A DNA stretch of 64,000 nucleotides from Heterodontus francisci (lineage: Eukaryota), in the NCBI RefSeq assembly GCF_036365525.1, contig NC_090403.1:31567461-31631460 (forward strand). The letters are read 5' to 3'. Below are positions 1 through 64,000 of the stretch, one piece after another. The notes under the pieces were generated by a model. That model did not search any database, was not told the DNA's origin, and saw nothing but the letters and a program-made list of their open reading frames with translations. Position 1 is the stretch's first letter. Every line of letters starts with the position of its first letter. The position numbers were made by a program, and so were the translations under genes.

Positions 1-75
1 ATGGCTTTTTACTGTTGACTTTCTCTTCAATAAGACACGCACTTTGTGGTTGAAATTCATTTGTGTGATACCAGG

Positions 76-228
76 TTTTTTTTTATTCATTCATGGGATG
101 TGAGCATCACTAGCAGGGCCAGCATTTATTGGAGTTCCCTAATTGCCCTTGAGAAGGTGGTGGTGATGAGCCACCTTCTTGAACTGCTGCAGTCCATATG
201 GTTGCAAGTATGTCCACGGTGCTGTTAG
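76..228 (-). mobile_element. 3' end fragment of the tRNA-headed CR1-group LINE family
   Basis: Reverse complement matches 47260-47400 (ccctaattgcccttgagaaggtggtggtg..., catgggatgt, T-rich tail). Confidence 0.8.
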
Positions 229-860
229 TACGCAATGGATTAAAAAGTTGGCATGAAATTCTGCTGGCGGCTGCTTAATAAAAGAGGTAACTGCTTTAAA
301 ATGCCTTTGTTAAAATAGTGGTATTTTATACGAATGCATCTGTTGCCAATATCCCACAGCATGACTTCATTCTAATCATCATTGGACTCCTCGCACAGCC
401 TCTCTTCATTAGGGACTGTAATCAAGGGCACTGCAAGATGTGAAGGTGGAGTCATTGTAAAAAGCAATCCAACTTCCTGCAAAGTGATGTTCCTGCAGAG
501 TAATTTTTCTTAACTGTTCCTCAGAGGAAATCCACTTTGATATTGGAAAGAAGCCCTGGGAATGTTATTTCCTGCTTCTTGCTGCATGTCTATCTCAGAA
601 ACTGAAAGTGACAGCAACAGGAATCCTCTGAAATTCCAAAAGTATCTCATGCTGACCTCAGCTGGCACTAAATCCATTTTGGGTCATCTTTCGCGTCTTG
701 ATAATGGATTGCTGTCCAAAAATCTGAACAAGGCACCTTAATGCCTTGGTTAGTAAATGCAGATACATGAAATGGCCCATACAGATAAAGAAAGTTCTAG
801 TTTTGTCTTGCCAAGATCCCAGCTAGAGTATCAGTGATACAATTGGTCCTCGTGCCTTAG

Positions 861-1160
861 AAGGATATATTGACTTTGGAAACGGTGCAGCACAGATTCA
901 CCAGAACGATACTGAAGCTGAAAAGGGTTAAATTATTAACCAGGTTATGTAGACTAGCTTTATATTCCCTCGAGTAAAGAAGATTAAGGAGTGATCTAGT
1001 TGAGCTGTTTACGATGGTTAAAAGGAGTTATTAACGAAGATAGAGAGAAACTATTTCCTCTGGTTGGGGAATAGAGCATAACCTTAAAATTAGAGCCAGG
1101 TCATTCAGGGTGATGTCAGAAAGTGCTTCTTCACACAAAGAGCAGTGGAAATATTGGCAT
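861..1160 (+). mobile_element. Decayed CR1 LINE, ORF2 C-terminal fragment
   Basis: Degenerate coding for DI.LE.VQ.RFTR...LYSLE.RRLR.DL.E, typical of the vertebrate CR1 ORF2 end. Confidence 0.7.
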
Positions 1161-1490
1161 TTTAACAACCAAGTGGCCAACTATTGCTGTCACATATGTA
1201 GGCATGCATGAGAGTGCCAGGAGATGAATAGGACCCACAAATGGATTCAATAATCGACTAATTATCTTATTGACCCAGCTGGCTATGCCATGATGGAGTA
1301 GTTTACATGCACTTGAACCAGTCATTAAGATCATGTTCAACCAGAAGGCTGCTGGCATCACGACAACAGTAAAACAAACAGGCAGATGTATTTTAACCTT
1401 TTATTTATTGGATGAGCAACATGCAATTCATATTAACGGAAACATTTAATCCATGTGAATTAAGGCTCATTTGTGCATGGTGTCTTGCAG

Positions 1491-1637
1491 ATCCACTGCC
1501 TCAGTTCCATGCAGCTAACTTAGCAACTCCGAAGGAATATTTAATCACAAGAATTATCAGTTTGCACAATCCTTCAAAAATATCATTTGGAAATTTGTGC
1601 TCCCTGCATTCCATCATCGAAAGTGCAATGATAGAGT
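1491..1637 (+). CDS. Candidate internal exon of an unidentified gene (xPLPQFHAANLATPKEY...SAMIE)
   Basis: tgtcttgcag acceptor, gtgagt donor, 147 nt open, phase 1-1; phase-compatible with 3664-3701. Confidence 0.35.
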
Positions 1638-3663
1638 GTGAGTACTGAAATTCCTATGTTACTTTGTAAAGTCCTTTGGGATAGACGACATCTTTCCAAA
1701 CATGTTTTCAAAGGTGGTGCAGTGTAATTAGATCACTTGCCTTTTCCCTTCTCGAACCAGAGTTAAATTTCACCCCAGTTGGATAAACGTCTCCTCTTTC
1801 AGATCGCCACAAGACACCTGAGTAAAAATGAGTTTGAGTCATCTCACTCCAGTTCCTAATGGGATCCACGTAAGTAATCTTAACAGATTCTCCTGGCATT
1901 TGAACAATGGAGCATTCCAAACTTCCTGCTCAATTCAGTAACTTGGCAATAAAGAGGCTGCAATGCTGCCAAGAGCAAACTGGAATGGACTCCAAACAAC
2001 ATCCCTTGGTTGGTCATCTCCTGTGCTGAAGAGAACCCAGTGCAGTGAAATCAATGGCCCATTTCTCCACTTTGGATGGGTTAGGGTCATATGAAGTTCC
2101 TTCAGAAAACAGCAGGGCCCAAAGACTATGCATAAGGGGTTTACAGCAGGCACCAGACCTACAGAACAGTAAATTTGATGCAATCTGCTCCTGGTACAGA
2201 TTTGAAGAACAAATGCCAATATTTTTGGTGCAAAATAATTCAGTTACTGCAGCATCTGCCAACCCCATATGCCCATTCACATTGAATATTCTGCACAGCC
2301 TCACAACCTACACTGCTAAAGCTGACCATTAATCCAGGGAACAATTGGATTGATCACTTGACTCAGAACCCTATATAAAGGGAAGCATCTTTGGAGACTG
2401 TTTTAGGGCCCAGTGATAGGCAATGATCTTAACTCTATATCCGACCCATAGTATGCCTAACTTGGAAGTGCTTCATGTCAACTAATGCAAATAATGAAAA
2501 TGCTTTCTATTCCCCAGTCACTAACATTTTTAATCTTGATGGGCACAAGAATTCACAACTAAAAGGCTTTAAAATAATACAAGGTATGGATAATGCTGAA
2601 GTAAGCAAACTATTAAACTTGAACAATGATCATAGAACTAGAGGACACCAGCACACCATTCAAAACCTTTGAGCAAGATTAAGATTAGAAAACTTGTTTT
2701 ACCACAGACTCCCAAAGCATGTAGTTGAATTCACAAAGATTGGTATCTTTTGAAGGCATTTGCAGTATTATCTGTTGAGAAGTGGATTTGCAGGTCATAA
2801 AGAGGTTAATATTACTATATTTTTTCAGGAAGTAGTAGAAGGAACTTAGTGGTATAAATGTTATATTGTTGCATTCATTTTAAAGGCTTAAAAGGGTTAA
2901 TCGATCTGGCAGGGCAGGGGCCTGCACCCAGTCTACCCGGGCCTTTAGGCCACTGGTAAATTAGTCAGGGCCTTGTCAACCTCCTGAAATGAGACTCGTG
3001 CACACATTTCAGACCCTGACTAGTAAATCAGTTCACCCTAGTTGGATCTTGTGATAAACTAGTTCTTATTGTCAGTTCCAGGCCTTGAGCTGCCAAACAT
3101 GCGGTCCTTTAAGGGACCACTGGAGGCCACTCAAAAAACACCCCCTAAATGTTAGCGTTTTATGGAGTCAGCAGGAACAGGAGTGTTCCTTCTAGCTTCA
3201 CATACAATTGAGTTGCTGCTGGTTCACCCCTTCCTCACCTCTTTCCGCTCTTAGACATACCTCCGGACCCTGGTGAGTGGTGAAATTGGTAAGGTCCCTA
3301 CAGGCAAGCTACTTTGGGGTGCCTGATTTATTTTGTGAGGCCCGAGGATGAATTTACTTTAGTCCTTGGTGCTCTCTATTCCAGTGCATTGCTGGCATTG
3401 CGCCTGGTTTGTGGCTCTAAGTTATTCAGGCCCCTTAGTGTTCCATACAGTAGGGGATCCTGTGGTGGTGGTGAAGGGACAAGGGCTGGGGGGGATGTGA
3501 TGGTATCTCCATGACAGGAGAATCAGCCATGGACTCTGGATGGAGTGGGATTGATGAGTAAAATGGTCTTTTTTTTTGTTCTGAACTGGTTTCTAAAATG
3601 ATTACACCACAATAATAGAACTAAATCCATGTTCCTTCTTAATGTTTTCCTTTTTTTTTCTAG

Positions 3664-3701
3664 ATATTTTTCCTCCTATTTTACCAGAGACTGCGCATGA
3701 G
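3664..3701 (+). CDS. Candidate small exon (xIFPPILPETAHE)
   Basis: Long polypyrimidine tract ending ctag, donor GAG|gtgagg, phase 1-0. Confidence 0.4.
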
Positions 3702-4647
3702 GTGAGGCAACTGTCATCTGTACTTTGCCCAATCTCTGAATGAGCTGGTCCTGCTCCAACACCATTCTGCACCGGAAGTGGGGCAGAAACCAACGAGAAA
3801 TTTCCCAGACTTTGTCTTTTTTTTTTCCATCTAAAAGGAGATTTCACAACTTTATTGTGCCAAAACGCAGTTACATCAGTAAGGAAAGGGTGCACTCCAC
3901 CCTGCTTTACTCTCACAAAATAATTAAATTATGCAAGTTTGTACTACCCATGTCATAACTTGAGTCGCCCAGAGTGGAAAGGTCCCAGATTGTGGTCCGA
4001 ATCTCAGTTGGGTTCACTGGGACCGTAGTGGGGATCCTGTCACTTGTCCTAGTGATGTCCTGGTAGAGAGAGAGTCCAAATTAAACCCTCCCTGCTTGAA
4101 AGCACCTGCCTCCACTCTGTGGTTCCCAAGCCCCCATAAATCCCATCCCATGTCGGGGCTGAAATTGAGAAGTCAATGTGTGGCCAATCACAGATGCAAG
4201 TAAAAGAAACAGACACTGGCTTTTAAAATGCTAATAATGTAGATGTGAGTAGATTATTTAGCTTGGACTGAGGATAGAACTAGAGGGCAGGAGTATAACA
4301 GCAATCTGCCTCAAGTGAGACCAGTGAGTAGCAGGATAATTTTCCCTACAGGGATTAGGATCTGACTGTTAGTTAAAGCAGCAAATGTTGTTTTAGCACC
4401 TTTGAAAAGATGGAGAAAATATCTGGTTAGGAACAGGAGCAAGAGTCATATGGATCAATGCAGGTTGAAGTGATCGGATGTTGTGTAGAATATTATAGCT
4501 CCGGAATTGCTGGGAGCACAGAAATGTTAGGAGAAGGGGCAATTCTGCGTTCAGTTAAATGGGTGGGGCGAAGTCCGTTTGTGTGAATGGTCTGTGACAA
4601 GACTGGAGATAACGGGCAAGATGCCATTTTTTTTGCTGTTGAACACT

Positions 4648-4820
4648 TATTTTAGTTTAGTTTAGAGATACAGCACTGAAACAGGCCCTTCGGCCCACCG
4701 AGTCTGTGCCGACCATCAACCACCCATTTATACTAATCCTACACTAATCCCATATTCCGACCACATGCCCACCTGTCCCTATATTTCCCTACCGCCTACC
4801 TATACTAGGGGCAATTTATA
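4648..4820 (-). mobile_element. 3' part of HE1-like V-SINE / CR1 tail
   Basis: Closely similar to 60000-60140 (agagatacagcactgaaacaggcccttcggcccacc). Confidence 0.8.
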
Positions 4821-5208
4821 ATGATTATATCCTGGTCTCATCACTCAGTAATACAGACAATAGAATTACAGCATACTGCCCATTGTGTGACTTCACATAT
4901 TTTCAAACTCACATTGGCTGCTGCATTGAACGAGTGCCCCGTTTGCTGTTATGATCCCATAAAGCGGGTTTTAAACTTATGCAACACCTAACGCAGTCAT
5001 GAGTTGCATGTGTTTCAGCAATTGGACAAAGACGGTCAGTGTTAGGAAAGCCTTTTTTTGTTAATTCTACAGTTGCCAGACCACACAAGCGTAGCGCTTT
5101 GGGAGTCAATGTCATCAGTTTTCTGGTTGGGAGTCAAGAACTCAATATAAATTATTGAACAACCTCTTGGAACTCATGTGTTGCCTTTTGATTCTCATTC
5201 TTTTCCAG

Positions 5209-5226
5209 GTGGTGCACGTTGTTTAA
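5209..5226 (+). CDS. Candidate terminal exon (VVHVV*) with AATAAA near 5260
   Basis: ttctcattcttttccag acceptor, phase 0 fits 3664-3701, poly(A) signal about 35 nt after the stop. Confidence 0.3.
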   Translation: MVHVV

Positions 5227-7310
5227 GGAAAACAAACTGCAGTATTGTCACCAGAATTGAATAAAATGTCCTTAAATATTACAATCAATTCTTCACAGCC
5301 CGAGTTCATTGAAAGTTAGAAATCTCATTTACTAACATTTCCGATTATATATCCTCATCATTTACTGAATCGGCCAAAGCATGTTTTTACAGAGGGAACA
5401 CTTGATAAATCATGGGTAGACTAGCTACAAGAACTTGCAATCAGTTGACAACTGCATAGACCTATAAATGAGGAACTCGAACTTTGTTAGTTTGTGTAAA
5501 GCCAACTTACAAGGACTGTCCAACTGTGCAGTCTTTTAGAAACTGAAATGGAACACACTTTTTATACTGTTTCATTCAGAACTCCAACCATGCTTAAAGA
5601 ATTAGGGAAGGCATGGGGCATTTATGGGGGGAGGAGAAGAGGGAGAACATGAACCATCCCAAATAAAATAGGGATACATCCTTTTGTCCCCACCACCAGT
5701 GATATCATAACACATTCTCAAGCAGATTATTCTACAGATGGAGAAACTCTTTTTAACGCGGATATAAAGCCTTAATTGTAGAGAACTGGCCCACGTTGCT
5801 TCACAGGAACATAATCAGAAACCAACCGGTACCAAGCTAAAGAAGGAGATATGGGGGTGACTGGTCAAAAAGATAAGTTTTAAAAGGAGGAGAGGAAGGT
5901 GCGGCAGGATTTTAAAAAGCATAATTATTTGTGATTCAGAATTCACTTAGAGGTTGCACTATGTGCTACATTCCTATGAAGTTACTTTGCTATTTTAACA
6001 AGGTTGTTTAAAAATAAATGTTTCCATTAACATGGAGAAGGTAATTTCATATAAATGTGTTAAACATTAGCGCGCAAACATCTCAGCGTGTAATTTCTGG
6101 GCTGTTATTACTGCCGAGAAGGAGGGCCCAGTAGATAAGTAGCTGAAATAGGTAACGTTAATGGTTAGTGTCTTCAACCCAATTTTATCCACACGCTTTG
6201 TAAACTTGAAATAATGCTTATAACAATGATTGACCCCTAAACAACCCCTTTCATCAGATCATTGCCAGCCTGGTTGGCTTAGCTCAGGTCATTAGAAAGA
6301 GTGAATTACTGAGGCTTTCATCTGTAACAAATTAGGACTTTACAGATTTCCTTAGAGAATCAGTTGAAGTTAATAAAGCGAAAAATGAAATTTACAAGAG
6401 GTGGATTTCAGTTTCATCGTTTGAGAAGGGAAAAGATAAAGAAATTAAAACACATCGAATAAAACAAAGAGGAAAACAATGTCTGCATTTGGAAAAGGAC
6501 CCTTTGTTCTAATTTGTTCCAAGAACCTTTGACAAATATTCTCATGCAATTAGTGCAGTTCAAGGTCCTCTTGGTCAATAATCTAATCGGTTTTTTTTTG
6601 GTTCCACGCTCCAGGAAACTCACTCAACATTCATTAATGAGTTTCCACAGTGAGCCCCTGTCACAACTCATTCCATCCCTTGTTCCTTAATTACTGGTCG
6701 TCGAGGAACACCACAAGTTTCATACAGCCAACGGCAAACTGAGGCTAAAAACCCTGTATACTGTCAGGTTACACTTTACAGTATAGGGAATATTGATCTA
6801 TTGGTTCGAAAAGCGGGAGCACCATCCTCTGCATTTCTCATTTTACTGGAAGAAATTTCCATACAAGATAAATATCAGAAAACGCAAATTAAAATTGAAA
6901 GCCAAAAAAAACTATTCGGAAACTTAAGTTTATAAAATGCATTTTTATAACTTTGAAAGGGTTAGAAAAGTTGTTTCCTCCGATTTGTTCCCAAACCTGT
7001 TCAATGAGAGATTAGATTATTTCAGTTGCTATTTGACAGTAACACTACTTGCCTTTTGTAAACAGGATGGTAATGACACATAATTCCAACTGCAGCCACA
7101 CAGCCATCAAGTTTGGATGGCGATCCATTGACTAAGTTTAGGTCACTTTTCCCCCAGTTCACTGCACTTTTATCCAGTCGGAGCAGCGCCTCCGTCCCCA
7201 GCAAGAAACCCATGTAAACACCAGCTCCACTTTTTATTCTCAACTTTTTCCCTCCTCCAAGGCACTGAACTTTTTTTCTCTCTTTATCTCTTTGTTTCTT
7301 CCGCCGAAAG

Positions 7311-7435
7311 TCTGGCTAATTGCCACGCCAGAGCAGTCACAAGCAAGTTCTGAGTCGAGCAGATCCACGGATGATGCTAATGATGATGTCGAGAGAAGTT
7401 CACCTAGAAATAGCCCATCTTCACAGTCCTTGTGA
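7311..7435 (+). CDS. Candidate terminal exon, Ser/Asp-rich (xWLIATPEQSQASSESSRSTDDANDDVERSSPRNSPSSQSL*)
   Basis: About 30-nt pyrimidine tract then aag acceptor; CpG-containing open frame with protein-like low-complexity composition. Confidence 0.4.
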
Positions 7436-7734
7436 CATTGCAGCAGCAGCGAGTGGGATCGCTCCGAAACTTCCTGCTTTCACAGTGAAGCTCGGTGCTG
7501 CCCTCTCTCTTTAAAGATCGGCGGTGCTGATAACTTGACACTGAGGTGCTCATGAGCCAACACCACCAGAAAGAACAGGCATTTCTATAGGACCTTATCA
7601 CATCTTTCAGGAGGTCCCAGAGCCCTTCCAAAGGCAATGAATTACACTGAGGGACTGTGGCTGAATTGGCGAGCAGGGCAATTATTTTGTGAACAAAGCA
7701 GCAATGAAACAATCTGTTTTAATGACCACAAGTA

Positions 7735-7915
7735 CGGTGGAAGCGGAGACGATGAATGACTTCAAAAGTAAATTGGATGGCCACTTCAAGGAAATAAAGT
7801 TGCAGGGCTATGGGACCGAGCGGGGGAGTGGGATTGACTGGTTAGCTGTGGGGAGAGCCGGCATGAACCCGATGCGCTGAATGGCCACCTTCTGTGCCAT
7901 ATGTAACTCTGTGAC
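7735..7915 (+). mobile_element. CR1 LINE 3' end
   Basis: FK.KLD.H motif followed by the gctgaatggcc..ttctgtg CR1 tail. Confidence 0.7.
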
Positions 7916-9747
7916 ACTATGCTGTAGCGTTGTAATGTTTTGCAATTGCATTGTGCATTGTGTACTCTAGAGGCTGCTGTAGAACAGGTATGCTAGCAAA
8001 GAGAATAAAAAGAGAAGCCTTTGTGTTCAGCTGCTGCATTCTTTGTCCCTCTATCTTTGCCTCATATCCTATACCAAACTTGGTTGAACCCGACTCAAGT
8101 TCCAAGGATATTGTGGGATATTGGCCAGTGTACCCCTGTTCTTCTGCGAACAAGCAGACAGAGCCTCTGGTTAGAGTCTGGTTAGCAGGGAAAAGAAAAC
8201 CGTATTGCAACTCAAGTATTGTATGAAGCTTAAAACTCAACAGTGGAAAATAAAGTGTTAAGAAATCAGCCAGGACTCCCACTATGGATCATCCAGTGAC
8301 CCCTGCTGGAAAGTGAATACAAAACGGACGTCAAGTGCAAATTGGATTCGGCTAAGGTATGATGCCCCCATGACTGAATAGGTTCCCAACACTCACAAAT
8401 GAAAAGTTGAATTAGTTGATACCTGTAGAACTGTTCTGTTACACAAATCAGCACTTTAGGAGGGGATGGAGGGAAGAGAAAATTGAAGAAGGAAAAAAAT
8501 TATAATCTGTCCTGTAAAACTAGAAAATTCTTTGCTTGGTCATGGGGGTAGCACATGGAGATTCCTTCCCTTCCACCTCCAACAGATCTTACCCACACTG
8601 AAACTGCTGTGCGAAAATGGTGTCCTAGGCTCAATGGATTTTCACTTAACAATTGCCCAGTTTTTGAAACATACAAAACCTACTAAAAATGTCGAGGTGA
8701 GAACTCCAAATAACTGTAGTTACCCTTTGATAATGCTGCTCTTTAGATAAAACTGACAAATTTGGCATCTTTTGAGTGCTTTTTTTTGAGAAACATAGGC
8801 TTTCATGTAAGCAATTGAAGGTCGTTTTGTAGGATTTTTTAAGCAACTGTGTTCTTTCAGTTCAGAAATAGAACTTTTTCCCTTTTGCCTCTGTAATGCA
8901 CCTTGGGATGTTTTTCTATGATAAAGATGCTATGTTTATAAAGTTGTATCTGGTCAGTATTAAAAGAGGATTTAAACTGGACAAAGCGTTTTATTCATAG
9001 ATAGTGCAACCAAATTGAATACTAGGGTCAATTGTGCAAGGCCAATGTGGCAGCAGTCAACAACACTGAACCAAACAAAAAACTCTTTTTAATTATCTGT
9101 GGTGCCAGCAGCCATCTCTCCTGTGGTTGAGCTGCCCCTCTCTTCCCCTCTCCTCTCTTCAATTCAAAGCACCACCTATGGGGCTTGTTCTCAAAACTCA
9201 GCAGCCAGATTTTCATAGATATGTAAACAGAAAAGAGAAACACCATATTGGATATCTGACCACACCAACTGATGTTATTTTGATATTTTTGTTTTAATCA
9301 ATCTGTTCTATCTTTTGAACATATTGTTGACTTCTTGCACAGAAGTAACATAGCATTGCAGACACAGAGATGGCTTAGAGATCATCCATCCATTTAAAGT
9401 TACTACCTCAGATAAAAACAATCAATTCTATATTATTTTTATTTAACCACAATAACATTTGATTTACCTGTAATATGGTTGAGGTGAGATGAATTGGTGC
9501 ATTAGGTTTGTTGTCATGGCTGAACGTACATTGGGAGCAATACATATTTAACAATTGTACCAATTGCACAGCTGTAGAATTGGGATTGGGAAATTGTGTG
9601 AATAGGTCTTTCCACATATTGGGCCTAATATTCCTGGGATACTCGTGATGCAATGGTACTGTTAAACAGCAAGGTGGGGTGGAATTTAGAGCATGGCTGA
9701 GTTACACAGGGTCTCCATCCCGATTTTTGTCCACATTTATCACTCAA

Positions 9748-9900
9748 CCAACGTCACTAAGACAGATTATCTGGTCATGTATCCTTATTGCTCTTTGTGG
9801 AATCTTTCTGTGCCACGGTTCCCTACATTGCAACAATGACTGCACTTCAAAAAAAGAACTGCATTGGTTGTAAAATGCTTTGGTGTAAGGTTGTGAAAGA
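9748..9900 (+). mobile_element. Deu-domain SINE 3' fragment
   Basis: Matches 31070-31220 (acagattatctggtcat...tacattgcaacaatgact). Confidence 0.65.
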
Positions 9901-12900
9901 TCTTTTTCTTTCATTGAAATTTCCACTGAAAGCAGGGGTTAGGCACTGCTTACACCATTCCCCACTCCCCACCACCACCACCCCCATCCCACCCCCATGC
10001 AGACATCACTGAAAAAGGCAGGACTGATGACTGAGGGGATAATGCCCATCTGTGAAAATTCCTGCCAGTTTCACTTCATTTACCCTTACTTTAATGCATT
10101 CCAGAATAAAGCAGGCATACTTTTTTACCGGAGTCCGACGCTGGCTGAGCTGGTGCCTCTTGTAATTTAAAGGGCTGATTTCCCTATAACATTTGATCAT
10201 GGAATGATTGATTGCATTGAGAAAACTGCAAATTCAGAATCTGGCCTGCACAAAATATTTTTGCACCAATTCTTTTCCCTGAAATTTTCTGTATGGCAGC
10301 ATTTTGCTTGTTTTGAACATTTTGTGTTCTAGCCTCATTAAAGTCCCAGAATTGGTGAAAACATATTCAGCTGAATACTTGTAATTTTCCAGCTTTTAAG
10401 CAAGGATGACACTTTTTCCATTTTAAAATCCATTTGAACCGATGCAAGGGAACTTTCAGATACAGTGGAGCTCTTAAAAGGGAACAGACTTTGTATTTTT
10501 TTCTGTTACAATATTTGCAGTTCTCTTTTAGTTTTCTAAATCAGCAAACTTTTATTAATTCTGAAATTTTTATTTTCGAATCAATCTTACATGATGTTAT
10601 GCAGATGGAGTCATGGCCATGTGTAGTCTACAGGTGAAGCAGGGTCAGAGGGCAGGGAATATTTGGAACAGAGCACACTAACATAATTCAGTCCCCATTT
10701 TAAAATCACACATTCTGTTTTTATTTTATATAACACTATGATTTATGGTTGAATATCAAAACCTACCTAATTTGAGAGGTAGAGAAGTAGAATTAGAAGG
10801 AGCAAGGAGATGCAAAGCTTTAATATTTCTGCTAAATGAATAGAAATTGAAAATCTTTGCCCTTTATATTTGTCCCTGTTAACAAAGCCATCTTAGGTGT
10901 AGATTTCTGTTGTGAGAATTTAATTTGCCTAGTTTGGAGATAACTGATCTGTAATCCAAATCATACAGTCCCTTCAGCTTCACAAGTTGTACAACTCCGA
11001 CTGTTTGTGGAATCACAATATTATCACTATCAAAGAGTTTAAATCTCTCATCACTGATAAAGGAACACAACTTACACAACTGAAAACACTCATACAAAAT
11101 GTCACTGTACAATTGGACTCAGCAATGTCAGAGGTACGCCAAACTTGGGTTTGGTAAATGTTTTCTTGTGATAGATATGTGCGTACGGTAATTTAGCAAT
11201 GTCTTTTTTTCTCTCTTTTTTAGTTACCTAGAATTGTGCTCCATTCTCCAATCTGATGTTGACATCTGCTACTCCCCGACTATGCCCTCTCAAGTGATGG
11301 AGCAGATGTCTGGGTTTCCCTCCTTGCTCCCTTTGTGTTCACCTAAAGGGTAAAGGGCCAGGCCTGTGAGCAAGTGCCTCCTCTTAGTAACGGTCTTCAA
11401 GTCAAGCTGTCATATCAGCAGCAAGACATGTAATTGTGGAGGGACCCTAATTAATTCCCTTTATTGTCATAACTGTATAATTATGATTGCTTTGGGGGGG
11501 GGGGGAAATATAACATAGAGTGCTTTGTTTTTTCAGTTTGTTGAGCACCATACTGTTTATTCTAGCCCCGAATATATGAGGCATTGATGCAAAATTTGGG
11601 CACGTCTCGCCAAACACAGTGTATGTTTTATTTTCTTATCAAAAAAAAATCTACTTGGGATGATCTAAGCTAACTAATCATAATTTTCTGCTCCATCCCC
11701 CTTTTTCAGACATAACAAAAATATTATTGCAGCCTAGAAGTGTCTCATGTTTTTTTGGCCTATTTTAATAGAGAATGTGCACCAAACCAGCCGACTCCAC
11801 CAGAGTCAATGGAGAAGCATTTTGGTCAGTACTGACTTCGGTTGTCTCTCATTCTTCAGAGACCCGCTTTGCTGACACTTTAAAATATTCACATCGTTAA
11901 TCTAAAACTTTCTGGAATCAATTAATCTTCCTCATTTAGTTGTCACGTGTGAGCTCGTTGTTGGGAATATTCAGAGGAATGATTTGTGTGATTTTAGCAG
12001 CAATAGTGAATGGGAAAATATAGCCTAGTGTCTGATTTAAAATTTTATGTATAGGGTCGGGGGGTGAAGGAGAATGTACTGGAACTGTGTTTGTATCATC
12101 AAAACAAACAATTTCACGTGTATTTTTAGCCTCTTGCTGCAGTACAGAATGTGAACTCCACTCATAATTTAACTGTGGTGTCAGTAAGGACAAGTTAAAA
12201 TCAGCATCTACAATTGCAGGGAGCACCTCACTCCCCAGTTTTTTTTTGATTCTTTCTTGCTTGTGAGATTTCTTCCAGCTGCTGATGCTAATTTGGAACA
12301 TTGAAAACACTTTCGGAGATTAGAATGACAGCAACTGATTTTGGGTTGAGGAAATCTTGACCAAACCAACAATCAACCCTCAATTCAGAACCTGTGACCA
12401 CTGTCACTAAGGGAACACATACAAAAGAACTCTAATTACGTTACTTAGGAGCAATAATCTCCACATACATATACAGCGAAATTAAAGGTCAAATGCATCG
12501 GAAGTGAGTGGTTCACTGCTTAAGAGTCCCTATGTTTAATGAGACTATTTTAAGTGGTGATGCAAACCCAATAATTTTATTGATGCCCGATTGGAACAGA
12601 GGAACCAATCCTGGCAGAATTTCCACACTGCAAGGAAAATGACAATTTATACTGTATAACCAGCAAGTATCCACTAATGTTACTCATTGTGTTGCAGAGA
12701 ATTGGCAGTTTCATCCCAATAGGGGAGTTTTGCCCTGTAACACACAATGTCAGAGCCACTGATTTATGGTGACTGAATATGTCTGTTGTGTCAAATCAAC
12801 AAAGTGTGACAGCAAAATGTGTTACAGGAAGTAAGTATGACAGTGCAAATGAACTCTGTACACAACACCTTTTGTACATTATAGCTAGCACCATCAGAAA

Positions 12901-12909
12901 TAGTATTTT

Positions 12910-14232
12910 AAACAATATGTCTATCTATTTTTAACATGTAATATTAAGCATCAAGCACATCTATCCATCTTTAACATTGTTACGATCCCATGAGGGACCT
13001 TTAACTTTTAAAAAGAGAAAGTTGAATTCCCAGTTATTACTGAAAGAATTATCCACAAGATTTCACATTTCAAACAAAAATTTTACTGTACAAGAGTTAA
13101 ACAAAGCAATCCACTACTAAATTAACACTACAATTTGGAAACATTTATACTTTAAACTTAAAATCTTAACGGAACATGAAGGCATATGCTTTAATCTCTA
13201 AATCCCAATAGAACACTCCTTTTTGACTGTTACTTCCACCCCATTAGTCCCTTATACTTTACAAGATCTTTATGGTTTGTTCACTTCTCCTGGGACCAAT
13301 CCAAAGTTTACCACAGCTCTTAGAAATTCACTTTGATTTCCTTAGATTCTGAGCTGTCTTCTGAGGTATGAGATCATCTCCAAAATCTGGACATCCCAAC
13401 TTGAGTATGGGCCTGCCTCAAAACAGAAACACTCCTGGTTCCCGATGGCCTCTTTGCTCTTGAGTCCATCTGACTTCCACAAGCCAACTGCTTGTTTAAA
13501 AGCCAACTGAGTCAGAAAGCACCTGAAAAACAAACCTGACCCAAAAGTCATCACCCTGGCAACTTCTATCCCCACAGCAATGTGGTGCATGTTGGATGTC
13601 CCAGATAGCAATTTAAACTAATTATTTCCAACTCCAAATCTTCTCTTTGTTCTAGGAAATCATATGAATAATTTAAACGCCTGACTGAGGTAGCTGCAGA
13701 CACACAGTCTCCATCAACAAGTTAAGAGGGGTTCCCATTGTGTAGGGGGTCTTTACACTTCCCAATATGACCTTGCTAAATAAACACAGGCCACCCTTTG
13801 ATTTGTAACCACCCTAGGTTTGTTTGCCAGCTTCTCAAACTAGGTGTTTTCATTTGTCTTGCATTAAAAAAATCAATTCCTAAATTAAAAGTAACCTCTA
13901 GAATATTGATACAAACCATGAACCAGGTGATTATACCAATATGTAATATCAAAAACAAACAGAACTATCCATCTTTAACATATGTTAGATCAATTGGCAA
14001 ACACATCTATCTTTAACATGTAATAGCAAACAGCAAAAATAGTTACCCAGCTTTCACACATAATCGCAAACATGGCTATCAATCTTTAATACATGTTATA
14101 TTAATGGTTAAATACATCTATTTTGAATATGTAATATCAAAGGTCAAACATGTCTATCCATATTTATCATGCATTATGAAGCAGTAAACATGTCTAGCCA
14201 TCTCTAACATGGAATGTCAAACAGCAAGCATG
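12910..14232. repeat. Degenerate ~40-bp minisatellite, interrupted by an insertion at 12978-13938
   Basis: Recurrent unit like acat(g)tctatccatctttaacatgtaatatcaaacagcaa on both sides of the insertion. Confidence 0.65.
12978..13938. mobile_element. Probable solo LTR
   Basis: TG...CA ends with imperfect inverted termini (tgttacgatc / gattatacca), flanks ACAT/ATAT; removal restores the minisatellite unit tttaacat|gtaatatcaaa. Confidence 0.55.
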
Positions 14233-14789
14233 ACTGCAGGGCTAAAGATATCATGAATATGGCATCATTCAATAAACACAGCTGCCAACAGCTGGCTACA
14301 TTGTTTCAAAGCAATGCTCAGATTCTCACTGAGAAATTCTGGGCAGCCTACATTAGAATGTAACAAGTTAGGACATAGTTTGACTTTGTTGCATTGCATT
14401 TAAAATATATATAGACACATAAAATTGTGTTATTAGTCTCCACCCATGTGACAAGGCTTCTCATGGATGTCTCCACTGATCCATCTATGTGAAATCCCGA
14501 GCTTCATTCTTAACATGGCATTTTCATTTGTTAAATCCTCCTCAGTAGAGTGAATGGAGTGTTCTGGGCCCCCTTTAATAATTCTTTGCAATATACTACA
14601 GGTTTCAGGTTGGTTGGCGTCCTTGCATCTATGAATGGTGATGGACACACAGCAAATAATCCATTTAGGTGGGGTGTCTTCTCTTGGTGCACCTTTGCTG
14701 ATTGCTCTGAAGGCCAATCCTTGAGTGGCAGGTTCTGTCGCAAGCTGCCAAGTGATGCTGTGAATTGTTGCTTTTGACGTTGGCACCTT

Positions 14790-15205
14790 TTGCCAAACTG
14801 CTGTAGCAACTGGTCGTCATGGTAGTGTACACCAGTCCACAGGATGTGTCGCCATTTCCTTCTTTTGCCAGCTTAGATGCGATAGTCGACATTTAGAGCC
14901 TTCATGTCACACATGCAAGCATCCTTGAAGCGGAGCTTTGGGCACCCCACTGGTTGTCTGGCCCCAGCTACCTCACCGTACAGAAGGTGCTTGGGTATGC
15001 GACCGTCTTCCATCCTGCGGACGTGTCCGATCCACCGAAGCCGCCTCTGTTTGATTAGTGCAAACTTAGGAGTTCTGCCTTTGAGAGGACTGCCACATTT
15101 GTGATTTTGTTCTGACAGGATATACCCATAATGCACCGTAGACAGCGAAGATGGAAATTATTGAGCTTCTTTTCCTAGTAGCTGTAAGTCGCCCATGTTT
15201 CACAG
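14790..15205 (-). mobile_element. RTE-clade LINE, ORF C-terminal fragment
   Basis: ORF 14873-15136: QRRLRWIGHVRRMEDGRIPKHLLYGE...G.PKLRFKD, a typical RTE C-terminus. Confidence 0.85.
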
Positions 15206-16729
15206 TGCAATAAACAATTTGCTGAAGCACTTCTGTTTTCTTACCATCAGTTGATTTAGAGCTTTATTCCTTACTGATTAACCCTTCCTTATAATTGAAT
15301 AATCCGATTGATCCGAGTTGTGTCTCACTGTCATCCTGCACAGTCCCAAGCATGGGACACAACTTGAAACATGAAACACAACTTGATCTTTCCTGTTCTA
15401 ACCTCCCAAGCTTATCTGGTCAACTGTACTTTGTGTAATGTTGCATGTGGGAGCTGCTGCCCCTGTGCACACCTCCAACAGATTCTGATCAAATGCAGCA
15501 AAGTATTTGTTACTGAGCAGCATTGTCTATGCTACCTGTTCAGGTTAGCAATACAGTCAACCTACAATGTAGAAGGGAAGAAAGAACTTGCATTTTACAC
15601 AGTGCCTTTCATGACTGCAGCTTGTCCCAAAGTGCTATCTAGCCAATGAAGTACATTTTGAAGTGTAGTCACTGTTGACACTTTGACAATGTGGCACCCA
15701 TTAATGATCATTAACTGTTACCTGATGTGAGGCCCACTCCATGCGCTAAGGGGTGAATTCTTCCTTCAATTTGTGATTTGCTCAGGTCTTACAATTGCAC
15801 TCGGTCTCCTGACTTCACCCGAGAATCTATCCTGGACTAACATTCACTCCTTCTGTCTCCCACTTCTTACAAGTGGAATGCCTAATGGATCTGGAATCAG
15901 CCTATGTCAACTTGCTGCATTGAAAATATCCCCAATTTTGAGTGTTACAGCCAGCCACGCTGTTCCAAAATAGTGGTGTAGAGTTAAATCCTTTCCAGTT
16001 ACTTCTTTAAGTAAAAATTGGAATTGTGTGCTCGTTGTTTCTATCACTCTCTTTGCCATCCCTTGGCAATGAGCTGTGGTGCAAATATGGGAGCTTTATT
16101 TCATATGTGTTAATGTGCTAATGGAACTGGACATCATCTGTCACCAATAAAGTGCTACGGATCTTGGTAATGTTTCTAGATCGTTAAGAAGTTGAAAAGT
16201 CTGCTACTCTGCTCTGGTACAAGCAATAGAACATAGGAGCCTGGGAACAGAAGTAGGCCCTTCAGCCCCTATGGATGGAGGAGACCTATTGAAACATGTC
16301 TACTAGTAAGTGCATTGAATAAATTGCACCAAATCATTCGTTTTCTCCCTACCTTCCTTCAGTTTCTACTGACGGAAACTGTTACAACTTGTGTCCTCAG
16401 GGTGGCAGTCCAAAGCTGTTTTAGTTTAAATTCAAGGGATGTAATGCCAATTATCTCCACTAAGTGTCATCAGCACACAACCTTTACACACAAACTGCAT
16501 CCTTACCCTGCAAAGTTAGTGCGTTTTTATGCAAAGATTATTTAGTACTCTCTATTTTCTTAATTACTGTGCTTTAGATACGATCTCTTCATATCCATAG
16601 CAACCTCTTCCACCTCCGCAGAAAAGTACCAAAGATGAACTTTATTTGAAAGGATATGATTATTAAGTAAGTGTACTTGTATAACTTGTACTTCATGTTC
16701 TCTTTTATAATAATCTGACTCAATCAATT

Positions 16730-16933
16730 TTCTTTATTAATTCCTGAGATGGGGGCGTAGTTGGCAAGACTGGCATTTATCGCCCATCCCTCGATGCCCT
16801 TGAGAAGGTGGTGGTGAGCCTTCTTCTTAAACGGTCTCAATCTGTGTGGTGAAGACACTCCCCCAATGCGGTAAGCTCGAGAGTTCCTGGATTTTGACCA
16901 GCAACAGTAAAGGAACTGTGATATCTGTCCAAG
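16730..16933 (-). mobile_element. Diverged 3' fragment of the tRNA-headed LINE family
   Basis: gcatttatcgcccatccc..tgcccttgagaaggtggtggtgag matches 27415-27470. Confidence 0.75.
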
Positions 16934-17267
16934 ACAATCTGATTATTTCCAAGATGTGCTTTTGGTGGGCAAGGCTCCTGGCCAGAAACATAGGGCAGAA
17001 TCTTACAGCCTTAGCACCTGGAGTAACAGCAGGACCATGTTCGGGTTTGAAATCTGACTCTTTGACGCGCAGGCTTTGTGGTTGCTCTTTTCCAAAGCAA
17101 GTCAAACAGTCTGCCTCTGGTCTCTCTAACTAATTAGGGAGGGCAGGTAGGAGGACACGTCTCATGGAGGAAAGACAAATCTGTATTAAAAGGGACTCCA
17201 TCAGCACTCAAAATGGCATCAGTGTGTGGTGTAAATCACTCAGTGTGAGGCAGGAAAGAGGAGGAAA

Positions 17268-17997
17268 ATGAATGGAAATCATGGAAAGGTGGCCCTTCAG
17301 TTGGTGGACACGTCCCTGGAGGTAATACTGGAAGCAGTCAGGGCACGGAGTGAAGTCCTTTTTCCAGAGGACGGCAGGAGGAGGTCAGACAGCCTCACCA
17401 AACAGGCATGGCCTGGGGTTGCAGAGGAGATGAGCAACTGGAGGGTCGTGCGGAGGACCTGGATCCAGTGCAGGAAACGGCTCAATGACCTCCTGAGGTC
17501 CAGCAAAGTGAGTGGCCTGCAACTCTCAACTGGCAGCCATCAATCTCTCGCCTCCTTCGCAGTCTTTCACACAGCAATCTGCTGAATGACACACTTTGTT
17601 GCCACACACATTCCTTTCTCTCCAGGCTCCTCCTCAAATCTTCATCTCAGCAGACAGCGTTAACCCTCACCCACGACCTCTCACTCCCATTCCTCACAGT
17701 CATCCCCATCAAATGTCTTAGCTCCATCCCCAGCAATCAGTTAACTCCTCACACTCATATCTCACTGCCTTTTTTCATTGTAGGAGAAGACAGCTCACAA
17801 CTCTCAAGAGAGACAGAAAAGCGGGGGGTGGAGCTGCATCCATGGCCATCTGACCGCAATAGAAAAGGAAACCCTGCAACAATGGCCTGAACATTATGAG
17901 GGCAACTTTGCAAACAAAGCATTGATCAAAGAATCGCCTTGATGGCAGAACACCACACTCAACTGCAGCCAAGAGCTCTCCTGCTCTTGGTTAGCAG
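17268..17997 (+). pseudogene. Harbinger Myb/SANT-like DNA-binding protein (exon 1 17268-17507, exon 2 from 17784)
   Basis: LEVILEAVRAR..VLF...AW..VAEE...RTWIQCRKRLNDL is a Myb/SANT-like (MSANTD-type) motif; gtgagt donor, cattgtag acceptor then EKTAHN. Confidence 0.8.
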
Positions 17998-18599
17998 GTA
18001 AGTTCAAGTTGGCCCTAAGAGGGAAGAGGGAGACAGGGATGATAGCAGTGGTGACACTTCTCAGGTTACCCCCACTTGATGGTCCTTGCCCTCGGCCCCT
18101 CTGACAGAGCTGTACACGCTGCGTCCTGCCCCATGGCTGAGTCCGCCCCCTGTACAGATGCAGGTGGGGCAGTATTTGATGGGGTCCTTATGGGCCTCAC
18201 AATCTAGAGGACGTACGCCATGGGCATCTCATGTGCAGGAGCAGGGGAATAAGCAGCCTGCCTTCAGCTCTGCTGAAGCCACAGGGGTAACACCATTAGA
18301 AGTAAGAGAAAACGCATGTGGAAATCGTTTCAGTTGCTCATTGTTAGTGTGATATCAATAATGTTTATTTCAATAAAGGCATGAGTTTGTGTTATCAAAT
18401 TGTCATGGAGTAATTTTTGCTCCATACCACATTGAACCTGGGCAGGTAAATAGTGGTGAATGACCTGAGGCGTGTTGATCAGGACATAAGGCTCTGAATG
18501 TAATGTCCGTAGCGAGGAGGTTTGTTGCTGGGGAGTGTGGTAGGGTGGGGGTTTTGTCCACAGGAATCTTGGTGGGATGAGTGCAATGCTGCAAGCACA

Positions 18600-19720
18600 T
18601 TTCGCAACTGATAGGTTCCTGAATGAGAGGATCATGGGCTTCTCGGCCATGCAGGCCTATGGCTGCAGGCACCAATGACAATTCAGGATGTTCCTCTTCC
18701 TTGTCCTCCCAGGATGCTGGGCATCCTCCAACTTTCTCTGGCACCAGCTCCGGTCCTTTCTGCAGTGCCAAGTTGTGCACACCACTACTATCCAGGATAC
18801 CCTTGTCAGGCCATATTGAAGGGCGCCTCCTGATCATTCAAGGCAGCAGAATCGCATTTTATGCAAGCCAATAGCTTGCTCTGTTGTGACCTTGGTAGTA
18901 AGATGGCTCCGGTTGTACCTTTTCTGTGCCTCTGTGGTGGTTAGTGACTGGGATCATCAGCCAGGGTTTCAGTAGGTATCCTTTGTCCTCCAGGAGCCAT
19001 CCACTGAAGCTGTCTGGTAGAGAGAAGAGCTGCGGAACCTGAGACTGACAACGGATGAACGTGTCAAGGCAGCTCCCAGAATATGTGGTGTACACTTACA
19101 ATATCTTCCTGCAGTGGTCACATACCAGTTGCATATTGAGGGAATGGAATCCTTTCTGATTGACAAAAATGCCTGGCTGTTATGATGGCACATTGATTGC
19201 CACATAGGTGCAGTCTAAAACACCTTGGACCTGTGGAAAACCTGCAAAGGAGGTGAAGCTGACAGCCCTCTGGGCTTGACTGGCGCAACAGTTGGGGGCT
19301 GCAGATTGAGATTTCCTACATACGTTTGAAGCTGAGTACTGGAATGAACCTGATGCAAAGAAATTGAGGGCTGTGATAACCTTGGCAACCATAGGCAATG
19401 GATGGGCACCTGTCCCTATTGGTGTTATGTCTTCTTCCACCTGCCATGAGAGGCAGAGCCTTCGGAGACACTGCTGCTCAGAGAGGTCGAGGAAGCTGAC
19501 CCTTGGCTTATAGAGCCTGTGCTGAGGGTATCGCCTCCTTCTAGGTGCAACCCTGTGTCCGTCCCTCGGTTCCATCCAGCTGCATGTGGCTGTGGAGAAT
19601 GCTGCAGCTGCAGCTCCTCCTGGAGTTGCTGTCCCTGCCAATTCAGGAGCTGAGCTGGAGGAGGGTGCACCTCCTCCTCAGTGGCCCACCCAGCTTCCGG
19701 ATATGTGGATCCCATGGCAC
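18600..19720 (-). pseudogene. Harbinger (HARBI1-like) DDE transposase, frameshifted
   Basis: SFLDLSEQQCLRRL, KVITALNFFASGSFQ, GFPQVQGVLDCTYVAI, GWLLEDKGYLLKPWLM spread over several frames. Confidence 0.9.
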
Positions 19721-20185
19721 TGTGCAATCTCGCCGGCAATAAGGTGACTTGTCCCTCAGATATGTCCAAGGCATTTGAAATAATTGACACCAAGTTGCTG
19801 TCCCCACGCAAATTCAGTGAGTTTAGGCTGAAGGAACTGCTCCGGTTAGCACGAGTTTCTGACTGTGGCTGACCTCACGCTTGCCAGTTTCACTTTTTAT
19901 CACATGATATCAGGTCAGTTTCAGTCTTCAATGACTTCCCACTGTGCACTCGCCTTCTCCAACCTGCGGGGTTGCAGACCCAGCGTGTGACCCGTGCACT
20001 GCTGGGAAAGAGGGAATCCATGCGTAAACTCACTTCTAATTGCCTTTTTAAGTTGTTCATTTGGCTTTCCACCAAACCCACGGGGGTTCACTGCAGCACT
20101 CGCAATCCACCTGGGGGAGAGGCCGGAAAAGGGCGGGATCGCATCAAGATCCCAACTCTACATCAGTTTTTAGAACTTTCAGATA

Positions 20186-21492
20186 GGGGAGGCAGTGGCC
20201 TAGTGGTATTATCACTGGACTAGTAACCCAGAGACCCGGGTATTGATTTGGGGACATGGGTTCGAATCCCACCACAGCAGAAGGTGGAATTTGAATTTAA
20301 TTAATGATGGCGATGAAACCATTATCGATTGTTGTAAAAACGCATCTGGTTCACTAATGTCCTTTAGGGAAAGAAATCTGCTGTCCTTACCTGGTCTGGC
20401 CGACATGTGACTCTCGACCCACAGCAATGTGGTTAACTCTTACATGCCCTCTGAAATGGCCGAGCAAGCCACTCAGTTGTACCAAACCGCTACGAAGTCA
20501 ATAAAAAGGAATGAAACCGAACGGACCACTCGGCATCAACCTAGGCACCGGAAGCGACAACGGCAAACCCAGCCCTGTCGACCCTGCAAAGTCCTCCTTA
20601 CTAACATCTGGGGGCTTGTGCCAAAGTTGGGAGAGCTGTCCCACAGACTAGTCAAGCAACAGCCTGACATAGTCATACTCACAGAATCATACCTGACAGA
20701 CAACGTCCCAGACACTGCAATCACCATCCCCGGGTATGTCCTGTCCCACCGGCAGGACAGACCCAGCAGAGGTGGTGGCACAATGGTATACAGTAGGGAG
20801 GGAGTTGCCCTGGGAGTCCTCAACATCAACTCCAGACCCCATGAAGTCTCATGGCATCAGGTCAAACATGGGCAAGGTAACCTTCTACTGATTACCACCT
20901 ACCGCCCTCCCTCAGCTGATGACTCAGTACTCCTCCATGTTGAACACCACTTGGAGGAAGCAGTGAGGGTGGAATGGGCACAATATGTACTCTGGGTTTG
21001 GGACTTCAATGTCCATCACCAAGAGTGGCTCGGTAGCACCACTACTGATCGAGCTGGCCGAGTCCCAAAGGACATAGCTGCTAGACTGGGTCTGCGGCAG
21101 GTGGTGGGGGAACCAACACGAGGGAAAAACATACTTGACCTCGTCCTCACCAATCTGCCTGCCACAGATGCATCTGTCCATGACAGTATTGGTAGGAGTG
21201 ACCACCGCACAGTCCTTGTGGAGACGAAGTCCCACCTTCACATTAAGGATACCCTCCATCGTGTTGTGTGGCACTATCACCGTGCTAAATGGGATAGATT
21301 TCGAACAGATCTAGCAATGCAAAACTGGGCATCCATGAGGTGCTGTGGGCCATCAGCAGCAGCAGAATTGTACTCAACCACAATCTGTAACCTCATGGCC
21401 CGGCATATCCCCCACTCTACCATTACCATCAAGCCAGGAGACCAACCCTGGTTCAATGAAGGGTGCAGGAGGGCATGCCAGGAACAGCACTA
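20186..21492 (+). mobile_element. 5' part of the tRNA-headed LINE (Pol III-type head + APE endonuclease)
   Basis: A box TGGCCTAGTGG 20197-20207, B box GGTTCGAATCC 20259-20269; highly similar to 43951-45275. Confidence 0.9.
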
Positions 21493-21493
21493 G
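20444..21493 (+). CDS. LINE APE endonuclease domain, truncated ORF
   Basis: TNIWGL, DIVILTES, GGG, YRPP, DFN, LDLVLTN, SDH motifs of non-LTR apurinic-like endonucleases. Confidence 0.9.
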   Translation: MPSEMAEQATQLYQTATKSIKRNETERTTRHQPRHRKRQRQTQPCRPCKVLLTNIWGLVPKLGELSHRLVKQQPDIVILTESYLTDNVPDTAITIPGYVLSHRQDRPSRGGGTMVYSREGVALGVLNINSRPHEVSWHQVKHGQGNLLLITTYRPPSADDSVLLHVEHHLEEAVRVEWAQYVLWVWDFNVHHQEWLGSTTTDRAGRVPKDIAARLGLRQVVGEPTRGKNILDLVLTNLPATDASVHDSIGRSDHRTVLVETKSHLHIKDTLHRVVWHYHRAKWDRFRTDLAMQNWASMRCCGPSAAAELYSTTICNLMARHIPHSTITIKPGDQPWFNEGCRRACQEQH

Positions 21494-21498
21494 GTCCT

Positions 21499-21645
21499 CA
21501 TGTGACCCACAGCAATGTGGTTGACTCTTAACTGCCCTCTGAAATGGCCTAGCTAGCCATTCAGTTGTCAAGGGCAATCAGGGATGGGCAACAAATGCTG
21601 GCCTTACCAGCGACGCCCACATCCGATGAAAGAATAAATTTAAAA
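21499..21645 (+). mobile_element. 3' half of a non-autonomous SINE made of LINE 5' region + LINE 3' tail
   Basis: 21504-21568 matches 44210-44274; 21569-21635 matches 47331-47396. Confidence 0.85.
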
Positions 21646-22605
21646 TAATAGAGAAAAGGCACCAGATAGATCCAGGAATGAGCACCACTTTGAACAGGCT
21701 CAGTAGCACGATTCATTTAAACATGTCAGAAGGTTCCCTCCATTAAGCCCTGTCATAAAAGAGATAATCTGTCCACTGTCAGCAAGACTCTCAAATGTTG
21801 GTCAGAAAATTTCTTTGGAGAAAAATATTCCTTGATTCTCCCCTCCTGTCATGGAGAAGATGACTAATGCTGTCACAGACTGCAAATGATTGTGGTATCT
21901 AATCCAAATGATCGTGCTTCATGAATCAAATCAAACAATGATTCATAGACATTTCAATCATTGTAGGGTGCGGGAGGGGAGGTAATTATACTCCAGTCTG
22001 ATCCTTGTCTTCACCCAATTTTTACAGGCATCCACTTCCAATGGGTTCATGAGATTGCAATTCAAGACCAGAATCCTGGCTGACTTTTTCATCCTTAGCA
22101 CAGAGACTTTGTGGTTAATTGTAGCACCCATCAGGGAGATATCCACCCTCTCAAACTCCTGCACATGCATGGTAAGGTTGACAATCATATATACTGACTC
22201 TGGGGACAATACTAGTCTGTTTTGGGATATATTTCAATACATTAATTTTACTACTTTTAAAGACATTACATTGATTATTTTTAAATGCCTGTAAATAGGA
22301 GAATGATATATTCCAGAGCATTACCAGAAACAAATAATAGGTATACATTCCACAGAGTCTATAAATCAAAGTCCCAAAATAACAACCAAGTGGGAATCTC
22401 AATATAACATCAAAGTGTAGCGGAAAGAGATCCACTGAATGCTTGACTATATTACAATAAAAAGGTCTGTTTCTATCTACATTAAGATAAGTAGATAGAA
22501 CGATACATTATGAAGAATTCTTGTGTACAACCTAAATTGTATATAGGCATAGCAGAAATGGTCAGTTTATTTGTAGACAATCTCCATCTTGTAATGTCGC
22601 TGTAC

Positions 22606-22689
22606 CTTCCCTCGCCACAGCTCCACGCAGGCTCTGGAGAAATCTGGGTGGCAGGCGCGTTGTAGATGGACTCGCAGGCTGGAGAAAGC
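22606..22689 (-). CDS. Candidate exon of unidentified minus-strand transcript (LSPACESIYNAPATQISPEPAWSCGEG)
   Basis: CpG-rich patch, gtccctgtcag acceptor, AAG|gtacag donor, 84 nt; reading frame ambiguous. Confidence 0.35.
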
Positions 22690-22767
22690 CTGACAGGGAC
22701 CACAACGTGAACACTCCTTCTATGGCCCCCTTTGTAGGCAATGAAGAGTTACCACACACAGTACAGA

Positions 22768-23200
22768 AGAAAGAATGTGCCTTTCGTGACCTCAGAAAAT
22801 CCCAAAGCATTTTACAGCCAGAAATGTAATCACTGTTGTAATGTAGGAAATGCAGCAGGCAAATTTTGCACAGCAAGCTCCCACAAACAGCAAAGTGATA
22901 ATGACCAGATAATCTATTTGAAGGTGTTTACTGAAGGATAACTATTGGCTCGGACACCAGGGAGAATTTCACTGCTCATTTTCAAATAAACCATGGAATC
23001 TTTTACATCCACCTGAGAGGGCAGACAGGGTCTCAAATTAACACCTCATCCGAAAGACAGCACCTACTGTCATGCAGCACTCCCTTGGTACTGTATTAGA
23101 GTATCAACGCAGATTATATGCTTAAGACTCGGGAGTAGGAACTTGAATCTACAAGCTTCTGAACAAGAGGCAAGAGTGCTACCACAGAGTCATAACTGAC
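22768..23200 (-). mobile_element. Deu-domain tRNA-SINE (SacSINE1-like), near full length
   Basis: tRNA-like head at ~23130-23200, central domain (catccacctgagagggcagac, cagcactccct) and L2-like tail; reverse match to 30832-31260. Confidence 0.75.
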
Positions 23201-23476
23201 TGAAGCAGTCATTTTATAAATCAAGTTAAAAAACCTTCTTTAGAAACCTCAGGTTAGTGAAATATTTTTTCTTTAAACATGAGCTAAATATACCCTTCTC
23301 TCTTCCCTAGCTCCTGCTGCCTCTTCCTACTGTTTGTGCTCTTGAGTTCTGCTCTGAGTTCTGCTCTGCTCCAATGAGATAAAAGAAACCTGCCCCCTTC
23401 CCTTCACCTCCGCTCCCATGTGGAGGAAGAACATATAAAGTACAAATGCAGTTTAAGAGAGGTTTGAATATGTTAC

Positions 23477-23546
23477 CTTCTGGATGAAAACTCTTTCTCT
23501 TTGAACTCTAATCCTCTTATACAGGTCTCATCCATAAAATTGACAT
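23477..23546 (-). CDS. Candidate 70-nt exon (xVNFMDETCIRGLEFKEKEFSSR)
   Basis: aaacag acceptor, AAG|gtaaca donor; only one open frame, phase-compatible with neighbouring candidates. Confidence 0.3.
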
Positions 23547-23674
23547 CTGTTTAGTATTCTGTCAACAGAGTGAACTCAAGGCTGGCAGTTTTCCTTAGAA
23601 TGATTTTATTTCATCAATTTTCTAGTTGGGTACTTCCCCATTTGCAACCCTTGATTTTCAGGTGTAAAATCTGG

Positions 23675-24398
23675 GGTCGAAATTTTACAACCCCCCGCAC
23701 CCGCCCCCCCCCCCTCCCCCCCGCCCCAAACAGGAGCGGGCAGGAGCTGGAGGGAGAATCATAAAATTGAATGGGAGGCAGGCGGAGCCATTCCCGTTGT
23801 TTTCCCATCCTTGCAGCCATTTTACGAGGGGCGGTGGTGGCAAGAAACAGCCTGCCCACCCCAGGCCAATTACAGCTCTTCAGTGGCCAATTAACTGCCA
23901 GTTAAGGGCCTCCTCCCACTGCCTCTGGTATTTTACCAGTGGCGGGTGGGTGGCTCAGTAAAACTTGGTGGCCTCCTTGCAGCCTGGGGTGGGGGAGGGG
24001 CCCTCCTAATCGGGCATCCGGTGCCCCAGGGAGGGCCACCCCAAGGCCCAACCGCCCCCACTGAAATACATTCCCCCACCCCCTCCCAACTGACACCCAT
24101 TGCCTTGCTGGGGCCCGGCCAAATGTCCCCAGCAAGGCCCCACATTCTTGCCTTTTTTCCGGGGCTGGCGTCCCTCTTGCTCCTGTCCCTGGCTGCAGTT
24201 CCAGCAGTGGTCACTACTCCCGGTGGCGCTGCTGGGACTGAGAGCTGCCGGCCCGCTGATTGGAAGTCCCGCCCGAGACCAATTGAGGGCCTGGCCCACG
24301 TAAAATCTTAGTGTGGCTCCCAGGCCCAGCGGAGGTGGGCTCGCCCCCAATTTTTTGGCCAGTGGGCAGGCCCTCCCGCCCAACCTAAAATTCTGGCC
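23675..24398. mobile_element. Harbinger-type MITE, GC-rich
   Basis: Imperfect TIRs ggtcgaaatttt / aaaattctggcc, TGG on both flanks; colinear with 39096-39856. Confidence 0.8.
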
Positions 24399-24539
24399 TG
24401 GGTGTCACCGATTGAGAAATGCAGCCTGATTATTTTGCACATCACGAACATTTCCAATGGGAATAATCTTGATGGCAGGATGCCCCTGCCTGAAACTCAG
24501 AGATTGATTACAATATTCTATCAATAAGAACATTTTGAA

Positions 24540-24850
24540 CAGAGAAACATAAGAACAGGAGTAGGCCGATCAGACATTCAAGCCATTTAAGCATTCAGTT
24601 AGATCATGGATGATCTGTATCTCAACTCCAGCTACCCACCTTAGTTCTGTAACCCTTAATACCCCTGCCTAACAAAAATCTATTGATCTCAGTTATGAAA
24701 TTTCCAATTGACCGAGACTTAATAGCTTTTTGGGGAAGAGATTTCTCAATTTCCATCACCCTTTGTGTGAAGAAGTGATTTCTGACATCACCCCTGAATG
24801 GCCCGGCTCCAATTTTATGGTTATTCTACCTTGATCTGGACTCTCCCACT
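24540..24850 (-). mobile_element. CR1 LINE 3' end
   Basis: cataagaacaggagtaggcc...accctttgtgtgaagaagtg, reverse CR1 tail. Confidence 0.75.
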
Positions 24851-25696
24851 TCCTTTCTATGTTTTGATGGCATCACTTTCCATGCAAGCAAATTCCCAAC
24901 ATTCATCCATAAATTACACTCAGCCTGAAACAGGCACTGTAGGTTGCAAGGTGTTTGCTAAAGTTTATTTAAGAAACCCAAAAGAAGATTTCTTTGAACA
25001 ATTTTGAAGCCAGTTATGTGCCCTTATTTGTTTTGCTTGCTCTTGTGACTTTTCTTTCTGACTTAGTGGCAGTTTTTGTGGTGCAGTCTATGTTTTAATC
25101 CCCAACAGCTGCCTTCATGTCACATCAGGTTTCCTCATGGGGGTTGTCCCATATCTCTGCTTTTTGAAGGGAGAGTGAAGGAGGGAGGCCAGGTAGGTCA
25201 GGCTGCATCAGAGTAATTCTGCACCTACTCATTAGCACCCCACACCCATGTACCTCCATTTGTCAGAAGAGCAGTGCCTGGGGAAACTTCCATTTACAAG
25301 GGATCCCATGAACGAGTTATGGATTGCATGGCCCAAACAAACCAGCAGCCAAACTCCTCCACAAGTAGGGTTGGGTGGGGGGAGGGGGCAGTGGGGGGGG
25401 ATTGCGGGGGGAGGGTGATGGTGGTGGATCATCCCAACCCCTGGCCTCCATTTCACTTTGGGTGAAGGAATGAACTTTGTGGGAAAATATAGAGCAATTA
25501 TGTAGGCAATGAAAGCCTTTCCATTTGGCAGCAAGCTCCAGATGCAACTTTACAGACGTGGTGGTTCGAGGGCGTAAGATGTGAGGTTGTGCCTGCGTTT
25601 TTCACACTGTATTGCTGACACTGTACCAACTTGTGGGATCTGTGTTCACAACAAAGCTTCATTTCATTAGAGTTGGCAAACGACAGGCAATCGTAC

Positions 25697-25746
25697 CTTG
25701 GCCCTTTCCTCTGCTCAGCATTTCTTTTAAAATGTCTATGATTTTG
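25697..25746 (-). CDS. Candidate 50-nt exon (KIIDILKEMLSRGKGQ or QNHRHFKRNAEQRKGP)
   Basis: tttgcttttgttag acceptor, AAG|gtacga donor; two open frames. Confidence 0.35.
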
Positions 25747-27364
25747 CTAACAAAAGCAAACAGAGCAAATCTTCACAACCACATTTACGACACAGTACAC
25801 ATCATGCACAGAGGAAGGCCTCCTTGTGAGCTGTGAACCTTTTCTAAAAGTTGGCAGTCAGGTCCTAGCATAAAATTGTTGCAATTAGATTTTGAAGCTT
25901 TTGAACAATAGCAACAAAGCTCTTGTAGTTACTGCAAACATGGGGCAGACACGAGAATCACTGACATTGTGAAAATAAAAGAATACTGAATACATACTGC
26001 AATTTGTACAGTGTAAAGGTGTCTTTGCTCTTTTGACTGGAATAAGCTTTCTCTGTTAACACAATTCTTTCATTTATTTCTGGATTTCTGTGCAGACAAA
26101 ACTGATGGAGTTCAGTGATGACCTGGACACAATTATTTATTCCCAGCCTTGGATGGATTTTTACTTAACACAGAACTTCCCAGAACAAAAGATATTGAGC
26201 AGAAGACAACGGGGTAGTAATGCAGGCGGTTATCTCCAGGGGGCTAAACTAACATTATTCCTAAAGGTCATCGGGATGAGCCTGGCTGCATTTGAATGTT
26301 TGGCATAAAACCTCTATCTGTACAAAAGCTCTGAATATTTACATAGAGATAAATAGTCTTTGCACATAGTGAAAGGTGATAACAAAATTCAGTCACAGCT
26401 TTTTTTTAAATGTTTTATCATTTCTAGACACCAATTTTAACCAGTGGCATCCCCTTGTACCTTAAAGACTTGACTCTGGCCTATATGTGTAGCCTGCTCA
26501 TCCTAGTTATCTGCACGTATCTGACTACTAACCAAAGATACTGGGAGTCACTGACCTCCTACTGAGAAGTCTTAACAACCTGAACGGCCTGGAGAATTTT
26601 TTGGCATTAAGTGAAGCACAGCAACTAAATTCATCTTTTTCAAGATATTGTTGTATTTTCTCTGCTTCCTTTCCTCAGGCCTCCAGTTAGCCATGAGGAC
26701 ATGCAATGACCTGATCCCAATCCTCAGCTAATGCTGCCTTGAGCAATGTGCGAGACAATCACACAGTGACTTAGTACCCAATTTTGCTTTCACCCTGTAA
26801 GACAACTGGATGCATGTTGAAGCTGCAATGCATTCTGTTATTCTGTCATCTAACAAATTACATTTAAACTTACGAGACACACAAGCACTACTGACCTGGT
26901 TCTTTCTTATTAGGAAATAATCCCTAAATCCCTAAATCATTGCAGGGCTAATCTCCCTGGCATGCTTTCCATGAACTTGATGATCTTCTGAAGTTAGACA
27001 CTTTGAAAGCAAACCCTATAGCGGCAGGGAAAAAAAGCAACTTTATCAGTGGTCTGTACTTTCCTCACTTGCAAAAATCTTCCTAGCCTTTAAATCCCAC
27101 TTTCAATTGGTGAACACAGAAAATTGTGGGCTGCCTCACAATGCCCTGATCAAATTAGAATATGCACCCACAATGAAACTTCAACATCAGAGAGCAAAGA
27201 GAGGCAATGGCAATGCAAAATAGTGAGCACATTCTGATTGGTGACAAGGCAAGATTGGCTAAAGCTTGATTTTCCAGTTGGCAGTAATGCACTGATACGT
27301 GTAGGTTAGCAGAAACAAAGAGATTTGGTAGCATGGATTTTTCTACCTTATGAATAGACAGAAG

Positions 27365-28424
27365 AAGTTTTTTTTTGTATTTGTTCATGGGATGTGGGCA
27401 TCGCTGGCTAGGCCAGCATTTATTGCCCATTCCCTAATTGCCCTTGAGAAGGTGGTGGTGAGCTGCCTTCTTGAACCGCTGCAGTCCATGTGGGGTACAT
27501 ACACCCAGACTGCTGTTAGGAAGGGAGTTCCAGGAATTTGACCCAGCGACAGTGAAGGAACGGTGATATAGTTCCAAGTAAGGATGGTGTGTGGCTTGGA
27601 GGGGAACTTGCAGGTGGTGGTGCTCCCATGAATCTGCTGCCCTTGTCCGTCTAGGTGGTAGAGGTCGTGGATTTGGAAGGTGCTGTCTAAGGAGCCTTGG
27701 TGCATTGCTGCAGTGCATCTTGTAGATGGTATCCACTGCTGCCACTGTGCATCGGTGGTGGAGGGAATGAATGTTGAAGGTTGTGCATAGGGTGACAATC
27801 AAGCGGGCTGTTTTGTCCTGGATGGTGTCGAACTTCTTGAGTGTTGTTGGAGCTGCACCCATCCAGGTAAGTGGAGAGTAATCCACCACACTCCTGACTT
27901 GTGCTTTGTAGTTGGTGAACAGGCTTTGGGGAGTCAGGAGGTGAGTTATTCGCCACAGGATTTCTAGCCTCTGACCTGTTCTTGTAGCCACAGTATTTAT
28001 ATGGCTACTCCAGTTCAGTTTCTGGTCAATGGTAACCCCCAGGATATTGATAGTGGGGGATTCAGCGATCATAATGCCATTGAATGTCAAAGGGAGATGG
28101 TTAGATTCTGTCTTGTTTGAGATAGTCATTGCCTGACACTTGTGTGGCGTGAATGTTACTTGCCACTTATCAGCCCAAGCCTGGATGTTGTACAGGTCTT
28201 GCTGCATTTTTACATGGACTGATTCAGTATCTGAGGAGTCGCGAATTCTGCTGAACATTGTGCAATCATCAGCGAACATCCCCACTTCTGACCTTATGAT
28301 GGAGGAAGGTCATTGCAGAAGCAGCTGAAGATGAATGGGCCTAGGACACTATCCTGAGGAACTCCTGCAGTGATGTCCTGACGCTGAGATAATTGACCTC
28401 CAACAACCACAACCATCTTCCTTG
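27365..28424 (-). mobile_element. 5'-truncated copy of the tRNA-headed LINE family (RT C-half + tail)
   Basis: ORF 27434-28285 (FADD...AHHHLLKGN) matches the C-half of 45856-47343. Confidence 0.95.
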
Positions 28425-29542
28425 ATGGACAAACTGGATATTTTCCCACAAGCAATTTACTGTGATCTGGACATTGCAATACAATCAAAAAAATAAGTTT
28501 TCTATTTATAATAAATGCATTCTGTTTGCAGAAACTATCATCAAGCTATTTACATGAGAAAAGAGTGTTGAAGAAAGTCTGGATCATAACACTGATGATA
28601 CCAAGCAAGGAGAGAAATAGATAACCTATCGTATAGGACGATTGCTCAATTGGAAAACTCGACTTCAATAATCATTGCCCACTGTCAATGATAGTTACAG
28701 GAATCAATAATAAAGGAGTTTCTACAATTCTCAGGTGGTGATGAAGTATTAAAAGAAAGAACTTACATTGAAAAAGCACCTTTCACAACCTTAGAATGTT
28801 CCGAAGCACTTTTTACAGCCAATGAATAACTTTTTAAAAAAGATTTATTTGCTTTACTCAGTATTACTCAGCATTCTTTTATAATTTGTTCAGTTCATTC
28901 CCAATGTAATTACTAAAATGCTGTGCTTCTCTGAGACAGCACAGAATGTGCCCTGGTTTCTGTTTTGTACAGAATGAAGCGATGAATTTAAACAGCCCAT
29001 GCTATAATAATACTCATGATAATTACACAGCTTCTCATTCATTACTTTCTAGCCATGCATTACACCCATGTATTCTACACAATAATATCCAAACAATATC
29101 AATGACTAAAGGTCACTGATCATATCAGCCTCCCTTTACAACAGTCAACAATGTTCAGTGTAAGAAAGACCCAATGTGACACACAGAAAAATGTAATTTA
29201 ATTCCATGACAGTTAATGGAAGTGCTCAATGTGGTGTTCAGATTCATTGTGACACAAAAAATGTTTTCACTTTATTCTATGACAGGCAATAAAACCTTAC
29301 ATGCTGTAGACGAAATAGTACAATAGACTTTTTGAATTAAGAAGACATAAGTTTAAAGAAAATGTAATAGAAACATGTGTGAGCTCTGAAGTGTGCGATT
29401 AATTTTCAGAAGTCCATGCTTTGGTATAATTGCAAGCCTATTGGCAGTCATTCTTCAGTGACAACATGACAGTAAAGTGCTGTACAATTGAAATCGCCAT
29501 TAAACTGTCAAGACCTCTGACATATCTGCATCACTTGCTTAC

Positions 29543-29563
29543 CCTGTTACCATTCCCCACCTC
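29543..29563 (-). CDS. Candidate 21-nt micro-exon
   Basis: ttctttttggcag acceptor and gtaagc donor. Confidence 0.3.
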
Positions 29564-29904
29564 CTGCCAAAAAGAATAGCAATGAGATCAAAATAGTATC
29601 AAAATAGTAAGTGGGCTTGTCTCACATTATTGAACATTTTTACATCCAAGCTTTAGTTTTGTGCTCCTGGCAAATTGTAAATTGTGTGCATGAAACTAGC
29701 CCACAGCTGGCCACTCATTATCGTGCAGGACCAGGTCACTTAACTAATTAACATAAGCTCCCAGAGCAGCTTTGACCTTTTACTGACAGCTAATCTAATG
29801 GAGCACATGGAAAATATGGCTCACAGCTCATATTTAAAGGGACGTGCCTGTTAAAGTAAATCATTGCTTATGGGCCAATTATTAGTAGCGATTCTGTAGT
29901 CGCG

Positions 29905-30190
29905 CTACAGAATCCATGAATAGTACAGCACTGAAAGAGACCAATTGGCCCGTTGAGTTTGCACCAGCTCTTTCAAAGAACAATGCAGTTAGTCCCACTC
30001 TTCTGCTCTTCCCTCATATCCCTGCAGTTTCTTCTTCAAGTATTTTTCCAAATCCCTTTTGAAAGACACTATTGAATCTTTGTCCACCTCCCTCTGGCAC
30101 AGTACATTTCAAATCCTAACAATTTGCTGCGTAAAATAGGTTTTTCTGCATGTTGCCTCTGTTTCTTTTGCCAACCATCTTTAATCTGTG
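29905..30190 (-). mobile_element. CR1 LINE 3' end
   Basis: tacagcactgaaagagacca..ggccc; aagtatttttccaaatcccttttgaa. Confidence 0.65.
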
Positions 30191-30831
30191 TTTGCTGGTG
30201 AAGATTTGAATGGCTAGCTGCTGAGGGTAAACTATCCAACACCACAGTAAGCTGCAGGTGCAGGTTTTGCCTTGTGCCTGGCATTAGCTTAACAGGGGAA
30301 CTATAAAATCATGCTTTAGTTAAACCTTAAATTGATATGGCCACGTGAAAGTAGTGACCTTTACACCCATGGGAAGATCCATCTCTGTGGTATGAGTTCT
30401 CTGCAGATGCGTCTCCAGGACATAGGATGCCTAGGTGGCAGCTTCCTGTGTGAAGCAGAGGTGCTAAAGGGAGATCTTCTCTGAGATACCCACTAATATT
30501 GCCTCAATTTAATATATTCACCACAATGAATATCCACTTGTGTTATGCATATACATCATTAAAGTCCCAAATTTCATACAAAAATATTTAAATGAACTTC
30601 ATTCACAACTCTCAGGGATTTATGCCAAGTTTGCTTTTTATCTCCATAGACTTAAGAGCTCTCGAATTGCATTTTGGAAGGGCTTTCTGGAATATACAAA
30701 GTACCGTCTATGCATTGGCTTGTGCATCTGATTTTCTAACCCAGGGTCCTTCTCTCAGCATGGCACTGTGCCTCCTGCAGAGCCTCTTGCAGGTTGATAG
30801 ATTACACTTTGCAGCATGTTCCATATAGTTG

Positions 30832-31260
30832 GTCTTGGCTATGATGGTCTTTTGCCTCTTGAATCAAAGATTTATGTGTTCAAGTCCTCCAGGAACTTGA
30901 GCACAATCAAGGCTGACACTGCAATGCAGCATTGAGGGAGTTCTGCACTATCAGTTGAGACGTTAAACTGAGGCCCTATTTGTCCTCTCACTTGGATGTA
31001 AAAGCTTCACGGCACGAATTGTGCGGGAGTTCTGCCAGGTGTCCTGACCAATATTTATCCCTCAACCAACATTACTAAAACAGATTATCTACTCATTGTC
31101 TCATTGCTGTTTGTGGAACCTTGCTGTGCGCAAATTGATTGCTGCATTTGTGACATTACAACAGTGACCGCATTTCAAAACAAAGAGTACTTCATTGGTT
31201 GTAAATTTCTTTGGGACGTCCGCTGAAGGGTGAAATATAAATGCTAGTCTTTCTTTCTTT
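30832..31260 (+). mobile_element. Deu-domain tRNA-SINE (SacSINE1-like)
   Basis: B-box-like gttcaagtcc, gctgacactgcaatgcagcattgagggag core, tail tttgggacgtcc...tataaatgc. Confidence 0.75.
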
Positions 31261-32085
31261 ACACAATACTGCTGGTTAGTCTTAACTATCAGAACCTTTA
31301 AAGTGCGCCATCTTCTTCCCCACTTGATTCCAGCCATTGTAGGTAATGTACACTGACTGCCATTTCCTGCCAAGCACTACTGGGCTCTGAGTAGGATACC
31401 CTAGAGTGCCAATTGGGGCAAGTCACCTGCCAGCAACATCATGCACCAGCACGTTAACTTCATAAGCCTTTAAACATCATAAATGTCTCTCAGTTCTAAT
31501 GCGAATTTGCCTTTAAAATGGCTGAGAAATGCATTAATGCTACTTTCAGCCTTTATAAAAGCCACATACATTTTTTGCCTCATCACCATGTGGTTACTTA
31601 CCTTTATGTGTCTACATCACTTTAATTTGCAGCATTTAAGAGCTGTGTGCTCCGAAATCCGTGGCCTTACCATCCTAACAGTCCCTTGCCAAGTTTCGAG
31701 CTACACAGGGAACGCATTAAAATAATTCAAATTGATTAACCCTCTAACATCAGAAGGGGCACTCCAACAATATAGGTCGACACTGCAATTCAGAGAGCAG
31801 GCCTATTTTTTTCCCTTTACTCAGCTTCTGTTAATTCTTATTGGAAGATAGTTTCACATACATCCTCACCTGTAGTTTCCATGGAGGTTCAGCTATTTTC
31901 CGGAGGTTCTGCTGATTTCTCGCTGAAATTATGACAGGAGATGGGGAGAAGGCGCAGAGAATTTCAGGGCCTAATTTCTGTATGTGAGCTTAGACGTGTG
32001 TCATCAGGCTATTTGAATGAGGGGAGTGAATGAGAAGACACTTGCGCAGCATGAAAGAAAAATAAGTGAAAAGAAACAACGTCTT

Positions 32086-33935
32086 TTAAATAAAAACAAA
32101 ATACTGCGGATGCTGGAAATATGAAATAAAAACAAGAAATGCTGGAAATACTCAGCAGGTCTGGCAGCATCTGTGGAGAGAGAAGCAGAGTTAACATTTC
32201 AGGTCAGTGACCCTTCTTCAGAACTGGCAAATATTAGAAATGTAAAAGGTTATAAGCAAGTGAGGTTGGGGTGGGGCAAGAGATAACAAAGGAGAAGGTG
32301 TAGATAGGACAAGGTCACAGAATAGCTGACCAGAAGGTCGTGGAGCAAAGGCAAACAATATGTTAATGGTGTGTTGAAAGACAAAGCATTAGTACAGAAA
32401 GGGCGTTAACAGACTGAAAATTGAACAGCCGCAAGTACAAATATGAAAAAAAAGTGGGTAAGCAAACTGAGCAAACTAAGATGAAATAAAATAAAATAAA
32501 CACAAAAAATATATAAAAAAAGGAAAAAGAAAAAATAACTAAAAATAAAAGTATAATGGGGGGCCCGTCATGCTCTGAAATTATTGAACTCAATGTTCAG
32601 TCCGGCAGGCTGTAGTGTGCCTAATCGGTAAATGAGATGCTGTTCCTCGAGCTTGCGTTGATGTTCACTGGAACACTACAGCAATCCCAGGACAGAGATG
32701 TGAGCATGAGAGCAGGGGGGAGTGTTGAAATGGCAAGCAACCGGAAGCTCAGGTTCATGCTTGCGGACTGAGCGGAGGTGTTCCGCAAAGTGGTCACCCA
32801 GTCTGCATTTGGTCTTCCCAATGTAGAGGAGACCACATTGTGAGCAGCGAATACAGTATACTACATTGAAAGAAGTACAAGTAAATCGCTGCTTCACCTG
32901 AAAGGAGTGTTTGGGGCCTGGGATAGTGAGGAGAGAGGAGGTAAATGGGCAGGTATTACACCTCCTGTGATTGCAGGGGAAGGTGCCATGGGAAGGGGAC
33001 GAGGTGGTGGGGGTAATGGAGGAGTGGACCAGGGTGTCACGGAGGGAACGATCCTTTCAGAATGCTGACAGGGGAAGGGAGAGGATGATGCGTTTGGTAG
33101 TGGCATCATGCTGGAGGTGGCGGAAATGGCGGAGGATGATCCTTTGGATATGGAGGCTGATGGAAAGTGAGGATAAGGGGAACCCTGTCACGGCTCTGGG
33201 AGGGAGGGGAAGGGGTGAAGCTCAAGGTGAGGGAAGCGGGCCGGACACGGTTGGGGGCCCTGTCAACAACAGTAGGGGGGAATCCTCGGTTGAGGAAAAA
33301 GGAAGACAGATCAGAGGCGCTGTCATGGAAGGTAGCATCATCAGAGCAGATGCGTCAGAGATGGAGAAACTGGGAGAATGTAATGGAGTCCTTACAAGAG
33401 GCAGGGTGTGAAGAAGTGTGGTCGAGGTAGCTGTGGGAGTCGGTGGGCTTATAATGGATATTAGTAGACAGTCTATCCCCAGGGATGGAGATAGAGAAGT
33501 CGAGAAAGGGAAGGGAAATGTCGGAGATGGACCATGTAAAGGTGAGAGAAGGGTGGAAATTAGAAACAAAGTTGAGAAAGTTTTCCAGTTCAGGGCAGGA
33601 GCAGGAAACGGCACCGATACAGTCATCAATGTACCAGAAAAAGAGTTGGGGGGGCCCTGAGTAGGACTGGATCAAGGAATGTTCGACATATCCCACAAAA
33701 AGACAGGCATAACTAGGACCCATGCGGGTACCCTTAGCAACACCTTTTACTTGAAGGAAGTGAGTGGAGTTGAAGGAGAAGTTGTTCAATGTGAGAACAA
33801 GTTCAGCCAGGCAGAGGAGGGCGGTGGTGGATGGGGACTGGTTGGGCCTCTGTTCAAGGAAGAAGCAGAGAGCCCTCAAACCATCCTGGTGGGGGATGGA
33901 GGTGTAGAGAGATTGGACGTCCATAGTGAAGAGGA
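32086..33935 (-). mobile_element. Penelope-like retroelement, 5'-truncated (RT + GIY-YIG endonuclease + terminal repeat)
   Basis: 33355-33924: DVQSLYTSIP, NNFSFN, GVAKGTRMGPSYA, YIDD; 32676-32897: NVVYCIRCSQCGLLYIG.T..RL..F.EH. Confidence 0.92.
32190..32228 (-). ncRNA. Minimal hammerhead ribozyme core in Penelope terminal repeat
   Basis: Minus strand reads CTGAAGA-agGGTCA-c-TGACC-t-GAAA, i.e. CUGANGA / short stem II / GAAA. Confidence 0.6.
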
Positions 33936-34024
33936 ACCTCTTTTAAATGCTGACTATAATCCTGATAAGATTGCTTTTTAGCAGATTATAGGGTTATTTG
34001 ATGCATAGTATTATTATATACTTA

Positions 34025-34045
34025 CCACCCCCAACTCTGACTGTG
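34025..34045 (-). CDS. Candidate ~20-nt micro-exon (CACAGTCAGAGTTGGGGGTG)
   Basis: tttgtttacaatag acceptor and gtaagt donor. Confidence 0.25.
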
Positions 34046-34839
34046 CTATTGTAAACAAAGCAGCTGTGAGACAAACTGCAAAATGATCCCTTCTAGATAG
34101 CAGTACACCTCTGATGTGACAGATACAGGGAAAAGATGGATCTACATCTCATTTTTACTGATATTGTCCCCTTTTTACTAAGATGATAACACCTGCTGGG
34201 ATAGATGGAGTAATTCCTCAATCACATTATCAGTAGGGAGCTACGCTCCTGAGAATGTGGCTTGGAGAATCAGTGATACAGTTTTACAATCCTTTCTTTG
34301 GCCCACACTCTGTGTGAAACTCTTTTGGAAACACAGAATCTTTGGAACATTCCTATAGCTCCATGGGCACTAGTACCTCATACATTCTTCATTTGTGAGT
34401 CTAGACAATTTTAATAAGAAAATCATTACATTGAGACCAATCCTATTCTCACCTGACATTCAGGCGTGCACACTTTTAGCAATGGAGAGCAGGATGATTT
34501 TTCCTGTCCCTAGACAGGGCCATTGAGGCCAATTATAGCACCTCTATTACTTCCCCAGCTCTGCATGGATCACAACTCAAACCCAAGACCTTCTGCTCTT
34601 TATAGCTTTATTGTTACACCCATACCGTTTCCCAACGTGCTATCAGGGGACTGCCAAGCAATATATAAAATTGTTATTAAAATAATTCCTTCTTTATAAG
34701 AAGGAAAATGGGGAACATTAAAGAATTGGCTTTCATGTAAGTATTTAACTGAAAATGTGTTCCTAATTTTTTAAATAATTTACCTTGAAAATATTCTTCT
34801 TTGAAAATTACTTTTATGCAATTTAGAAAAATATTCTTT

Positions 34840-35780
34840 GGCGACAATTTTAACCTAACGCATGAAAGGTCTTCAGCACGATCACCTTCACAGCCACTGG
34901 AGCCATGCTCTAAGGTTGCAGCTGCGGCTGCAGCGGGTGGCAGATTTCAGTGTGGAGATCCTTACTGAAGTGCAGATGTCCCACAAATTGCTCCTCACTG
35001 AATTTCAGGTAGGAGAATTGCTCCCTGAACACCTTGGGAGAATATGGCCTCCTGCTGAGAGCCTTTCTCCACCTCCTCCTCCTCCCTCTTCCAACACTTT
35101 GTCCTGTTCTGCCTGGTCTCTGGTCATTGTTCAAGTCATGCTGTATTCCAAGGAGAATGTCTTTGAGTGCCCTCATGTCTGGGAGCAACTGGTTTGTGCA
35201 GAAGCCTTGAAGTCACAAAAATTCCTTGAGCACCTGGCACAAAACTCGCTGCGTGACAACCGTAAACAACTATCGAAAGTGCCAAATACTTGTAGAATCG
35301 AAGAAAAGCCAGAAGAAATCAGCCAGCATCTAATCTGTAAGCTGTTGATGATCCCTGTAAATAACACTGGTTGGTGGGGGAGGGTGGGGTGGGGGAGGGT
35401 GGTCCTGGTGGTTGGGGAGGGGGAGGGGAGGCTCCATCCTGCTTTTGAAATTGTCAGCTGTGTAAGGTTACAACAGGGCATTAGCTGGAACATTGAGCCC
35501 CACAATTGTATGGTTGGCATCAAATCAGTGTTGCACACTAGATTGACATCATGATCTGCCTGCTCTGCATACTTTTGTGCAGCCATTCGCTGCTCCTGTG
35601 CTAATGCCCTCACCAATATGGCATCCAGTGCGACTCACCCCAGAAGTGAGTATGCATATTGCAAATGCCATTTTGGATCCCAGATGGCACTTGTAGCACC
35701 CAAGCAACGGGCACTACTGATCCAAACTTCACGCCAAACAGGTCTGTGCCTACATTCAGCGCTGACCGAGAAAGAGTTAG
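34840..35780 (-). mobile_element. Third Harbinger-derived element with transposase N-terminal remnant
   Basis: ORF 34910-35188 RRPYSPKVFREQFSYLKFSEEQ...LHFSK..TEIC..LQPQLQP resembles the N-termini at 19400-19540 and 39000-39092. Confidence 0.65.
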
Positions 35781-36073
35781 AGGGCTGAATTTAATGAGTC
35801 TGCTGCCAGGACCAGCAGCTGGCCTGGTAAAGGGCACAATTTCCATCCATCACATGGGCGCCTGACCCACCACGATTATGCAGCTGGAGACCATTTTGCA
35901 TAGAGGAGTGAATACGGTGTCAAATGACTCGGAGCAGGTGCTGGTGCCATATTTAAAGGCCAACCAGTCCTGCATTCACTCCTGCCTTAAAGTCATTTTG
36001 CAGCTTTGCGCAGCCTAAAACTCTGCCCAACTGGTTCCTGTACCTGCCAATGCCCCGAGGAGGCCAGAAGACG

Positions 36074-37800
36074 ATGGCCAAGGCAAGACACAGAGTGGCT
36101 CCACGGTTCAGTGATGCCTCCCTCCAGATTCTCCTCCAGGCTGCAAGGCAAAGGCGGGAGGTTCCCTTGTCCCATGATGGCAAGAAGAGGTCCTCCCACC
36201 TGACCAAGACTGGGTGGAGATCACAGAGGAAGTCAGCACCTGTGGGGTCACCCAACATAACTGTGTCCAGTGCAGGAAAAGGGTCAATGACCACCTGCCT
36301 TCTGCCAAGGTGAGTGCTCCATACCAATCGCCATTTTAAGAATTGCATGTGACTTCACTGGAGGGTGCGGGACATGGGGAGAGAAGCACTGCTGTGGCGA
36401 TGGCTGAGGGGCTAGTGTTTCATCTCATCCTGACAGATGCATGGCTGCATCTCAGCAACAGGCCACCTTCCTTCATAGCTCACCCCCTTAACTCCCTTGA
36501 CATCGAGTGTCAGCATGAGAGATATCAGATCCCCCAGTAGGGGACGAGGGGCTCACATGAGCAAAACTGTCATGGTGATTTGTCTGCCATTCTCTACTAT
36601 CTCCATCCTTCTTCTTGCAGGACAAGAGGGCCCACAACAGAAGGGAGATGACCTGGACTGGTGGCAGATTCCCAGATCTGCGCTCACTCACCTGCGCTGA
36701 AGAAGAGGCATTGGAGTTGGCGGGCCCGCAGGGCGGCCACGCAATATCGGGGAGATTGGAGTCCCTGCACAAGAGAGTGAGCATTGGCTCCCGTTGCCAT
36801 GCACATTAATGTTGGAGACCCACATCACGCATGGTTGGCATCAGGAGATCTGCACAGCCTGACCCACAAATGTTTCTGTTCTCTCATGCAGGTAGCCGTG
36901 CACAGGGGTCCACAAATACGGGGGGTCAGTCGTCCACCCCTAGTGGAAGAGGACAACTCAGAGGATGCACCAACCCATGACTCTCTTGCACCCTCCACCA
37001 GCGCAGATACTTTCACCTTGCTGGGTAACTGCTCAGCATTGGAATCAGGGTCACAAGCTGGTGAGCGCAACGCACATGCGCCCGTGCAGCTGGCTGAGGC
37101 TGAGACAGCCAAGGTCTCCGACAGGCAGAGGCCTGTCGTTGGCCAGGCTATGATGAGCCCCAGGCTCATGGCGAGCCTCTGGTGTCAACAGCACAGGCCA
37201 TGAAGCAGTTTCAGAGAGGGGTAAAGCAACATCTGGCAGAGCTGCCAGAGGCAATGTGCAGCCATGAGCAGACGAAGGAGGAGTCCATCCATGCCATGAG
37301 TATGGCCATGTCTCAGGCATATGTACACATGACTTCCTCCATTGAGAGCTTAGCAACCCTCATAGACAGCCAGATTCCACAGTTGCGAGCAGATCTGCAC
37401 ATCATCGTCTTGGCCATGAGCTCAGCATAGCAACGGCAAGGCGAGAGAAGGAACAGGAGCCCAAAGGCTTCTGCAGCCCCTGGTCCTTCTCTGGTGAGTA
37501 GGGAGGCTTAAGAGAGCCTTCAAAGGGAGGAGGAGAGGTTGCCATCCACATCTGGGGCTCCCCTCAGGGCGCTCCATGTGTGGACACTGGCTCCTCAACG
37601 CCTCCGCCAGTGAGCCCAGCTCCAGCAGCCAGGATGCCTCAGGACCAGGGCAGGAAACCCTCAGACGGCTGCCAAAGTCATCACAGGACAAGAGGCAGAC
37701 TGATAAGCAGACTGCCTCCAGCCCAGCTGCTGTTGCAGGGATCAGACTGCATAGAAGCACCCACAAATGGGTGCCACACTTTGGGTCTCACGGGTGTACC
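36074..37800 (+). pseudogene. Harbinger Myb/SANT-like gene, spliced, frameshifted
   Basis: RVAPRFSDASLQILLQAARQRREV..., QCRKRVND; donor AAG|gtgagt at 36309, acceptor to DKRAHNRRE at 36621. Confidence 0.8.
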
Positions 37801-38099
37801 CAACATGTAACTAATTAAAATTTCCTTTCTTCAAACCATTAGGCTTTATTGTTTGAAAGCCATGTGCCATTATGCCTTAATGCGGGCTGCTGACTTCCCT
37901 CTTCCCCCTCCAAGCAATGTCAATGTGACCACAGCTCTCATTAACATGCCAATGTGCTGACAGCCCTCGTTAACATATTGTCTCCCATGGTCATTAGCAC
38001 ACAGTGCAGCCTGTTGCAAGAGAGGGAATACAAATGGAAAGGAGGCAACAGAGTTCAGGCATTAGGGTAAGCCTTTATTTGACTCTGTGAATGGACATC

Positions 38100-40060
38100 A
38101 GGGTGGCTGGAAATGAGGTATTATGAGGTTGTCTCTTGCTTCCTGCGCAAGTCACTCAACCCGTCTAGCCTCCTGCACAGGGTCTTCATCATGCATTGCT
38201 GCTTGTCCCTCTCCCTGCTCTGTGTCCTCCTTGTTGGTGGATGAGTGTCACTCAGGCATATCATCCTCATGTATGGCCTCCCCCCTTTGCAGCGCTAGAT
38301 TGTGTGGAGCACAGCAGATTTACACAATACGCAATACCCTCACCGGGCCATATTGCAGGGATCCACCTGAACGCTCGAGGCAGAGGAATCTGATCTTCAG
38401 CAGCCCAATGGCCTGCTCGATGGTCACTTGGGTGGAGCCATGGCAATCATTGCACCTCTCCTCCGCTGCATTGCAAGGGTTCCTCATAGGTGTCAGAAGC
38501 CATGTTTTCAATAAGTACCCCTTGTCCCTGAGAATCCATCCCTGAAGGTGAGGAGGGAGCCATCAAAAGCTGTGGCACCTGGGAGTGCTGAAGTATGTAG
38601 GAGTTGTGACTTCCCATGTAGCGGGCACCCAACTGCAGGAAATATGGTTGTACACTAGTTGAACGTTGATTGAATGGAAACCCTTCCTGTTGATGAAGGC
38701 GGCTTGCTGCTCCATAGGAACCTTGATGGCCACATGAGTATTATCTATCACACCTTGCACTTGAGGGAATCCAGCAATGGCCCCAAAGCCGATAGCCTTC
38801 TTGGCCTGACTGTCAGGGTCGATCCAGTAGCAGACATCACCGGCCCTCTTGAGCAGGATGTTGGTCACCTCCTTGATGGAGCAGTGGGTTGCTGCCTGGG
38901 AGAGCCCACACATGTGAATCCCTGGAAAGATCCAGATGTGTAGGCGTTTAATGCAATGGTGATTTTCAGGGCCACTGGCATAGGATGACCCCAAAATCCC
39001 ATAGGTTGCAACTCAACCTGCAGCAGGGCGCATAAGACGATGACACCCTCCCTGGAGAGCCATAGGCTTCGCTGACAGTGGTGCTCGGACATTTGAGCCT
39101 GAATGTTACAGCCCCCAAATGAGGGGGCTGGCGGCGGGGGAGGGGGGGGGGTGGGGAGAGCGTAAAATTAAGTTGTAAGTGGGAGGGCTATTCCCGATCC
39201 CCTCTCGCCCTTGCTGCAATTTTACACAGAGCGATGGTGGCGGCAATGGCCCACTCGCCCCAGGCCAATCAAGGCCCTTAAGTGGCTAATTAACTGGCGC
39301 TTAAGGGCCTCCTCCCGCCGCTGCGGGTTCTTTACCCTTTGTGGCCGGACGGCAAAAGCCTCAAGAACACTGCCTGGTAAAACAAGATGGCCTTCTTGCG
39401 AGCTGGGGAGGGGCCCTCCTGATCGGGCACCATGCGCCACACGGAGGGCTGCCCCTAAAGCTCCAACTGCCCCCAACGCACAACAATCCCCCCGCCCCCC
39501 TAACTGATCCCCCTTGCCTCATCGGAGCCCGACCGATTGTCCCCGGTGAGGCTCTAAAAACTTATCTGTCGTCCGGGGCCATTCTTCACCTTGCTTGTGA
39601 TGGCTGGGTGTAGTCCCAGCAATGACCACCGCTCCTGATGGTGCTGCTGGTACTAAGAGCTGCCAGCCCGCTAATTGGCCGGCAGCTCCATTAGGCAGGA
39701 CTTCATGCCTCAAGGAGGTGGAAGTCCCACCAAAGACCAATTAAAGGCCTGGGGAACGAAAAACCCCAGCCTGGCTCCCCTGCCTGGCGGAGGCGGGCTC
39801 GCCACTGACTTTTCAGCCGGTGGGCAGGACCTCCCGTGGAACAAAAAATTCCAGCCTTGGAGTTAGCTGATCCAAGTCCGGCACACTCTTTAGTGCAGGT
39901 GGGCCCTCTTGGCAAGGCTGGCTGCCAGTGCTCTCATCGTGGAACTTCACAGACAGGCACAGCTGCCTCTTAGCCCACTCTCTATCGGAGGCGCCGCATC
40001 ACGCCATGCGGGCCCAGCAATATAGGGTGTATGAGACCCATGCCAGGTGACCTGTGGGCT
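38100..40060 (-). pseudogene. Harbinger (HARBI1-like) DDE transposase, interrupted by a MITE
   Basis: LKITIALNAYTSGSFQ, GFPQVQGVIDNTHVAI, FINRKGFHSINVQLV, TWLLTP, IEQAIGLLKIRF.CL. Confidence 0.92.
39096..39856. mobile_element. Harbinger-type MITE nested in the transposase
   Basis: TTG duplicated at 39093-39095 and 39857-39859; imperfect TIRs agcctgaatgt / aaattccagcc. Confidence 0.88.
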
Positions 40061-40688
40061 TGCAAAGCGCTGTCCAAACAGAGATGGCCCTGCCTTTAAA
40101 CTGAAGATCTGACAATTCTCTCGGTGGAGTTGCTGATGGACCTCAGAGCCCAATCTTAATTATAGCCCACCCTCTGTTCCAGCAATGTGAACAACCAAAC
40201 CCATCTCACAACAGTCTGTTAACCCTATACTAACCTCCACCCCAAACCCACACTTAACCCCTTTGCAGAGCCCCCAGGACTCTGGACCCCCTTGCTGAGC
40301 CCCCGGGCAGATGGTTGTGATGCAATTGTCCATTCCCCCCATGCCACCACACCTACCCTCAATGGCCGCATTAAATTCAGCCCAGGATGTTTATTTTGCA
40401 AATTGTGTTCTCAGCAGGAAAGCATACATATTTGCTAAATTGTCAGTGGAGCAATCACAGTATTAACATTCCTAATGTTAATATCACAGTAAGCGTAAGT
40501 ACTGCAGTTAGTGTTTAGTGTACGGTAGAATTCCCAGGATAGTTCAATACAAACACTGGGCTATACCTCCCACGCTGTTGTACGTGGTGGGTGAAGACCA
40601 AGTGTAGCCTCAGGTGAATAGGTTAGAGGGTTGGGGACAATTGTACCAAACATAAATTCAATCCCCGATGTAAAGTCTCTGAGGTATA

Positions 40689-40817
40689 CTGATTGTACTA
40701 ACCATGTGGAAAGTACCAATCACATGGATTGTACCAACCACATGGATCATACCAGCCATATATTTGCACCAGCCTTATGGATTATATCAGTTGTATAGAT
40801 TGTACCAGCCACGTGGA
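40689..40817. repeat. Degenerate 18-bp minisatellite (ggattgtaccaaccacat), about 7 units
   Basis: Directly visible tandem units. Confidence 0.7.
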
Positions 40818-42919
40818 ACTGGCAGCTATGTTGTCACATGATAGTAAGGACACTAACACAATAATGTTTCTGCTATTTAGATCCTGAATAATGACATAGT
40901 TACTGTGTGTATAATTATTATTATGGAATTTAATTACTTTTATAAATAAAGCTTTTGCTTATTCTGACATGATGTCATTACAGCTGATGATCAAATATGG
41001 TCTCTCTACCTCCACCCTCATGCGCTATCAGTTTTAGGATCTGAATGCATTGTGTTTCATTATTCGATAGTTACAGACTTATCCTTCTGGCGATGTTTAA
41101 CTTTGAGTATTATAGCACTGAGAAATCTGTTTTAAAGACCCCCTGTATATAAAGTCCACCAATTTATCGTGAACATCTAATCACTGCTCAGCCACATGCG
41201 ATATTGATTAATAAGACTTGGGACAGCTAAATCAGTCCCAGAATTGATGGCTATGAAGCAATTTCATAGCGTTTTTCATAAAATGTAAGGAACCCTTTTC
41301 TTAAATCTTCAGTTGAAGTGTTTTGCGAATGTATCAAAAAATAAATAATAGCAAAACCTTTTACTTGTGAGGATTTTCATTTCATTGATCTTTGGGGAGG
41401 TAATAATAATCTGTAAGATTCAAATTGCCATATATATTTTGCAGTCAATTTAATTACCACTAGAACCATAGAAAAATTAGGGCACAGAAGGAGGCCATTC
41501 AGCCTGTCGTGTCCATGCTGGCTAGCTCTGTACAATCAAAATCCCTGGAGATAATGGCAAGAGATTTGAGCACAACTCAGAATTAAAAACCATTACATTA
41601 AAGTATAAGTTTGGTAGAAAACAGTGCTGTTGCAAGGATCAAGGCTGATAATAGGCTGATGATAGTGTTGAAAAAGTCTGGCTCGTAATCATTATTTATG
41701 AGATTAAACCTACCATCCTTTCCTGTAGAGCTGTTATTGGCAATTATTCGGCAGCAATTAGTGATGATTCCGTAGCCCAAGAAGGTGATAATTAGCAGCA
41801 GTAAAAATACAAATGATAACTAACTTAAGTCAATTATTACATAACAGCCTGCACTATACAACAGTCTCCAGGATGCATTGGGAGGTGAACCCATGTAATG
41901 AATGGAGCATGATAACACCACCGATGGTGTGTTAAGAGAACATCATCACTAATGTAACAGAATGTCATAAGTAATGGTACAATTATGTTGCAGAATCTCA
42001 TCTTGGAATTAGTTGTGCATTGTGCAAATTCAGCCCATTTACATTGCCTGCTAGATTGCATACACCATCTGCAGTACTGAAAGAGCTCTGCAAGAGCAAT
42101 TGTTCACAAATCACTATTGTAGACTTTATGGGGATACTTTTAATCTAACTCTTGGGATGGGGATCCCATGAAGACAGCTGTAATGCTAGCTTTATACACC
42201 ACCATTATTGCTCTCCATTTCTCCCCAGCATCTCATACATGGGGTAAATGACATAAAAGCTCCAAAGGACTTTTATTACTGGATTAAAAAACTCAGGTCC
42301 CATGAACTACCTACAAATGCTATTCTATCAATTTCAAAAGGTGGAAAATATCACACCAGCCAACCATTATGCTTCCATTGAAATTAGCAGTTCAATTTAT
42401 TTACAAGGAAGATAATTAAAAGTAAAATTATTTACAAGTAAGTAGAATTTCAGCCCCCATAACTCCAGACTTATTATGATAAACAAAACTAGAGATCCAC
42501 ACAACTTCAGAAAGAGAGTGAGAATCTGGATTCAGATATATATAAGCAATTTATTGACCTCGAATTCAACTTAGACATTTGATTATAATTACCCAGATTC
42601 CCACAGGGAGTAGTTGAGTAATGGCCTTAAGGGACAGGCCAATAAAACATTACAGTTCTTCCCCACATCTCAGACTAGCTTTGAGCTTTGCTAATATAGC
42701 TAGTGATGAATGAGCAATAGGCTGGGATCAAGCCAAGGAGGTTCAGATGATATCCATTGATACTGTTTCTTTTGTTTCCTTGTTGTGTCATGTCTGAAGA
42801 CCTTGACTGAATTGCTACTTGAATGAAATAGAAATTACAATGTAGAAGTAAGCAGTTTGGCCCGACCAGTCTGTCATCCTATTGTCCATAATACCGCCTA
42901 AAATTAATAATTCACTGAA

Positions 42920-43215
42920 ACACATCTAGAATGAAGGGGCATAATCTTTAAATTAGAGTCAGGTCATTTGAGTGTAATCAGGAAGCACTTCTCCACACAA
43001 AGCACAGGACAGATCTAGAAGTCTTTCCACCAAAAGGCAATGAATACTGGATGAATTGAAACTTTCAAGACTGAGATTGATGGGTTTCTGTTGGATAAGC
43101 GCATCAAGGGATATGGATAAAGGGCAGGTAAATGGGGTTGAAGTACAGTTTAGTCATGATCTAATTGAATGGTGGCACAAGCTCAAGGGGTTAATGGCCT
43201 ACTCCTGTTACGATG
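42920..43215 (+). mobile_element. CR1 LINE 3' end
   Basis: ttcaagactgagattgat...catgatctaattgaatgg...atggcctactcctg. Confidence 0.75.
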
Positions 43216-43224
43216 TTGCTATGT

Positions 43225-43355
43225 TGTTTGTGGGACCTTGCTGTGAAAAAATTGGCTGCCACATTTCTTACTTTACAACACTGACTACACTTCAAAAGTA
43301 CTTTATTAGCTGTAAAGCACTTTGGGACATCCTGAGGTCATGTAAATGCAGTTCT
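43225..43355 (+). mobile_element. Deu-domain SINE 3' fragment
   Basis: tgtttgtgggaccttgctgtg...gtaaagcactttgggacatcctgagg. Confidence 0.7.
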
Positions 43356-43950
43356 TTAACTCTACTGCTGCTATGACATCATGTATGTCACCAGTACAAG
43401 TCCAAAGAAAAAGGTAGCAATGCTTTTATTGCTGGTGAGCAAGAACAAGTGAAATAGCCATCCTCATGAAGAAATAACATAAATGATAGACTGATACTAC
43501 CTTAATGCAATACAAATTGTTTCATCAATCGTGATTTTGGCAAAAATAGATACAAGGGCGGACAATGCTTTTTTTTCAAAAATTGTGTTTCTTCAAGGAA
43601 TATTGTGGCTTTTCAGTATAATGTAAGAATTAGAACAAGACAGCAGATTGAGAAATAATTAATGCAGTGAGTTAAGAAATTTGCTATTATGCCACATATT
43701 CCTTTTTTCAGTTCGATATTGTAGCATTCAGTATTGGGAATGAGCAGCCAAAGGTGCAAAGAATATTTTGCACTTAGAAATAGTATTCAACAGACTTTAG
43801 TTACTCAAGTGTCCAAGGGCCTCATTATTTGACTCCCTATATTTGGTTAATTCCAAACCCCCCTCCCCTCACCCCCATGTGCAATTAAAAAGGTTTTGGT
43901 GATGGAGTTTGATTTTTGCTATTATTGTTGGGTCGGGATGGTCTCGTTGA

Positions 43951-44045
43951 GGGGTAGGTGTTGGCCTAGTGGTATTATCACTGGACTAGTAACCCAAACT
44001 GCCAGGGTATTTCTCTGGGGACATGGGTTCGAATCCCACCACAGC
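43951..44045 (+). promoter_or_regulatory. tRNA-like type 2 RNA polymerase III internal promoter
   Basis: TGGCCTAGTGG and GGTTCGAATCC match A/B box consensus; anticodon-like arm ctggactagtaaccca between them. Confidence 0.75.
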
Positions 44046-45855
44046 AGAAGGTGGAATTTGAAGTTAATTAATAAATTTGGAATTAAAAGCTAGTCTAATG
44101 ATGGCCATGAAACCATTGTCGATTGTTATAAAAACCCATCTGGATCACTAATGTCCTTTAGGGAAGGAAATCTGCTGTCCTTACCTGGTCTGGCTGATAT
44201 GTGACTCCAGACCCACAGCAATGTGGTTAACTCTTACATGCCCTCTGAAATGGCCGAGCAAGCCACTCAGTTGTACCAAACCGCTACGAAGTCAATAAAA
44301 AGGAATGAAACCAGACGGACCACTCGGCATCAACCTAGGCACCGGAAACGACAACGGCAAACCCAGCCCTGTCGACCCTGCAAAGTCCTCCTTACTAACA
44401 TCTGGGGGCTTGTGCAAAAGTTGGGCGAGCTGTCCCACAGACTAGTCAAGCAACAGCCTGACATAGTCATACTCACGGAATCATACCTTACAGACAATGT
44501 CCCAGACACTGCCATCACCATCCCTGGGTATGTCCTGTCCCACCGGCAGGACAGACCCACCAGAGGTGGTGGCACAGTGGTATACAGTAGGGAAGGCGTT
44601 GCCCTGGGAGTCCTCAACATCGACTCTGGACCCCATGAAGTCTCATGGCATCAGGTCAAACATGGGCAAGGTAACCTCCTACTGATTACCACCTACTGCC
44701 CTCCCTCAGCTGATGACTCAGTACTCCTCCATGTTGAACACCACTTGGAGGAAGCAGTGAGGTGGCAAGGGCACAAAATGTACTCTGGGTGGGGGACTTC
44801 AATGTCCATCACCAAGAGTGGCTCGGTAGCACCACTACTGAGCGAGCTGGCCGAGTCCTAAAGGACACAGCTGCTAGACTGGGTCTGCGGCAGGTGGTTG
44901 GGGAACCAACACGAGGGAAAAACATACTTGACCTCGTCCTCACCAATCTGCCTGCCGCAGATGCTTCTGTCCATGACAGTATTGGTAGGAGTGACCAAGG
45001 AGAGTCCTTGTGGAGACAAAGTCCCGCCTTCACATTGAGGATACCGTCCACCGTGTTGTGTGGCACTATCACCGTGCTAAATGGGATAGATTTCGAACAG
45101 ATCTAGCAATGCAAAACTGGGCATCCATGAGGCGCTGTGGGCCATCAGCAGCAGCAGAATTGTACTCAACCACAATCTGTAACCTGCATATCCCCCACTC
45201 TACCATTACCATCAAGCCAGGAGACCAACCCTGGTTCAATGAAGAGTGCAGGAGGGCATGCCATGAGCAGCACCAGGCATACCTCAAAATGAGGTGTCAA
45301 CCTGGTGAAGCTACAACCCAGGACTACTTGCATGCCAAACTGCGCAAGTAGCATGCGATAGACAGAGCTAAGCGATCCCATAACCAACGGATAAGATCTA
45401 AGCTCTGCAGTCCTGCCACATCCAGCCGTGAATGGTGGTGGACAATTAAACAACTAACTGGAGGAGGTGGCTCCACAAATATCCCCATCCTCAATGACGG
45501 GGGAGCCCAACACATCTGTGCGAAAGATAAGGCTGAAGCATTTGCAACAATCTTCAGCCAGGAGTGCCGAGTTGGTGCTGAACATTGTGCAATCATCAGC
45601 GAACATCCCCACTTCTGACCTTATGATTGATGGAAGGTCATTGATGAAGCAGCTGAAGATGGTTGGGCCTAGGACACTACCCTAAGGAACTCCTGCAGTG
45701 ATGTCCTGGAGCTCAGATGATTGACCTCCAACAACCATGATCCATCTCGGCCTCCTCCGGAAGTCCCCAGCATTACAGATGCCAGACTTCAGCCAATTCT
45801 ATTCACTCCGCGTGATATCAAGAAATGACTGAAGGCACTGGAAACTGCAAAAGCT

Positions 45856-47343
45856 ATGGGCCCTGACAATATTATGGCAATAGTACTGAAGACCTGTGCT
45901 CCAGAACTTGCCGCGCCCCTAACCAAGCTGTTCCAGTACTGCTACAACACTGGCATCTACCCTGCAATGTGGAAAATTGCCCAGGTATGTCCTGTACACA
46001 AAAAGCAGGACAAGTCCGAACCGGCCAATTACCGCCCCATCAGCCTACTCTCAATCATCAGTAAAGTGATGGAAGGTGTCATCAACAGTGCCATCAAGCA
46101 GCACTTTCTTAGCAATAACCTGCTCAGTGATGCTCAGTTTGGGTTCCGCCAGGGCCACTCAGCCCCTGACCTCATTACAACCTTGGTTCAAACATGGACA
46201 AAAGAGCTGAACTCAAGAGGTGAGGTGAGAGTGACTGTCCTTGACATCAAGGCAGCATTTGACCGAGTATGGCATCAAGGAGTCCTAGCAAAACTGAGGT
46301 CAATGGGAATCAAGGGGAAAACCCTCCACTGGCTGGAGTCATACCTAGCGCAAAGGAAGATGGTTGTGGTTGCTGGAGGTCAATCATCTGAGCTCCAGGA
46401 CATCACTGCAGGAGTTCCTCAGGGTAGTGTCCTGGGCCCAACCATCTTCAGCTGCTTCATCAATGACCTTCCTTCAATCATAAGGTCAGAAGTGGGGATG
46501 TTCGCTGATGATTGCACAATGTTCAGCACCATTCGTGACTCCTCAGATACTGAAGCAGTCCGTGTAGAAATGCAGCAAGACCTGGACAATATCCAGGCTT
46601 GGGCTGATAAGTGGCAAGTAACATTCGCGCCACACAAGTGCCAGGCAATGACCATCTCCAGCAAGAGAGAATCTAACCATCTCCCCTTGACATTCAATGG
46701 CATTACCATCGCTGAATCCCCCACTATCAACATCCTAGGGGCTGCCATTGACCAGAAACTGAACTGGAGTAGCCAAATAAATACCGTGGCTACAAGAGCA
46801 AGTCAGAGGCTAGGAGTCCTGAGGCGAGTAACTCACCTCCTGACTCCCCAAAGCATGTCCACCACCTACAAGGCACAAGTCAGGAGTGTGATGGAATACT
46901 CTTCACTTGCCTGGATGGGGATGGGTGCAGCTCCAATAACACTCAAGAAGCTCGACACCATCCAGGACAAAGCAGCCCGCTTGATTGGCACCCCATCTAC
47001 AAACATTCACTCCCTCCACCACCGACGCACAGTGGCAGCAGTGTGTACCATCTACAGGATGCACTGCAGCAATGCACCAAGGCTCCTTGGACAGCACCTT
47101 CCAAACCCGCGACCTCTACCAACTAGAAGGACAAGGGCAGCAAATACATGGGAACACCACCACCTGCAAGTTCCCCTCCAAGTCACACACCATCCTGACT
47201 TGGAACTATATCGCTGTTCCTTCACTGTCGCTGGGTCAAAATCCTGGAACTCCCTTCCTAACAGCACTGTGGGTGTATCTACCCCACATGGATTGCAGCA
47301 GTTCAAGAAGGCAGCTCACCACCACCTTCTCAAGGGCAATTAG
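45856..47343 (+). CDS. Non-LTR reverse transcriptase domain and C-terminus
   Basis: GPD, YRPISLLS, QFGFR, LDIKAAFDRV, GVPQGSVLGP, FADD, ILG motifs. Confidence 0.95.
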   Translation: MGPDNIMAIVLKTCAPELAAPLTKLFQYCYNTGIYPAMWKIAQVCPVHKKQDKSEPANYRPISLLSIISKVMEGVINSAIKQHFLSNNLLSDAQFGFRQGHSAPDLITTLVQTWTKELNSRGEVRVTVLDIKAAFDRVWHQGVLAKLRSMGIKGKTLHWLESYLAQRKMVVVAGGQSSELQDITAGVPQGSVLGPTIFSCFINDLPSIIRSEVGMFADDCTMFSTIRDSSDTEAVRVEMQQDLDNIQAWADKWQVTFAPHKCQAMTISSKRESNHLPLTFNGITIAESPTINILGAAIDQKLNWSSQINTVATRASQRLGVLRRVTHLLTPQSMSTTYKAQVRSVMEYSSLAWMGMGAAPITLKKLDTIQDKAARLIGTPSTNIHSLHHRRTVAAVCTIYRMHCSNAPRLLGQHLPNPRPLPTRRTRAANTWEHHHLQVPLQVTHHPDLELYRCSFTVAGSKSWNSLPNSTVGVSTPHGLQQFKKAAHHHLLKGN

Positions 47344-48034
47344 GGATGGGCAATAAATGCTGGCCTGGCCAGTGACGCCTACATCCCATGAATGAATTTT
47401 AAAAAAACTTTTCTTTCTTTTGTTGTGCTTAGCGCAAATATGTTTGGCTTTTATTCTGGAGTTAGATTGATGAGTGCATGTTTTTGTGGAGTGTGAGGTG
47501 CAGCTATAGTTGCTTCAGCATCACAGTGGAGTAACATTACCAGAGTTATTCTGAAGTAAGCATCTGCAATTGGAACAAAAATGTTGCCTTACCCTTTCCA
47601 TAGACAGGAATGGTGTGCTTGCTCCCATGCCATTTCATGTATTGATTTGGGCTATGGTCTGTATCTGAGGCAATATTGCACTTAGCCTGTCCATAGCAAT
47701 ACCATTCTGATGTCTTTTTCACTACCTATAGCCTAGGCTTTCTGGATCATACAGGAACATCGAAAGGAACATAGCAACAGGAGTAAGCCATTTATCCCCT
47801 TGAGCCCATTTTACCATTCAATTAGATCGTGACTGGTCTGTATCCATCTTTTATAAGACCATTTTGGGTTAGCCACGGAGCAGGGCTACTGCCTACCCAT
47901 GTGATTCTGCCATTAATGTGCTGCACTTTTCTCCCAGCACCCTCATTAGCTATGTGGATAGGTTGGAAATATTAGGTATCCTCCATACACTTGAGCACAT
48001 CCAAAACTCTGCTGCCCATATTCTATCTTGCACC

Positions 48035-48505
48035 AAATCCTGTTGACCAATCATTCCTGCACTCGTTGACCTCCATTGGCTCTCCGGTTTGTCAATGCCT
48101 TGATTTTAAAACTCCTTTCCTCGTTTTCAAATCCCTCCATGGCCTTTCAAATCTCTCCCTGTTTCTGTAACCTCCCCCAGCCCTAGATCCCTCCAAGATC
48201 TCTCCATTCCTCTAATTCTGGCCTCTTGCACATCCCAGATTTTAATCACTTCACCATTGGTGGCTATGCTTCCAGCTGCCCAGGCCCTAAGCTCTGGAGT
48301 TCCCTCCCTAAACCTCTTCGCATCACCACCTCTCTCTCATCCTTTAACATGCTCTTTCAAACCTATCTCTTTGATGAAGCTTTTAATCACCTTTCCTAAT
48401 AGCTCCTTATGAGGCTTCGTGTCAAATTCTGTTTGATAATGTTCCTGTAAAGCACCTTGGGATGTTTTGCTATGTTAAAGGTGCTATATAAATGCAAGTT
48501 GTTGT
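48035..48505 (+). mobile_element. L2-like LINE 3' end
   Basis: LH/W.L region (gacctccattggctc), ctctggagttccctccctaaac, tail taaagcaccttgggatg...gctatataaatgcaagttgttg. Confidence 0.75.
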
Positions 48506-49004
48506 CTGTATTGACTCAGGCCAGTAGCATGTGACCAGCACACGTGGGCTGCAAGGATTGGGTGCAGAGATCACTGTTTCTCAGAGGGTGGCATTGAGCC
48601 TGCTTCCTTAATGGCCCTGCCAATGTTTATACTGCTTACATATAAGTGATGCTCAGACTTTGGCCAGGCACCCCTTACCACTGCAAGAGAATGGCTGCTG
48701 GAAGTTGGTCCCTCCAGGACAGTAGCTACCTGGAGACAAGAGTTACCACTAAGGGATCATCCGAGCCGTTCACCTCTCAATTTCATCTCACTCAGGAAGC
48801 ACCTTCAGTAAAGTAGTGGTTTCGGAGCACAAACAAGCAAGTTAGTTGGCATAATTGATAGACACAGTGAAAAGTAGTTGTAGGTATTAAAATTTTGGCA
48901 CCTTCTGGAGAATATATTGGCATATTAGGTAAAAGAGGGGAGGGGAAGTGAGAAGGGAACTTTTAAGATCAAGCTCTGGTTTTAAACGGCAAAAGTTTGT
49001 ATGT

Positions 49005-49140
49005 TTGTATAGGGTATCAGAGGTAGGCAGGAAAGTGAATTTGAGGCCATAATCAGATCAGCCATGATCTTATTAAATGGTGGAGCAGGCTCTAAGGGGC
49101 CGAATGGCCTACTCTTGCTCCTAATTTGTATGTTTGTAGT
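49005..49140 (+). mobile_element. CR1 LINE 3' tail
   Basis: cagatcagccatgatcttatt.aatggtggagcaggc...gaatggcctactc. Confidence 0.75.
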
Positions 49141-49449
49141 TCTACATTGCAAGATCATTCACCTTCTGATGGGCCATAATTCATGTATGTGAATTTGCTA
49201 GAATTTCTAGTTTAGGCAAACCTGCCCTGACGTTGGACTTTTTGCTGTGACTTTTAGCTTCTGCCATACCTCGGTATTCTTGTACTGAGCGCAGGCCCCT
49301 CTTATGCTTTCTGTACAGTCTTTTTGTCTTCTGTTCTACGGCTTTTGCATTTTACAGTGCCCCTGGTTTTAAAAGTTTTCAAAGAGAAATGGTGTTCAAT
49401 ATCCATAGTTTACCATCACACATAATTCATCCATGATTTAAATAATTGC

Positions 49450-49775
49450 AAGACAACATAGCAAATAGATACACGATTTAGCCCCTTGAATCCACTCCAC
49501 CATTTAGTTAGATCATGGCTGAATTGATCCACAACTCCATTTACCACTTAGTTCCTTATCTCTTGATACCCTTACCTAAGAAAAATCAATGGATCTCAGT
49601 TTTGGCATTTCAATTGTCCCCGGTATCCATAGATCTTTGGCGTAAAGAGTTCCAGATTTCTCATTTCTGCTGGAAGATCTGAAATGTTAACTTCGTTCTC
49701 TCCCCACAATTGCTGCCTGACCTGCTGTGCCTTTCTATCATTTTCCATGCTTACTCCAGATTTATAACCTTCGTG
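49450..49775. mobile_element. CR1 tail (-) followed by Penelope terminal fragment (+)
   Basis: ttagatcatggctga...; ctgaaatgttaac..ctctccccaca..tgctgcctgacctgctg is the reverse of 32150-32202. Confidence 0.6.
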
Positions 49776-50317
49776 TGACCAATAGGTAATTGAATTCTGG
49801 AAAAAAAATTAAAAGCTGCTCAGCTGGGTAAAGTTTTCTGGCCAGGTAGTGACCAAACCATCGACTTCATCTGGAATAAAGAGGCTCACTTTGTAAGATG
49901 AGGTCTGGTGTTCATGAATTCGTTGCGATGACTCCCCACGTATTGGCTGTGATGGGAGGGGAAATATTCCAGTGGAGAAGGTACGGAGTGTCAGAGAGAG
50001 AAGTGTTGGATCGCACTGGCCTGTACATATCAACAGCTCAATTTGCAGTCGGCACTCGGGAATTGCTGGTGTAATTGATTGGTGAAAACCGAAGGGGGAG
50101 GAAATCTCTTTCAGACCCACCTACTTTATACAACGAAGAATTCTAGCAGAGAGTAAGGTGTGTGTGTGTGTGAGAGAGAGAGAGGCCCCGCGATGATGGG
50201 ATGGATAATTCCGGGTTCAGATGCACCTACCCCTGTGCCTGAGTACAATCTGGATCCCAGGTGCCAGATGTGAAAGAAACCGCAACAACAACAAAAAAAC
50301 AGCAAGTTTGAAGGAAG

Positions 50318-50371
50318 ATGCGAGTTTTTCACTGGTGCGCCGTCCTTCTCCTGCACCGCAGTTTGTACCTG
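50318..50371 (+). CDS. Neurexophilin-like (NXPH3/NXPH1-type) signal-peptide exon, copy 1: MRVFHWCAVLLLHRSLYL
   Basis: gaagATG start, 18 codons, phase-0 donor CTG|gtaaga; length, phase and ending resemble neurexophilin first coding exons as recalled (NXPH3 ...QGSLYL, NXPH1 ...PTVYL). Paralog not resolvable. Confidence 0.65.
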
Positions 50372-51905
50372 GTAAGACAACACAGGTTAACAGAGGCTGA
50401 GAGAGAAAACTCTCCCTGCATTAAGGGTGGCGGGGGGAGGGGGGTGCGGTATTAGTGTAAAACTTTTGGAGATGGAGTCATTGCATTGTTCACTGCGGTG
50501 TTATTCTCCAGACCACAGCGAATCAATAGTGTAAATCACTGCTTTCATTAAAGTGACAATAAAGTCATTTCAAATCAATTCATGAATGAAGCCAGCAGTT
50601 TTAATCGTCAAATAGGCTGCAGAAAATCAGCAGTTACCCAGATTAATATCTGGTTAGTTTTCTTTCAATTTGATAGACAGGGGCTTTCCATCTGGAAATC
50701 TCTCTGGGGTTGTCTCTTCTATGGAACGATGTCAGGTGGATGGAGCCGCTCCATTGCAGCCTATTTGCGGCTTGCTTGGACTGGAAATGAGCCGGGGGTT
50801 CATTTCTATAAAGTCGGTCAGATAACGGAGAGATCCAAAGGTAGTCGGAGCTCATCGATTGGTTTCAACATTGAAATCCCTGTCTAGTGACAGGTTAACA
50901 TTGAATGATACCTACACTCCTGAGTTTGAAAGCAAAGTTTGACTTGCTTAGCGGTAACAATATAGTCCGATAGCAATACCCACACTGGCTTCTCAAGTAT
51001 GAACAACACTCGCTCCCGGGGCTGATGTTTTGCACAGACGGTGAAAAGGGAATGGAGCATCGGCAGGTTTACTCGTTGGGGGGTTGGGTGGTGAAGGTGG
51101 GATTTCAAATGAATTCAGCGGCCAGTTTCACTGCTGGATCTGAAACGTGAGATGTGACAATAAAATCCTGCTAAAACTAATGAAGGACCGCGTTTGAAAT
51201 CCCCCAACATTTAACTTAATAAGAATTCCTACAGTAAACAATGGCCCGCTGCGATTTATTAATAGGTGGCTATATTTGAGTAGGACACTGACTCTCAGAT
51301 AGCCTTTTTATGGGAATTGATTTAACATCATTACATTATCACCTGGGGATATATATATATATATATATAAATTTGGGGCCATGTCTTGTAATTAAAGAAC
51401 AAGCTGCTGTTTCTGTTGTATTCGCTCCCTCACTGTTAAAGAGCATCAAGAAGAACCCCATTGGTTTCCTGACACCCCCGTTGTCGGGTAAACTGCCTAT
51501 CGGGTGCTGAGATCCTGGAGTGAGGAACATCCAGGATCCAGTGACGATCCAGCACGTTGTGTGTGAGTTTGCCTGTGACGGGAGGGGCACTATTAGAGAT
51601 GGCACTTGCACTGAGTGTCAGAGACAGAGTGTTGACTCGCATGTTAACAACTTACAGTCAGCTGGTCGGAGCTGAGAGGGAGGGGGGTGAGGGGACCCAA
51701 ACTCTCGTTCAGACCCACCTACTTTATACAACGAAGAATTCGAGCAGAGAGTGAGAAATGTGTGTGTGAGAGGCCCCGCGATGATGGGATGGATAATTCC
51801 GAGTTCAGATGCACCTACCCCTGTGCCTGAGTACAATCTGGATCCCAGGTGCCAGATGTGAAAGAAACCGCAACAACAACAAAAAAACAGCAAGTTTGAA
51901 GGAAG

Positions 51906-51959
51906 ATGCGAGTTTATCACTGGTGCGCCGTCCTTCTCCTGCACCGCAGTTTGTACCTG
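51906..51959 (+). CDS. Neurexophilin-like signal-peptide exon, copy 2: MRVYHWCAVLLLHRSLYL
   Basis: Same as copy 1 with one F>Y change; intact ATG and donor. Confidence 0.65.
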
Positions 51960-54900
51960 GTAAGACAACACAGGATGCACAAAGCGGGGAAACTAGTGTA
52001 AAACTTCTGATGTTATTGTGATTTGGGGAAAAAAAACTAACACAAGAGCTAGATTCCGTTTCAATTTTACCCTTTCATCAATCCCATCGCCAGGTGGGAT
52101 TGCTACTCGATGTGAATAACTTGAAAACAAACCTTTCATTGAATTATTGGGATGTTTCAAAATCAGGGCTTTCCATTTGGAGAGGGATGGCTGTCGCTTT
52201 GTATCTAACAATGTCGTAGCCAGTCTTTTTCAGCAGGTTGAGCTGTTGAGATAAGTGTCAAGTGCAAGGGTAATGGGACCTGAGCTGGTGTTTGTCGCCC
52301 GTGCAGTCAGAGAGCAGCGATGGGGAGAATTGAATGGTGTTCGGATTTTGAGTTTTAAAGTAAAAGTTGGATCTGTTAGCGTTAACATTACAGTCCGGAT
52401 CGAAATGCCTGGACTGATCTCTTGATAATATTGAATACTGGATAATGTAGAAAGCCGGGATTTCAAACGAGTGGTGCTGGGCTGCTCCCGGTCAGTAGGT
52501 CCGGCTTCGATACTGCACTGTAAACCTCACAGCTCCCAAATCACCTTTCACAACCCCATCAGGACAAAGAAAATCACCGTGTTTTGTTAACAGACTGAGG
52601 TGGGGACGATTCACCAGACTGGCCTTTCTATGGAAAGTGATTCGACAGCATTATTACTCAGGGGACGAGGTGGATTGGGAATTTTAAGAAATGTCTATTT
52701 CGTTTGGAGGTCTTTGATGTGTGGAACTCAATGTAGAACTGGCATCACAGGAATTCCTAAATCTCAGTACATCCCAATATTTTCCACCATGCTAACATGC
52801 CCAGTGATGCTGCAACACACCCTTTGCCCTCAGACTGGACCTCTCTGGGTGAAGGTTCACCGCCTGGCGATCAGCCAATGAGCAGGTCCCAAGGAGCCAA
52901 TTTATTTAGATCTCAGGGCGGTTCATTAGCTCAGTTGTCTGTTGGAGGGGGGTGTTGGGGGGGGGGGGGGGAGGGGGGAGGGGAGGCAACCTGAAGGTAA
53001 GATGAACAGAATCTCTTCAGATTCAGAAAATATCCATTTTACTCAGTGCCTTGGCAGTGACCTGAGAAACTCATTGACAGGGTGCACACCTCAGATATTG
53101 GCCCTTTGGGACCCGCTGCTTGGCTGATCACCAGGCGATGAACCTACACCCAGAGAGGTCCAGCTTGAGGCAAAGGGAGTGCTGTAGCATCACCAGACAC
53201 CTTAGAATGGCAAAAAATAGTGGGTAGACTGAGACTTAGGAATTCTCGTAAGGCCAGTTCCACAACTTCAATGTAATAAACCAGATTCATATATTTACTG
53301 AAACTGTGTGGAATATAAAAATATTGGTCCCACCAGTGTAAAGGCTGCTAAGGGGAATAGTGGGAGACTGTTAATCCTTCTGTCTATCAGCCTTGCCTTA
53401 TAAAGCATTATAAATAATTAGGATTAACTTTAATATACTTAATTCCATCCATTTCTGTGTTTTAAAATGATCCTTTTTAAGCAGCAATTGTAACATAATC
53501 GGATAAACTGGCTGAGGTGCGATATTGAGGCTGCGGTTAGACTGTGCCAGGTACAAATTCAAACCAGTACCAGAGGATCCTCTAGAGCGGGGCTCATACC
53601 TGCTAGCTTTAATGAACTTCATTACTCTTCCCCCATTATACTGTTACCTTTATAATGGTGCAGGCCCACAATTACTTTACATGATGATGTTAAAGTGGTG
53701 GTACACGGCACCCTGAATCTGAGGGGTGCTGAATTACCAAGTGTTAATCACTAACCCAGAATGTTGCAGTCATCTCATGCTTTCAGTTGTATGTGTTTTA
53801 ATACAGCTTCAGCACACTGTCAGCTTCAATCCTTTCTCTCAGCCACTTGCCTTGTTAATGTTATAAGCCTGTATTTGAGCAGAAAATCAGCAGAGCTAGC
53901 AATAAAAAAGGTTTTAATGTTTTGATTCAGATTAAATGATGAGATTGCCTTTTCACACTAAACTCTCTTGTCCATTTGGACTTGCCATAGGAGGTTAATT
54001 GTGTGCCTAAAATTCCCAGCTCGTGGAAACATGTATTTGCCAACTAAAATGGTAATGAGCAAAATCATTTCCAAGTGTCAGTTCTGAATGCCACACAAGT
54101 CAAGTGACATTTAAATGCTTGAATGATGAATTCCCCTTCGCACCTCACAGAGCACAAATGTGTTTCCATCAGCTCACATCAATGATGATGGATCCCTGTG
54201 AATGAGTTACACGGCAGTATTTCAATGAGGGGTTCAGATAACATAAACCATAAAATCGAACCTGAGCTGGCTTAACATTATTTGAATCGTGGGGTTATTT
54301 TGTTGCATTAAATTTACTCAATTATCATTTGTATTGTGGGTTTTATATACACAAAAGTTTCATCTGCTTTATAATGGTTTTGTTACTGTTACAGTGCAGT
54401 CTGTTTGATCTGGAATTTTCCACATACCGTTTGAAGACAAAGCTCAGATTGCAATGTAGGCGAAAGAGGATCATTAATTTTATGAATTAGGGCCAGAAGA
54501 TATATTATGTGAATGGATCCGTAGTATTAGAGGGTTATTTATTTGGCACATTTCTGGAAGGAACATGAGCATTCAGCTCCTTGAAAGTGAATAGTTTTGT
54601 ATATTATTCATATTTTCCTCCTCTTCCTTCTCTTTCCTCACAGTTGCTTTCCTTGTTTTGGTGTAACTGGGAGAGAATTTACTCGTCATTCCCTGTTTCC
54701 AAAGCCTCACTATTTCCCCATACTCACAGTTGTCTTTCATTGAGATAAACCCAGAGGTTTATCGACTATGATTTATATTACATGGGTAAGCATGATTTTG
54801 TTAACTTACAAGCAGATAATTGAGTTATAGAGATCATTCTCATAAATGTAATGTAAGTCGTAGTGAATAGTTTATCAGGCAGTATCCCAATTATATAGTG

Positions 54901-57900
54901 AGTGTTAATGTTAGCCTGGAATGCTCTGTGTCACACAGAATTAGTTGTCTAAAGGTTCCACTGTCCCACCCCCTCCCCCTCCCCCAGGTAATGTAATCAT
55001 TAAGACAACACTGGAAAGTCAAATGGGAAATCACAATTCAAATCCTAGTTTCAAATAGCATTGGCATTCTGCTTCCCAAGGGCAGAGGGTAAGATTTTCC
55101 AGTCAATGGTGGGTTGTTTTGAAGTAAGGAAAATAGTTGGGTCAAAAATTGATTGCAACAGTGCAACTATCAACCAGACTGCCTCTCCTCCAGAATATGG
55201 GCATGTGGATTTAAAGAGATGAAACTCACACATGGCAGATGAGGGAAGTCCCAGTTTAAGCACCAAGTTGTGCTATTTGCTAATCTCATAGGATTTGTCT
55301 TGAAGTTCCTGCTGTAAGATCACTTGTGTGGTTGTGGGATGAAGATGGGATTGGTTTCAGTTCTGGTGCCTCCACCCACCAGAGTAGAATAGCTTGCCAA
55401 TTCACTCGTGACAATTATCCACTTTGTTGTGGTACCAAAGAGTGATCAGCTCCTGTGGAACTATACTCCAGGAAAGGAGGGGAGAAAATTAGGGCAAGGG
55501 AAAGGGAGCTGGGGAAACTGGTAAACTGGTTATTTCCACAATGGAAAACTCCACTGTGCTGCCTGATGGTATTCATTACAACATTTTTGAAGCTGTTAGC
55601 CAGCTTTCATTTGTTTCTAGATTTGGGTGTCTGCAATTGGCCAATAAAACGGTGAATTCTTGATGTCTGTTTAATGGCCACAATAGATGAACTTTTACTA
55701 TTCTGAATAATTAGGAATTCCCAGCAATAAGCACAGTTGATGAGATTTGTATTTCAAAAATGGTGCACAATTTCAATTCATCTTGCTTTGTAGTTTATTG
55801 TAAGTGCATATATTTCAGATCTATCAATGAAAGCAAGTTACTATATGAATTAAAGGGACAGTTAATCTCACCTGCCCCATTTCCCATGCTGTGCTTCATT
55901 ATTTGGTCAAGAAAACAAGGAGACATTCTGCCACCAGAGCTCTGTCACAACTATTCAATTTACAGGCACTAGGAGGTGTGCAGGAGTGACATCCCCCTGG
56001 ATTCTACCACTTTCCTCTGATGAAGCTTCTGACCTCTGCATGCCACATCTCCCCAGTGGCTAAGATCAGAGACTCACCAATTATGGGACCTCAGATAAAA
56101 GGCCATATCCTAACACTCTCAATTCTCTCCCCTTTGACCCCTCTCCACATGCAGGATGCAGAAGGATTCATTAGATTGGGAATGAGAGCCCTATTTGGTT
56201 TAGCCCAATCTCCTTGCTGTCTCCAACTCCAAAAGACAGGGACACCATGGCCAACTCCAACTGCAGCCATGTTTGAGATCAGCTAACTGAACATTGATCT
56301 TTCTACTGCACATGGGTTTTTTTTTAGCATCAATTGTGAAAGATAAAGAATAAGGTTTGAAAATGAATAGTTCAGAGCATCTGACTCAGTTGCATTGATA
56401 CATTTTTTGACATTAATATTGCTCGGAACAATGCAGATCCTGATGTTGTTTATTATGTGGCTTAAATTTACTTAAATTGTGAGTCTTTAAAATTTAATAT
56501 AAATGATTTTAATTCCCTGCAGCCAATGTGTACTTTATTGCTTGTCAGAAAATGAAACCTGTGTTGGCATTCCTCTTTTCTCAGTAAATATGGATCATGT
56601 GTTCTAGTTTTTCTCTGTGGTTGGCAGGGCTTGGTGTGATGGGTGGGAGCTTCACTTTGGGAGAAAATAAACTTAGCATACAGCATAATGTCAAAAATCC
56701 TTTAGAAATGTATTTAAACATTTAATAGCACTGATTTCAGTTTAATAAAAGCTTAAGTGCTGAACTAACCACTTTTAAGGCTCATGTCAAGGCACAGAGC
56801 TATGGTTATTATGATCTTGGGATGTAACTATGGCTCATGCTAATTACTGAGAATTATTTTAATAACTTTGCCAAAGTTTCTGTTGTATTGCATTGGGCTT
56901 ATGTTTGCCCTATTTGTAGAATGTCAATCCAGTGAAACTTGATTGGTTAAACAAAATATATAAAGCCGCACATAATGGAATAAAGGTTAGTGCTATTTGA
57001 AGTGCAAGTTATTCAAACCTAAATATTGTTTTGAGCTAGTGTCATGTTTCAGAGTTTTTTGACCACTTTTGCACAGAAGGATTTGGAAAAAAAGTTACTC
57101 TTAAGTGTTGGATTTTGAAAGCAATGTATTCACAATTTTATTTAAAAGGTAGATAGTAAGAGGCCAATAATGCTTATATGCTAAGCTTTGATGTTGTTTC
57201 CCCATAAACTGTAACTAAAAAGCAATTAATTAACCATCTGGGCAATCAGTTAAGCTTCTCACACCCGGTTTGTCAGGAAGTCTCCGGTCCTTTCTGGTTA
57301 TGAACACAGGAAACTAAAGAACTGAACCAGAGACAGAGGGAGTCAATCCGATACAGCAAAGGCTTCGAAGGGAGTCAGATCTTCAAAGCCAGAGGGGCAA
57401 ACTTTGAACGGGCTAGCAGTTTAGCACGTAGGAGAATTTTTGTTTGTTTTCTTTAAGTGAAGTAAGATGACCCATTGATGTGGAAAACATAGCATATTAA
57501 TTATTTGTATTACTATATAAAGATAAATTGTACCCTTTGATATAAGTGAATCCAATCATAGCTGTTGCTCCATATGTTCACTTGTTGCAAAATAAATGCA
57601 GCTCAATGATTTGTATCTGTCTGTTCACAAGGAAATACTATTGATACACCCCTGGATTATGTTATTGTATAGTTAGATGCTATATAGTATGGGCACACGT
57701 CTAAATGTATGGTGCTCTGACCATTTACGGGAGTGTTCAGTACCGCTTTATTTGGGAGAATACCTAAGGCTCGATCCTAGCATTATAACAGCAAGTTATA
57801 GGGTATAAAGAAGGCTGTCACCTGCATGGGTTTGGACCAGACATTTAATTTTTGAGTAGGCAGTGTGGAATTTTCTAAAATGTAACTTAGACATAAAAAC

Positions 57901-59999
57901 AATGGTTTTCAAAATGTTTTATGATGTGGCAGAATAAATGATGAAGGTTTTCAATTAATGTTTATCAGAAGTAAAGCAAACATCTTCAAAAGTGCCGGTA
58001 TAGAAACAATGGGCCAAATGGCCTCCTTCCAGCACTTTCAGCACTTGACATTCTCTACAAGCTGTGATAAATTATCCCTGATCAATATTGCAGATATGAA
58101 AGAAATTGGAGTTGATGGAAATCAGAAATAAAAAGAGAAAAGCTGGCAAAATGCAATGAAACAGGAATTTTAAAAAATGTTCTGGTTTCCCCTTAAAATG
58201 TTTTAATATTGAATTTCAGAGAAAAGTTTCCAGAACATGCAGTTTTAAAAAAAAAATCCCTTCCTTCCCCCCCAATCCCGGCTATGTTTTGTAGAATGAT
58301 ATTGTCTTTCTTTAAATATATTTTATAGTTTGTCCCTCACCATGCTCTGGAGGCAGGGCAAGGTAGATAAGTCTGAACTCATTAATTGGCCACCAGGAGA
58401 TATGTGAGAGAGCTGGAGTTGACTCATCTCCTGGGGCAAACTGACTGAGATCAGGCTCTTGTCACGTCTGGTATTACAGGGAATTTAAACCACCCATTGG
58501 TTGTTGCACTGATTCTCCTTATCAGGGACCAGAGCTTGAAGGCGATTACTTAACAAGCTTGAGAAGGTCAGAGCCCTGGATCTACTTGACACTCAGTCTA
58601 TCAACCACATTTTGAACAAGAATGCTCAGTACTTAAACAGGCCAGCAGGTGGTGCTGCATCACAGTAGCCGAGAGCCTCGCCATGAATGGGAGTGAGAGA
58701 ATCCAGCAATGCAGTGCAGCCAATGGCAGGAGAATTGGAGTCATGGAGAAGTTGGTGAGGTAGTCACCCAAGTTGTGTGGAGTGAAAAGTCCTTCACAAA
58801 GGGAAAAAAACAAATTGTGTGACTCTTAAAGGAATACTGCATAATACACATATTTTGCGTAACATGAAATATTTATCTCAGAATAAGATCCTTGGAGGGA
58901 AAAGTGGAAAGTTCTAACCATGGAAAAAAAAATTTTTACCAGAGATGTTGCCATTCTCTTGAAAACATGGCATTGCATTACACAAGCACAGTCACACAGC
59001 TACTGACAGGGATTAGTACTAATTGGATTAGTTACAGTTGATTAGGCATACGAATCAGTGATCAATAATAATTCATTTGACGATGATGAAATTTTGTCCT
59101 CAGTTGCTTTTCCTTACACAAGTCTCAATGACAGTGATGAGTTGTCTGAGGGAACTGTATTTGTCTGAGTTGTATTCAACTGGGCCACTCAGCTTAAAGC
59201 CAACACTCATCAGAAATACAGTAGCTTTTTAAACATGGCAAGCCCTTCAACAATAATGCCTCTTATTCTGTGGATTTATGGGTTCCAGCCCTCAATTGTG
59301 TCAATGAATCACTTGGATTGGTAATCCTGTCCGATAAAGGACAACAATTTTGGCGAGTGGTGTTAGACCATAACAGTAGTATATATTAATAATATTCAAT
59401 AAGGCCGTTACTGTATTAGTAGATCCAAATGTGCTATTCTGTAGGTAGGGCAATCACTCTGTCCTATTTGTAACCGTGCTCTACATCTGAATCTGTTGTG
59501 TGAACTGTATGTGGCTCACACTTTATGTATGTTCAATATGTAACTCTTTCCCTGAGTGTGGCCCTCTGTCATCCTACATGTAGATCACTCATTGGCATCT
59601 TCTATACATTGTGCTTCCTTTGTGTTTTGTTCTATATGGAGATCTCTTCACTAAGTGCTATTCTATGCTATTCATTATCTTGGAGTATGTGACTACAGTG
59701 TTGTGATAGCGGGTTTATATGTTTAGCCATAGAAATAGTTGTCAGGTGCCATTCAGGACTGAATGTGCTTTGGTGAAGACTAATCTTCATTGCTGGATAG
59801 TAAAGTCGGATGGGGTGTAACATCCTGTCTATCTCTTGCTGGGTGGGTTAGATTAAAATAACACAAAAGGTCTGAAGAATTATGAAGAAGACTTGTTAAT
59901 TTCTGAAGCATTACTTTGAAGGAATTTGTTTAGAGTTTGCATACTTTACAATAAGATATAGATCAGTAAAGAGTTTTCATAAAGATAGGAGTTGTACTA

Positions 60000-60320
60000 A
60001 TTTATTTTTTTTAGAGATACAGCACTGAAACAGGCCCTTCGGCCCACCAAGTCTGTGCCAACCAACAACCACCCATTTATACTAACCCTACAGTAATCCC
60101 ATATTCCCTACCACCTACCTACACTAGGGGCAATTTACAATGGCTAATTTACCTATCAACCTGTAAATCTTTGGCTGTGGGAGGAAACCGGAGCACCCAG
60201 CGAAAACCCACACGGTCACAAGGAGAACTTGCAAACACCGCACAGGCAGTACCCAGAATCGAACCCGGGTCCCTGGAGCTATGAGGCTGCGGTGCTAACC
60301 ACTGCACCACTGTGCCACCC
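60000..60320 (-). mobile_element. Full-length HE1-like V-SINE
   Basis: Minus strand: tRNA head gggtggcacagtggtgcagtggttagc...ggttcgatt, V domain gggtgctccggtttcctcccaca, CR1-type tail. Confidence 0.9.
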
Positions 60321-61289
60321 GTATTCTTGGTGGCCTTATCATAAATTACACTTTTGTTCATGAGCTCCTACATGCGTCGAGCTCGTCTCTTCTGCCTCCT
60401 CATCTCTCATCTCCATCTATTCGTAAACTCGCTGAAAACCTTAGATAGTTTTCATCTGGCTTGTGCACATTGCACAGAGAGATATTCTACTGTCTCTTTC
60501 AATCTGAAACAGCCTATTCTGTTCATTAAACTGACAGATAACAGCTCACTCCCAGGGACGTTTATCTTTCCAATTGTCCAATTGTCAGGATATTGGCAAA
60601 GCTCGAGTTGAAGCTTAAAATTCATTGGATTTCTAGTTAGGGAATTAACAACGCTATATGAGTTCAGAGTGAAAGCTACTAGAAAACAGGAAGCGGCCCA
60701 GTCACGTAGGCCCCAGTTTGTAACCAGATGTCTCCGAGTTTGAATGCCAGCGCTGCCTGATATTTGAGTCTGCCAGCCACATCTTTGATGATGCTATCTG
60801 GTTCGATGTACAGCTTGTTGTCATTCTAGCCCTCAAGTAGGTGCTGATGAGGCTGGGTAAACACAGCAAATGCTTTCTCTTTTTTTAAATCTTTTTTACA
60901 TTTTATTTGCATCCTTCCATTTTTAATTATTTACTGTTCCCTTTCCCACGCAAATGTTATTTCCTCACACTTCTGACTCGTTCAGGCTCACTGTAACCAG
61001 ACAGTACAAGAGGTATGCTAGCATTTTGACTCATTCCTACCTGTATATTGCTCCCTCCAGCAATAGGTTGCTTTATATGCAAGTCGATTTGAACTCTTGA
61101 TGCTTTGGCTTGGATCAAAGCTCTGACACGTCTAAGAGGCTAACCTGCGGCATTCAGTTTACTGAATGGTCAAATAACATTAAATTTTGTTCCAAGTTTT
61201 CTCTCTCCCTTTCCTGGGGCACAGTTTCACATGCACCAATCCCCCAATAGCTGGGACTAACTTTATGACTCCAGCTTTCACTCCAGTTT

Positions 61290-61548
61290 AAGAGCAAAAT
61301 GAGGAGAAATTGTTTCTCTCAGAGGGTCATTAGTCTTTGGAATTCTCTTCCCTAGAAAGCAGTTGAGGCTGCGTCATTGAATTTATTCAAAGCTGAGTTA
61401 GATAGATTTTTGATAGACAAGGGAGTCAAGGGTTATGGGGAAAGTGGAGTTGAGACCACAACCAGATCAGCCATGATCTTATTGAATGGTGGAGCAGGTT
61501 TGATGGGCTGAATAGCCTACTCCCGCTCCTAAGTCCTATGTTCCTATA
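61290..61548 (+). mobile_element. CR1 LINE 3' end
   Basis: MRRNCFSQRV..LWNSLP, ttcaaagctgagttagatagatttttg, tail ...ctatgttcctat. Confidence 0.85.
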
Positions 61549-64000
61549 TTCCAGTTAAGCTAAGATAGCTCAGCACCGATCAGAAATTGTATCTGGAATT
61601 TCCTGGGTGACAAGGCTGATTGCCATATCAGACTGTGCCTTTACCCACTAGTCCCCTTGGTGACAAGGCTGTCTGATGCTCAGGCACTGTTCCATGGACC
61701 TTTCTTAATGTCTGAAACTAAACCGTGACTATTGACAGGCTATTCAAACATGGAGGTCAGCACAGTGGAGCCTGAATCCTGTCCTCCACCAAAGTTAACA
61801 CAAATACTTTTCAATATCAATCACTGAATAGTTATGAGAAGTGGGAACCCCAGTAGATTGAAAATAACTGGTCAGATTAGTAGAAACTGCATTTAAAAGT
61901 AAGATCCGCATTGCCAATAGTACATCATGACTTTCTTTTCCATCAAAGTCACTGATGGTCATATGTAAGATACAATCAATTTTTATAGTGTGAATAAAGC
62001 TCACACTATCCCAGCAGTCATTATAGATTCTGTTAGTAACAGCTGTTAGTTTTCACTTTGCAGAATAGTCAAATCAAAAGAATTTCCTTTGAATTGGCAC
62101 TGCATCTTTTTGATTGTTACTTGATTAAACCTTTATGTTGCAGAATGTATCCAGGCCCAACGTGATGATAGAAAAGCAAATGTGGTCAATCAGATCAGTG
62201 AAGAGGAAGATAGGTTAATGCTTTGGTGGTGGACTCAATCAGAAATGAAAACTGGAAAATATTCAATTGAACAAAACAAAAATGGAGAGTTAGGCTGACT
62301 GACTACTTCGCAAATGGATGCATTGAGAAGTAATATTTTCCAATAATTTCCTAATCAACTTTTGAAACTGAGAAGCTCAGGGGAAGAGCCAAGGCCCGTA
62401 GTGGAGCTGAACAAAGGACAAGGATTAGTGCAAGACAAAGTCAATCAGCAAATAGTGTTGAGGTGAAGCTCAAACCCCAGTAGATTGAAAGAGGAAGGGA
62501 AGACTTGGGAAGGTTACGAGGTTTCACAGATTTGTGATCTTGAGAAAGAATGTGTTTGAGAAAAGGTGACAAAATGAGTCTTGAGAACACAGAGAGGACA
62601 AAGAGCAAGTAGGATGGGCATTTGGAGCTATGGAGGAACAGAAGAAGAAAAGTCCATAAAATTGTCCTTGTCAGTGTCCAGTATGTTTCTTTAAATTCAG
62701 CAGCACTTGCACTTTTTCCTTGTGTTCTAATGGGTTTGAGCACTAGCAGGAAAATATTATATTGATTGGAATCACTGCATTTCACTGAAATCATCTTCTT
62801 CTCCTGCCTCAAGCAGGCATTTAGCAACAAAAAAAAGTTTCTCATAATTTTCAAAAACTCAGGTAATCAGTGCATTTCGCATGGTCCCTAATAGCCTGTT
62901 GTTTCCTTTTTAGTTTAGATTTTATAATTTTTAAGCAAATCTAAAACAAACTGGGGTAAAAACTGATTTGTTTTGCACCCATTTTTTTGGGGCATAAAAC
63001 AGGGGTAAAGCATATCAGTTTGGCCGTGGGAGGCCTGCCCTCGATGTACGCAGGGGACAGCTCCACTGTTTAATTTGTGGAGCCCTTTATTTGGTTGTCC
63101 CGGGTAGATGCCTGAAACTGAAATTAGGCCCCTTGGATATGTAAATTAGGGGCCAAATGCCTGCTAAAGGACTCTTTTCAAAATTCTTTGATGAAGAGGG
63201 CAAGCATCAGGCCTACCTCACTCAGGATTCTTCAGTAGCCCTTGTGGCCACCAAAAAGGGTAAGGGTTAATTTTTTTTTAAAAGCTCATCATCTGGAGCC
63301 AGGAAGGCTGTACAGAAGTCACGATCATTCGGCTCCCTCCCCCATCCCCCCACATAGCCTGTTCCAATCTCTTCTCCTGGGTCTTAACTAAGGTGGGCTG
63401 CAATTGAGGCAGATAGCCCAACATTGATGTCTATACACAGGTGAGTTGCCTGTGGAGGTATGTGGCTGCTGCTGAGAATGTCGATGAGGTCCGAGAATCA
63501 ATTTCTATTGTCTCTCAAGCCTCTCTACCCCTCAGGTGAGGGTTGGTTGTGCAGAAGTTGAGCCTGGGCCTGAAAACGGGCCTGGATGATTTTCTGGGCC
63601 AACCTTTGTTTCAAGACACATCTAATTTTCATGTTATTAGAACCTCTAATGCATTTTCATTAACTCTCAGGCTGCAGTCCTTGGAGCTGTGAATTTTGAG
63701 AGTCCCAATAATTGGCTCTGCAAGAAAAATTTACCGAGAGGTAAAGAAAAGGGCCGGGAGCTCGCAGTGAGAGAAGGATCACCTATCAGATAAGAAGCAT
63801 TTTCTTGTATCCTGACCAAGAGTGTTAGAAAGATGCTGCTGAATTTAAAGAGCTGTGCTACAGACCCACAGACTGAGAATCCTGGAGGGATTTTTCTTTT
63901 GGCTTTGCTTTCAAAGAGCTGTCCCTTATTTCAACACTCCTTGAAGCTAAAGCACATTTCACAACATCAACAATTTCCTAGGAGCCAATGGATGGAAACT

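Follow-up and report, generated by a model that had tools for sequence, protein, structure and literature searches.

The window, a 64,000-nt stretch of Heterodontus francisci DNA (contig NC_090403.1, positions 31,567,461 to 31,631,460), carries what its sequence identifies as a decayed and dead full-length copy of the elasmobranch Zenon LINE, a member of the CR1 group. The 3.3-kb full-length RNA of this family is probably, if by no means securely, a product of RNA polymerase III (Pol III), which would be the likely cause of the depletion of T-runs from its sense strand. As a working rule, LINEs are taken for coding transcripts of Pol II and SINEs for short, non-coding transcripts of Pol III (PMC5786205, PMC10886601). 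The family itself has already been catalogued (Stuart et al. 2026, PMC13343379); the main text of that paper contains no mention of tRNA, polymerase or promoter, and the head, the avoidance of T-runs and the blocked AUG described here go unremarked there. The features, in window coordinates, are:

43952..47407, plus strand: whole element, decayed full-length Zenon (family length ~3.3 kb, plus a private insert)
43951..44274, plus strand: head and body common to a ~400-nt SINE (the SINE is element positions 1-324 joined to 3377-3457)
43962..43972, plus strand: A box, TGGCCTAGTGG at 43962, of an internal Pol III promoter of type 2 (tRNA-type)
44007..44011, plus strand: TATTT between the A and B boxes, found in 42/57 heads
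44026..44036, plus strand: B box, GGTTCGAATCC at 44026
44238..44258, plus strand: two in-frame AUGs, then codon GAG here and TAG in most copies (in the family, a 6-codon upstream ORF)
44382..45010, plus strand: AP-endonuclease domain, with frameshifts near 44762 and 45000 in the window copy
45578..45736, minus strand: private insert of ~160 nt, derived from the RT region of the family itself and lying in inverted orientation (94% to 46358-46543)
45829..47343, plus strand: open 504-codon part of the frame, with RT (about 46000-46716) and C-terminal region
47327..47407, plus strand: 3' tail common to the SINE, with a predicted stem-loop, AATAAA at 47352, ATGAATGAAT, TTTT at 47397-47400 and a short A tail
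20187..21494, plus strand: second headed copy, ending past the endonuclease region
21504..21648, plus strand: 3' portion of the companion SINE, in which the end of the body meets the tail
27369..28423, minus strand: third copy, 5'-truncated, RT end and tail, with no sense T4

The Zenon identity is a match by eye over the first 400 nt of each published consensus, together with length. The elasmobranch consensuses (CarCar_Zenon-1, RhiTyp_Zenon-1, ScyCan_Zenon-1, SquAca_Zenon-1, SquAca_Zenon-2, SquAca_Zenon-3 and HypSab_Zenon-1; PMC13343379) are, like the window family, ~3.3 kb long, with APE and RT, an A tail and no ORF1, and over those 400 nt they are the same sequence in head, body and junction, with no difference in kind; the family 5' end was likewise compared with CarCar_Zenon-1 by eye. 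The nearest unnamed proteins are 35-41% identical. We found 26 near-full copies, each of 3.2-3.3 kb and with a mutual identity of 93-96%. In the window copy the RT is recognised by PF00078 (E 1e-39) and the endonuclease (PF03372) scores below the Pfam cut-off, while both PF03372 and PF14529 pass it in the second headed copy. The initial annotation described a single APE+RT frame; in the window copy this frame is broken by the two frameshifts, stops and the insert, across whose site other family copies run continuous, and the description holds for the family, in which the longest frame, that of the natural copy L299, runs for 956 unbroken codons. L299 is itself 5'-truncated, and the 26 near-full copies and 9 further long-frame loci included none that has both the head and an intact frame. 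The reported absence of ORF1 was borne out, as the ~430 nt between the 5' end and the endonuclease hold no other frame of 150 or more codons; being a trait of all Zenon LINEs, however, it says nothing about the polymerase. Copies end in short A tails (plain A in 22/45, a T-run then A in 11/45, other in 12/45), and the 3' hairpin is predicted with a z of only -1.15. Matches of 6-7 nt in 6/26 near-full copies were unconvincing as target-site duplications. AATAAA lies ~45 nt 5' of the A tail.

Both boxes of the head fit the box A and box B motifs of PMC10886601, as had been proposed. At the place of the A box, 32/57 copies carry TGGCGTAGTGG and most others close variants; the B box GGTTCGAATCC is exact in 39/57 copies and varies by a single base in 12/57, with no match in 6/57. 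ARAGORN at default settings called no tRNA in the head; relaxed to 70%, it reported a tRNA-like fold on the sense strand at about positions 1-97 of 25/26 heads, amid many chance calls, and Rfam returned nothing at gathering score. The TATTT between the boxes counts against transcription by Pol III, since in mammalian assays this motif terminates Pol III moderately well (in 42% of cases in B2 constructs); by eye, none of the 7 published elasmobranch consensuses has it at the matching place. The element carries the tRNA-like 5' head, with A and B boxes, of a tRNA-derived SINE, and is neither short nor non-coding, being 3.3 kb long with an APE+RT frame. It shares with SINE2 elements (among them bipartite ones such as Bov-tA and T+ ones such as B2) the 5' boxes, a LINE-type 3' tail and AATAAA before the A tail; SINE2s, in contrast, are short and non-coding, whereas Zenon carries a 2.9-kb frame and has no fixed terminator before the A tail.

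Headed copies could be by-products, formed where a SINE inserted by chance or where a truncated LINE received the head through a single template switch, with the true autonomous element having another 5' end. The existence of a SINE with the same 324 nt fits such an origin, as does the lack of an intact headed frame noted above. However, the head-to-frame junction is one and the same at 4,661 places in the genome (exact matches), and the second headed copy shares it, as had been correctly pointed out. We also chose copies on the endonuclease alone (30 of 40 matches taken, 29 copies once self was excluded): 20 reach the tRNA-like head, another 9 are cut short at scattered points with flanks unrelated by eye, and none has another 5' end or an ORF1, the two findings that the initial annotation had named as refuting its proposal. 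Moreover, headed consensuses of 2.9-3.3 kb with the same junction occur in five elasmobranch species other than H. francisci. By eye, over 400 nt at the 5' end, each of the 7 Zenon consensuses from elasmobranchs opens with the head, while the 3 from hagfish and coelacanth are headless and contain runs of T4 or longer there. One of six B-box 11-mers was present in the first 400 nt of only 3/1,003 consensuses, all of them shark Zenons. A by-product origin is thus largely refuted, and we give it very little credence.

Runs of four or more T stop RNA polymerase III. As the initial annotation had read by eye, the sense strand has no T4 from 43913 to 47397, a gap of 3,484 nt that is the longest in the window; TTT is indeed rare (only 9 in the element), and sense T4 is absent from the second and third copies too. 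The A4+ runs that had been called common are at expectation (12 observed, 10.0 expected). Synonymous shuffling of the L299 frame gave 5 TTT against 13.3 expected, with 0/500 shuffles as low, and A, C and G runs at expectation; T4 numbered 0 against 2.2 expected (P about 0.07). Because the family copies descend from essentially one master, the absence of TTTT is weak alone, and the case rests on TTT and on the controls. Internal T4 is absent in 21/26 near-full copies, and the family's in-frame segments hold 0.04 T4/kb. LINEs of the same genome with a T content of 0.21-0.23 hold more: 1.4 and 3.5 T4/kb in the Tx1-type, 3.2 and 3.4 in two of the CR1-type and 1.0 in the RTE-type. The probability of T after TT is 0.059 in the family vs 0.22-0.31 in seven headless control LINEs, and interrupted T-rich 5-mers number 2 vs 12 expected. 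Each of the 45 metagenome relatives that lack a head and have a frame of at least 650 codons holds 1.3-11.7 T4/kb (1.3-5.1 in the 15 with T under 0.25); as a caveat, these belong to other hosts, whose mutation biases differ. Older, decayed fragments of the family (72-86% identity) hold about 0.9 T4/kb in sum, some loci overlapping, near the 1.0 of the decayed RTE control, which therefore separates from the family only on TTT. The depletion thus exceeds that of ordinary LINEs of similar T content in the same genome. Low phenylalanine was dropped as a marker, near relatives spanning 2.1-5.6% (mostly 2-3%).

The TTTT at 47397-47400, reported as closing the element, is present in the window copy; its role as a fixed, encoded terminator is ruled out, because T4 or longer precedes the A-run in only 11/45 tails and at varying offsets, and it is likely a post-insertion change of the A tail. 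The 3' end of a T+ SINE, with its fixed T-terminator between AATAAA and the A tail, is absent here.

A second headed LINE, L247, is of the RTE type and unrelated to Zenon. It has a tRNA-like head, 0 T4 and 3 TTT in 3.06 kb (19.5 expected), and a P(T after TT) of 0.033; it is a single contig with a stop in it, and what reads as its head may be a neighbouring SINE. Viral and prokaryote contigs yielded no further L247-like loci, and its relatives were found as proteins only, without DNA. L247 may be of the kind of RTE-1_DAn and relatives (Repbase; Kojima 2018, PMC5786205), LINEs reported there to have a tRNA-like sequence matching many SINE2 heads. RTE-1_DAn, which we compared by description only, belongs to the RTE clade, unlike the CR1-group Zenon, and the passages on it in PMC5786205 do not discuss the position of the tRNA-like piece, the polymerase or T-runs.

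Transcription by Pol III could have arisen and worked as follows. An ancestral headless Zenon would have gained the 5'-most 320 nt of a tRNA-derived SINE before the shark/ray split, or the headed form would have spread later between the two groups. TFIIIC would bind the boxes and Pol III start at +1, so that each full-length daughter would have its own promoter. T-runs, whether TTTT, TTT or interrupted, would have been purged by selection, since an RNA cut short would be without the 3' tail required for priming, and Pol III would pass the A tail and stop at the first T-run of the flank. Translation of the uncapped RNA would begin in a non-standard way (at a non-AUG codon, by read-through, or by re-initiation once the 6-codon upstream ORF has been passed), the protein would bind the 3' stem-loop and insert the RNA by target-primed reverse transcription, and head and tail would serve the companion SINE as well. 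In favour, retrotransposition of Pol III transcripts in human cells proceeds without ORF1p (PMC2666806). On the other side, SINE-type elements measure 100-700 bp, a limit ascribed to weak Pol III processivity (PMC10886601), which counts against a 3.3-kb Pol III RNA, as does the need to translate an uncapped RNA of that length. The proposal of the initial annotation survives two of the refuting conditions it had set, the T-run and 5'-end/ORF1 comparisons, with its scope reduced: the lack of ORF1 is uninformative, T4 alone is not significant, the family is not new, and a LINE containing a tRNA-like sequence, RTE-1_DAn, was already in print.

The frame had been described as beginning ~290 nt into the element; the AUG there is in frame in the window copy only through the minority GAG. 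Among 57 copies the codon after the AUGs is TAG in 41, GAG in 6, CAG in 2 and AAG in 1, with no match in 7, and by eye TAG stands at the same codon in 6/7 published elasmobranch consensuses; translation in most copies would thus need an unusual start. No usable AUG precedes the endonuclease in 40/49 translated copies, whereas an in-frame Met lies upstream in 31/33 relatives, a contrast that we count in favour of the Pol III reading. A structured translation element 5' of the endonuclease was unsupported (z -1.62 for 438 nt and 0.57 for the last 121 nt, for folds without pseudoknots). When codon positions were compared for signs of purifying selection, third positions had a share of 0.40 in the old comparisons and 0.39 in the young, values swamped by post-insertion decay.

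Could the RNA instead be that of an ordinary Pol II LINE? In that case the SINE-derived head would ride along as a 5' UTR or provide a Pol II promoter, and the avoidance of T-runs would have some other cause, for instance cryptic splice or 3'-processing signals where the transcript has no introns. The general view of LINEs as Pol II transcripts (PMC5786205, PMC10886601), the AATAAA shortly before the A tail, the TATTT in the head and the non-significant absence of T4 all agree with this, and we regard it as unlikely rather than negligible. What weighs against it is that T-runs are not avoided in other LINEs from this genome, that by eye the boxes can still be recognised in sharks and a ray although the spacer separating them varies, and that the same signature is repeated in L247; an AATAAA within the first 160 nt of 51/57 copies would also be awkward for Pol II, a weak point.

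The boxes and the avoidance of T-runs would also be accounted for, without any cap-independent translation, if Pol III made the RNA that is copied and the protein came from capped Pol II read-through of copies in host transcription units, the headed RNA being in effect a very long SINE carrying a gene. With 53,901 exact 3'-junction matches in the genome, many copies could be co-transcribed. A protein supplied in trans, however, would leave the 2.9-kb frame under weak selection, yet the headed consensuses retain 2.9-3.3 kb in five species, and the blocked AUG would hinder capped scanning as well; we think this division of labour rather improbable.

If full-length Zenon RNA is indeed a Pol III product, the LINE/SINE rule would be broken by a coding retrotransposon of 3.3 kb that occurs in five elasmobranch species and has more than 50,000 3' ends in a single genome. 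Vertebrates would then have a naturally occurring messenger RNA of Pol III, the finding that the need for ORF1 depends on the polymerase (PMC2666806) could be tested on a natural case, and LINEs and SINEs would be linked directly, through deletion or capture. Taking L247 into account, we tentatively propose, at slightly less than even confidence, that Pol III-transcribed autonomous LINEs are a class with at least two origins (shark/ray Zenon and an RTE lineage in another host), each arising by capture of a tRNA head and purging of T-runs over a 3-kb coding strand, with the enzyme made from uncapped RNA and, in sharks, without an AUG start. No paper proposing such a LINE was found in our search, whose reach (most subscription papers, Repbase and Dfam lay outside it) leaves absence unproven. 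A B box near the 5' end together with a low P(T after TT) would provide a simple screen for more cases in repeat libraries.

The companion SINE is represented by 29 loci with 75-92% identity to the element and by 2,179 exact junctions. Lepidopteran Zenon has a comparable short partner, its internally deleted derivative Persaeus, made from its 5' and 3' ends (PMC6740152); unlike the SINE here, Persaeus lacks both tRNA homology and a Pol III promoter. The shark SINEs SacSINE1 (Deu-SINE) and HE1 (V-SINE) resemble it in having a tRNA head and a LINE tail, and their reported partners, on a comparison by description only, are L2-2_CM/CR1-4_DR-like elements and HER1. We found 24 sequencing runs, as contigs only and with 1 on record as RNA; contigs of 4 runs cover the element, although they are uninformative on start, strand and polymerase, and the SINE joint is present in the assembled contigs of 4/4 runs.

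The initial annotation had stated that the Zenon LINE under study has no run of four T (T4) on its sense strand, and this was borne out: no T4 occurs between 43913 and 47397, a longer gap than any other in the window, and nine TTT lie inside the element. The A and B boxes ascribed to its head (the 5' part) are present and agree with the box motifs in PMC10886601; the head is tRNA-like, as opposed to a tRNA gene. T4 is also absent from the two further copies for which this had been claimed. AP endonuclease and reverse transcriptase domains were identified with Pfam. The single frame said to join them is broken in the window copy by two frameshifts and by stops; this copy is dead and also carries a private inverted insert.

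Features of the Zenon family in the window
43952..47407 (+), Zenon LINE copy under study
43962, A box of its head
44026, B box of its head
45578-45736, private inverted insert of reverse transcriptase sequence, within the window copy
20187-21494 (+), second headed copy (copy 2), T4-free
27369-28423 (-), further copy, T4-free

Elsewhere, 33358-33942 (-) holds part of a reverse transcriptase (PF00078, scoring below the cut-off) with no relation to Zenon. At 36334-38505 (2,171 nt, 54% GC) is the + strand's second-longest stretch without T4; it too lies outside the family, a reminder that other sequence can give long T4-free gaps.

Exact matches in the 6.0-Gb Heterodontus francisci genome number at least 4,661 for the head-to-frame junction 20-mer and at least 53,901 for the 3'-end 20-mer, both counts being lower bounds. 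Near-full-length copies (3.2-3.3 kb) made up 26 of the 40 loci fetched whole; their mean pairwise identity is 94.5%, and an intact frame was found in none of the 26. L299, a natural copy truncated at its 5' side, has 956 codons without a break, covering both domains.

In 48 kb of sequence, made up of 54 in-frame segments from natural copies that are not independent of each other, T4 occurs at 0.04/kb where four null models give 0.55-1.4; the rate for TTT is 2.2/kb where the models give 3.8-6.7. Shuffling synonymous codons in the L299 frame confirmed the shortage of TTT (5 vs 13.3 expected; 0 of 500 shuffles as low); T4 went the same way (0 vs 2.2 expected) but with a P of 0.07, and A, C and G runs were at expectation. 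Only 8 TTT sites are common to half of the copies, 4 of them within the first 210 nt. Internal T4 was seen in 5/26 near-full copies, in three instances where a shared TTT adjoins a CpG, and we read these cases as post-insertion decay. The probability of T after TT is 0.059 in the family vs 0.22-0.31 in seven headless controls, and interrupted T-rich 5-mers number 2 where 12 are expected, the controls being at or above expectation.

Headless LINEs of the same genome and similar T content have more T4 than the in-frame segments of the family.

T4 in same-genome control families (T 0.21-0.23; clade labels assigned by reading of their proteins)
Two Tx1-type families: 3.5 and 1.4 per kb
Two CR1-type families: 3.4 and 3.2 per kb
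One RTE-type family: 1.0 per kb

The controls include two young Tx1/L1-type families with intact frames (L161-L190; about 1,252 and 1,136 codons) and an older RTE-type family, of which window 14600-15210 (-) is a 3' fragment (6,890 first-look candidates, 84-87% identity). Frames of 650 or more codons were present in 46/66 metagenome loci; 45 of these 46 carry 1.3-11.7 T4/kb and have no B-box match upstream.

The 46th, metagenome contig L247, recruited via a neighbouring fragment on the opposite strand, may represent a second LINE lineage of the Pol III type. Positions 1205-4260 are an RTE-type single-frame LINE (label read from the protein), in which a tRNA-like sequence occupies 1210-1280, about 200 nt upstream of the endonuclease motif. 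Over 3.06 kb it has no T4 and 3 TTT vs 19.5 expected, with a probability of T after TT of 0.033. Protein relatives are many, at 42-99% identity. Since L247 is known from one contig, it carries one stop and no more DNA copies were found in the viral and prokaryote contigs searched, the head is only putatively part of the element.

Shark and ray Zenon LINEs have been described as lacking ORF1 and carrying a poly-A tail (Stuart et al. 2026, PMC13343379), so absence of ORF1 is ordinary for the clade; Pol III transcripts can do without ORF1p (PMC2666806). Comparing by eye the first 400 nt of each consensus in PMC13343379, we found that the seven elasmobranch ones, which represent five species, all start with the same head, whereas those of hagfish and coelacanth start without it. 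Since the lepidopteran Zenon has a deletion derivative without a Pol III promoter (PMC6740152), the head looks lineage-specific. The main text of PMC13343379 mentions no tRNA, polymerase or promoter, and the literature searched held no proposal of a Pol III-transcribed autonomous LINE. Elasmobranch Zenon is a known family with a well-supported oddity that the published account leaves unremarked.

We lean, by a little, towards a mechanism in which Pol III, directed by the internal boxes, would initiate at +1 and synthesise a 3.3-kb RNA serving as both message and template, the polymerase and translation steps being those that we infer; the RNA data consulted were assembled contigs. Counter-evidence comes from old family fragments, with about 0.9 T4/kb (summed, with some overlap among loci), near the 1.0 per kb of the RTE-type control, itself decayed, so that TTT is what sets that control apart, and from TATTT between the A and B boxes in 42/57 copies, a motif that ended 42% of transcripts in the B2 constructs of PMC8466645. 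We consider it unlikely that Pol II transcribes the element and the head is a passenger. That headed copies are by-product chimeras is nearly excluded. Because selection for the head had to be avoided, 5' ends were surveyed with the endonuclease alone as query (30/40 hits examined; n=29 with the window copy left out): 20/29 have their 5' end at the head, 9/29 are cut short at various points between 24 and 416, their flanks apparently unrelated, and no other 5' end is shared.

A frame leading from an AUG into the endonuclease is open in the window copy, where AUGs 44238 and 44250 continue into it only because codon 44256 is GAG. It is stopped in most of the family, the equivalent codon being TAG in 41/57 copies and, by eye, in 6/7 published consensuses. 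L299 has its first in-frame Met at residue 271, downstream of the endonuclease, unlike 31/33 relatives, which have one upstream. With these AUGs blocked, translation would have to begin at a non-AUG codon, rely on read-through or re-initiation, or shift frame after starting at an out-of-frame AUG (44307). The frame opened by this AUG overlaps the endonuclease start (about 46 codons in copy 2), and such an AUG is also seen, by eye, in 6/7 published shark/ray consensuses. Folding upstream of the endonuclease gave no sign of special RNA structure. The blocked AUG suits an uncapped RNA without proving it. That Pol III supplies the template and Pol II read-through the protein is quite unlikely. Summed over this reading and that of a Pol III RNA in both roles, the template is probably made by Pol III.

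The 5' part also occurs in a tRNA-headed SINE of about 400 nt, in which element positions 1-324 are fused to 3377-3457, the last 80 nt (29 loci; represented by window 21504-21648 and L132-L160). Its exact junction occurs 2,179 times in the genome, and sampled SINE copies show more divergence than LINE copies. An older LINE copy, L307:4203-4801, immediately upstream of a younger one and 79% identical to the window head, likewise has a tRNA-like head joined to endonuclease.
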